Assembly: GCA_023213395.1 (NCBI GenBank) | Contig: CM041465.1 | Span: forward strand, 67,339,741 to 67,403,740 | DNA length: 64,000 nt | DNA from: Cycas panzhihuaensis | Taxonomy: Eukaryota > Plantae > Cycadophyta | Reading direction: 5' to 3' | Part shown: positions 1-64,000 of the stretch, piece after piece | Layout of the letters: every line of letters starts with the position of its first letter | Numbering within the stretch: the first letter of the stretch is position 1 | Notes under the pieces: generated by a model | What the model was told of the DNA's origin: nothing | Seen by the model: the letters and a program-made list of their open reading frames with translations, nothing else | Database searches by the model: none | Program-made: the position numbers and the translations under genes

Positions 1-2999
1 TTAGTTAATTAATGATTTGATGAGTTTGGTCTTGCAACTTATAAATGGAGATATGATGTTGTTGAGAAAGAAACTTCATACATCATGATGAATTAAGAGT
101 CATGAGTTATGATTATTTAATTGATTGATTGATGAATTTATAGGTGGTTGGTATGATACATTCTTATTATGTAATATGTTGATTATATAAGAAGATTTTT
201 TTAAAGGAGACAAATATAATGAAGATAGGTTTGACACATTGATGTATAAATGATATGGATGTAATGAGGATATAGACGAGTAAGTGAAGAACATAAAGAT
301 ATAGGATGAAGATACAAAGATAAAGATTTAAAATTTCCTATAAATTAAACATTTAAGGTTTGGGGGGGCGTCTTAGAAGTATTAGAATGTTAGTTTTCAC
401 CAATATCAATAAAATATTTAATTACTATATCAAGATTATCATTGGTTGATATAAAAGTTTTCAATACATATAGTCTAATGGGTTGATGTAATGATAAAAT
501 ATAATTGTATGATGATGAGATGATACATATACATAAGGGAAATACTTATTATAAAGAAACATGGATCACCTAGTCTTATTTGTGAGGATAGGATGACTCA
601 CCATGTGGTTCATTGATTAATATTATTAATATGAGATCTTAAAAATATTTAGAAGTGAGTTTTTTTTTTTGTAAGGTTTCCATTTTAAACATGATATATA
701 TATGGTGTATATATTATTAATTTTTATGCCCTTATCCTTATTCATTTATTATATACTTAATTGATCATGTGCTTATATTATATCCTACTTGATTGCATAA
801 TTCAACATAAAATATTTTACAAAATTTAATACTAATTCCATACTTCCCTTGAGCTTGTAGATTTGTTCTTTCTAAGGGGAAAGTCTATCCTATTCCCTAA
901 GGATAATAGACTTTAGGTTGACATATTGGTTGGTCTATTCGTAAATCTATTTGGCCCATTCCTAAGGTTTAGTGTTTGCCTTAAAAGTGAATCTCTTGAA
1001 TTCATCTTTAACCTCCTACTTTGTACCATTAATAAATGTGATATTATTTATAAACTCCTTTACTTTTAGAGAAAAGGGGCCATGAATGTCTATCTATTTA
1101 GTACTATATTTTAATAATTATAGGTTCTAAAACCTCCTTAGTGTCCTTAGTATAAGTAGTGATAAATTTTGCCTGACCCATATTTGAATCCAATATGTCT
1201 TTCTATTTAGTGATAAAAGGTCTAACTACTCTTGATTTTATGGCATGTATATATTTCATAAAAGTACTAAACTTGCTAAGCTCTTGCAATCTTATTTAAA
1301 GGAATCTTATACCCTATATGATATTTTCTTCAATCTCTAGATTCTCTTCTTTAATATAAATAATCTCTAGATAATATTCTATTAAAATGCATTTTATCAC
1401 ATCTTAGCAAAGAGAGATGTCCCTTGCGAAGGTAATAACTTTCACTTACCTATATAATTATTTCATTAGATTTATACTTTGGATTTTATTAGTTTCCTTT
1501 ATGAGATTATTATTATTGATGAGATAACTTATTTCATTAGCAAGTGCCAATTTTACTCCTAAGTTTGTGTGATATATCATTAATGAGACCATTCCCATGG
1601 TATACATAGAGGGGTAACCTCCTATTCTAAATAACAGAGAGCCAACATTGATATGTCCTCATATGATGTTGTTTGCCTCCTTGAGGAGGACTATGGAGAT
1701 GTGGGTAGTTGAGAACCATAAGTTCCAAACTAAGATTAGAGAGTTAGAGGGCCAAGGATAAGGGATAGTGGCACTAGTTGTTATAGATCCACTCAAGGTA
1801 CTACCAAGAGTGGGCGCATAAAGCATCAACCTTCGATCTTGATTAGACAAGGTCTAGAGAGAGAAGGAGACTTATTGTAAGCCAGGTATAATTTCCTCAT
1901 AGAGTAGGTGGTAGATAAGTCAAGACAAAATCAAAAAAAGATGTCCACATCCACTCCACATTAGTAAATAAGGGATGAGAGGAGCAAGGTGCACATATCA
2001 CAATGCCCCAGGCATAATGTAGAAGGTAGCACTAGGGCACCTATGAGGGGACCTATTTAAGAGGAGAGTGGCACACAATGAGGTGGTCTTTTAGACTTAG
2101 GGGTTTTCAGTAGAGGTAAGTAGACCACCAAGGATTAGAATATATGCATTATAGAGCCCATTTTGCAATTATAGACCTCTATAAGGATTCAAACTCTCTC
2201 ATGATATTTATGTATATAGATCTACTTGTTGTATCATATAATTATATATATATATATATATATAATGGATAAATAGATATGGGGATCTAATTTATGTTTC
2301 CTCATTCTTTCATTATATACTCTTTTGTGGATGCATGTGATTAGACTATATCATTTTCATTTGGATATATAATTTATTTTTATGTACTATTAAGTTGGTG
2401 TTTTTCTTGTATACAATATCATGGCATATGCAACACATAAAACATAATCATTAATCATGTTGGTATGCTTGTGGCTCAATATAATACAATGGGTAGATGT
2501 AAATTTATACTCATGGAGGAGTCTCATGCCCCCATTAGTGAGAAGGAATGCCCGTCTTAGAGTAAGGAGTGAATCATGGCCATGTAGTGGAATCACATCC
2601 TATGGGTGTGATGACACAAAAAGTAAATACACATTCTTTGGTAAATTTTTAGGGATTTTATGATTCTTTTTATAAGTTTTTAGATAATATTTATAAGTGA
2701 TAGTTTATACTCATGACATAGTAGGGTGCCCCCATGGGGCACTATCCTATTGATGGATAAGAATATAATAAGGTAATAGGCATGAATGCATCATGAATAA
2801 TAATAGTTTAAGCTCATTTTAGAGTAAGGTGTCCCCTATGGTAGTGTGTCAGCTATATTATTTTTTTAAGGAATTAATCATTGATATCCTTTTCAAACTC
2901 AATGCCTTCTAACATTGTAATTTGATAGGATCCATTGTCTAAACTCTACATAATGATGAATGAACTGACTTGTTTTAAACCAAGCTTTAATAAGTAGTC

Positions 3000-4944
3000 A
3001 TGTAAATACTCTAATTTGAGGATTTTATTACCTAGAACTAAGGGTTAGGGATGAACATGTTTGTCATGGATATTTTGTGCTCTAGCATTTCATGCTAAAC
3101 TCACTTGGTAGGTAGTAAGGAATTTCTCATCAAGTGCTTTAACTATAAGTAGATAAGCTTGGCATCACAACTTTTTATTAATAAAATCTTTTAGCGAAAC
3201 TTGTTAAGACAAGATTTCCACTTTAAGGTGAAGGATAGCCTTTGATCCATAGACTAAGAAGGTGGGGCTCATACTTGTAGGTATGCTTATAGATGTTTGG
3301 TACACCTATAAGGTTATGTAGAGTTGTAAATACTAATCTCTTTAAGAGTGGGCCATAGTTTTCTTAAGAATGTCAACCATTATTTTGTTGAAAGCCTTAA
3401 TTTATGCATTAGCTTTGGGGTAATAGGGGGATGAGGTCTTATGAGTGATTCAAAATCTATCACAAAGCTCATCAATTTCTTTATTATAAAATAAGTTCCT
3501 ATTATTAATTATTAAGGCATCAAGGACATTCAATTAATAAATGATATGTTGGAAGATGAAGGTGGTGATTATTTTACACATTGTAGAAGAAAGGGGGACC
3601 ACCTCACCTGACTTCATAAAGTACTTAGTTGCAATTAAAATCAACTTATATTTATTTAAGGACATCGGTGTTATAGATCCTATAAGGTCAAGACCCCATT
3701 GAGAGAATGGACATGATAATACTATAGTATGTAGTGCTTCTGATGGTTAGTGATAGTGAATGGCAGAATACTCTTGGCACTTACAATATAATTGCATGTA
3801 ATCATGGGTATCCTTAAATATGGTAGGCCAATAAAATCCCACATATAGGATCCTTTAAGCCATAGATTGGCCCATAAAATAGTCTCTACAAATGGTATTG
3901 TCACATTCATGGAGGACTTGGTTTATCTTATTTGGGTTCATATATCTTACGAGGTTTCTCTTAAATGACCTATTATGTAGCACATCCTATATGAGTAAGT
4001 ATTAATAGGTAGTTGCCCTTATGCATAACTTCACTTTCTTACTTGCATCTTTAGGATACCTTTATTGAGTTAGGTACGAAGCCTCATTGATTGGCCTTTA
4101 GCCCTCAATTTTCTCAAGGAAAAGGATCATTCTATTAAGTAAAGAGTCATCAATGAGAAGGGGTGAATGAACATGTTACTTGGCAACCACCATCCCTTTC
4201 TTAGATTTTCTATTCAAGATTTTTAAGCCATACTTCTATAGGAGAGTAAATAACTTCCTAGTTTATTTAGTCAAATTGGATTGCATCATAAGGTAATAGA
4301 GTATATTTAACCAGATGATCATGTTGGTTATGTTGCCTAAAATGTAATGCCTTAACTTCTTCATAGAAAACATGAGGGCTTAACTCTCCTTCTCAACAAG
4401 ACTATAACTAATCTCAACAGTGACTAGTATTTGACTTATAAAGTAGATGACCCTCTTAGTTTTAAAGTTATCATTTTGGGTGAGAATAGTGCTAATTGAT
4501 TCATCAATTGATAAAGTGTATAAAATGAAAGAATGATGAGGGTAGAGATAAGGGCATATTTAAGCTCTTGGAATACACCTTAGGCTTTATGAGACCAGAT
4601 AAAAAGGGTCCCTTTCTTGATGAGACTCAATAGTAATTTGGTTTTAGGAGAAAAATAATCCAAGAATTGATGTAGGATGCCTAGATTATCCAAAAATGAC
4701 TTAATTTATCTTTGAGTCTTTGGGGGAAGCATCTTTATGATGGCCTTAACCTTAACAAGATCAACATGGATCCTTTGTTAAGAGACATAAAAGGCCAATA
4801 ATTTATTGACTGTGATGGCAAAGATATATTTAAGTAGATTGAGGCTTATGTGGTATTTTCTACACTTAAAAAGAAAATTTCTTAGGTCTATAGGGTGATC
4901 AATTCTCTTTCATGAGAGGCCCATCAAGTCATCCATAAAGATCT
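3000..4944 (-). pseudogene. Gypsy pol remnant: RT C-terminal part, RNase H, integrase
   Basis: Motifs FMDDL, SYSLVEK, GFYWPTIFKDTHDY..C..CQ, WGLDLIG, SSPYYP.AN; many stops and frameshifts. Confidence 0.85.
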
Positions 4945-5590
4945 TGTTGGATATTGTGACAACAATAGCTTGAGACTAAAATTTTGGTATGTTGTCGATG
5001 CAGTTTCCCCCCCTAATCTTTCTTGGGGGGTTTAAAGGGGGTTGGGAGCCCCCCTTGGCTGGGGGATGCGGGGAGGGGTGGAACGTGCTCCACTAAGAGG
5101 GGGTTCAGGGGTGATAGCCCCCGACCCAAAAAATGAGCCATGTAAACCATATTAAAATGTAAAGAGAATCAAGGTCATTCGATATAAATACACTAGATTC
5201 TATGACTGAGATTTATGCCTTAGATGTCCCCCTTATATAGCCCGATTTAGGGATTTTCTTATTATGTTGTATATAATGTAATGTATTGCGAAGAGGGCGG
5301 CAGCTAGTTCTTGTTCCTAAGAGCACTCTGCTACTAAGATATACTTTTTCTCCATTTTACATCAATAAAGATCAATACATTTCCTATGTCGATGTTTCCC
5401 TAGCACACTGCTAGGGTTTTACCACGTTATGTCAGGTGCATATGTGATGTTTAGCTTTTATATTCATGTTATTGTATTATCTTTGAGTTTAGAACTTGTA
5501 TGCTAAATTCTAGTTTTGATTCCTGTAACTAGTTACAAAATAGTTTAGATCTTGTGGCAGTTTAAGGTTTGGAACCTTGTATTCTTAACA
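4945..5590 (+). repeat. Copia-1 5' LTR (~646 bp)
   Basis: TGTTGGATATTGTGACAAC...TTCTTAACA; collinear with 9390-10046. Confidence 0.95.
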
Positions 5591-5592
5591 AG

Positions 5593-5605
5593 TGGTATCA
5601 AAGCC
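5593..5605 (+). promoter_or_regulatory. Primer-binding site (tRNA-iMet), Copia-1
   Basis: TGGTATCAAAGCC, 2 nt after the LTR end; consensus is TGGTATCAGAGC. Confidence 0.9.
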
Positions 5606-5665
5606 TTCTTTTTTTTTTTTTGCAGCAAGTTTGTGAAGGTTTTAGTGTCGACTTTTCTACGCTAA

Positions 5666-8600
5666 ATGGAGAAACTAGCAGGTGCAAAGTTTGAGGTAGA
5701 GAAATTTAATGGCAAGAACAACTTCAAGTTGTGGAAGCTAAAAGCACATGATATTCTTGTACAGCAGGGTTTGTATAAAGCCCTTGCATGTAAATCGAAG
5801 AAACCCGTAGGGATAGATGATGATGAATAGGATGACTTACACAAAAAGGCACTTAGCACAATACAATTGTGCTTGGCAGATGAAGTCTTGTTTAACATCA
5901 TAGGGGAGGAGACAGCAATAGGATTATGGATCTGGTTGGAAGGCCTATATATGACTAAATCAGTAATAAATTGAATCTACCTGAAGAGGCAACTATACTC
6001 ATTATAGATGAAGGAAGCTACAAAAATTGCTGACCGTCTAAATTTTTTCAATACTCTTATTTGTCAGTTGATATATTAAGGTCCAATTCAAAGAACAAAA
6101 AGAGTAAGCTCAGGTGTTGGCATTGTAATAAGACCGGTCACCTCAAGAAAGATTGCTACAAAACGAAGGAGTTCTGGAAAAAGGAAGATCCTGCCAAGGA
6201 GGCAAATTAGGTGGAGTCAAATCAAGGTATGGATGATGATGTCTTAGTTGCTTGTAACATTTCTCATTATCACCATGACTAGTTATTAGATTCAGGTGCT
6301 TCGCACCACATATGTCCACACAAGAGCTGGTTCTCATCATACCGACCTCTTGATGGTGGTGATGTGCTTATGAGAAATGAAGTTTCTTCTAAGATAGTGG
6401 GCATTGGTAGCATCAGAATTAAGATCTTCGATGGAGTAGTCAAAACACTAACTAAGGTTAGACATGTATCTGATCTAAAAGGGAATCTTATTTCCTTGGG
6501 TGAACTAGATTTAGGTGGTTTTAAGCATACATGTCATGAAGGAGTCCTAAAGGTGTCAAAGAGCACCTTGGTTGTTATGAAAGCCTTAAAGAAAGGAAAT
6601 CTTTATATTTTAGTGGGAAGTATAGATGTCATCCAAGCATCTACAGTATCAAAGACTGCAGAAGATCCAACTCAGTTATGGCATCAAAGACTTGGGCACA
6701 TGAGTGAGAGAGGACTTAAGGTGTTGAACCGTAAGTTGCTTCCTAACTTGCAGCTTTCAGATTTGGCTTTCTGTAAACATTGTATTTTTGGAAAGCAGTG
6801 TAGACTCATGTTTAAAGTAGAGAGTCACATTAGTAAGGCATTCTAGATTACATACATTCAGATGTGTGGGGACCAACTCCTAAAATATCTTGTAGAGGAT
6901 CATTGTACTTTGTCACATTTATAGATGATTACTCCAGGAAGGTATGGGTCTATTTTTTAAAAGGAAATCTGAAGTGTTTAGTGTGTTTAAGCAATTCAAG
7001 GCTCTAGTTAAGAACAACACTAGTAAGATAATCAAATGTTTAAGAACTGATAATAGAGGTGAGTTCAACTCTTTGGAATTTGAGAACTATTGCAGAGAAG
7101 ATGGGATCGAAAGACACAAGACCACTAGCTATACTCAACGACAAAATGGCATTGCTAAGTACATGAATAAGACACTCTTAGAAAGAGCAAGAAGCATGCT
7201 AAGTAATGTAGGAGTGGAGTAGATCTTGTGGGCAGAAGCTATTCAAACATCTTGCTATCTCGTAAACAGGTCACCATCACTTGTAATAGATTGTAAGATT
7301 CCTGAAGAGGTATGGACTGGACATCCATGTGATTATTCAAATTTAAAAGTTTTGGTTGTGATGCTTATGCCTAGACTGACAAAAGTAAACATTCAAAGTT
7401 AGACCCAAAATCCAAGGGATATATCTTTGTTGGTTATGGTGATAAGGATGGTGTGAAGGGATATAGGTTGTGGGATCCTACTACCATAAAATCACCATTA
7501 ACAGAGATGTCATATTTGATGAATCTCCCCTTGTAAAATCAGACAGTGGAAAAGTTGAAATGAAATAGGAGCAGCAAGTTAAACATCAATAAGTCAAGTT
7601 TGAAATGTAACCATCTGTAGAATCAGAAGAGCAGGAAGATCTTTTTGAAGATGAATCAACAGTAGATTCACAGGAGTATATGGACACTCCTCTGCCAACA
7701 GTTAGAAGATCTACACGAGTTAGTCATCCACCTGACAAGTACATCCCTTCTATTTCTATTTCTTTGGTTTCTCATGATGATGAGCCCAGAGGTTATCAGG
7801 AAGCAGTAGATGATAACTATGGTGAGAAGTAGAAAAGGGCTATGTAGGAAGAGATAGATGCTTTGAACAAAAATAATTCATGGGACTTGGTATAACTTCT
7901 ACATGGCGGGAAGACTATTGGTTGCAGGTGGGTTTTCAAAAAGAAAACAGATGTTGATGGAAAGGTTGATAAATACAGGGCAAGACTGGTGGCTAAAGGT
8001 TTTGCACAGAAAGTAGGTATTGACTTTCATAAGATCTTTTCACTAATTATCAAACCTGTTTCAATTCGAGTGCTATTAGCGTTGGTAGCTTCTCTCAATT
8101 TAGAGTTGGAGCAGTTAGATGTAAAAACTACTTCTTTATATAGAGATTTAGATAAGGAGATCTATACAGATCAACCAGAAGGGTTTGTACAAGATGGCAA
8201 GAAAAGACTTATTTACAGGCTCAGGAAATCATTGTATGGCCTGAAGTAATCACCCAAACAGTGGTACAAGAAGTTTGATGCCTTCACGGAGAGCCAATAT
8301 TTTAAAAGAAGTGAGTATGATCATTTTGTTTACTTTAAATTTATGGACAATGGCTTATTCATTATCTTGGTATTATATGTTGATGCCATATTGGTTGTAA
8401 GCAAGAGCATGGAAGAAATCAATAAGTTAAAGGCTCAATTGGTTACGACTTTTGATATGAAGGATCTAGGGGCTACAAAATAAATCTTAGGCATGGAGAT
8501 ACATAGCGATAGGAAAAATGGTAAGCTATGGTTATCACAGCAGACATATGTGGAGAAGGTACTAACCAGGTTTAGTATGACAAATGTGAAACTAGTGAGT

Positions 8601-9332
8601 ATCCCATTGGCTTCCCACTTCAAGCTTTCTTCGAATATGAGTCCTAGCAGTGAAGAAGAAAAGGTTTATATGTCTCGTGTTCCTTACGCCAGTGTAGTAG
8701 GAAGTTTGATATATGCCATGGTATGTATAAGACCTGATATTTCACATGCAATCGGTGTAGTTAGCAGGTTTATGGCAAATCTAGAAAAAGAACATTAGGT
8801 TGTAGTGAAATGGGTGCTTCGGTATTTAAGAGGCACAAGTGACTACTGCATCACCTTTGAAGGTATAAGTAACCAGGTTTGTGGATATGTCGATTCAAAC
8901 TTTATAGGAGATTTAGACAAAAGAAGGTCTACTTTAGGTTATGTTTTCACTCTTGCAAATGGTCTAGTTAGTTGGATGTCCAAATTGTAGAGTACAATTG
9001 CATTGTGAACCACAGAAGGTGAATATGTTGATGCAACATATGCTTCTAAAGAAGTAATCTGGTTACAGTGTCTATTGGTTGAGCTTGGAAGGAGACAAAA
9101 AAATGTAAAGGTATTTTGTGATAGTCAAAGTGCCATTTACTTAGTTAAGAATCCAACTTATTACAGTAGAACAAAGCATATTACTCTTAAGTACCATTTT
9201 GTTAGACAGGTTGTGGAAGTAGGTGGAGTGACACTTGAGAAGATTCACACCAATCATAATTATACTGATATATTCATAAAACCAGTACTAGTAGAGAAGT
9301 TCAAATGGTGTTTGACCTCTCTTGGCTTGTAG
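5666..9332 (+). pseudogene. Copia-1 gag-pol polyprotein (fragmented)
   Basis: MEKLAGAKFEVEKFNGKNNF, CWHCNKTGHLKKDC, LDSGASHH, LWHQRLGHMSE, FIDDYSRKVW, LRTDNRGEF, EQLDVKT, LRKSLYGLK, DLDKRRST, CDSQSAI, RTKHI; numerous stops and frameshifts. Confidence 0.95.
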
Positions 9333-9389
9333 AAAAGATGATGAAGGGTCCAGGAAAGGTATCAGGTAAATTATTGTCAAGGTAGAGAT

Positions 9390-10046
9390 TGCTGGATATT
9401 GTGACAACAATAGTTTGAGACTCAAATTTTGGCATGTTATTGGTGCGGTTTCCCCCCCTAATCTTTCTCAGGGGGTTTTAAGGGTGGTGGGAGACCCTCT
9501 TGGCCAAGGGGTGCAGGGGGGGTGGGGGTGGGGGTGGAATGCCCCCGGCTAAGATGGGGTTTGGGGGCGATAACCTCCGACCTAAAAAATTATCCCTATA
9601 AACCATATTCAAATATAAAGAAAATCAGGGTCATTTGAAACAAATACCCTAGATTCTATGGCTGAGATTTATGCCTTAGATGTCCCTCTCATGTAGCCTA
9701 ATTTAGGGCTTTTCTTATTATGTTGTATGTAATGTAATATACTGCAATGAGGGTAGCATCTGGTTGTTGTTCCTGAGAGCACTCTACTACTGAGATATAC
9801 TTTTTCTCTATTTTACATCAATAAAGATCGATACCTTTCTTGTGTGGATGTTTCCCTAGCACACTACTAGGGTTTTACCATGTTATATCGGGTGCATATA
9901 TGATGTTTCCCTTTCATATTCATGTTATTATATTATCTATGAGTTTAGAGCTTGCATGTTAAATTCTAGTTTTGATTCCTATAACTAGTTGCAAAATAGT
10001 TCAGATCTTGTGGCGGTTTAAGGTTTGGGACCTTATATTCTCAACA
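9390..10046 (+). repeat. Copia-1 3' LTR (~657 bp)
   Basis: TGCTGGATATTGTGACAAC...TTCTCAACA, preceded by the polypurine tract. Confidence 0.95.
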
Positions 10047-10620
10047 GATCTTGAGAATCTTATTAATAAGGTTGTGAAAAATAAATTGCATAGTGCATTG
10101 GTAGGTGATGCTAGCATTGTTGAGACTAAAATTTATTTCTACATATATAAATATTACCCAAGGTATAGTGAAAGTTATCTTATGATAGTCCGTAGGTAAA
10201 ATTGAGATTTGATTGTACACTAAGAACTTATCTATCAAAGACATAACCTTAAATCTAACAGTTTTGTCAATGATTTGATCAATGAATAAAAGTGGAAAGT
10301 TATCTTTAGATAATGTATTATATATCTCCCTAAAATCTACATATATATGTATGGTTTTTTCCTTCTTAGCAACCAGCACAATGTTAGATACCCACTTGGG
10401 ATAATCAATAAATGTAATAAGCCCAATATTATGTACTTTCTCCACTTCCATCTTCATAGTGGTGGATAATTTAAGATGTGAAGGTCTTTGATTTTACCAA
10501 ATTGGATTGCCTTTGGGAACTATTGTGAGGTTATAGTTGATAATATTAGGGCTTATGCCCTTCATGTCTTTATACTCCCATGCAAAATAGTCCCAAAACT
10601 CTTGTGAAACCTTGTGTATT
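10047..10620 (-). pseudogene. Gypsy reverse transcriptase, N-terminal part
   Basis: ORF 10041..10457(-) resembles Tat-type RT (WVSNIV, VDFR, KDNFPL, YNQI, TFTIPW). Confidence 0.9.
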
Positions 10621-13600
10621 GTTCAACCTCTTAATGGGAACATTTGATGCCAATCTTAATAACCTTATTTAGGGAAAGGATAATGTCTCTTATTTTCCCA
10701 GATAAAAGGATATTTCCCTCCCTAAAGTAAGGAGGGGCCTAATTAATTTAGGGACTAGGAATACTTTAGATATTATTAAGGTTATCCAAGTAGGAATTGA
10801 TGGTAAGTTACTTCCAAAATCTTAGCTTTTGGTGGTTTGGAGGGAGATTAGGTGATAAGTCTACTAAGTGTTCAAGTAAGGCCTCATCATTCCTTACATA
10901 ATCTACCCCATGGATGGTCTTGCACATGGTAGGTGGAGATGGATTTGGGCTTGGGGGATGTTCATACCAATCAATTACCAAGCCAACAAAGTTAAGGGAC
11001 TCCTCTAATGAGTTCAAGTAGAGGTGGAGGATTAAGTGGATATTGAGAGTATGAATTAGGATCCTATAGGGGTCATAATCATATATAATTAACTCATCAT
11101 ATGAGAAAATAGATTTTGAATCTTCATTTGAATCATAAACAAGGAGGGCTTGTTTTGGGATAAGCCTTATAATCATGTTACTTAAGTGATCCCCCACACA
11201 TTGAATCATGTTAATGGTTCATGGTGAGGGGGTGGATAAGAAGGGGTCACTGACTAGGAATGAAGTTCTGATGGAGTGGAACCATGGACCCTTAGGATGT
11301 TGTATATATAGGCAATGACCCAAGGGATGTCTCCCCAAAAGGTTGCTTAAAAGAAAGAGTGGTAATGTATCCACTAAGAAAGAATATTTAAGAATCGTTA
11401 CTTGGGTGATTGGGATGTTAATTATGTAAAAGTTAGATAGAATGTGTGCTAGCCATGCTTATAAGAAGAGGGATTCTCAATGAGGAGGGTGTTGGGGAGA
11501 GCATGCTTGCACTCTCCTATTAAAATCATGTCAAGATTGGGTAGGGAGCAAAGTATATGGATTTAGGCTAAAAGGAGGAGAGGCATCTTCATGAGATACC
11601 ACTTCTTAGGAAGAGGTAAGGAGGCTACATGATGTACAAGAGGCTCAAATCCCTTACCCCTAGACTTAGGGTCATTAAGGATGGGAAGGTAGCCATAACT
11701 ACCCATGATTATAGGGGTGAAATATACTAAGTTGAGCTGAGGGGATGCAAGATCTTCCCCATGATAAGGGTTTTTCTCATTAAGGAATTTTTCTATGGAT
11801 GGATCAAGAGGCTCCCCATCACTATCCATAATATCCAAGAAGGCTTAGTAGGTTAGGAGTGAGGTTCATGATGAAGGAAGCTCAAGAACCATAACTCACG
11901 CATATCCCTTATGGATAAATTTTAATTACCCCCATAATTAAGAATAGACCACTCCCATTTGTTGAATAAAGGGAAACTCGAGAGGTGGTTGTAGTCAACA
12001 CTAATATCCAAGATAACAACATCGATAGGAATGGTCTTATCCTTAAGAATAAGAGATAAGGTTACTGCCCTTAAAGGTGCCTTCTCAATCCCATCATACC
12101 TTTGGCGTTTCCAAGGGATAGGCTCAAAAGCCTTAATGTCCAATTTCTTGAGCATCTAGATAGGCATAACATTTACAACGCTCTTGTTTAAGGTAAACTT
12201 AAGTAGTCTCAAAGATGTGGATGACCGATTCTTCCTTAGAATTATGGCATGAAGTGGGTTTTTAGGCCATAGAGCTAGATCAATTGAGACTTTACCTTTG
12301 GGTTGATTAGATGGTGGGTTAAGAGGGTCCCTTTTACTTGGGGTTAGGGATGTACCTTATCCCATTGGTTTTATTGTTGGGGTATTTGTTTGGGAGCATC
12401 ATGGCTCAAGGAGGGGTCTTGATAGATTAGTTAGTCAAGCTTAGGTTTAGAAATGGATTAAGATAGAGGATCCTATGGTGGAGCTAGATTAGGATCTTGG
12501 GTCTAATACTGAGTGTTTCCATAGGCACAAAGGCCATGGACAAAATACCACCTCTTCTCCAATAAGGGTTTGGATCTCTTTTCTTAAGGAGGTTTGAAAT
12601 CCTCCTTAGTTAGTTATATGGTTAGAGAAATCTAGTAGACTAGCCTATAATGATGAAAGGGAGATTATGGCTTTGATGTAGATTATATTTGTTGCAACTT
12701 CAAGTCTTTGAGTGCTTGCTTAAGGGAGAAAATAATAGATGTAAAGGAATCTATAGTCTTATTGATAGTACTAACAAAGAGCTTGGATGATGGTTCTTAG
12801 GCACTTTAGTCATGTGGAAGAGGTGGTACCTTGTAATATGGTGTATTCTTATTTATCATTTCTAGACCATCTCAAATCTTAATAGATCTTAAGGCCAAAC
12901 ATTTAACTATGGTTAAATATGACATAGTTACTTCCATCTTGAATACCTCTATCTAAACCTTAGGGTATATTGTATTAACGAATATGTCTCTCTTTAAATC
13001 CTTAGGCAATGTGACCTTAGAGGAATAAAGGAGATCATAAAACCATTAGATAGAATCTCTGTTGAGCTTGTCTACTCCTTGCTTGAGAGAGATTAATTGC
13101 TTAGGCCTACTCTCAAAGAGTCTCACAACATCGAAGTAGTTAACAAATGTGTCAACTAGCTATTGGAAACAAATTATGGAGTGGGTGAGAATTATGGAAT
13201 GTTCCAACTTGAATTTAAGGATCAAATGAGACATTGGAAGTCTAGGAGTAATATCCTAGTTAGAGTGAGTGTGGAGGGTAGGTAGGATAAAGGGTGTGAC
13301 CTTGTTAGTAGGATGCATAAGAAGGAGTCACATGGGACATTCCCTCATCCTCGATAAGAAGGGGTCATGTCAGGGTAGGAGTGTGAGGGGTATAGGGGTG
13401 GTTAAGAGTAACTCAAACCCTTATATAGAGGAGTGTGATAGGAAGGATTGTCTTGATTCATTACCCCTTAAGTGATGATGTTCACGGAGGGTGTTACCAA
13501 AGGTATCATATATGCCTCTTAATATGCATAAAAATATGAGATTGAATGGGATGCATAAGAGGACGAGTGTGGCAAACAATTTTATCTAACTGGGCCTCCA

Positions 13601-15592
13601 ATAGGATGTGCAACATTATAGGAGTGGAGACAATCTACTAGATAGGTTGGGAAGGGAAGAGATCCCCCATTCCACCATTGTTGGGTCGTACACCCCAAGG
13701 GGATATACAGTGAGGAGTTTGCATGGTGCATATAGGGGTAACTAGATGGTCCTCCACCATACCCCATGTAGTACGGATGAGGAGGAATAGAAGTATTTAC
13801 TGAAAAGATTAATGTCATGGTCAATTGGGGAATAGAGGTATGTAAAGGAGGAATGGAAGATGTTTGTTAGGAAGCCTAGGGAGTGATTTGAGAAGGGGCC
13901 TAAGATGGTTTAGGCCTTATCCCAAAGAAGGTATTGGTAGAAGATGATGTTGTGGTTATATTTAGAGGAAGTGGGGTTGTGGATTGCATATAAGTGGGAA
14001 TATGGATAAAGTAGAGGTTGTAGAGGCATTGAACAATAAGAGTTTAGCCTAAGAAGGAGTAGCTTCTTACATGGTTGCCTCCAAGTAAGCCCTTAGGGCC
14101 CCCACCATATCCTATAGGAAGTATGAGTCTAATTGGAGCACGAGTATGAGACCCAATTGAGTTCTAGTAGAACTTGTCAGTCTCATGAGATGGATATGTT
14201 AGATTTCTACCTTCATGGGTAGGTTATTCACGTTGGTATGGTCCCACATATTGAGGTTAATCATGGTCATGGGAATCAAAGGCCCATTCAAAGGGAAATA
14301 GACCTATTATTGGTGATTCTTGGTCACTCATAAGAATGGATCTATAGTGGAGCTCTAGATCAACAAGTGGGAGCCCACATAAGTGATAAGAGAATCATCA
14401 CATTCATGGCTTAATCAACATATATAAATAAAGGAAATTATTCATAAGAGATCCTTTCATAAATTAAACAAAACATATTATTATGAAAACTAAATTAAAT
14501 TAAATGGAAAGGGAAGGACTTAGGTATACTAATGAGCTTCCAATTAGAAATTTCCTAGTATGGTCACTAGAAGGATGTGTGGGAGTGGGGATTGCTCAAT
14601 AGCAAACCTAATGGTAAAAACCAAGGGCATGAGGAAGTGTTTGCATGGGGTCAAATATGAACTAATTCTCTACTTGGGATGCTCATACACTACTTAGGCA
14701 TAAGTATGAGGCTTGATTGTGTAATTGTATGGTATGGGAGTAGATTATCTATAGTAACATGTGAATGTATGTATATAGTATAGATCCACAGATAACTCAT
14801 GAACCTATGGTAAGATATAGAGGTACATACATCTAATGTATGTACATGCTTTCCATTTTTAATGTAAATAAGGTTTCTCCCTAACTAATGATGTAATGTA
14901 GCCCCACGAGTTCGAGGACTCATAACTATGTGATTTTCTCCTTCATTTGAGCCTTCAAATAATGTATATAATACTTATCAGGAAGTGTAATACTGTAATG
15001 TTATATGCATGAAAAAGAGATGAGGCTACTTTACTTCTTTTCTTTTTCATTAATTTTGGGGTCTTTTCCTTTTTCTATTTATTTTCTTTTTTTTTCTTGT
15101 CTTTCAAAGGGGTAATCAAATGAAATAACTAAAATAACAACTTTTTTTTTTTTAGAGAATGGAAAGGTAGTCAAACAATAAGAATGTAATTCTTTTTTTC
15201 CTTTTTTATTTCTTTATTATTCCTTACTTTTGATGGAAAAGAGGTGGGGGTAATGCAAAGAAGGCCTAGTAGGTTCTTTCTTATTCCCTTATTGAGGGGG
15301 AAAAGCAAATGGCATACCTAGAATTGTTGCAAAATGTTTCCCAAATGTCATCCTTTCTTGGTGAATTTAAACAAACAAGACTATTGTGAAGTTCAAATAA
15401 AGAAGATTTGCATGTGTAGAACTTCTAAAGGAAATTCAATAGCATTTTTTCTTGTAGGATTAACTTATCATAAAAAAATGTTTATAGAAACAATTTAAAA
15501 TTGAGAAAAATAAAGATAACCAATATGGGTTGAGCTTAACTTTTAAGTGTCCTCACTATGAAGAGTTGATATGATGGGAAACTGTAGGCACC

Positions 15593-16251
15593 AATTGGTG
15601 GAAGGATAACTACTTGATCTTCCAACTTCTACAAACAAGTAGATGCTACACATGTAAGATAGGAATTTGTAATGGGAGGGAGAATGAAGCCTCAGATTTA
15701 GCTTTATATCACCTAAATATAATGAGCTCTCCCAGCTACACTTGAATGTTATCTTTCCCTATAAATCCCTCATAATCCTTTTGTCTCATCCCAATGAAGT
15801 GGAGGTTGCTAATAGCTGTTGATGCTCTACTTAAGGGCACTCTAATGGTGTCAGAAGAGTAGATCTTCAAGTATACAAGTAACATGAGACAATGTAGATC
15901 AAACATGTCTATTTCTCTTGAAAATTCAATAGAATGATGATAATATCTTTACTTCTCAACTTGACCTCCCCTTCCAAGACAAAAGTAAGAGGATTTATAG
16001 ATGATGGTGAGGCTAGGGAAGGTGGTTTTAAGCCCAGAATATAAGAGAAAATAAGGAAATAAATATGTTAGATATACTCATGGATTTAGATAAAAACCAT
16101 AGGGAAAAGAGGATTTTGGATATTATATGGCCTCCTTGACCACCCAAAACTGATGTGTGTTGATTTAGAGCTAATGTTAATCACCGAGGACTAATAAGAA
16201 GTCATTAATGAGTTGACTATTCCTATTGGGACCAAATTTTGGTAGCTAACA
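15593..16251 (-). repeat. Probable 5' LTR of the Gypsy element
   Basis: Minus strand begins TGTTAGCTACCAAAATTTGG at 16251, has an internal CTATAAAT, and is followed by PBS-like TGGTGCCTACAG near 15593-15582. No partner LTR was seen. Confidence 0.45.
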
Positions 16252-17089
16252 TTTATACTATGAAGATATTCATGATACTATAAAATCATTTGTAGTACTA
16301 TAAAATAATTTGTGGCATTGTTGTTATAAATAAAAATTAATACAATCTAATAGAAATAGGATTGTTCAATAAAAAATACCTTTAATCGGGTCAAAATATC
16401 ATCAATGGTGAAGTTTGGGTAGGGATGAAGTCAACAAGAAGTAGCTAATAATGAAACAAGGTATAAAAATAGATCAACATGAGACTAAAAGGACTTTGCA
16501 AAGGAAGATAAGCACATGTTCCAACTTGAGAACCTAATGGGTGGACTCATGACTAATGACCAAATTCATACTCATTATTAGTTAAAACTATACATGGCTA
16601 ACTAAACAAAAAAGACAAGTAAGGAAATATATATACCTACTATCTAAGATCATGATATACAAAATCAATGAAATGTAAAAGACATGAAGCATACCCTCAC
16701 TTACCTATTTTCTGTAATATCCATGTTATTCCCAAGATCTAGGAAGCAATGACAATTTTATTTCTATACAAGTAAGACATGCTTGAAAATGTACTAGTAT
16801 ATCATATTAAAATAAAAAGTGGGATAATAAATGTTATTACTTTTAAATTTTAGCATCTAGACATATTCATGATCTATATGACTAACCTCAATTTTATTGG
16901 GCCTAGGTTAGGTTCAAAAAATATTATCTAATCAGATTTAATTTAGAATGAATAATTTTAAAAAAATCATATTAAATCTATCCATCTTCATTATTAGGTT
17001 TTTTATGTTCCATCCATGCTATGCATACTGACTATTACATAATTATTTTCTCAAGAGTAATTTATAACAATCTTTAATAAATATATAAC

Positions 17090-18560
17090 CACAACATCTC
17101 CTTAATCAATCTCATGGTTTATGCATCTATATTAGGGTGACAACATGCTTTACTTTGCATATATCATTTATGAGCTTCGCCTAGTCATCAACATATAATA
17201 TTTCTCAAGTTGATACATTGTCATGAATGGTATGGATATGGTGATCCATTCTACGGGCACTGTGGTGCTTCATCATCAACCAATTTAATTATTCAATGCA
17301 TATGGCATTATATGAGTGTATGGATTTTATCTCCAATCAAATTCAAGTAACATTCGATATGTTAATATCTAATAACTCATCTTTGTTATCATAGTTATTT
17401 CTGCATGCATCATTTAGCATGGCAAATCCACACTTTACTACTTTCATAGGTTTGACGAGGTTGTGACTTACTATATATCATCACAATCTTCTCCTCAGTA
17501 CTATGAAGGAAAACTTATTAAAATATAGGTAAAATCATGTATTTCTCTCTGAGAATTCACTACATATGACAAATTGTCATGGCTTTCCATAGTCTACAAT
17601 GCATATCTAGTAAATTATTAACATTTACAAAAAAAAAATCAATGGCATCTGAGATCTAAGTTTTTTATCAACTTATTTAATAAGAACCAACCTTTCAAAC
17701 TTTAATATCATTGATCTTAATATTTTATTAATGATAACAAAACAATGAAACCCTTCTTTAAACCATAACTTATTTTTCATAAATATCATACTTATAAACC
17801 CTAATTTATTTCTCTTATTATTTCAAAGGACAAAATAGGAATCTCCATCATCTTTTAAAATGTTTATTTCATAAGGTCTTCCATATTCAATAAATTTTCT
17901 TTACCTCTCAATAGTAAATACTAAAAAAATATCTTTAAATTAAAGAAAATCCACAAACAAACATGGATAATTTTTTTAACATTAAGATATAAGAGATGTC
18001 ACCATTATCTAACATGATGTTAACAGCCATTTATGTCTACTACATTAATTTTCATCATATTTGAATATTGTAGAGGGCTACAAAGGTGAGTTTAAATGAC
18101 AACATTCTTCTTTATTCATCTTGGTTAGTGAGCTCAATAAACCTTGCATTCTCATGAATATGGTAGCTACTTGCATAATAAATGTCCACATAAATTCATA
18201 ATAGACTTGCTATGAAGAAGGAGATTCCATCTTGTATTTTACATAAAACCTTCATTATCTTTCTCTAAAATCTTGGTCACATGTCATTAGTATATTGTGG
18301 TTTTAGATCATTAAATAAACCTACATACTAGCTTTGCCATTAGCTCAATACTAGCTCTTATAATACATTCACAGATCATCCTCAGATGATAGAGGTCATC
18401 ACCAAGTACATGTGGTCTTCCTCTTACCCTATCAACTATTAACTTATGTCTACTTTTGTTGTGCAACTATAATCAACATCTGACTAGGATCTTTACTTAT
18501 ATTTTATACTTCACCTTAGCTCTCATCCTGAGCTCGAATATTATGTTAAAATTTATTATA
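17090..18560 (-). mobile_element. Highly decayed Copia-like internal remnant
   Basis: Only faint minus-strand motifs (VLGDD protease-like ~18400, IMLDNG integrase-like ~18010) and a PPT/TG-like junction near 17095. Confidence 0.3.
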
Positions 18561-21443
18561 GAGGATAATGTATTGAACTATGTAATAAAATTAAATATGT
18601 GTAAAGCATTCATCAATATAAAATTATAATAAATAATAATATAATATAAACATTAATGAAGTATTAATGATAAATATTCCAAGTATAATTAATGGAGTAT
18701 GTTTATATTAATAAGCATAATAATCATCATTTCACCAAAATTGGGCCCTTTCACTTGATCAAACTTATAACTATTATTTAGCATAAGTTATTTGATGTTT
18801 GGATTTGATATGTGCATTTGAATGTGTATTTGTTAATTGGCAGGAATCAATGATTAGTTTTTAATTCATTATTTCAAGGTTTAATTATGATTGAATTTGT
18901 ATTTAGTCATTTATGTTGTTACTTTAGACTATGATATGATGACTAAATCATTAGTTATATACGGTCATAATTATCCACTTGCCAATGACTAATACTATGG
19001 AGCATGTCTTATTTTTCACTTGATATGAAGCCATCGCATTCAAGTAATTTGTTTGTTATTTTGCTTTCTACTTAATGTTACTTTAGCTTATCTTAATTGA
19101 TCTTTCTAGCATGTTTAACCATACTTTTGGCCTAGAGTTTCATTGATTCTAGCTTCCTTAGTTAATGCATGAATTAAATAATCCTTAGTAGATTGATTTT
19201 TCTAAGAAAAATTTTCATTTCTTCAAGTTTTCTCTATCTCCCTTTAGTTGTATTTTTTATTAGCCTAAAAATGTGACCTTCTTAATAAAACATGACAAGG
19301 TCACACATGGTCAATTTTATTAAGAAGCTTGTGCTTCTCAACCTCAACAAAATAGGACCAAGTGCGACTTAATCACATTTTATTCAGAAGATCATGTTTT
19401 TCATTCTCCAAAAAATGCAACCTGCATTTTTCACTATGTTATGTATAAATTTTTTTAATAGAAATATTAATTTTTATATTTTTCTTAGTCCTTGTCACCC
19501 AAATTTATAGGAACTTTAAGCCTTACCTTCTCTAACTACCTCTAAACCTTATGCATTCACAATTCTTGTTGGAAATATATTAGATCACGTCCGAAGATTA
19601 TGGCATGATTTTTTATTTAGACTGATTCAATCATAAGAGGGATGGGACCAGAAAGAGGGCATCCATTAGCAAAAGAGTAGTTTGGTGAGAGTCCTTTTTT
19701 GCTATGTTTTGATAGTTCTTCTGTGTGTATTCTTTCTCAAGTGACCTTTTCCCTTCGAGATTGCCAAGTTTCTATGAGATTTTATATGTTTTTCCAACAT
19801 TATTTGATATTTGATTGGCGATCTATTCCTATGAGACCCTATTAGTTCTGTTATGAGGGATAACATGCTACATTTGTTTTATCTCCTATTTAGTTCTCAA
19901 GCTTACTTTCACCATCACTTCTATCATCCTTATGGTTTTAAGGACTTGATGGTAAATATTAGGTAGAAACATTACATCATTACGAGGTAAATACTATTCA
20001 TTTTAATCATCATTGAGGTAATATTAATTGGATTTACTGCTAGTTGATTTTAGTTAAAAAATGAAATATTCTAGTTCTTATTTTTAGCTTTTATCATTTT
20101 TGAAGTTGAATGATTTGATAGTATGTTTCACTTATTAGAAATTCTTTAGTCCTCTTGTTTATGTGATCTTACAATTCTAATTCTCTCTTTCTTCTAATTT
20201 TTAATAATTTTGGCCCTACAAAGGGTTGGCATATTGATTTCCAGACTCTTAACAGGAGGTGGAATTAGAAATTTAAAAATTTTATTAAGTAAACTAGTTT
20301 TTTTTTTTTTCTTCCTTACATGTAAAGGTCATTTTTATATTATATACTAGTTGGAGATCATTTTGAGTTGTTTATGGAATTGCATATGAAAGATATTAAA
20401 TTTTCATCCATTATTACAACAATTATGTTTTGTTTTCACTATTATTAAGTTGTATTCAACATGAGGAGGTATATCAAAAGAGGGAAATAATTTAATCACA
20501 AAGTCTATCGCTAGGTATGCATCTTTTTTCTTGATTTTAAAATTATTTCAAAAGGTAAAACAAGAAAGAGGAAACAAACTAAATTATTTTTTATTCTCTA
20601 CTTACTTACTTTAGTTGCCTTTTCTTATTGCACTTACATATATAAGAAAAGAAATATCTTCACCTTATGAGATTCAGTTTAGTGGGTCCTAGGTTCGAAC
20701 TTATAATTGAATGATTACTCATCTCTTTGCTCTTTCATATTATGTTAAATATACCTAAAGCAATAGAAAAAGAAATAATGGAGTAGGAAGTAAGATAATC
20801 ATAAATATAACTTAGGTACCTAAATCTCCTTTACCTCTCATGCTCTTTATTATCTTTACTTGTATACATGTTGTATGATATTTTTATATAGATAAAAAAT
20901 GTATCCTTATTGTTACATGTAGGCTTATTTTATTATTACTTAGAACTACTTCATTTTCTTTATGCATACAAATATTTCTTTCAACTTATATTGACACTAT
21001 TTCCTTAGTTTAGAATACACTCACAAGTAGGCAAGAACTCCTTCTTAGGAATTGGTTGAAAAGTCTTGCTCTTTAGACTAGTCGCTTTAGTTACCCTATC
21101 GTGATTAGCCCAAAGTCAAAGAACCATTTTCTAGTAACCAAACTAGAGAAGTTACCAAAGTTTCCTATATACATAGCTTAGGTCTATAACCTTTATTTAA
21201 TAAATTTTAACATTTCCATTCTAAAAGAGATCCCTTTGTGTAGTCAACCCAAGATATCTTTAAGGTAGTAAGGCCTTCCTCCTGAGTATGATTATCAATA
21301 AATATATCCTACTCAAGAGGCCTATCCAACTTATGAGGATTATTCTAAGCACAAACCATATGAATTTTTTTAAAATCATCTTGAGGAACCTAATTACTTA
21401 TATGTCTGGTTATTGATAGCTCTGAGACTATTGAGGATGGAGT

Positions 21444-21881
21444 TGTAGTGACCTAAGATAGTTATAAGAGTTAATAAAATTGTTAATTTTAATTATTTGG
21501 AGTTGGTTTTCATTATTATTACAAATAGGTATTTTATTAGAAGTGGGTTTTATTATTAAGAAGTCAATCTTTTAGAGATAGTCAAATATGACACCTATAA
21601 ATAGAGAATAATCATTCACTTGCAAATCACTTTTGGTAAATTAATTCATTTGGGATTCTTTGACTATTTGGCTCTTAAGAGCCTATTTTCATCTTTCATG
21701 TTAACTTCCTTTATGTTAGGACAAGTAAATCCAATTTAAGATCACTTGAAGAGGTATAAGAGTATCCTATTTGGCATATCAAGGATCTACATTTTTTAGA
21801 GTATAAATGAAAGAATTTTTTAAAAATAATTATGAATTTAAGTCAACCAGGCATGTTCTCTAAATTTAGAGTGGTTACACA
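21444..21881 (+). repeat. Gypsy-type 3' LTR preceded by PPT and a decayed integrase tail; related to the LTRs of element A
   Basis: GAGGATGGAG PPT then TGTAGTGACC...GGTTACACA, with internal CTATAAATAG. Its reverse complement resembles 31290-31411. Confidence 0.6.
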
Positions 21882-22414
21882 AGAAGGTTTAAAGCAAAAT
21901 TATAAATATTATAACGAAATTATTTTTGATATGCTATTCATCTCTAATCTACTACCTAGAAACAATATGCACGATGTATCCTATATTTCTTATTTTGAAC
22001 TAAAATTAGGATAAATCGAGATAGTATGGATAGAATTTTTAATACTGGATAAAGAAGGGAAGTTCATCATAAAACTTAAAGGCATTCTCTAAATTTGGAC
22101 CAAACAACTTCAACCCAAGGAAGTTCAACAACATTTGATTAAACAGAAGATCTTAATAAGGAGGAAGCTATATTGAAACCTAAATAATAGTATTAACAAC
22201 ATCCTCATATCCCCATGCTATTAGGGCAAAGTAAGTTCTCATGAGATGGGACTTGTAGTTTTTTTTTTTTTTATTGACATCTTTTTAAGTTTAATAGACT
22301 TCTTTTCTTTAGATTTTGGTTGACCTCCTACATAAAAGGCCAACTTCTATTTCTTTACCTATATATAGGGCATCTCGCTCCCATTTAGAAATTAAACTTG
22401 AATGGCATTCAATC

Positions 22415-22918
22415 TGCTAGATATGTTGAACACTTTACAAGTGTTACATGGGTATACATATTACACTTGAACCCCTTTGTGGGATCTAGGGCCTCGTTGT
22501 AAGGCCCCCGGCTAGTGGGTCTGGGGGTCTAGCAGCCCCCCAAGTGGGGATTCAGGAGAGGAAGCCCCTAAGAATTTTTTTTTAGTATCTTATAGGGGTC
22601 TTTTGTCGACCCAATGGTTTATGCCCATTGTATTGTAAAACCTCAGGGCAGTATCTTGTAATGTTGTATCTATATATTCTTATGTAGCACATGTAACATA
22701 TGAAGATCAGGTAGTGATCGTGGATGAGTCGAGGAGAAGAGTTGAGATTCATTCATCTTTTTAATTCTTTAGAAGTTGCTCAGATTAATAAAAGGTCTAT
22801 GCTTAGACTTAAATCTCCTGGAGTTCTTTGTTGAGTGTTTGATTTATTTATATTATTTGTTCTTTACATGGTTTAGAGTTCTGTTATCACATTACTTCTC
22901 TGGTTATATTTCTCTTTA
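22415..22918 (+). repeat. Copia-2 5' LTR (~504 bp)
   Basis: TGCTAGATATGTTGAACACTTT...TTCTCTTTA; matches 27018-27383 apart from an extra GC-rich block. Confidence 0.93.
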
Positions 22919-23019
22919 TTTGGTATCAAAGCTAAGGGTTTTAGTTATGTAGGAAGCTATTTGATAAGTGGCAACCTTGTGTGGTGAACTTGAGTGTAAA
23001 GATCACGGTAAGTACTACA

Positions 23020-26000
23020 AAGATGGAAATTGAAAAGTTCAATGGCTAGAACTTCGAGCTGTGGAAGGTAAAGATGGAAGATATCCGTGTCGAGAAGGAT
23101 CAATGGATCGTTGTAGTATGAACAAAGCATGCGACTATGGGTGATCAAGACTAGAAGAAGCTTAATTGAAAGGTAATCACTTCGATAAGGTTATGCCTTT
23201 CAGACATGGTGTTGTTGAATGTTGCCACAGAGTCTACGACCAAAGATCTGTGGAGAAAGTTAGAGGCTTTATATCAGATAAAGTCCCTGGTTAATAAGTT
23301 ATTTCTTCAAAAAAAGTTGTATTCACTTAGGATGAGTGATGGAGATGTAGTTACAAATCATTTTACTGTATATAATACCATGGTGAGCTAACTTATTTCA
23401 GTTTGGATAATAATGTCTGAAGAAGACAAGTGTATTACCCTGTTATGTTCACTTCCTGATTCTTGGGATAATCTTGTGATGACGATTAGCAGCACTGTTG
23501 CTTCCACCCTAAAATTTGATGATGTTGTTGTTGCTCTACTGTCAGAAGAGATAGAAAAAATCTTCTTAGGATTATTCAAAAGAAGCATTAGTAGTGAGAG
23601 GTTGAACATTGGATCACGACCAACAAAGGCCTTGGAATAAACACCCAAAATCTAGAGGAAAATGTAAATTTCCAGGTAGAGGACCTTTGGTATGCTGGAG
23701 ATGTGGGAAGGCTGGCTATATGAAGACCCATTGTCAAGTCAAGGTAGATAAGGGAAATTCACCTGAAGCTACTTCTTCCACAGTAACAAAAGCCTCCAAT
23801 GAAGCTGATGATGATGTTTATTTGGCAACCTCATGTAAGTTGTTAAATGTTGAGTCTTGGTTAATTGACTTTAGTGCTTCACTTCATGTTAGTCCCCATA
23901 GGGACTAGTTTTGTGAATATACAAGGATTAATGGAGGTGAGATATTTCTTAGGGATCATTACCCATATAAAATTGTGAGTCATGGAAGGGTAAAGGTTCG
24001 ATTTAGGGATGGAAGGGTTAAAACTATCCCTAATATGATTCATATTCATGGTTTATCTATGAGTCTGTTGTCTGTCAGTTAATTGGGTAATGCAAGAATG
24101 GAAGTGATCTTCAATAAAGACAATTGCTGAATAGTTCAAGGAGCATTGGTGTTAGCAAGAGGGGTCTGGTTTGGAACATTATACAAACTTGATGCAAGTA
24201 CGGTGTGTGCTAGAAGTTGTAGTCTAACTATTATAGAAAGTAGTAATAATGAAGGTGGGACTCAAATATCACTTGCTGGTAAAACTATGTTGTGGCATCA
24301 ACGATTAGGCCATATTGGAGAGAAAGGCCTCTATGATGTATTCTCCAAAGGTATGGTAGAAGACATCTTTGGAATTAATAGCTCCTTCAATTTTGATTTC
24401 TATGAGTATTATATGTATGGAAAATAGAATCGAGTCAGGTTTCCTTCAAGTTCGAAGAGGGTAAAGGGCATCCTGTAATTAGTGCACAACAATGTTTTCA
24501 GACCTGTTAATGTACCTTCATTGGGTGGATCCAGATACTTTGTCTCATTCATATATGATTTCTCAATAAAGACATGGTTGTACTTTTTTAAGTAGAAATC
24601 TAAAGTCTTCAGTAAATTCAAAGAATTGAAGGCCTTGGTCAAGAATCAAAGTGACAAGTGGATCAAGGTATTAAGGATTGATAATGGAGGTGAGTTTTAT
24701 TCAAAGGAATTTAAGCAGTTCTATAAGCAGTGTGGGGTAGTAAGGCAAAAAATAATTCCCTATACGCCATAGTAAAACAGAGTTATTGAAATGATGAATA
24801 GAACCTTGCTAGAGAGATCGAGGAGTATGCTCAGTTCTTCTAGATTAAAGAAAACGCTCTAGGAAGAGGCTGTGATGACTATAAGTTACCTGATAAACAA
24901 ATCACCGACAACTTCCTTAGTATACAAAACACCTAAAGAAGTGTGGTCTGGTAAGAAACCATCTCTTGGTAATCTTAGAGTTTTTGGTTATAAAACTTTT
25001 GTGCATATTCCTAAATAGCAGATGATTAAACTTGATTTTAAAGCACAAAAGACTATTTTCATTATCTATGGTGATAGTGTTAAAGGATATAAGTTTTATA
25101 ACCTTGAAACACAAAAGGTTGTGTATAGCCGTGATGTTGTCTTTAGAGAGGAGTTCAAGTCTCTAAAGCAATATGAAGAACCAAAGGAGGAATACTCTAA
25201 GAAGGTACAATTTGAAGTAAGGGATGAAGATTCTGCATCAGAATATGAGTCAATTAAAGAGGAAGAACTAGTTGTAGAGGTAACTCAACCTCAAGAACCC
25301 CACATCTTGAGGAGATCAACTCGTGAGAAAAGACAACCTGACATGTATATTCATGTAGACTTTCATCACTCCTCTTATGTTTTATCTGCTATATATGGTG
25401 ATCCAAGTACTATTCGGGAGGCTCTAGGGTCAAAGGAGAGCCAACTTTAGATGAAGGCCATGTAGGAAGAAATGATGGCCTTAGACAAAAATATACGTGG
25501 GATTTGATGGATCTTCTTGATGGAAAAAAACTTGTTAATAATAAATAGATCTTCAAGAAGAAGTTCTAGGCGGATGGTACTATGAAAAAGTACAAGGCTT
25601 ACTTGGTAACAAAGGGCTATTCTCAAGTCAAGGGAATAGATTTTGGTGAGGTATTTTCTCATGTTGCAAAAGTTACTTCAATTAGATTTTTGTTGGTTGT
25701 AGCAGCTACCTATAACCTTGAGGTGGATCAAATGGATATGAAGACTACATTTCTTCATGGTGGCCTCGAGGAAGAAATTTATATATTGCAACCTGAAGGG
25801 TTTGAAGTTGCAGGAAAGGAGGATATGGTGTGCAGATTGAAAAGCTCATTATACAGCTTGAAATAGTCACCAAGGATGTGGTATCAAAAATTTGATTTAC
25901 ATATGTTGGTGGATGGCTTTGTGTACAGCAAAGTAGATCATTGTGTTTATTATAAGCAGGTTGGTGATCATTTTGTTATTCTGGCTTTATATGTTGATGG

Positions 26001-26972
26001 CATACTTTAAGATGGTAAGAATGAAGGAATGAACCAACTTGTGAAAGATCAACTAGCATCTCACTTTGAGATGAAAGACCTTGGTACTACACTTTTTATT
26101 TAGAGCATTGAGATTAAAAGGGATAGGACAAATAGGAAGATTTGGCTTAGCCAAAGATGGTACATTGAAATAATATTGTAATGATTTAGGTTGTAGGATA
26201 GTAAACTAGTTAATATTTCTCTTCTTACTGGTTTAAAGTCATCAACTGAACAATACCTAAAGACTCACTAAGAAGTTAAAGACATGTCCCTTATGCCAGT
26301 GTTGTTGGTAGCTTGATGTATACGATGGTTTGCACTCGACCAGACATTGCTTATATAGTGGGAGTAGTTAGCTGGTATATGTCAAACTCAAGCAGGGAGC
26401 ATTGGGTGGCTATAAAAAGGATTTTCATGTATATGTAAAGGACATCAGACTATGGAATTTGCTATCAAGGAGATTTCATAGAGAATAGAACTGTGAACCT
26501 AAGAGGTTTTATTGATGCTGATTGAACCAGAGATCTTGATAATAGAAAATCTACAAGCGGGTATGTTTTTACCCTTTGTAGTGGCGCAGTTAGCTGAATG
26601 AGTAAAAGAAAGCAAGTTGTAGCACTTTCTAGCACAGAAGCAGACTATATCGTAGCTACTCATGTGTGCAACGAAGCGATTTGGTTATAGAGATTACGCA
26701 TAGATATAAGTTTTAAGCAAGATGCTATGAGGATAGATTGTGATAATCAAAGTGTAATCTACCTAGCAAAGAACCCCATTTTTCATGCTCGGTTGAAGCA
26801 TATTGATGTGCAGTTCCATTTTGTGAGGGAAATGGTTCAAGATCACAAAGTGGATTTGCAAAAGATTGCTACACAAGAGAATGCTATAGACCCATTGACT
26901 AAGATTGTTAGCATAGAAAAATTCAAATGGTGTAGAATTACAACGGATGTTTGTGATTTTGGCATTCAGTAA
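23020..26972 (+). pseudogene. Copia-2 gag-pol polyprotein (fragmented)
   Basis: [102 protein letters not shown]. Confidence 0.95.
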
Positions 26973-27017
26973 TTGTGTATATAGATTTTCTTATAAAGTA
27001 TTCAACAAGTAAGAGAT

Positions 27018-27383
27018 TGTTAGATATGTTGAACACTTTGCAAGTATTACATGGGTATAGGTGTTACACCCGAACCCGTTTATAGGGTTTATGCTCATTA
27101 ACCATAAGCCAATATCTTGTAATGTTGTATTTATATATTCTTATGTAACGACACATATAACATATAAAAATCAGGTAGTGATCGTAGATGAGTCAAGGAG
27201 AATAATTGAGGTTCATTCATCTCTGTAATTCTTTGGTTGTTGCTCAGATTAATAAAAGGTTTATGCTTAGACCTGAATCTCCTGGTGTTCTTTGTTGAGT
27301 GTTTGATTTGTTTATATTATTTGTTCTTTGCATGGTTTAGAGTTCTGTTATCATATTACTTCTCTGGTTATATTTTCTCTTCA
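27018..27383 (+). repeat. Copia-2 3' LTR (~366 bp, internally deleted)
   Basis: TGTTAGATATGTTGAACACTTT...TTCTCTTCA followed by TSD CAATC. Confidence 0.93.
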
Positions 27384-27664
27384 CAATCTATTATTTTTTG
27401 GCCCTAGTTGAAATCTACTTTGGGAGGACACATAGCTTGGAAAATGCAATGTTCTAGACTATTTTATATTTGTAAGATTTTGACTCATTTATGAAAAATA
27501 TTAGGCAAATCTTATTATTTTTGTGATCAATGTTTTTAGTGAATGTTTGAGATCTATTATTTTATTTGTCATAATATTTTATGTAATATTTGAATATGTT
27601 GTACAAAATAATTTAGAATTTGTCTATTTCTATTAATTAGTTGTGAATCGCTATTAAAATTTTC

Positions 27665-27726
27665 ACAATTTATGTAAGATATTTATAACAATCAAACAAT
27701 TTATGTAAGATATTTATGACAATCAA
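27665..27726. repeat. 31-bp tandem duplication
   Basis: ACAATTTATGTAAGATATTTATRACAATCAA x2. Confidence 0.9.
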
Positions 27727-29414
27727 GACAAAGTGAGTTTCATGTATATGGTATACTTTCCACTCTTGATTGTGAATGGAGGGTGATTTAGCTGAAATAT
27801 TAAAAATAATAATAATTAATTTTTAGTATTTTCTCCTCCATATCAGCTAAAGGGAGAAAGCATTTCATGACAATTCATATTTTCATTTCTTGCCATTGAA
27901 CTCCCTCCTTTTTGTACTAGATGTGGATCTCGGCTTGCATTAGGTGTTGACCTTCAAAGTATCTATCTCCAGAATTCTTTACATTTTGTCATATTGAGCT
28001 GGAAATTTAAGTCTGACAACTTTATCGTGTCATGATCTCGTATAGGGGGACTAGAGTGGGACAAGCCTTCTTTTGTACTACTATGTGCAAGTTGAATAAT
28101 TCCAAAGCACTTTGCTTCCCTGCTTTAACATACTCTCGCATATTAGTGCCTGCAATTTTCTATTAAGTGTGTTTCACCGCGTGTTTGGTTAAAATTATTT
28201 TCCATGTAAATCATGGGGATTTTTATTGAATGTAAATGAATTAATCATTGTCGAAAATATTCTTCCATTTATTCACACTACTTTTGTCTGTTTTTCGCTT
28301 CACGTGCTTCTAAAATCCTTGATGTTTCTATGAGAGAATCGTCAGGTGCTTGACAGTCTTTCCATCCTTTTTTCACTGTTTTTTTCTTGGCCCTTAAGAA
28401 CTTTTTCCTTAACTCGTTTTGATATCAATTTTCATATTTCTTTCCTTTTTCAGCTTATTTTTGGGCCCACCTCTTTCGGCAGGTGGTTTCCCAAACTTTG
28501 TAGTCCCATCTCCATTTCATCGTTCTGGGTTCCCCCGGTCTGGTGATTTGTTCCCATATTCTAGATCCCAGCACCTCTCGTCCTTGGATTATTAGCTTCT
28601 AATGCTATTCCTGATGTCCAGTTTGAGCTATGCATATCTTTGTTCATCTAATTTTATATAGTTTGTGTCTTTAATACTCCAAATGTGTTTATGTTTGAAA
28701 TATGACCCATGTGCTTCCAAACAAGGCCCAACCAATTTTAATGCTAACTACAATAAGATTTATAAGTCTGTTCACATTTGTAATCCCGATCTGGATTTGG
28801 TAGTGGTTAACAAATCCTCGCTAACAGCCAATGCAGGAGAGCAGTAGGAAAATATGTTAGTTAGCAACATTCAACTCCTTTCTGCTCTATCTTTTCCTTT
28901 TTTCGAGAATGGGCCATTATTGCATGGGAAAGGTTTAGAAGCACAATATTATAGTCGCATGATACATTATATGCGAGATTTTTGAAAAAGTTCAACGATC
29001 TGAACTTTGGTAGGATTCAACTTTGTTTACTAGTTAAAGCTGTCTGCCAGTAAGCCCTTCCATTTGACTTCCAGCAACAGTACTAAATTCCTTCGGCCAA
29101 ATTAGTATTCTCGTTATCACCTTTTAAATAGCTTTTTGTTCTATTAAAGTGGTCTTATTATGCTAATTCGGGATTCACAATGTTTCCACGGATGCATTAA
29201 ATAGATAACCCTCGGAAGTACAATTGGTTTAATGTATTTGTCGGAACATATCGATATGCAAGAATGTTGTCACTTTAATACTTTTCCAAGAGTATGTGTC
29301 CTCTTGAATTATTGTGACAAACATGCATTAACTTTTTTTCTCTCATTTGTACACAACGTTTAATATTTTGAATAATGATTGTGAAGATACCCTGATTTGC
29401 ATATGTTTGCGAAG

Positions 29415-29822
29415 ATATCAGATGATGGTGTTAATTGCTCACATGGAAAGCAGCTTTGGAAGCTTTGCAATGAGAAGAATGAGACATTATGGTTAAAGGG
29501 AGCTGGTCATTGCAATTTGGTGCTTTATCGGGAGTACATAAGACATCTTAGAAAATTTATATTAATAGTTGAAAAATCAACTTTGCCCAGAAACGGTTCA
29601 AGGAGTGTTGATCATTCTACCCCTTCAAAGATGAGCATTGACCGGCGAGAGAAATCCAGGACTAGCACAGATAGACCAGAGAAGGTGAGGAGCAGTATTC
29701 AGCATCACAATTCAAATAATAGTATTGAACAACAAGATAATCGAATTGCATTGATCGCTTTGAAAAGTATAGATCGCTTTGAGAAAGCAACGACCAATGT
29801 CGATCGACTAGAAAGATCCTGA
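29415..29822 (+). pseudogene. ABHD17: Terminal exon of a plant ABHD17-like alpha/beta hydrolase (acyl-protein thioesterase family), degenerate
   Basis: [48 protein letters not shown] resembles the plant ABHD17-like consensus as I recall it ([50 protein letters not shown]). It is followed by an R-x-S-x-D-R repeat tail. The splice acceptor is degraded, one IDRFEK repeat is out of frame, and no upstream exon was recognised. Confidence 0.8.
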
Positions 29823-30432
29823 ACTGGTTAGATCCTGGAATATGTAATCCCGCAAGGTTAGGCCATGTATCGAAGAGCAATTTAACTCCGCATGTTGGCA
29901 AAGGTTTGTCCGAATGTGATGTAAGAAGTTTCAAATCAATGTGTCAACAATATGATATCAGAAGCAAGACTTCATGAGCTTTGTTTTAGCGTTGTTCACT
30001 TCATTTTTTGTATGTAGATGCACTCGCTAATTTAGCCCTTGAAGGTGAAGCATGAATGAACATGGCAATAAGGGCTGTCTGTGTTTGACTTTGACAAGAG
30101 TGCATAAGTTTAGCTTTTCATTTCTACACTCAAGAGGAATAGTTGCTTTGACTGATTTTACAACTATTTGAGTTATGACCACAACAATTAGTAGCAGAAA
30201 ACGGTTCTTGGTGGTAAGCATTTTAAAAGTTTTTAAGTTTTCAAAGCAATCCTTGTATTTATGCTAGATCAATTTAATGTATAAATTATGTTGTTGCAAT
30301 AGCTAGGTATGCATCTAAAAATAATATGTATTGGTAAGTGTATATGAAAGTATAAAAAATACAACAATGTCCAATGTCTTAGAGGGCCCAACATCACAAC
30401 ACTATTAACCATATCAAATGCAGGTTAATAAT

Positions 30433-31088
30433 TGTTAGAATTAATGTTTAAGAGTTTGTATTAGGACATAATTTAGGGTTATAATTTAATGTCGTAATCC
30501 TACTATGTCCGGTGGCTTTTATATATATATGGGCAATTCACACAAGTCAACATTTGGTTAATGCAATGTTCACAATAGTTACAAAGTCTATAATGTATAA
30601 GCAAGACGTGCAAGATCACTTATTAGTTCAATGGACAATCATGAGTTGTATTAATATCTATATCAGTATTGTATATACAACAATATAAAGTTCCTGATTA
30701 ATTATAAAGAAATGTTGACCGTAGATCATTTCTACCTATGAAATATTATGATGTAATTTTGTCACTGGCTCATATTTTTTATATTTGATCTTAGAGCTAA
30801 GTTCTTCCTATAGAAGAGATAGCTTTACTATTCCATATTTTTTTATGGAGCTAGAAATTTGGTGGAACACAGTTGCTGGAGTTTGTAAAGTTGTAGTGCT
30901 AGTTTTTTCCAAATTCAAAAGAAGAATTTAGAACTTTGTTAAAGAAAGAACTTGTTAGAGGATTTTTGAAGTGTCAATGGAATTGCAAATTCTAAGGTAT
31001 CATATTTGAAAGGTTATTTAGTTAGGTATACTATGATTTTTAAAACACAAAAAAAATATAAAATAGTGTGAAGTTTGTGAAGATTTTA
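30433..31088 (+). mobile_element. Probable 5' LTR plus start of the leader of an old Copia element (Z), cut by element A
   Basis: TGTTAGAA start at 30433, TATA run at ~30520, decayed PBS-like TTTGATCTTAGAGC at ~30784-30797. It plausibly resumes after 53678. Confidence 0.4.
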
Positions 31089-31411
31089 TGAAGTGATCCT
31101 AGATTAAATTCACTTCTTAAAAAACAAAAGAAAGCTAAAATAAAAGTTGAATAAACAAAATTTCCCTAGGCACCAAGTGCTAAAATAAATTAGGATTAAC
31201 CTAAAAGAATAAAATTTACAAAATGATTTATAGGTCTTCCTTATCTATATGTTATAATATGGATTCTTACTAGAAAAATAGCTTCAATAATAATATTACT
31301 AATAAAATATTAGTTTCGTATTAATTTAAAAATACCAACTCTATAATAATAATAACAAAACCAACTTCTAATATAATACCAACTTCTCCTAAATAGATTA
31401 TGATCACTACA
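31089..31411 (-). repeat. Element A 3' LTR
   Basis: TGAAGTGATCCT...TGATCACTACA; aligns to 53379-53677. Confidence 0.75.
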
Positions 31412-31999
31412 ATCCATCTCACCTTCAAGGAATACCTCACCCATAAAGTATTACAACCTTGTTATTTGAAGTTCAAGCATGCATTTGCTTGTGCATATTT
31501 CTAACCCTTCACCTACTGTGGCATAGTATCATAGAATTTTGATTCTTCTTTATTTTATTTTCTATATCCTCTTACTATATTTTACTCTACTCTATTAGGA
31601 TTTACTTTTATATGTGACTCTTTGTAATCAATCTTGAGACTTGCATGCTTTAAGGTCATATTTCCTACTTGTATGTTATGTCCACTTATAGTTATCCTTA
31701 AGGGAAAATTAAGAAAATATGGGGGAAAGGCATGCATCATGGAAATTGTATTGAGGAGATAGATTTTAGGAATAAGTAATATGAGTGTAAGTATGGAATT
31801 ACATGTAAGAAACATACAATGTGAAGGGTAGATTGCATGAGAGAAGATATATGTGGATATATATTAAAGATAGGTAACTAAAAAGCATAAGGCACAGATA
31901 AGTTGTATCAAGGGAAAAACTAGGTGGGAAGTATGTATGAATGGAGAATGTGATATATGACAATTAAGTTCATAAAATAAAATGAATTTATGGGTGATG

Positions 32000-32356
32000 T
32001 GTTAGAAGCAAGTTATAGAGTGGGAGATTACATTAGTGAGTGAATAGTTGTAAAGTGAAAATTAAACTTCTGAATAATATGTTGGTAGTGTTAAAAAATA
32101 CTAGGAAGGTATTCCCACCCCATTTATAGGCAAGTTTGGGGAGGCAGCAAGTGCCTCAACCCAACACAATTAAAATTCAAAATAATATTAAAAATATTAA
32201 ATAATAATTAAATACATACCTCAAAGTAGATGCGTCAGCTCCTTTGGCAACTTGTGGTGGCTACTAGGTGGCCTGAGGTGTCCTAAAGAGGGCCAAGGTT
32301 GCTTTGAGGGACCCTAGATGCACATTAGCATGGGAACATTAGGTATTATCCCAACA
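32000..32356 (-). repeat. Element B 3' LTR (~357 bp)
   Basis: TGTTAGAAG...TATCCCAACA, adjacent to a PPT-like tract. Confidence 0.93.
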
Positions 32357-32379
32357 TTCTCATCCATAATGACCAATGT

Positions 32380-33043
32380 GAAGAAATCCCAATTTGTCTC
32401 CGAATTTCTAAAATTTGACTTTGCCCAATACTTTTGGAAGATATCTAGTGCTTGGTCTTGAGTACTAAAACATACTAATTTAATCTCTTCTGTTTGCTCT
32501 AACTTTTAAATGAAGTGATGATGTATCTCAATATATTTTGTTCTTCAATGAAAAAATAGGTTCTTTGCCATTTGTATTGTACTCTGATTGTTATACCAAA
32601 TTCTTATGGGACCTTTCTGTTTTAGTCGAAAAGTCTTGGATTACTCTTTCCAACCATAATGTTTCATATACACCAGCAACTGCTGCTTTACACTCTACTT
32701 CAACTATATATAGAGAAATTATTTTTTGTTTCTTGGTGCTCCATGCTATAGCTGCCAATCCCATACTAAATATATAACCTGGAGTTGATTTTCTGTCATC
32801 GATATCACCTGCCTGATCTAAATCTATATAACCTATTAACCATAATTTTGATGAAGCTTTAGAATATAACCCGTATTTTGAAGTGCCTTTGAGATAACGA
32901 GGAATTCTTTTGGCTACTTGCCAATGAGTGGTCTTTGGATCTTACAAGAGTCTAGATACGATACTAACTGAATATGTTATATTAAGTTGAGTGGATATCA
33001 AATAGATCAAGCTACTGATTAGTTGTTTGTAGAATGTAGGATC
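32380..33043 (-). pseudogene. Element B RT C-terminus and RNase H
   Basis: DPTFYKQLISSLIYL, HWQVAKRIPRYLKGT, GDIDDRKSTPGYIF, WSTKKQK. Confidence 0.9.
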
Positions 33044-33610
33044 TAAAGGAAAAAATATGGAGCCAAAGTGCTCTGATACCAAATGAAGGAAAATATAGAG
33101 CCAAACTATGCTCTGATACCAAATGATGGAAATATAATAGCAGGACTATGCTCTGATACCAAATGATGGAACTAATAGCCAGACTATGCTCTAATACCAT
33201 ATAAAGGAATATATACTAGTAAGAGAACAGGTCAGAACATATATCAAATAACCATAAACTAGTATTGCATCAATACATCAATGTGTCACAATCATAATAG
33301 CATAAAGAGCATGAAAGCCTTGTTGTTCAATCCATTGTAGCAATAATGAGCATTACAAATCTCCTCAAAGGTAGGCGGTGTCTAAAGACACCAAGGTTGT
33401 ACACCCTATAATATAAATAGTTTTGAGGGAGGAGGGAAACTCATCAACCCCTGAATTCAAATTAATAATAAAATAATACAAACTTAACTCAAATGAAACT
33501 AACTCAACTTACCTTAACTTACCTTGACATGTTGAGCATCACATGTCTAAATTGAGGTGTACAATCCTGGTAGGTAAGAGGGAGTTGAGTGATGACATTA
33601 CACTCCAACA
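33044..33610 (-). repeat. Element C 3' LTR containing 4 internal PBS copies
   Basis: GCTCTGATACCA at 33070, 33110 and 33150, plus variant GCTCTAATACCA at 33188. Confidence 0.95.
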
Positions 33611-34347
33611 TTCTCCCCCTTAATGTCAACACGAACACTTGTATCTTTTCCTTGAACTTATGGAACTGGTACTTGAAAAAAACTTTGAAATTCTGATCTT
33701 GATCTTTATCATCTCTTCTCACCCTTATAGTCACATATATCTCTTTATCATAGAATGATGTAGGAAGACTATAAGTAGATGAAACTTGATGCAAATGTAG
33801 ATGAATAGCTGTAATTTGGACTTTATCAACTGGAACATTAGGAAGGCTTTGAACTTGAACTTTTGTAATCTTTATACTTTGAACAACTGTCATATCATCA
33901 GGTTCATTCTTCATTATGTTATAAGATTCATCTTCATGATGCTCCCCCTCAAATGGAGGATCAAATCCTTGTGCAACAAGGTGGTCCTGCATTTGATCTG
34001 AATCCTCATAGGTGTTATCGTCATGATCTACTTGTTCTATTACCTGTCTCACATGCTCATCAAAAAATTCATTAAATACATTTGGGGTATCTCCCCCATA
34101 AATGGAAATCAATAAATCCCAAACAGACTTAGATGTTGTTAATTCGTAAACCAAAGTGAAAAACATCATCAGTTATAGTGCAAAATAATAAACCTAAAAC
34201 TTCATTATCTTTTCTAAAAAATTTTTTAATGCTAAGGTCACATTCATCTTGTAAATACTTCAAAAGATCATACTCAATAAAGTAAGTTTGCATGGTGTCA
34301 TACCATAGTGAAAAGTTATGGCCATCAAAAATGGGGAATTGTGCCAT
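33519..34347 (-). pseudogene. Element C mini-ORF: Copia Gag N-terminal domain, acidic linker and RNase H-tail-like end (one frameshift)
   Basis: ORFs 34129..34347 and 33519..34169 join if one base is removed near 34155: FPIFDGHNFSLWYDTMQTYF...SKSVWDLLISIYGG...FHKFKEKIQV..LRGRML. Confidence 0.8.
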
Positions 34348-35734
34348 TTTGAAAGCAATGTAATCAATAAGAAAATAATGATGTGTTTGAAAGCAAACTT
34401 AAAAAATCTTTTTCACTTATGCAAAACTTGAAATAAACTTTTGAGAATAAATAGTTTTCAAAAAATGCCAATTTCTCACATAAGTAATGTAAATCTTCAA
34501 TATAAAAAAACTTCCTTTTTGTATAAAAGTAACTTTTCTTTGAGAAAAATATATATTACCTTATGAACAAATGCTGGTTCAAAACAACTTAAAAATGCTT
34601 GTAGAAAGATCAAGCAGAAACCTTGAGTAAACAATGAGATATGAACTAGAATTTTCTTTAAAATTTTGAAAAAATACAAGCTTATTGGGATGTACTTGTA
34701 TGCTCAACTTTAACAGCTTTAAAACTATACTTAATAATGTCAGAATAACTTAAGACTCTACCAATATGTAGATTAATGAGGTGTGAATCCAATGAAATAA
34801 ACGGTTTTGAAAATAGGTACCAATAAATCACGATTTGAATGAGTCAAAAGAATGGACCCCCTTATGGAGCCTAACAGGAGCAGGGTAGTCAAAATTTGCA
34901 TAAAATTACTAATTAACCTTTAGAAAAAGGTTGAACAAATGATCAAATATTGTTTATAAAGTAATCAATATTCTTTCAATTGAAAATTTTTGAAAAATAT
35001 ATTAAAAAGGTGTAAAAAACAGTAGATTTGAGGTAATAAGGTACCTCAAACTTGACTGATTTAAAATTCAAGAAGATAATGTCAAAATACATTAAAAAAT
35101 ATGTCAAAATGAAGAGAAATGAGTCATCTTCCCAACGAAGCTGACGGAATTGAAATCTGATAAAAAATGAAAAAGTTATAATGAAAAATGTAACAGGTAT
35201 TTTTATGTAGGATGTTAGGAAATAGGCAAAAATAACTAAATTCCTTATTTCAGCGATTAAAATATTAATGAAGGTGAACTCAAAAAATTAAAGTAAGAAG
35301 TAGGTTTTAAAGTCTATACAACGTAGATCACTATAGAGGTAATTTGGGCAAAAAACAGTTTACCAGTAATAAATGACAGCCAGTTCTATAAACGATTTTG
35401 TTAAAAATGCAAAAAAAACTGAAATTTTGAAAGTCTAATGTTAAAAATGGTCGAAACAGGGTCAAATTGGCACCAAATTGGTCATATGACTAGTCAAAAT
35501 TGGTGTACAGAAAATTTTTGATCTATTGGGGTAGGTTTCGTCTGAAATCGATAAGCTAGCGAGAAGTTATGGCTACAAAAGTGCCAATAACCCTATGAAA
35601 AATAAAATTTTAAAAAAAATAAAGGTTAAAAGATTAGATTATTAAAAATAGCTTCTTAAAAAATGGGCCTGAAGATGGACTGAGCTGGGATTGAATCCAA
35701 GATCAGTCAGACAATAAACGCCTCTGATACCAGG

Positions 35735-36715
35735 AGGGTGAACTCGCTCATCGAGTTAAAAAAACATAGAAGTTTAAAAACAATATGAGTAATAAAACGA
35801 AACGGCAAACGACAATAAACCAAAGTGCGGTTTAATGCAAATGCATTGAAGAACGCAATAGTGTAAAATGCAAACAAATAATGAACGGGCTGCACGTCGA
35901 GCTGCGAAAATAACGAGAGGCCAACACAAATAATGAAGACAAAATTGAGCCAATAGACGCAATAAATAATGATGCAAGATAAGCATTAGAATGAACGCGT
36001 CAATATATATAAAACAAATAATAACTCAAGCCTTAAATAATGACCGAGTCGAATAAGCCGATTAGTAGATGAGGCAAGCCTTGCACAAATAATGAACGCC
36101 AAGTCCAATGACCGACGCGGCAGGTCACAATAATGAAGCGGCAAATAAACGTCAGTACAACAAAAAACGAATATATAAGACACAAATGATAGTGCGCCGA
36201 TGAGGGCGCGATGAAGCACGGAACATAAGATGCAAATGTGCAGACCGAGAAAAAAGGAAGGAACAACGCAACTGCACGGAGGGCAGAATGGCCGACGAGC
36301 CTGCACGGAGGCCGAGGTATTAAAAACGGAAACGACAGAGCCAAACAAATGAATACAGACGGAACGAGCATGCACGGAGGCGGAGACCGAGGCGATGTAG
36401 GCCGAACGCGTAGACCCAGCGACGCAGGCCGACAATAAAGCGGCGATGCAGGCGAGGTAATAAATAATGCTGCAACGTGCCAATATCAGAATGAACGCGC
36501 CAACGGCAATATATATAATAAATAACGACGTAAGAGATGGAAGGCCCTTAGCTGCACCGCTGATTGTACAATGAATAGCAGAGATAATGAATGATTACAA
36601 GGCTTAGACGCAGGCCGAGCTAACACGGTGGCTGCGCGCCGATGTACAATAACGTAATGAATACGCTAGTAGACGCTGTTATTATTAGCGTCAAACGGGA
36701 GGATTAGCGATATAT
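35735..36715. repeat. CpG-rich degenerate repeat island inside C
   Basis: Recurrent AAATAATGA (35876, 35928, 35964, 36035, 36087, plus variants), TGCACGGAGG x3, AGAATGAACGCG x2. Confidence 0.7.
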
Positions 36716-36720
36716 ATATT

Positions 36721-37376
36721 AAATCGAGTCAAAATTTGGAGAAGACTCGTGTTGCCTTAACTCAAGCAGAGAAAAATGTCAAGGGCAAGACAAAGGATAT
36801 TGAAGATATAGTGGCAGCACGAAAGTTGCTTTAGAGGGCCGATATGCTACAATGGATCAACTTATGAAGCACCTCAGTGAGTTGGAGGCAGCTGCAGTGA
36901 CACAGAAAAATGAGGTTGAAAATGGTAAGCTAGAGGTAATAATCTAAGAAAATGCAAAATTGTCTGAACAATTTACAGGAAAGTAATGCAGCAGTTAGAA
37001 AGTTGCAGGAGCATTCTGCAGAGCTTCAGAGGCGTTTGATTGATTTTGAACAAGGAGTTTATCAATTTTCAGAGCATCAAGGAGTAGTAATGCTAATGAT
37101 AGGGAGTGTAATATGACGCAGGTTGTCTTGAGATTAACTCATTGGAAAGTAAGATAGCCCCAAATCAACGCAGCTAGGGGATTAGTTGGTAGAGCAGTGG
37201 GCTATGTCCAGGGTGCTTGTGGATAACTCTTAGAAAATATCTTGCAACAATGAGCAGTAATGACAAAAATAATTAACTTGATCATGCAAGTTTAAAGGAT
37301 GGGCACAAAATATAAACAGGGATGCTACACTCTCAAACTCTTAGAGGATGAGGATGTTAACCTTAGAAAGACGCTT
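36721..37376 (+). pseudogene. Captured fragment of a cellular coiled-coil protein gene, frameshifted
   Basis: NLEKTRVALTQAEKNVKGKTKDIEDIV / LMKHLSELEAAAVTQKNEVENGKLE / LQESNAAVRKLQEHSAELQRRLIDFEQ; heptad-like E/K/Q/L-rich, not a TE domain. Confidence 0.6.
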
Positions 37377-38519
37377 TCACTTGCTACTCACTGGAAACAG
37401 ATTGTCCTGTACTTGGAAGATGTAGTCAAGAGCGTGGGTTCCACCCAAACGGGTTTTTCTTAGCCTTTTCAGCTTTTGCCAAAGAATGCACTGCAAAAGC
37501 ACATAGGCTTCACACAAAGCAAACCCTTCTTGGGGTTTTATCGCATCACCAATGATAACCAAAGAAATGAATGAAGGATGTTGGGCTTACGATGTTGGAT
37601 GGAATATTTCAAAACAAACATATATTTATACAAGAAAATATCATAGATATATTTTCAAATATGTTGCAGGTATATGAAAAAGGATACAGAGATTTTACAT
37701 AAATTTCTTCAAATAATATCAGTAAAACAATTTAATGGAGCAATATACTCATATAACAGAGTCACAATAGTGATAAAATTTTCAAATATTTTGAATAGAA
37801 TATATCATAAAAAATGCTTATATAAAAAAATTACAAAGAAATATATTGAACAGATATATAAAATGTGTGTAAATTTGAAAGGACCTGGAATACGCAGGTG
37901 TAGTTACCTTGATCTTGTGTATATCTTCTTCAAAAGGCTGAATATGCCTCAAATACTGTAGATCTGATAAACAGTCTTGAAAATATAGTCAAAAAATATG
38001 ATAAAAAATGTAGATCTGAGCTAAATGTAGCAGAAAATGCTGAAAAAACCTAATACAATAAGCAGATTTATAATAAAAATAGCAGATCTGAAGTAACAAA
38101 TTGCAGATATTTAAAGAAAACTTAATAACTTTTGTATGCAGCTGATGCTCTTTTGCAAATCTGCGAAAAATATCAAATAAGTAGACAAAAAAACTTGTAA
38201 ACTGTCAAAATATATGATAAATCTGTAGATCTGAAGAGAAAATAACTTAAATATGAGAATAAAACTTGAATGTATATAACTTGCTGCTAAAAATCCTACG
38301 TAGATCTGCACAAATCTGAAAATAGATTTCAGTAATATTTGTTGAACCAGAAATATAGCTCAATAATAATCAAAATCTACTGAAATAATACATAAAACTT
38401 GCTAAAATTTTTCAGAAAATAAATCTAGTTAATATATATTGCTTGTAAAAAAATCTGTTGTAGAATGCTAGTAGATCCTGTTGCTCTTCTTCAAAACTTC
38501 AGCAGGTCAGCAATCGCCT

Positions 38520-38771
38520 GCTCTGATACTAAATGTTAGAAATAATAATAGCAAGACTATGCTCTGATACCAAATGAAGGAAATAATGTTTGCAAGACTA
38601 TGCTCTGATACCAAATGAAGGAAAAAATATATAGCCAAAGTGCTCTGATACCAAATGAAGGAAAATATAGAGCCAAACTATGCTCTGATACCAAATGATG
38701 GAACTATAATAGCAGGACTATGCTCTGATACCAAATGATGGAACTAATAGCCAGACTATGCTCTGATACCA
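38520..38771 (-). repeat. Array of 7 tRNA-iMet primer-binding sites, ~38-41 bp period, variable spacers
   Basis: GCTCTGATACCA (reverse complement TGGTATCAGAGC) at 38520 (variant), 38561, 38602, 38642, 38682, 38722 and 38760. Confidence 0.97.
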
Positions 38772-39182
38772 TATGAAGGAATATAAACTAGTAGGAGAAC
38801 AGGTCAGAACATATATCAAATAACCATAAACTAGTATTGCATCAATACATCAATGTGTCACAATCACAATAGCATAAAGAGCATGAAAGCCTTGTTGTTC
38901 AATCCATTGTAGCAGTAATGAGCATTACAAATCTCCTCAAAGGTAGGTGGTGTCTAAAGACACCAGGGTTGTACACCCCATAATATAAATAGTTTTGGGG
39001 GAGGAAGGAAACTCCTCAACCCCTGAATTCAAATTAATAATAAAATAATACAAACTTAACTCAAATGAAACTAACTCAACTTACCTTAACTTACCTTGAC
39101 ATGTTGAGCATCACATGTCTAAATTGAGGTGCACAATCCTAGTAGGTAAGAGGGAGTTGAGTGATGACATTACACTCCAACA
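38616..39182 (-). repeat. Element C 5' LTR
   Basis: Same length as, and near-identical to, 33044-33610. Confidence 0.95.
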
Positions 39183-41584
39183 GGATCGACTGATGTAGAA
39201 TCATTTAATTTTGAGAGCTTAATTCCTATTTATACTGGAGTTGCCAATGATTTACAATCATTCATCCTAAACTTTTGTAATAGATCCAGGGTATATTTTT
39301 GTTGGGAGATGAAGATGCCATTCTTATCTTACCACACTTCCAAACCTAAGAAGTAATGTATTAGTCCAAAATCTATTATTTTAAACTCTTTATACATGGT
39401 TTCCTTAAAGTGTCACAACAAATGGGGGTCATTTCTAATATAGACAAGATCATCCACATAGAGTCCTATAATTAAGATAGAGTCTCTGTTGATTTGGATG
39501 TAGAGAATGGGGTCTGCTTGAGATCTTCCAAAGCCTTAATCTCTAGAGTATTTATCTATTCAGGAATACCAGGCCTTGGGTGCTTGTTTTAATCTATAAA
39601 GTGCCTTTTTAAGTTTGTACACTTTGTTTTCTACCTCACTGACTTCAAAACCTAGGGGTTGAATGGTATAAATATCCTCTTCAATATAACTATTAAGAAA
39701 GTCACTTTTAATATCCATTTGATAAACTTTCTATCATATTTGGGTGGCCAAATAAATCATTATCTGAACTATTTCCATCTGAACAATATGGGCAAATGTT
39801 TCATTGTAATCAATGCCTTCTTTTTGGGCATAACCCTTAACAACCAATCTAGCTTTGTATTTATCGATTGACTCATCTAAGTAAAACTTAATTTTATAGA
39901 TCCATTTGGTACCAATTACCTTTTTATTTAGAGGTAAATTAACCAATTCCAAAGTGTCATTTTTAATAATAGAATGGTATTCATCTTGTATTGCCTTTCT
40001 CTAATATGCATGTTCATTGGCCTCATCAAAAGTTTGAGGCTCATGGGAATCTGATACTTTGCTCATGAGAGTAAAATTTACCTTATGTGAGGGAGTGGAT
40101 CTTTGAGTGTTGTCTAATACGTTGCCTACATCATAATTTCGTTGAACCCATTTTGGAAGATTTTGTGGTGAAGGTTGAGAGGAGGTTCCCTCCCCACTAG
40201 GTTTATTGATAATTTGTCTAGAGTCAAACGTAAGAGCCACATACTTTGATTTGGTAGATTTATTAAAATTGATTACTACTTCTTTCTTATTTTCTTGAGT
40301 ATTTTAATAATAAGCATCTTCCTAAAATTTAACATCTCTACTCAACATGACCCTCTTTGACTTAAGATCATAAACTTTGTACAATTTGGAGGTTTTGATA
40401 TAGCCAAGAAATATACATTTGATACTGTGGTTAATCTAACTTGGATCTCCTTTAGTTAGGAACATGTGCATATGCTAAGCACCCAAAGACTCTTAGGTGA
40501 TGAATGTTTGGTTTACAGTCAGTCCAAGTTTCTTCAGGTGTTTTCCACCTTAAGCGTTTGGTGGAGCACTTATTAAGAAGATAGACAAATGTATGAACTA
40601 CTTCTATCCAAAATTCATAACCTAAGTTCTTATCCTTCAACATGTACCTTGTCATTTTGATAATTATGTGATTATTCCTTTTTACTATACCATTTTACTG
40701 TGGGGTGTAGGGATTGGTGATTTGCCTTCTAATTTTATGATATATACAATATATTTTAAATTCATTAGAGATAAATTCTATCATATTATCTGATCTTAAA
40801 GAAAGCATCTTGTACCCACTTTGTCACTCCATAAAGATTTTGAAGTTAACAAAGTATTGAAATGCATCTAATTTAAATTTAAAGAAGAATACCTATGTCT
40901 TCTTAGTGTAATCATAAATGAACATTGTTAGGAATATTAATGTTAGTTTTATATTCATGTTACTTTATGTTATCTTTTATATCACATGTGTAAATATAAA
41001 TTTAAGTGATATAAAGGTCTAATTTTATAAAGTTTATGTTAATACTTAATTATTATGCGAAGGTCATTGAAATACACAATTACCCATTTAAACAAACCTC
41101 TATTTCTATAAATAACCTCTCTTAGATTCTAGTAATACGTTCTGAGAATCTAGGAGGCTGTCAAAAGCCTGGTTTCAAAGGCTAGTTTATGTCTGTATGG
41201 TTTTAGGTTTCTTGTCAATTTTCTAAGTCAATAAAATATTAGATTAGTGAGGTGGTTTTTCTTCTCCATAAAGGGTTTTCTACCTGTCAAATACTGTGTA
41301 CGTGTGCAATGTTTCATTTTACCTGTGTATGTTAATTTCTTTAATCCTGTGACATAGTGCATGTTACCCATTATCACAAACATAATAAAGTAGCGAGATC
41401 TTACTAATGAGGGGACATCCATTAGACTGTATATATTTGTATATACTAACGAAACTGGATCAGTTGCCAGATAAGATGGTCATTTTCATTCTTTTCATTA
41501 AGGATAAACTATTATAGTTAAGATGGTCAAATCTCTTATGCCATAAGTCACTATCCACTTTAACTATAGTTCTTAAGGCATAGG
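39183..41584 (-). pseudogene. Element B integrase and RT (split by solo LTR D)
   Basis: LWHKRFDHLN, RYFIMFI|YDYT, WKTPEETWT..HLRVFGCLAYAHVP, IGTKWIYKIK, YKARLVVKGYAQKEGIDYNETF, LKKALYRLKQAPKAWY, LYVDDL. Confidence 0.92.
40926..41378 (+). mobile_element. Solo LTR D (453 bp) inserted in the integrase of B
   Basis: TGTTAGG...ATCACA, TSD AACAT (40921-40925 / 41379-41383), CTATAAATA near 41106; removal restores RYFIMFIYDYT. Confidence 0.92.
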
Positions 41585-41906
41585 TATAGGTTTCTTGCAA
41601 AGAATAAAGCAGAACAGTAAACCATAACAACTTAATCCTTATTGTAAAAGATGTGAAATATCATTTGTATTAATCCATATTACTCAAAGTATATGAAATG
41701 TTCCTTGAAGAGGTGATGTTAATGAACATTAGAGGAGATAACCCCATGGAATATATACTCTTGAGGGAGGAGAGAAACCTCCTTAGCCTTTAATTTAAAT
41801 TAATATTAAATAATAGTCAACATTAAATACACTTACCTAACTTACCTTTGAGGCTTGTCTATTGCATACTCTAATGTGGGGTCATGTGATGAGCATTAAC
41901 CCAACA

Positions 41907-42618
41907 TTCTCCCCCTAAATGGTCATCACATACATCTTTATCTTATCTTTGAACTTGTGATATTTAAACTTAAGAATAATTTTGAATACGTGTCCTTTAG
42001 CTTTATTATCATTTGTGAAGTGATTATCAACTTACCTTGTCATCCTTTTAATAATATGTGTCTCTTTAGTATTATATGGTTCAAAAAATCTCCAAATAAG
42101 TGTAAAGTACTTCAAATGGGGATGAGTGGCTGCAGCTTTAACTTTATTTTTTAGAATCTTTACTTTATGAGTAGTTATCATATCATAAGGTTTCTCCCTT
42201 TCAAATAAAAGATCTTCATGTGCAGTAATGTGATAATTCATTTGACTTGAGTCTTCTTCATTAGTATTTTCAACACCATAAACCTACTCTAACATCTGTC
42301 TCACATTTATAATAATAACATAGTCAAACTCATTCACATTGAGGATTTCACCCCCATAAATAGATGCTAAGGTATCCCATACAGATTTGGATGTGGTCAT
42401 TTCATAAACATAAAAAAATACATTATCATCTATGGTGCAAAATAATATGGCTAAGGTCTCATTGTCCTTCTTTAGATCTCCTTTAATATTTTGTTCATAT
42501 CTTTGACATATTTCTAAAGATCATATATAATAAAGTATGTTTGCATTATTTTGCTCCATCCTTAGAAATCATTACCATAGAATATAAGAAATCTTATCTT
42601 ATTTAAATTCATTGCCAT
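41907..42618 (-). pseudogene. Element E mini-ORF, homologous to that of C (decayed)
   Basis: KDNETLAILFCTIDDNVFFYVYEMTTSKSVWDTLASIYGGE...KYHKFKDKIKMYVMTI. Confidence 0.85.
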
Positions 42619-42838
42619 TGAAAAAGGACTTTAGTACATAATTGAAAAAGTATAATTTTCAAATAAGAAGATAAATCCTTAAATGAGCACTTATGATTTT
42701 TAATGCACTTTTGATAAATGAAGTAAATGATAAAGATATTCCTTCTAAATGATCCAAAAAGAATGCAAGCTAATGTGTTTTAAAAAATAATAAATCAATG
42801 ATGAAAATAAATTATCAATGATGTAGTTTTGCTTAGGG

Positions 42839-42844
<6 letters not shown>

Positions 42845-42910
<66 letters not shown>
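42845..42910. repeat. (TA)n microsatellite
   Basis: Uninterrupted AT run. Confidence 0.98.
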
Positions 42911-42912
<2 letters not shown>

Positions 42913-45900
42913 AAAAGAAAAAACTTAAAAGAAGAGCAATATCCACTAAGCAAGATTGAATAAATGATATAATAAACATTTGAATAAAATATTCAAGCAA
43001 TAACTTCTTTGACAAACCAAAAAAGAAATGTAATGCCTTTGAAATTGAAATGATCTTTTGAAAGTAAAGTGCACAAACAACTATATACAACCTTTACAAG
43101 AGGAATAACGAATCAATAAAGCTTCTAACAAGTGAAATTTGTATGCATATAATGGTCAAGAAGTGAGTTGTAATTATGTTTGTGCTATTCACTTTTTTAA
43201 AAAATATGCCTTTTGAATGAATAAGAAAGCTAATTAACTAATCAACTTAGGATGTATGAATATGATTATAGATATTCTTGAAATAAGATAAACAAATAAG
43301 AAAAAAGTCCTTTGTAGGTTTATAAACGAACTAGGTAGAATCTTTCATGCAAAGTAAATAAGACATTTTAGGTATACAAATTTGAAATAAAATCCTCTAG
43401 ATGATGGAAAAAATAGAGAAGATTGATAAAATTATTTTATATAAGCTTTGAATTTCAAACAAATAAAGAATAACTTGAGTAAAGAAATGACCCCTTTTTC
43501 AATACAAAATGAGTAATTATTCTTTTGAAATTGATAAAAATAAGAAGTTGAAATACAAATTTGCTTTTAATAATAAAAATGCTTGAAAGAAGGTAACTTT
43601 CTTATTAAAAATAAATAACTAATTCTTCAAATAAATAATATTGATGAAATGCACCTTCCTTTTCCTATTTTAATATGATGAAGAAATAATAAGCATGTAT
43701 ATGTCTCTTCTGAATACTTTTAGCAAATATAAATTCAAATTGTATTCAATACAATGAAGTATTTAAATAAATCTTAAAGTTTTCCAATAGGGATAAGTGG
43801 CTCAAGCAAGTCAATTGAAAATAAAATGAATTCCTTTTCAAATATATGAAAGATAATTTACTATATTTTTTACCACAAGTAAAGATGTATAAGACAATAG
43901 TTCTAAAATATATATTTTTCTTTAAAAATATAAAAAATATTAAGAAAAGCTTCCACTAAGAGAGTTCAAAATAAACAAATGTACCTGTTTTGATATGTAA
44001 GTCCACTTAGCTTGTTGATCACTTTAGGTGTATGAAATCTATCTTCTGTTGCAAGTCACCTTAAGAAAACTATACAAGAACCAAATAAAATCTTCAAAAA
44101 TATATAATGAATAATTAATAAAGTAAATATAACTTGGTTGAAATAAAAACTCCTTAAAGAGTTAAGGAAATAAGCATGTTAGGGTAAAACTGGATGCTCA
44201 AGTTTACTAGCTCCAAAGTCTTTCTAAACAATATCAGATTAAATGAAACTATACTAGATTGAAGTATATTAAAATATCTCTCCAACAAATTTGATCGTTT
44301 TGAAAATAAGCTCCTACAACTCAAGATATTAATGATAAAGTTAAATGACCCATTTTTGGGGCTTAACTAAAGCTAGGGAGCTCAAAAAGTTACAAAATAC
44401 TAACAAAAACTTTATGAAATAATGTAAAAAAGATTAAATAAAAATTAGAAGCTTCTTAATATGCCTTAAGTCGATTAAACTTTAGAAATAATGTCTTAAA
44501 AAATATGAAATAATGAAGAACTAGGAGAACTTGAGTACCTTCACTTTATTAGCTTTGAACATCTACAAAACGACTTCAAAACATGCAAAGAAATATATCA
44601 GTACAAGGAGAAATGAGTTAACTTTCCAATAAAACTACCAGATTTGAAATCTGATGTCAAACGGAAGAGTTGTGCCAAAAATAGTGAGGGGTCCTTTTTA
44701 AATTTAATAAATCAAAGGCTAAAAAAAAAGGTTGACTTTAGATCATTGAAAAATATGTCAAATCTGATCCAAAAATAGCAAGTAACTAGTCTACATTATA
44801 ACCCTCAAAACTTTAATTGCAATGGAATAAGTTTCATCAGAAACAGGTGCTCCAGCAAGAAGATATAGCAAAAAAAGCCAGGTACCCTTTATATAAAAAA
44901 TAATTTTAAAAAATAAAAGTAAATTTTGATAAACTTAAATTAGCCTCTTTAAAAAAATAATCTAAAGGTCACATGAACATGGCGGGACTAGGGGCTAGTG
45001 CCTTGAGGGGGCTTAAGCCTTATAAAAAAGATTTGAAATAGTATAAAATCTAATTAAATTTATTTAACCTTTTACAAAGTAATATTAATCAAATTAAAAA
45101 AGGTGAATAGCGTTGAAACATTGAATGATAAGGCAACTACACAGGAAGAAAATTATCGAATAAAGATGTGAATCTGATTAGAAAATGATTGATTCACATC
45201 GATCTTAGATGTAAAGGAGGGGAACGATGAATCCTCTAGACGGACTAAGACAGAGGGTGTCAAAAAATGATTGAAATGTTAGAGCAATTAAGAAATGAAT
45301 AACATCGAATGGTAAATAGCGATCTGCGTAGGTGGCTTTTTAGTATAACCAGAGGAGAAAACATTCACAGATCAATTAATTCAGAGATGCAAGGAGGGGC
45401 AGTTGATCTACCAACCGGATTAGGTCTAAACGATCAAAGAAAAATCAATTTAAATTTATGTATTATATGAGAAAACACAGAGAACAACCACAGCGGTGCA
45501 CGACGAATAGAGAGGATGGTGAATATAATAATGCTAAATAGGGGCTAAAGAACATTGATTAATCTCAGATTTGAGCTGAGATAAGTAGACAAGAGGCACT
45601 TGAGGGGAGTAGACTCAAATACACAAAAAAAATTCAAAAATATTGACAAAAAATAAAGGAGTATAGTGAAAACCTTCAAACGGGAGCCAGGATCTTTCTT
45701 TATAAGCTACAAAATGAGACAAATTTTGACAGGCAGTAAGGTATCCTAGGTAATAAGGGGCTCATAAAGTTTCACAATGAATTTATACTTTTATACTGAG
45801 AACAGGTGTGCAGACCAAAAAGAAGCTAAACAAAGTGACTGTCAAACAAACTAAAAGAACTCACAGTATAACTAACGACAACACAAACAATTTCTTGCAC

Positions 45901-46470
45901 TAGCTCGCTAGTTTAGCAAGGAACACAATGAGTAGTCATATGCTTATGTTTTGAACACTGGATTTGATGCACAGGCCTATCGAATCAAGGCTATATAGTC
46001 ACCCAAAACTAAATGTGAGATAAAAATTATGAATTAAAAATATGAACTGAAATAATTTTAGAATATATAAAGTTAAACTTTAATATATTGAAACCAAATG
46101 AACATAGTCAAAGATGAGATGTGAGATATCCAAGAAATAATGTGACACTCTGATACCAAATATAGGTTTCTTACGAAGAGCTGAGTATAGAAGTAAACCA
46201 TAACAACTTAATCCATATTGTAAAAGATGTAAAATATCATTTGTATTAATCCATATTGCTCAAAGTATATGAAATATTCCTTGAACGAGTGTTGTTGATG
46301 AACACCGTGGGAGATAATCATATGAAATATATACTTTTGAGGAAGGAGAGAAACCTCCTTAACCTTCAATTCAAATTAGTATTAAATTAAATACACTTAC
46401 CTAACTTACCTTTGAGGCTTGTGCATTGCATACTCCAATGTTGGGTTATGTGATGAGCATTAACCTAGTA

Positions 46471-47985
46471 ATAGGTATCTAAAAGAGTAAGAATAAGTTT
46501 AAATAGTCTATATTTGGTTATTTTACCTTTTCCTACTATAGCCTTATTTCTCCTTTTGTCCTTTATTGTACACTCATTATTGTCAAATATAACCTTGTAA
46601 TCTTGTCCCATTATCTGCCCTATTAATAATAAGTTTGTCTTTAAGGAAGGAATATATAAGATATCATCAAGATGTTTATACTCTTATATATCTATCATGA
46701 GGGCTATGTTACCTCTACCAATATATTCATGGGATGTATCATCTCCAAACATTATTGATCCTTTTGTCTAAGATATAAAATAGATATTACTTGTGAGTCA
46801 TGTAGGTTGAGTAACTCAAGTCAATATACCAACTATCATCATCTTCTTCCTTAGTAGTAAAATATAATAAGAATAGTCTATTATTATCCCTTGTTTCTAT
46901 AGTAGTATGTACACTCCCTTTAATAGGTAGTCCATATTTAGAGAAATACTATCTTCCATGTGATTACTATAATGACAATAGGAGCAATATACAAATTCTC
47001 TTTTTCTATAACTTAGACTTCTACTTCTTGGCTGAGTTCTATCAATGTGGGAAGGTCTTCCCCTTTTCTCATAATGTGGAGCTAGATTTTCCCTTTGTCT
47101 ATTGTCATAGTAATCTTGATTTGATCATGTGGCTTGAATATTTCCTTGGAAATTAGGGTAATATCAGTATCCCTTAGATTATTTTTCCTAATTTAGATAC
47201 CTAGGAGGATTCATATTTCATTGATTTCCTTCTTGTCTCCTTTGATATGGAGCTTTGTACTTATGTAGATCTTGTCTCAAATCCCTTGTAGGATTTCTAT
47301 CCCTTCTCTTGGGAGGTGATTCTATAGATTTTAAAGTACCCTCTTGAGAGTGAGATTGAATCCTAGCCTTAGTAGTAAAGGCATGCTCAAGTGAATCATT
47401 CACATTATATTGCTATTCAATTGATATTAACATGGCACTTAGTTGCTCCACTTTTAGTGTACTTAGATCTTTTAACATCTATATTCTTATCGTAACCATT
47501 TCAAATCTTTTGACAATACCTCTACACCTTAATATTCTTTCCACTACTTGTTCTTCCATCAATGTGTCTCTAAGTGACCTCATTTGGTTGACTATATCTT
47601 GAACTTTAGTCATGAACTCTGTTACTAATTCAGTGGATATCATTCATAAATTTTTAAATCTACTCTTAAGGTTTTAGAGCTTAGATGATGTAACTCTTTC
47701 ATAGATTAGCTGGAGAGTATCCCATACTTCCTTTGATTTAGTTGACTCACTAACTGGTGGAAAAATATGATCTTCTAATACATAAAATATAAGTGCAAGT
47801 GTTTCATTATCCTTTTTAACATTTTTCTTATAAGTTGGCCTTTTAGTATCAATGGAATTTTTTCCTAACTTATTATATTATATTTTCACAATCTCCCACA
47901 TATCGTTAATAATTAATATAGGTCTCATCCTCCTACTCTAGTTTAGAAAATTATTACCATCAAACTTGGGAATTATCATGTTTAT
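46471..47985 (-). pseudogene. Element B gag and protease
   Basis: IPKFDGNNF near 47980, KSKEVWDTLQ, VVEKNI, zinc-knuckle remnant ~46960-47000, IMFGDD. Confidence 0.8.
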
Positions 47986-48752
47986 AAAACTAGATGTTAT
48001 CGTTTAGCCAAGGTTTTTACAAACGATAAATAAAGTGAGGTTTACAAAGGTTTGAGTTTGAAATTTAAACTAAGAGATAATATCCAAAGTTTTGCCTAAT
48101 GTTTTCAAAGTGTCATAGTCCCTAATAAGACTTCCAAGCTCTAAGTTTAAGGGTCTCTAAGGGAAACCTTCAATTGTTATTCCATCTAATGGCACCTACC
48201 TATAAGTGGTAAAATAGGAACCTGATATACTAGTATGTGAGCTCAAGGCTCGATATACCTCAGTACGTAGGTTGCTATAAAGGTTGTTATATCCCCTAAG
48301 TTGTTATTTCACCTGCGCCAGACTTATACCTAGTGATAGATCTAGAAGTGAAGTTTGAACTATCTAAGGAACTCACCCTCTTTAAGTCTAGTCTTAGTCT
48401 TTGAACACCGATAAATGGTTGGATCTCCACCTTAACCTGCCACCTGATACACCTTATAACCAATGAATTTCCTCATCCAATATGAATAGGCCAATTGGTA
48501 TATGTATGCTAGTAACTTCAGGGGTCCTAATCATTCCCTTTGCAAGGCTAGAAAAAAAGTGTGGTTGATTTTAGAGTTATCTTTCTTAATGTGAGAATAT
48601 ATTTTAATTTGAATGTGGTCTTTCTTAGCTTTTATAAGATTCTTTTTATGTAGAAATAAAAATAACTCAAAAATAAATCCTTTAAGCAATACAAAATATG
48701 AAGATTAAACTTTTATGAAATGGAAATATGATTCAAACTTACTTCAAATGAA

Positions 48753-48858
48753 AATGTGATACTAACTTTCTTCAAATTATAATAAAGTAAGTAAACAAAT
48801 CAATGAATGTGATACTAAGTTTCCTCAAATTATAATAAAGTAAGTAATCGAATCAATG
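48753..48858. repeat. 53-bp tandem duplication in the leader of B
   Basis: AATGTGATACTAA..TCAAATTATAATAAAGTAAGTAA..AATCAATG x2. Confidence 0.9.
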
Positions 48859-50225
48859 ATGCTTTTCTATTTCAAATGAACTAAGGAACATAAACTGGTA
48901 TGCAAACTAGTACTTTTAAATTGATATATTTTATGGGAAATACAAGAAGTTATATGCTCCTTTTGAATACAATATAATAAGAAACCTTTAATGCTTTATA
49001 TGCCAACTAGATTTTAGAATATTAAATTAAACTTTTGAGACAAATAAATAATCAATGAAATTTATAACTTTTAAGTTGAGAAAAAGAACTAAAGCCTTTG
49101 ATAAAGAATAAGATGATTTCTTATCTAATATACAAGACAAAGCTATTTGATTTTGAATGTGAAGGTGCTCATTTATAAGATCAAGAATAACTATATAAAA
49201 CTTACAATTTATAAATAGAATCTATGCTCAAAGTGATTAAAAATTCTAAGAATATGTATGTATTCATTTAATAATACAATAAATGAAAGAGAATTAATGT
49301 ATATAGTACCCGTTTGACATTTTTGCAGTACTTAGGTTACTTGAAGCTTATAGTTCTAAAACTGATGTTAGTTAGCTACAAAATAGCTTAGGGTATATAC
49401 AAAAACCTATTAATAACTCTAAAAATTGATTAGCAATAAACAATACTCAAATATAATCATTTGAAATAAGAAAATGCTAAAACAATATTATTAAACAAAC
49501 ATGTTTAGGGCTGAACTAGAATCTTAACTTGATTAGCTTCAGAAACCTACAAAATGATGTCAAAATATAATAAAACTGATACCAACATGAAGTGCTATGA
49601 AATAGCTTTATGATGAATCTTACAGTTTAAAAATCAGAGTTGAAATAACTAAGTAATTATAAAAAAAGGTGAGTAGGCCTCTTTATGGCTAATAGAATAA
49701 TTACTAGAAAAAATGTGTCACTTTGATCAATTAAAACTTAGCTAAAATGAGTTCAAATTTGATAAGTGATAATACCACACTAAGGATCTCTAAAATATGA
49801 TTCTACTGAGACAAGTTTCACTGAAAATAATACTCTAAGGATAAGTTATAATATTAAATATGATAAGTGCTCTCTGGCAAAAAATATAAAGAAAAACTTA
49901 ATAAAATAAATTAGCCCCTTTTGATAAACAGGCAGCACAGTCACGTGGAGTTGTTTTAAACTAAAAACTAGATATCTATGAGGGTTATAGACCTCTAAAA
50001 CTCAACAGATGTTTGCTAGCTCTTGAAGAAAGATAAAGTCTAAAAAAATATCTTGAAAAATAGAAAAAGATTCCTCTTAATAGACTTGAAAAAGAGGTCA
50101 TGTGCAATTGAAGTTGGGGACTAATACCCTTAAACCCACTTGGATTTTAAATAGAGTTGACAACAACTGAATTTTTAATAACTTTAATAAACCTTATAAG
50201 ATAGATCAAATGTGATTTAATAAAC

Positions 50226-50363
<138 letters not shown>

Positions 50364-51264
50364 TTTACAAAGTTGTGACGGCCATGTGACCTCCGCCGAG
50401 ATGTAAAGATAAATTTTGATCCAAGTAAACACAAAAAAATGATCTGGAAGCTTCAGAGTTGAAGATCAATGAGTTGCACAATTAATAAAAGATTTAGATT
50501 GATTAAACTCAATGAAACACACAGACAACATGGTGTAATAAAGCACGTCTATGTGAGATGTTGAAAGCCAGATGGAGGTTCAATGATGGAATTGAGGCCA
50601 AATATGAGTAGGATAATCACTAAATAGTGATCAAATCTCTTCACACTTGCTCATTGAAGAGGGACGCCTAAATATATAGTCTCAAATCATAAATAAAAAA
50701 TTTAAAATTTATTTCTTATAAGTGAGAAAGCAAGAGAAAAATGAGGAAAAACCTGTACTTAGATGTTTAAGTAATTCAAACTTCTCACTTGGTATATGGA
50801 TTTTCACAAGATTTTAGATGTAGCTAGGTTCACCTGATAGCTAGACTCTAGCAAAATTTCATAAAGAATGATTGCCTGTAGACCTAAAACGAAGTTGCAG
50901 AATAAAATGAGCAAAAAATGGATATATGGTGACTCCATGTGAGATTTCTCTCAGTGCAAGAAATAAAAATCAGTGAGATTTCTTCCAATAGCTAGATGAA
51001 TCAATTGTGAATAGAATGAGTAGTCATATGCAATAGTTCTAAGCAACGTGGGAGGCACACTCACTGGTTTTAAAACAACTATCAATGGTTCCAAAAATAA
51101 AGAAATGGAAAACGAACAGAATAAAATGAAATATTAATAAATATGAATGATTTTCTTTATAGTTTAATAAACTTTGATAAATAATATCAACCTCATACCA
51201 AAATAACCATGATGAAGTGTCGTGAGATTCCCTGTGTCCTCTGAACACTCACTTTGTTACCAAA

Positions 51265-51622
51265 TGTTAGAAGTGAGGTGTAAAGCGAGAGATTACATTA
51301 GCGAGTGCATATTTTCAAAGTGAAAATTAAACTTCTAAATAATATATTGGCAATGTTAAAAAAACACTATGGAGGTATTTCCATCCCATTTATATACAAG
51401 TTTAGGGAGGCGGTAAGTACCTCAACCTAACACAATCTAAATTTAAAATAATATTAAAAATATTAAATAATAATTAAATGCATACCTCAAAGTAGATGCA
51501 TCAGCACCTTTGGTGACTGGTGAAAGTTGCTAGGTGGCTTGAGGTCTCCTAGGGAGGCCCAAGGTGGCTTTGAGGGGCCCTAGGTGCACATTAGTATAGG
51601 AACATTAGGTATTATGCCAACA
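51265..51622 (-). repeat. Element B 5' LTR (~358 bp)
   Basis: TGTTAGAAG...TATGCCAACA, followed by TSD TGATG. Confidence 0.93.
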
Positions 51623-53378
51623 TGATGAAGGTAATGTTATATAAAATGAAGGATAAATAAATCTAGATCTACGAGTAAATTTAAGATTTGATAGGTATAA
51701 GGGAAATAAGTGGGGAATAAGGGCTATCAATTCCTTATGGGAAAAGGGTTTTGGTAGTGACATGTGAAGATGATTTATAGAGTAATGTAAAGGCTTAAAG
51801 GGAAAACATATATGATAGTGAGAAGGTTGGTGGTAGTAAGAGTGGGGATGTAGATGAGAAAAAGATAATACTTTATTGAGATGGTGTATAATACTAGCAT
51901 TAAAGGTTGAAACTTCTTAAGAGAGGTTTAGAGGAGAAGGAATATAGAGGTAGCAATAAAGATATCTCTTAGGAAATTGGTTATGAAAGAGTATCTCATG
52001 TAGAATAAGAATTTTATATATTAGGAATAAGGAACCTAGAGCTTCAAGCTTTAAGTTAGTTATACGATTCTATTGTGTAAGGGATGAGATATTCTATGAG
52101 GCTATAGAATTTAAAAAGTTGAGATGAATAAGGAGACTTCCAAAATAAATAGGTAAATGTAAGATAACATCAACATTTAAAATAAGAACCCATTTTGAGT
52201 CATCTCACATCTTAGATTTTTTGTCAAGTTATTCATCAATCTAATTTTCTCACTCGACTCATGTGTTATTTATTATGTCATCATCTTGTTCATTGGTACG
52301 CTCTTCTCTAAGTTATTTTTTAATCAGATCGATCAGTTCTTCATGTGTATCATGTAACCACTTATTTTATGACTCAACCATAGGCTCCTTGTTATATTAT
52401 TCCTTGATCTAATTAGCTAGCTTTTCTTCATTCTTTTTTTTTACCTTCTCCTTGTAAGTTCTCAATCTTGCTTAAATCCTGCTTAATACCTCCTCATTAT
52501 CTTCTTTCTAACATTTATTCTTAAAGTTGCTAAAGTCCTCTATAGTGTAGTCCATTGGTAGTCATTTAACTACCTTATAATCCTTTTATTAAATTTGATA
52601 AGAAAATCCCTTAAGAATTATTCCTAGTTAAAGTAATTTCTTAAGAGTTTACTTATGACCCACCCTAAAGGTTTATCACTAAAATATAGATAAATAATTT
52701 AGATGAAATGCTCATTTTTTATGTGAGGTGAAAGTTTAAGACTATTCCTATCTTACTCAGCCATGCTATGGCTCGCATTCCCCTACCTCCAGTGAAAATA
52801 GGTACGTTTGGATCTATCATTATACATTAACTTTAAATAATAGTTATTATATCAAATCAGGTTGAAAATACATTAAATAATATCTCAAAACAATAGCCTT
52901 TGAAATAAATTTTAACAGTTAGACAAAATAAAATTCTAGCACTTGTAATAAAATTATGGCCCTTTAAGGGTATGTCATAATTAGGGTATTTTGAGACTAT
53001 AATAGTACTTGTTACTAAAATATTGATAACACTTTACTCTATACCTAGTAGATCTTAAATGATTTTCAACACAAAATAGATTTTGAGACACACAAAAATA
53101 AAATATATTTGAAGTCAATCAAATACCTATAACTAAAGTTATGATCATTTAAAGTTGTAATAACAAATTTTAAACCCTAAAATGATAATAGATAATAAGA
53201 CAAAATTAAATTCTCCATAATTTTTTTATTTTCCTATAAACCTTGTACTATAAGAACTCAAAAATTATAAAACATGATTATTTAGATTAAATTCATGATT
53301 ATTCTTTTAAAATTCTTTTATTCATACTCTAAAAAATGCATATCTTTGGTAGGCTAAAAGTGAATTTCTAATACCACC

Positions 53379-53677
53379 TCAAGTGATCCTAAACTATGTC
53401 TACTTATTTAAATACCAAAGAAAATTGAAATGAAAGTATAATAGGCAAAATTTTCTTAGGAACCAAATGTCAAAATAAATTATGATTAACTCAAAAAAAT
53501 AAAACTTATAAAATAACAAACTTATTAAAAAACTAATTTCAATAATAATATGAACACTAAAATACCAACTTCATAAAAAATAATTAAAAATTAAAAAATA
53601 AAAACTCCCTAATAATAATAATAAAATTGACTTATAATAAAACACCAACTTCTTCTAAATATGTTAGGATTAATATA
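53379..53677 (-). repeat. Element A 5' LTR
   Basis: TCAAGTGATCCT...GGATTAATATA, next to the decayed PBS. Confidence 0.75.
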
Positions 53678-54639
53678 TTTTAAAGTGTAAAGTAGGGTGG
53701 AGGTGATTTAAAGCAAAACATTCTATGAGAAATAAATGGGAGGTGATGTCATAGGGCTTACACATCACCACATAAGAATTTGAATTTAAATTTCTCAAAT
53801 AGGACCTACAAACAAATCCATCAACAATTTAAAAGTGAATTGAGGCTTAAACTTAAATTGATGTTATAACTTATCTCAGCATCTCAGTAGAAAGTAGAGC
53901 ATGAAGTCAAATTTTAAAAGACATAGTTCAATGCCCGAGAAGGGATTACAATGGGTGAATTTGGTAAATCCACATTTATTAATTTCCACAATTAGGTCAT
54001 AAGAGCTTCAAAACACCAATGCAAATGCCATAGAGCATAAAATACATCATAGAAAACATTCAATATCATGGATGTAGAGAATTGAGTGTTAAGGGAATAG
54101 ATGTTCACAAGCAATAGTGGATATAAACGAAAGGTAGTTGTTAGATGTTTAGGCATTGATGTCATAAAGTAAAGTAAGAAAATTGAAGATTAGATTCTAA
54201 TAAAAAATTTGAAGTTCAGTTTGAAGTTATAAAGTCATTGTAGGTCACCAAATTTAAATAAGCATAGTAGCGAGGTAAGTGGGAAAGATTTTTTTTTTTT
54301 TATTATTTATCCTAAAATATGTGTTTAACTAAATCATATTATATATTTTTTTGAGTTCTAGTGTTTTAGCCCCCAAGTGTTTAGCCATGGTTGTATGGAG
54401 AAAGAGCGCTAACTTTATTTTTGGTACTATGCACTGCCATTTTAAAATTTTTAAGATAGTCACATTTGTAATAGAATTTCCCATCCTTTTGGGGTGATCA
54501 CAGGGAGAATTTCCAGCACCTTGCATGGTGATTGATGACTTACTCCTTATTTTCGCACTTTATATATTACTACAAATAAACAATATAAATTATTAATTTA
54601 TGAAAGAAGTTTTTATTTTCTTTTTTTAATTTATCATGT

Positions 54640-55850
54640 GGATTGAGTAAAAGTTTTTTGATGATGAATGGTCTATAATAATATGTTGAAGTGAAAGTTG
54701 TCAAGGATAACACTAATGCTATTACTTGGGCTAAATATGATGCCCTAAATAGAGTGACAATGGGCTTACTAATCTCTCAATAGGCAACTTGATGAAAAAT
54801 GTTTAAAATGTCATAATATCTAAAGACGTCTAGGATATATTAATTTTTATGTTTGAAACTAAGAATGATGTAAGGGTCATGATGTTGAGAAATCAATTAT
54901 ATAGTTTCAGTTGATTGCATCTATGATTCAACATACTAAATATGAAAAGGGTATTACAAATTAATTGAGTACTATTAAATACAATGACATTGATAGGGAG
55001 TTGATTAACTTTGAGGAATTTTCATAAAATATATAAAAGCTTTGTCATAAGTTTTATAATAATAGACAAATTTAGCACTACAACCTTTAATGATTTGGAA
55101 GGTCATAAACTACGGAAAATCTATACATTATATAAAAGACTATAAGAAGACACAATCTTATTAGTAGAATTGAAAGAATTATAATGATTAGCATATTTAG
55201 AGAAGGAGAAATCAACAATTAAGTCATTTCTCTAATTATTTTTCAAGTGAAAGAAGTAAGAAACTCTTCATTATAGGAAATCAAATTAGCGATTTTGATA
55301 ACGTATAGTACATTAACTCAAATATTCATATATGCACGATAGGTAAATTGGAATGGTTTAGACACATGGGAGGTGACTGGTCAAACAATGACAGTTAATG
55401 ATGATATAATGTTAAAAGATAAACTTATTAGAGAGGTTCTCATCATTACACCTAGCAATGAGAATTACTACATTGAAGATGTAAAATATGTACTAGCTCT
55501 AATGAAGAACTTGATATTTATTAGTGAGATTAAAGGTCATAACATGAGTGTTCCTTTTGAGTGTGTTAAATGTACCATCCTAGATTGTAAAAGGAAAATT
55601 ATAGTCATAGGTGTCAAGGACGATGAAAATGATAAATATACAAATCAAAGAATCCTTAGTATAAATATAACATTAAAAAATCAATTGTGACATGAAAGGA
55701 TGGAATATTTACAGTTAATGTTTAAATTAAATATGATTTCCCTATACTTTCAATTAAAAGTGGTTTGTATGAACCTTGCATAATGGGAATGCTAGAAAAT
55801 ACACAAAGACCAAAGATCAAGTAATAAATTAAGATTAAGATCAATAAATT
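54640..55850 (+). pseudogene. Highly decayed Copia gag-protease-GAG-pre-integrase remnant (possibly element Z)
   Basis: VRVMMLRNQLYSF (gag), IEDVKYVLALMKNLIFISEI..KCTILD (post-protease region). Confidence 0.7.
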
Positions 55851-58699
55851 TAAAATAGCAAGTCACAAATATGATCTGTAAAATATGGATATAACATCAA
55901 ATATAAAATACATAAAAATAAAATATATATCATAATATAAGATAATAACTTTAGGAATAATGGTCATTTTCGTTATTGGTTATAGATGTATTTCACCTTA
56001 TAGATATCAAATAATATTATAGAACCTCTAACATAAGCTATGGTGAATACATGAATATATGAGCTCAAAAACTACACATTTTAATAATGCTCACTAATTA
56101 ACGTCTATACAAGTGTGCACCTCTTTATGTTCATTATGTATAATATTTGATGGAGGACTAATATAATAATGAACAATATACCATCAATTATTCTCTAATG
56201 CTCTGCAATAATGTTTAATCTTATATTTCTTATCTTGTCACATTGTTAGGTAGTTGTCTTCCTTACTAAACAACTTTATATGTGCTTTATTATTTACTTA
56301 CCCCTCTTCTCTAACACATGAGAAGTAATTTTTTATCACCTTACTTAGACTCATGAATAATATAAAACTTCAATTTTAATGAAAAGATAAAGTACCATAC
56401 TTAATTACGATAAAGGTTGTTTGAATAACCTTTATAGGTTAGATCTACAAAATGAATTACAAAACCTTAAATTAATATAGCCAAAGGTGAGAAATTTATA
56501 TAGGCGAATGAGGACATGATAGGAACCCATATAAAAGTAAGCAAGCATATAACTTCAAGCTTGTTAGACTTCATGAAGTAATTATTTGAGCTAAAGAAAG
56601 GGATAGCCAAACTTAAGAAAGTTATAAGAGCCTAACTTATTTAGTACCTTCAAATAATAGGTGTCTGCATTGGGTGCTTAAGGTAACTAAGCAAATCCAT
56701 TCATTCACCAATAATAATATATACAAAGCATAAGTATGGATTAGGTTAAGAGAGAGGCTAAAAAGGCTCAAGAGTTGGGGGGTATGGTGAAACTTATATA
56801 TGTTCACTTGAATTCCTTAACAAATGAGCACAATATATACTCCTTACAAGCTAAGATAATGAAATCCATGCAGAAGTGTGTCTTTATTTAAAAGGCTAAG
56901 CCCAATGAATGGGCCTCACAAATGTAAGAAAAAGATTCTCAACACACGAGCCTCTATGGTTTGATTAAAAATGAAAAAAACAAGCTCACCCAAGTTAAGG
57001 AGGAGGTATACAAGATAGAAAATAACATACAACTAGTGGATTAACAACTAATCTTATGTTTAAAACAAGAATTGATGTCTAGGATGAGAGGACTATTTGC
57101 AAGATGGAAAACTCAAAGCTAGCTTAGAGAAGCCAAGGAGTGCACATAAGGTAATTAAATGATCATATTCTAAGGACTAGCCATTTAAGAGGGTATATTA
57201 GCTTATCAAGGGAGAAGTAAACTCAAAGTTAAAATGCTATTATTATTATACCAACTACAAATAGGTAGGAGGTATTTCAAAAAATAGATAGAAAATTTTA
57301 TGATAAGCATTACAATAATACCCATTACTCACTATAAAGAAAATAATTCAACTTCTATTGGCTTGACTAGTATACTTTTTGTCCTCTAACTTCTACCTTC
57401 CTTCCTACTGCATTCATCCTTTTTTTGAAGTCTAATGGTTTGTTGTCCCTCTTTGGTCTATGCTCTATAGAGATAAATCCACATGGTAATCTTGGGTAAT
57501 GGAAAGAAGCCCAATAATAATGGAAGTAATATATGAGCCAAAGCTATTACATGTTGATATTTATTAGTCCCTAAACAAATATTAGATTTTAGTTTGTTAA
57601 TATTAGTTATTAGCTTTACTCCTATTTTGTATCATAAACTTGTTGCCCTTGGGTATCTAACTGTAATGTAAATTGATTTAGGGTATTTGGTGTATTTCTA
57701 AAATATTTTGATATTTAATATATATATATATATTCAATCATAAACTTCCATTATTAAGAGTATTCTATTAACAAGATAGTGGATAGATATATCATAATTT
57801 TATAATCTAAATATATGAGAGAAATATACATTTTTCGTCTCTTTTCTTCTCTGAAAGCCATTGATGCAATTGTTTTTCTTTCACTAGTTTAACAATTTAG
57901 TCTATTTGGTTATTAGATTAAGAGAATAATTATGTACGAGCATTAATGATTGGTTTTATTTAGTTTATAACTAAGATTTGATATCTTAAATCATATATTA
58001 GATTATTTATCTCTATTGGTTTAACATCATATCTTAGGTTCTTTTCCTACTATTTTTGCATATCTTTTCTTCTTTTGAATATTAGATCATTAGATTAGTC
58101 AATTTAGTAAGGTTCTTCTACTTGGATAACACTTTGGCAGCCCTCCACTTTTCCAACTATCTTTCCTTTGAATATCTAGTTATTGGATTAGGTGATTTAG
58201 TAGGGTTGCTCCATCCAAACACTAATTTGGTATTTTTTATTTTCTCAAGGCTTAGGTTAGTGACTTGAATGACTTAACAAGTCTAGTCTACTTAAACACT
58301 AACTTAATAATTTATTAAAATCACCCTCACTAGTCCTCCCCCATTAACCATTTTAGTAGATTAAGTGATATAGTAGGGATGGTCTACTTAAACCTTTCTT
58401 CTATTTATCAAGCTTTCATAATAGTGGCTTGAGTGATTTAGTAAGACTAATGTGCTTAAACTTCTACCTAACACTCTATTAGAACCATCTTCACTAGCTT
58501 CCTTCCCTTTCCTCATTTAAAGCTATGTAGATTTTGGTAGTATATTTATAACAACACCAAGCACACCCTCTTTATAGTAACAATGACCACTTCTATAAAA
58601 TGGGATCATATCTATTGGAGTAAAGGGTCTTTAAACACCTTATTATTGATCATAGTCTTTGAGATAGTCTCAAACATTTACAGACCATTTCACCATCAT

Positions 58700-58910
58700 T
58701 AAAATATTTTTAATGGCACATAGATAAAGAGTTGTAACAAATCTTTTACAAGACTTGGGAGATTTTGAACTTATAATGCATCAAGTAAGAAAGTTTTGTG
58801 AAATAATGAGTGAAAAGTTAAAGTATTATTATCAAATAGTTTGTGATTTCATTAATAATTTCTATGCTTTTTATATTTATCATATTCTTAAAGAAGAGAA
58901 TATAATTATT
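58700..58910 (+). pseudogene. Archaeal-type RNase H (aRH) remnant of a Tat-type Gypsy
   Basis: GDFELIMHQVRKFCEIMSEKLKYY..VCDFINNFYAFYIYHILKEEN resembles GDSELIVNQV...HIPREEN. Confidence 0.65.
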
Positions 58911-59899
58911 ATATTCAAATCATGCTTATATTACTTGAGATACCATATGCTAATAAATTGAAAAACTTAATGCTCTTTCATATAAAGTCCAATTATCGCA
59001 TTATTTTCAACATGATTCATAATAAAAAAATTCACTAAATAATTTAAGAGATTCTAACTCAAAACAAATATCTTAAATGAAGAAATAGTACAATTCTACC
59101 AAGCCAATTTGTAACCTAACATTAGTGTTATAGTCAAAATGTTTCAAACTACTACGCTGGAGAAAATTATTAGTTTTGTAAGATAATTTGAGGTCAAGTA
59201 ACAAGCACAAACCTTTCGATACATCTCTCTTGAGAAAGAACTTGGTTTTAGAAATTAGCATTTGCTTACATATCACACTCTAAAACTTAAAAAGGTAATT
59301 CAAAATGAAAACTACTAGTATTAGAACAAAAAATGGTTTACAACACATCTTACGATATGTTCACACTAAAACCAACTTTATATAGTAGAAACCTATAACA
59401 TTAAAATTAATATAATTGATGATTAACCACATCTTGTAGAGATAGTATCCCTCGATAATAATTAACCTGACATCTCTTTAGTAGCTATATTAAGCATCCC
59501 ACAATCTAATACCATCAAATTATAAGGACTCATATGGAAGAAAAAGGTAGTCATTATTTTTTACTCCATAATCACTTATAAGTTTATAAAGACCAAGGCC
59601 ACAAATTGATCAAACTTTTTTGTTGATAGATCAAAGATTTTTCAAATAGCCATGTCAAATAACAAAGAGATAAATTGTGATAAGTAGCTTACTAGCTAAT
59701 AATTTCAAATCGTTACCCTATTGTTACCTACAAAAATTTATGCTTGCATTTTTTATGATATTTTGATATTTAATGCATCATGAAAAATGTGTTTTAGATA
59801 TGCAAACACAATCCTACAAGGTCTAGATGCAAATAAATATTATGGAAAGACCTTAACATATGCATTCAGCTAATATGAAGTTATATACTTAGATTGCAT

Positions 59900-60490
59900 C
59901 CTATCAAGTTAATTAGAACAACATCAAAACAATGATAAAAGAATGCACCACTCTAAAATAAATACTTCCAAACATAAAGGATTCTTGGAATTCATGCGTA
60001 ATTGATCATTGCAAATAATGCACAAAAAATTACACTAAAAAGGTAATAACAAAGAAGAAGAATCATAAAGGAATTTCTTCGAGTGGATCCAAAGTTAAGA
60101 AAAAAAATTTCAAAGAGTCAAACAATTGATAATAACAACTCTAACATTAGAAGGCATAGATTTCACAAGGCCATTTGAACTTGAATGTCATGGCTTTAGC
60201 ATAGCATAGGAATAGAGGTAGTAATAATGCATGCATAAGAAAAGATTAAAGTGCTTTAAAATCCATATGTAAAGTAATAAAGAAAGACGGATCAATTTAT
60301 GAGAAATAAACACTTCCTTGTTATGTGTATGGCATTATAAAACGACAATAAGACTTTATGTAAAATAGATTCCGAACTTATTTCTCAAGCTACACTCAAT
60401 AACATAACATCACAAGAAAAGAAACGTGTCCACAAGATCTAAGCCTTTCATCCTATACAAGAAAGGAAAAGAAAACTCAATATAAAATAC
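59900..60490 (+). pseudogene. Decayed Gypsy (chromovirus-like) RT/RNase H fragment
   Basis: TLTLEGIDFTRPFELECHG..GIEVVIM, YEK, YKKGKENS. Confidence 0.7.
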
Positions 60491-61007
60491 TGGCAATGAA
60501 GACGAAGAAATCACCCTATTCGCATCAATCGCGACTCGCAACATCGTGTCAAAGAGGATGAGAAACTGAAATGCATCAATAACCATAAAAAATTGGAAAT
60601 AAACATCTTCGCACTTCGTTGTCGAATTGCGAAAATAGCAGACAAATTACGCCTTTTGTGCCCCTTCATTATGTCAAAGCAAATCCAAATGAAAAATGAA
60701 ATGAAGTTTTTTAAAAAATATATGGGAACGTGACAAAACCAGCCATTAGAACTATCACAAATTCAATCGCTTGGTTCTTGTTCCCAAGACAAACATAACC
60801 AATAACGGTAGTAAACGTATTTCTGCTGTTTGACATAAGAAAACTACACTATCTTGCCAAATACGACGGATCCAATAACTTTGATGATGAATCGATTTAT
60901 AGAGTCATTGATAATAACCCTGACATAACGATGTGGGTAGCGTGTGGACAAGATAGGAGAAGAAGGTATGCTACAAGGATGAATCAACACCAATATCTTG
61001 TGAAGCC

Positions 61008-62021
61008 TTATCGGAGAATGTACCTTTTGAACATCTGAGGTGGCATGCGCGAGATTTCCTGCCACGTTGCCTCGCAGTCCCTGAACCCAAGCGCCCACAC
61101 TGTCAGACCTTCCGCACACGGGTTGGGGTTATCGTGCAATGCCAGACCTACCACGAGAAGCTTGCCTGCGCTTTCGGCAATCATCGGAAATTTCACTTGC
61201 GGTAATTTGACGTTCATGCTATCAAGGCAGCCTCTCACCCTTACCTTAATGCTCCGCGTGCTCAAGTAGACTTCGGAAGGGTCCCACAACCGCTTCTGTA
61301 TATCGAAAAAATGCATTCCATCAAAATATCGATAATCGAAACAGAGATACAATATGCCGTTACAAACTGTGGATTTGGTCAAATACTGCCACTGCCGGGG
61401 ATTTGTTGGAACGTCGAAGAGAGCCCATTCATCTGTAGAGGAATCTTATATTGCCATGGCTCTGGAGTTCCACAATGTTCCCTTGTATCCGCTGCCGATT
61501 ACAATGACTTTGTATTGTGTTTTCATACAACTCGATCTATCAGTGACAATGTTCATCAGGGGAACGACTTTTGTCCTGACCTTGATGGGTGGAAGTACTT
61601 TCCATTTCTTGAGAACGGGATTGCACACGAAATAATGAAATTCTCCATAAGACTGTTGTACGATGCCACAAACCAACGCACCTGCAGAATTCTTTATGCA
61701 TACTTTATGAATGGGCAAACAATTAGAGAGGGATATCAGACGAGTATACCACTTATTGGAAGTGAAATCGTATATCCACAATCCATGATTCCCTTTCTCA
61801 AGAAATGTAAACAATGTTGGATTTCTGGAATAGTTACATACACTCTGTAAACGCCTCCTGCAGAGAAACTTATTTGATAAAATAATTTCATTCCATTTCT
61901 TACACACTACTTGAAATGTAACCAACGACCTAAGAGGTAGAAGGCTCAGCATTATTTCCACCAAATCTTCGGGAACAGCACTCCATATCGCCGCATCCAT
62001 CGGGACAACCGCAACATCCAT
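61008..62021 (-). pseudogene. Intronless F-box protein with kelch/FBA-like beta-propeller (At5g15710/FBX-like family), in-frame stop at codon 192
   Basis: F-box IWSAVPEDLVEIMLSLLPLRSLVTFQVVCKKWN; SAGALVC, YFVCNPVLKKWKVLPP, YKVIVIG, AI*DSSTDEW, VCNGILYL, ESAGKLLVV, WQEISRMP. ORFs 61446..62021 and 61008..61382 are in the same frame, separated by one TAA. Confidence 0.88.
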
Positions 62022-62100
62022 ATCGTCAATGCCCTGCTACACAATTTTGAACCGCACCTGCAATAGTCGGATGTGGCATTTGGCAATAAACGCAACTTAT

Positions 62101-62114
62101 TTTATTATAAATAG
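62101..62114 (-). promoter_or_regulatory. Candidate TATA box of the F-box gene
   Basis: CTATTTATAATAAA on the minus strand, ~85 bp upstream of the ATG at 62021. Confidence 0.4.
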
Positions 62115-62239
62115 GTGTGGATTATCAACATTTCACTATATATTAAATTATTACCGACTTATTCTCGTACCATCGTACTGTATCATCGCAGGCTACTTAC
62201 GTTTTGGCGAGGGTTAGTAAAGTTTATGACATTAAGGAA

Positions 62240-64000
62240 ATCACCAACGGTCAAGTGTTTTCCATGAAAAATCATGGAAAATCCCACCCATTTCTTGGCC
62301 AAAGAAAGCTCCAACTAAATAATCCAATTTCAACAAACAAACATGGTCCAAAATAAATTTGATTATCAAATATTCTTTCAGGAAGAAAAGAACATCGTAC
62401 CACATACACTCTATAGAGATTTTATCAATCAATTTAAATGCATTCCAAACCACCACATAGCCTTCACAAAAGTGAACTTGGCCAAGCCCCTTAGCAAGGA
62501 GATTACCCTTTGTATTGGAGAGAAACTATTAGTCCATAAGTTCTATTATCTTAACGTCTTAAATCCTCATTTAAAGTTATGAAAACATTAAAACATTTTG
62601 GTAAATTTTGCCCTTTACTTATCTCAAAGCCTTGTTTACAATCTCCATATGTTATAACTTTGAATAATGACAAGGGAAAAGTCTCATGCTTCCACTCATA
62701 TTTTCCACCTCTTCAACTAGCCAATGCCTTCTCTAATATCATTAAAGACACTCAATTGCCTCTTAGAGCCTTGACCGAGGTTGGATGATCTTGTCTTAGT
62801 CGAGAAAATATAATTGTATTCACATTAGTCAATGTCCAACTTGTCCAAGAATCTTATCCCCTAGGAAGACTAAATTAGTCATGCAAAATGGTTGCTCTAA
62901 CAAAGAAGTATGTAAAGTATGAACTACTTTGCTACACTAAATTACATTGAAATTATTATTTTAATGGAGAAAGATCTATTGAATGTTAACCTAAAAGACA
63001 TCCTCCCATAGTAATATGCATGGATATTCATTATCTACGATGCATAATTTCATCGATAATTATTTCATTGTTGAAGTTGGTATACTCAATCTTCTAGATC
63101 TTTAAGAGTGTAAAGTTTACGTCATAAAATTGATATATCACTTGGTGAATCTAACGATCAAACGATTTCATATCTTTATACTATAACCCTAATATGAGTG
63201 GCACTATGCATTTCTTTACATCCTGGTTAAAGATCTCCCCCTTTGTTTTCATTCAAATCCTACATTTCATAAAGCCTAGCTTGTTCTCTATATGCAAATT
63301 TTTTTATTGGTAGTCTAAGCATTTTTGCCTCCATTAAGTTCTTTGTGAGGACCACCATGTACAGATGGCTTCAAACTATTCCATCCTTTGGCTAATCAAT
63401 TGATTTTAACACGACAAATTTTTTGTATGATATAGAAGGAGGACTAGCCTTTAATTACATTAAGCTTGAATTCTTAGTCTATTCAAGATTTAAAGAATAT
63501 TTCAATCTCTTTGAACCTTACATGTTTTTATCCAATGTGTTGAGACTAACTTATAGCTCCTACGATGACTCTATTACTACTAACCCTTAAGGTAATATAA
63601 TGCCAATCATAACATTTCCCTATGTTTGTCTCTTTTACTATAGGATTTAGGTAAAAGTCATTCTAAAAGCTCTTTTATCAAGTTTAATAATTTCCTTTGA
63701 CATACTTTGGTTACTACAATGGTTTTACACAACTTTGAAACCTTGTCCCTAGACCTATTGGTCAAACATAATGGGTTTATACTAGGAGTTAGCCATTCCT
63801 AAGTCCATATCTTAGTGAAGAGGGCTTAATAAGTAGATGGCCAAGATTCATCAAGGAAGAGAGCTCAAAGTTATGAAAGATACATTATATACAAGTCCTA
63901 GGTCTATTAACATAGAGAAAGATAGGCTACGTGAAGTAAGTATGAAGGTAATTAGACCATAAGCAATGCCTACTCTAATGGGCAATTATTAGGGACTTGT
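62240..64000 (-). mobile_element. Heavily decayed retroelement-like sequence
   Basis: Abrupt return to CpG-depleted composition with weak pol/gag-like translations; no diagnostic motif. Confidence 0.3.

Follow-up and report, generated by a model that had tools for sequence, protein, structure and literature searches.

An array of tRNA primer-site junctions suggests a sliding LTR boundary in a non-autonomous retrotransposon of Cycas panzhihuaensis

Repeats at reverse-transcription priming sites in described systems

In the standard model of reverse transcription U5 ends, on its 3′ side, where the tRNA has primed, and LTR ends are usually taken as fixed landmarks set by one primer site. The closest described systems are vectors based on MLV and HIV that carry two primer sites, both of which reportedly initiate, with a start at the downstream site yielding LTRs that are extended over the upstream one. 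The array reported here, which lies in a stretch of 64,000 nucleotides from the cycad Cycas panzhihuaensis (GCA_023213395.1, contig CM041465.1, 67,339,741 to 67,403,740; hereafter the window), resembles these vectors in that upstream primer sites end up in the LTRs after downstream priming. However, the vectors were engineered to hold two sites that match the same tRNA or different ones, whereas the array is natural, comprises seven units, contains a copy of the LTR terminus in each of them and is spread in a genome.

Tandem repeats beside the polypurine tract are familiar from Tat/Ogre and other plant LTR elements, and Sireviruses possess multiple polypurine tracts. Similar to these, the array consists of short non-coding tandem repeats that lie beside a reverse-transcription priming site and vary between copies. 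Their repeats are, however, located at the plus-strand primer end (3′ side) and leave the LTR boundary unmoved, whereas the repeat unit of the present array is itself made up of the U5 terminus and the minus-strand primer site. More generally, plant LTR elements are well known to contain tandem repeats in their LTRs and untranslated regions (bioRxiv 10.1101/2021.07.15.452536). The carrier of the array shares with LARDs and TRIMs the LTR pair, the 5-bp target-site duplication, the tRNA-Met primer site, the polypurine tract and the lack of pol genes. A survey of LARDs and TRIMs in sugar beet gives one primer site per family and describes tandem arrangements of whole elements, primer-site arrays being unmentioned (PMC13570524); such tandem arrangements of whole non-autonomous elements are known (PMC13570524; PMC7215508). 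Full-text literature searches, from whose coverage many subscription papers are excluded, turned up no report of primer site and LTR terminus being arrayed together in nature. The array is also reminiscent of CRISPR in that short repeats of identical sequence are separated by stretches that are similar in length and differ from one another. Unlike in CRISPR, the spacers are diverged copies of a single sequence, the repeats are complementary to a tRNA, and the locus is eukaryotic and has no acquisition machinery.

The array and the element that carries it

With at most one mismatch allowed, the 12-mer TGGTATCAGAGC was found 15 times in the window, compared to 0.14 matches expected by chance. 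Seven of these matches are located at 38520-38771 on the minus strand and four at 33070-33199. The seven 12-mers of the array are perfect in six cases, the remaining one (unit 7, 38520-38531) reading TAGTATCAGAGC, with TAG where the others have TGG. As most contigs aligned at position 38530 exhibit the other letter in all four sequencing runs compared (see below), this change is particular to the present copy. At 38519-38786, Tandem Repeats Finder reported a repeat with a period of 40 that is present in 6.7 copies with 79% matches. On the element (minus) strand each unit of about 40 bp is composed of TGGTATCAGAGC, a spacer of 24-27 nt with TTCCATCA, TTCCTTCA or TTCTAACA at its end, which resembles an LTR terminus (...CA), and then TT. 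The claim of the first-pass annotation that the locus is an array of seven junctions, each made of an LTR end, 2 nt and a tRNA-iMet primer site, with six perfect 12-mers and one bearing a single change, thus agrees with the 12-mer search, Tandem Repeats Finder and the splitting into units. An RNA-family search of the array yielded only sub-threshold chance matches (snoRNA-like) and no match to a miRNA precursor.

The array belongs to an element of 6.1 kb with a 5-kb interior, here called element C, whose two LTRs of 567 bp each are 96.99% identical over 565 bp (self-BLAST; alignment of 32950-33720 against 38440-39290). The 5′ LTR (38616-39182, minus strand) starts with TGTTGGAG, ends with TTCCTTCA and matches 33046-33610, whereas the 3′ LTR (33044-33610, minus strand) starts with TGTTGGAG and ends with TTCCTTTA; the termini accordingly read TGTTGG at the start and ...TTCA (5′) or ...TTTA (3′) at the end. 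A perfect 5-bp target-site duplication, GATCC, flanks the element on the minus strand, with one copy directly upstream of the 5′ LTR (39183-39187) and the other next to the 3′ LTR (33039-33043). As these copies lie outside both LTR ends, the LTR boundaries are fixed independently of the repeat. At commonly used plant substitution rates, the divergence of about 3% between the LTRs suggests that the insertion is roughly 1-2 million years old.

With these boundaries the LTR end falls between units 4 and 5, which leaves four units inside the LTR, one abutting it and two downstream. This arrangement, already described in the first-pass annotation, is borne out by the LTR alignment and the GATCC flanks. 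Units 1-4 (38614-38771, minus strand; 12-mers at 38760-38771, 38722-38733, 38682-38693 and 38642-38653 from the 12-mer search and unit split) occupy the last ~160 bp of the 5′ LTR, and their primer-site copies are now part of U5. The LTR end is followed by 2 nt (TT, 38614-38615) and then by the primer-binding site of unit 5 (38602-38613, minus strand). Units 6 and 7 (38520-38572, minus strand; 12-mers 38561-38572 and 38520-38531) lie downstream of unit 5 and are followed by unique leader sequence. The 3′ LTR includes the same four units in register, with 12-mers at 33188-33199, 33150-33161, 33110-33121 and 33070-33081.

Upstream of its 3′ LTR, element C contains the polypurine tract AAGGGGGAGAA (33611-33621, minus strand), directly adjacent to the LTR. 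For copia families, a tRNA-Met primer site with this 12-mer, a gap of 2 nt between it and the LTR and such a polypurine tract have been tabulated (PMC3852365); element C possesses both hallmarks, with TGGTATCAGAGC separated from the LTR by 2 nt and AAGGGGGAGAA preceding the 3′ LTR. The window contains no tRNA gene with which the primer site could be compared directly. The interior holds no ORF longer than 216 aa, no Pfam family was found in the four ORFs scanned (ORFs only, not all-frame read-through), and the 216-aa ORF has neither homologues nor a Pfam family that could be found. Gag-pol with integrase before reverse transcriptase was not encountered in the ORFs of element C, and its classification as a Ty1/copia-type LTR retrotransposon is therefore a putative one in which the superfamily is assigned from non-coding features only. 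Because there is no long ORF, no Pfam family in the ORFs scanned and no homologue of the longest one, element C, being several kb long and possessing the above hallmarks, is a non-autonomous, LARD-like element.

Several further features of element C were observed. A primer-site-like 12-mer, TGGTATCAGAGG, lies deep in the interior (35721-35732, minus strand) without an LTR copy alongside; the interior may be chimeric, or this site may be the fossil junction of another element. The stretch 35986-36483 is locally richer in G+C and contains overlapping ORFs of 112-165 aa, which are without a Pfam family. A hairpin with the stem GGTGTC/GACACC and the loop TTTA is present in the 5′ LTR (38924-38969, minus strand) and at the matching place in the 3′ LTR. 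It scored below threshold against the histone 3′ stem-loop model (23 bits versus a gathering score of 34, E=7e-4) and could be a processing or termination signal of the element transcript.

The related sister element E (41585-46400, minus strand; LTRs near 41585 and 46161) resembles element C in its LTR start and in its polypurine tract, the same motif preceding its 3′ LTR. It exhibits a single primer site, TGGTATCAGAGT (46147-46158), 2 nt after the LTR, just as the first-pass annotation had noted; the single site which was likewise ascribed to a "host B" could not be recovered, no 12-mer with two or fewer mismatches being located near the 32093/51359 repeat pair. Elements C (34078-34293) and E (42336-42546) have a 216-bp stretch in common (69% identity), which overlaps the 72-aa and 216-aa ORFs of element C and for which no Pfam family or homologue was found. 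Two other LTR elements in the window (repeat pairs 4939/9384 and 22688/27152) contain one primer-site variant each, TGGTATCAAAGC, at 5593-5604 and 22921-22932 on the plus strand, followed by a gag-like ATG leader.

Variant copies and unrelated elements

Parts of the region were found in twenty sequencing runs from 12 studies. Contigs of four of these runs, which represent four organisms, were aligned to 37500-39500, and ten to eighteen thousand short contigs matched per run, so the family must be very abundant. Some contigs are joined differently from the present copy inside the array, stepping back 40 or skipping 81, and in others the body of U5 runs into later units with only a few letters between; rare contigs join the primer site directly to about 38832-38835. 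As judged from these joints, other copies carry forms of the array that differ from this one. The contigs are about 100 nt long and were placed on the most similar unit, which makes variant forms but not exact unit counts visible, and as depth is one figure per contig, copies were not counted from depth profiles. In run X1 the match of five short contigs begins precisely at the CA of unit 6 (38534), the letters before it being dissimilar (agreement 0.6), which is suggestive of LTRs that end one register further on, at unit 6.

Metagenome contigs were scanned for triplets of the 12-mer at spacings of 20-45 nt, which yielded 14 loci in 10 unrelated groups; at least two of these groups (L001/L004/L007 and L014) are unrelated repeats, and the classification covered the loci other than L002, L003, L009 and L011. 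The same triple pattern gave no match in 596 Gb of prokaryotic genomes and none in viral contigs. One LTR element (L006, with L012 and L013) contains the sequence ...CCAACA + AT/AAT + 12-mer three times, with two of the three primer sites inside both LTRs and the third abutting the LTR. In another element (L008) the unit is ...CTACAACA + AG/AT + 12-mer; about seven such units are present on the 5′ side, and the 3′ LTR includes one or two. No pol domains were found in L006 and L008. The same grammar of CA, 2-3 nt and 12-mer is shown by the partial contigs L005 and L010. From their sequences, primer-site arrays thus evidently recur in LTR elements unrelated to element C, namely the L006 family and L008. 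The array is neither unique to this locus nor invariant, given the variant contigs and these other elements; uniqueness and invariance were outcomes which the first-pass annotation had named as speaking against its reading.

The two LTRs of L008 (8440-8960 and 6230-6480) differ by about 100 nt in the primer-site repeat region, which could reflect either an out-of-register replication event or a later rearrangement. The partial contig L009 includes three units of 40-50 nt (160-261, minus strand), and its primer site presumably matches the 3′ end of the initiator tRNA over 16 nt (the 12-mer followed by CAGG). L001/L004/L007 and L014 were rejected as retroelement arrays, being repeats in bacteria-like contigs. 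In the former group (L001:14-118, L004:2650-2761, L007:4681-4778) a 21-bp tandem repeat with the same 12-mer occurs at contig ends and adjoins bacterial-type sugar-metabolism genes, and is a look-alike that has no relation to retroelements.

Priming, the LTR boundary and alternative explanations

Units 1-4 exhibit the same unit-specific differences in both LTRs. Four units which are common to both LTRs and carry unit-specific variants indicate that the array predates the insertion and passed through reverse transcription. Since the LTR ends 2 nt before the site of unit 5, we infer, under the standard model of reverse transcription, that the source RNA of this copy already contained the array and was primed at unit 5. 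As an LTR can take in primer sites only when priming has occurred downstream of them, the upstream sites that were carried into both LTRs, four in element C and two in L006, demonstrate at least one outward shift of the LTR boundary by downstream priming. These observations are best read as those of a duplicated junction in which the tRNA primes at alternative copies and thereby makes the LTR boundary slide.

The repeat itself is a tandem duplication of the junction, each unit spanning the terminal ~24 nt of U5, the gap of 2 nt and the primer site. The spacers can be aligned to the part of U5 in front of the first 12-mer (38772-38797, minus strand), which ends with TTCCTTCA + TA. This likeness becomes clearer at position 38792, where most of the aligned contigs carry the letter of the spacers. 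As the spacers are 63-86% alike in pairwise comparison and resemble the end of U5, they are diverged duplicates of its last ~24 nt rather than acquired, foreign DNA. The closest pairs are neighbors (units 1 and 2, 0.86; units 3 and 4, 0.80; units 5 and 6, 0.79), and this points to local duplication rather than ordered addition at one end. A candidate for an older fossil unit deeper in U5 (38815-38826), sought by local alignment of "unit 7 + leader" against upstream U5, amounted to only an 8-mer, which was matched by 370 of 2000 shuffles; with the rare contigs in which a primer site joins directly to about 38832-38835, it is kept as a lead only.

A mechanism can be proposed on this basis. As every unit copy retains a primer site and a CA-ended terminus, reverse transcription could start at more than one copy. 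The copy that is primed sets the end of U5, and everything upstream, including older primer sites, is copied into both LTRs. In the last cycle unit 5 was primed, by which units 1-4 became LTR sequence and units 6 and 7 were left in the leader, while priming at a different unit in other cycles would let the LTR end slide in 40-bp steps. Units might be gained or lost by template switching between the identical 12-mers. The 12-nt site, which we take to correspond to positions 65-76 of the plant initiator tRNA, stops before the modified purine 64, so the 12-mer would be the natural 3′ end of strong-stop DNA. Alternatively, plus-strand strong-stop DNA ending in the 12-mer might anneal out of register to any complementary copy. 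The array would remain functional because a unit leaves descendants only if its primer site is intact and its end is a proper one. Taken as a whole, the explanation by tandem junction duplication, priming at multiple units, a sliding LTR end and the status of a by-product is considered probable.

The alternative that survives best is an ordinary minisatellite, in which slippage or unequal crossing-over expanded the 40-bp repeat, a single site primes and the other units are passive cargo. Neighboring units being most alike is what any tandem repeat would show, tandem repeats are common in the LTRs and untranslated regions of plant LTR elements (bioRxiv 10.1101/2021.07.15.452536), and the predicted RNA fold of the array does not surpass that of shuffled sequences (z=+0.59). 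Yet sites enter the LTR only if priming occurred downstream at least once, and the identical unit sets in both LTRs indicate that no slippage has taken place since the insertion. Neutral decay would also not leave the observed pattern of conservation. Among units 1-6 none of the 16 columns of the 12-mer, CA and TT vary, compared to 20 of 25 other columns (hypergeometric P=2e-7), and at the level of single cells 0 of 72 versus 36 of 174 are variant (Fisher P=1.6e-6), although the alignment of units was anchored on the 12-mer, which inflates variability in the indel-rich middle. The comparison of primer site and CA with the spacers that had been proposed in the first-pass annotation therefore came out clearly, with the 12-mer, CA and TT being far better kept. 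Together with the occurrence of the same grammar in unrelated elements, this renders a plain minisatellite unlikely.

The conservation fits with each unit having to retain a working primer site and a proper terminus; it fits equally with primer sites being re-copied from the tRNA on each use. The copy of unit 1 in the 3′ LTR has a change inside the 12-mer, and the constraint on the 12-mer is accordingly gone after insertion.

A further alternative is that the array is useful to a non-autonomous element, either by offering more landing sites for tRNA with the reverse transcriptase of a helper or by soaking up or diverting small RNAs directed at the iMet primer site, such as miR845, miR1511 and 3′ tRNA fragments. 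It is in line with this idea that all three complete array-bearing elements seen lack pol domains, that the primer site and terminus are conserved in every unit and that miR845 or miR1511 have been reported to target this primer site in plants (PMC7197481; PMC9780303). However, three elements are too few and small elements fit more easily into short contigs, the conservation is explained equally well by the need for a used unit to be intact, and extra target sites could just as well raise silencing. A benefit through more primer landing sites or an interplay with miR845/miR1511 is thus possible, but as the actual explanation of the array it appears improbable. It is more likely that the array is mainly a tolerated by-product of error-prone reverse transcription.

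The proposal of the first-pass annotation that the array is CRISPR-like and records replication history can be dismissed almost entirely. In such a recorder each cycle would add a unit with a new spacer at one end, and the order would reflect the history; the spacers do all differ between identical repeats, but they are homologous to one another and to the end of U5, their similarity is pairwise between neighbors and not graded from one end, and nothing foreign has been captured.

Alternative priming within a duplicated junction, the preferred reading, might also have a wider significance. It can be speculated that a natural "sliding-register" mode of replication exists in many unrelated LTR retrotransposons, in which the junction duplicates, priming alternates and the boundary moves by whole units, providing a route by which U5 grows and tandem repeats arise and of which non-autonomous elements may take advantage in capturing primer and enzyme; this generalization is tentative and at present rather doubtful.

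The elements described here show that downstream priming at a duplicated junction is a rarely described, recurrent way for LTRs to grow. Such arrays provide evidence from nature that reverse transcription can begin at a shifted position and that LTRs can become longer or shorter in quantized steps, which bears on the origin of U5 regions and of LTR-borne tandem repeats. It also bears on LTR-based dating and annotation, as boundaries will be misplaced by software designed for a single primer site just after the LTR, on the competition of non-autonomous elements for the machinery of their helpers, and on the way in which small RNAs directed at the iMet primer site encounter their targets.
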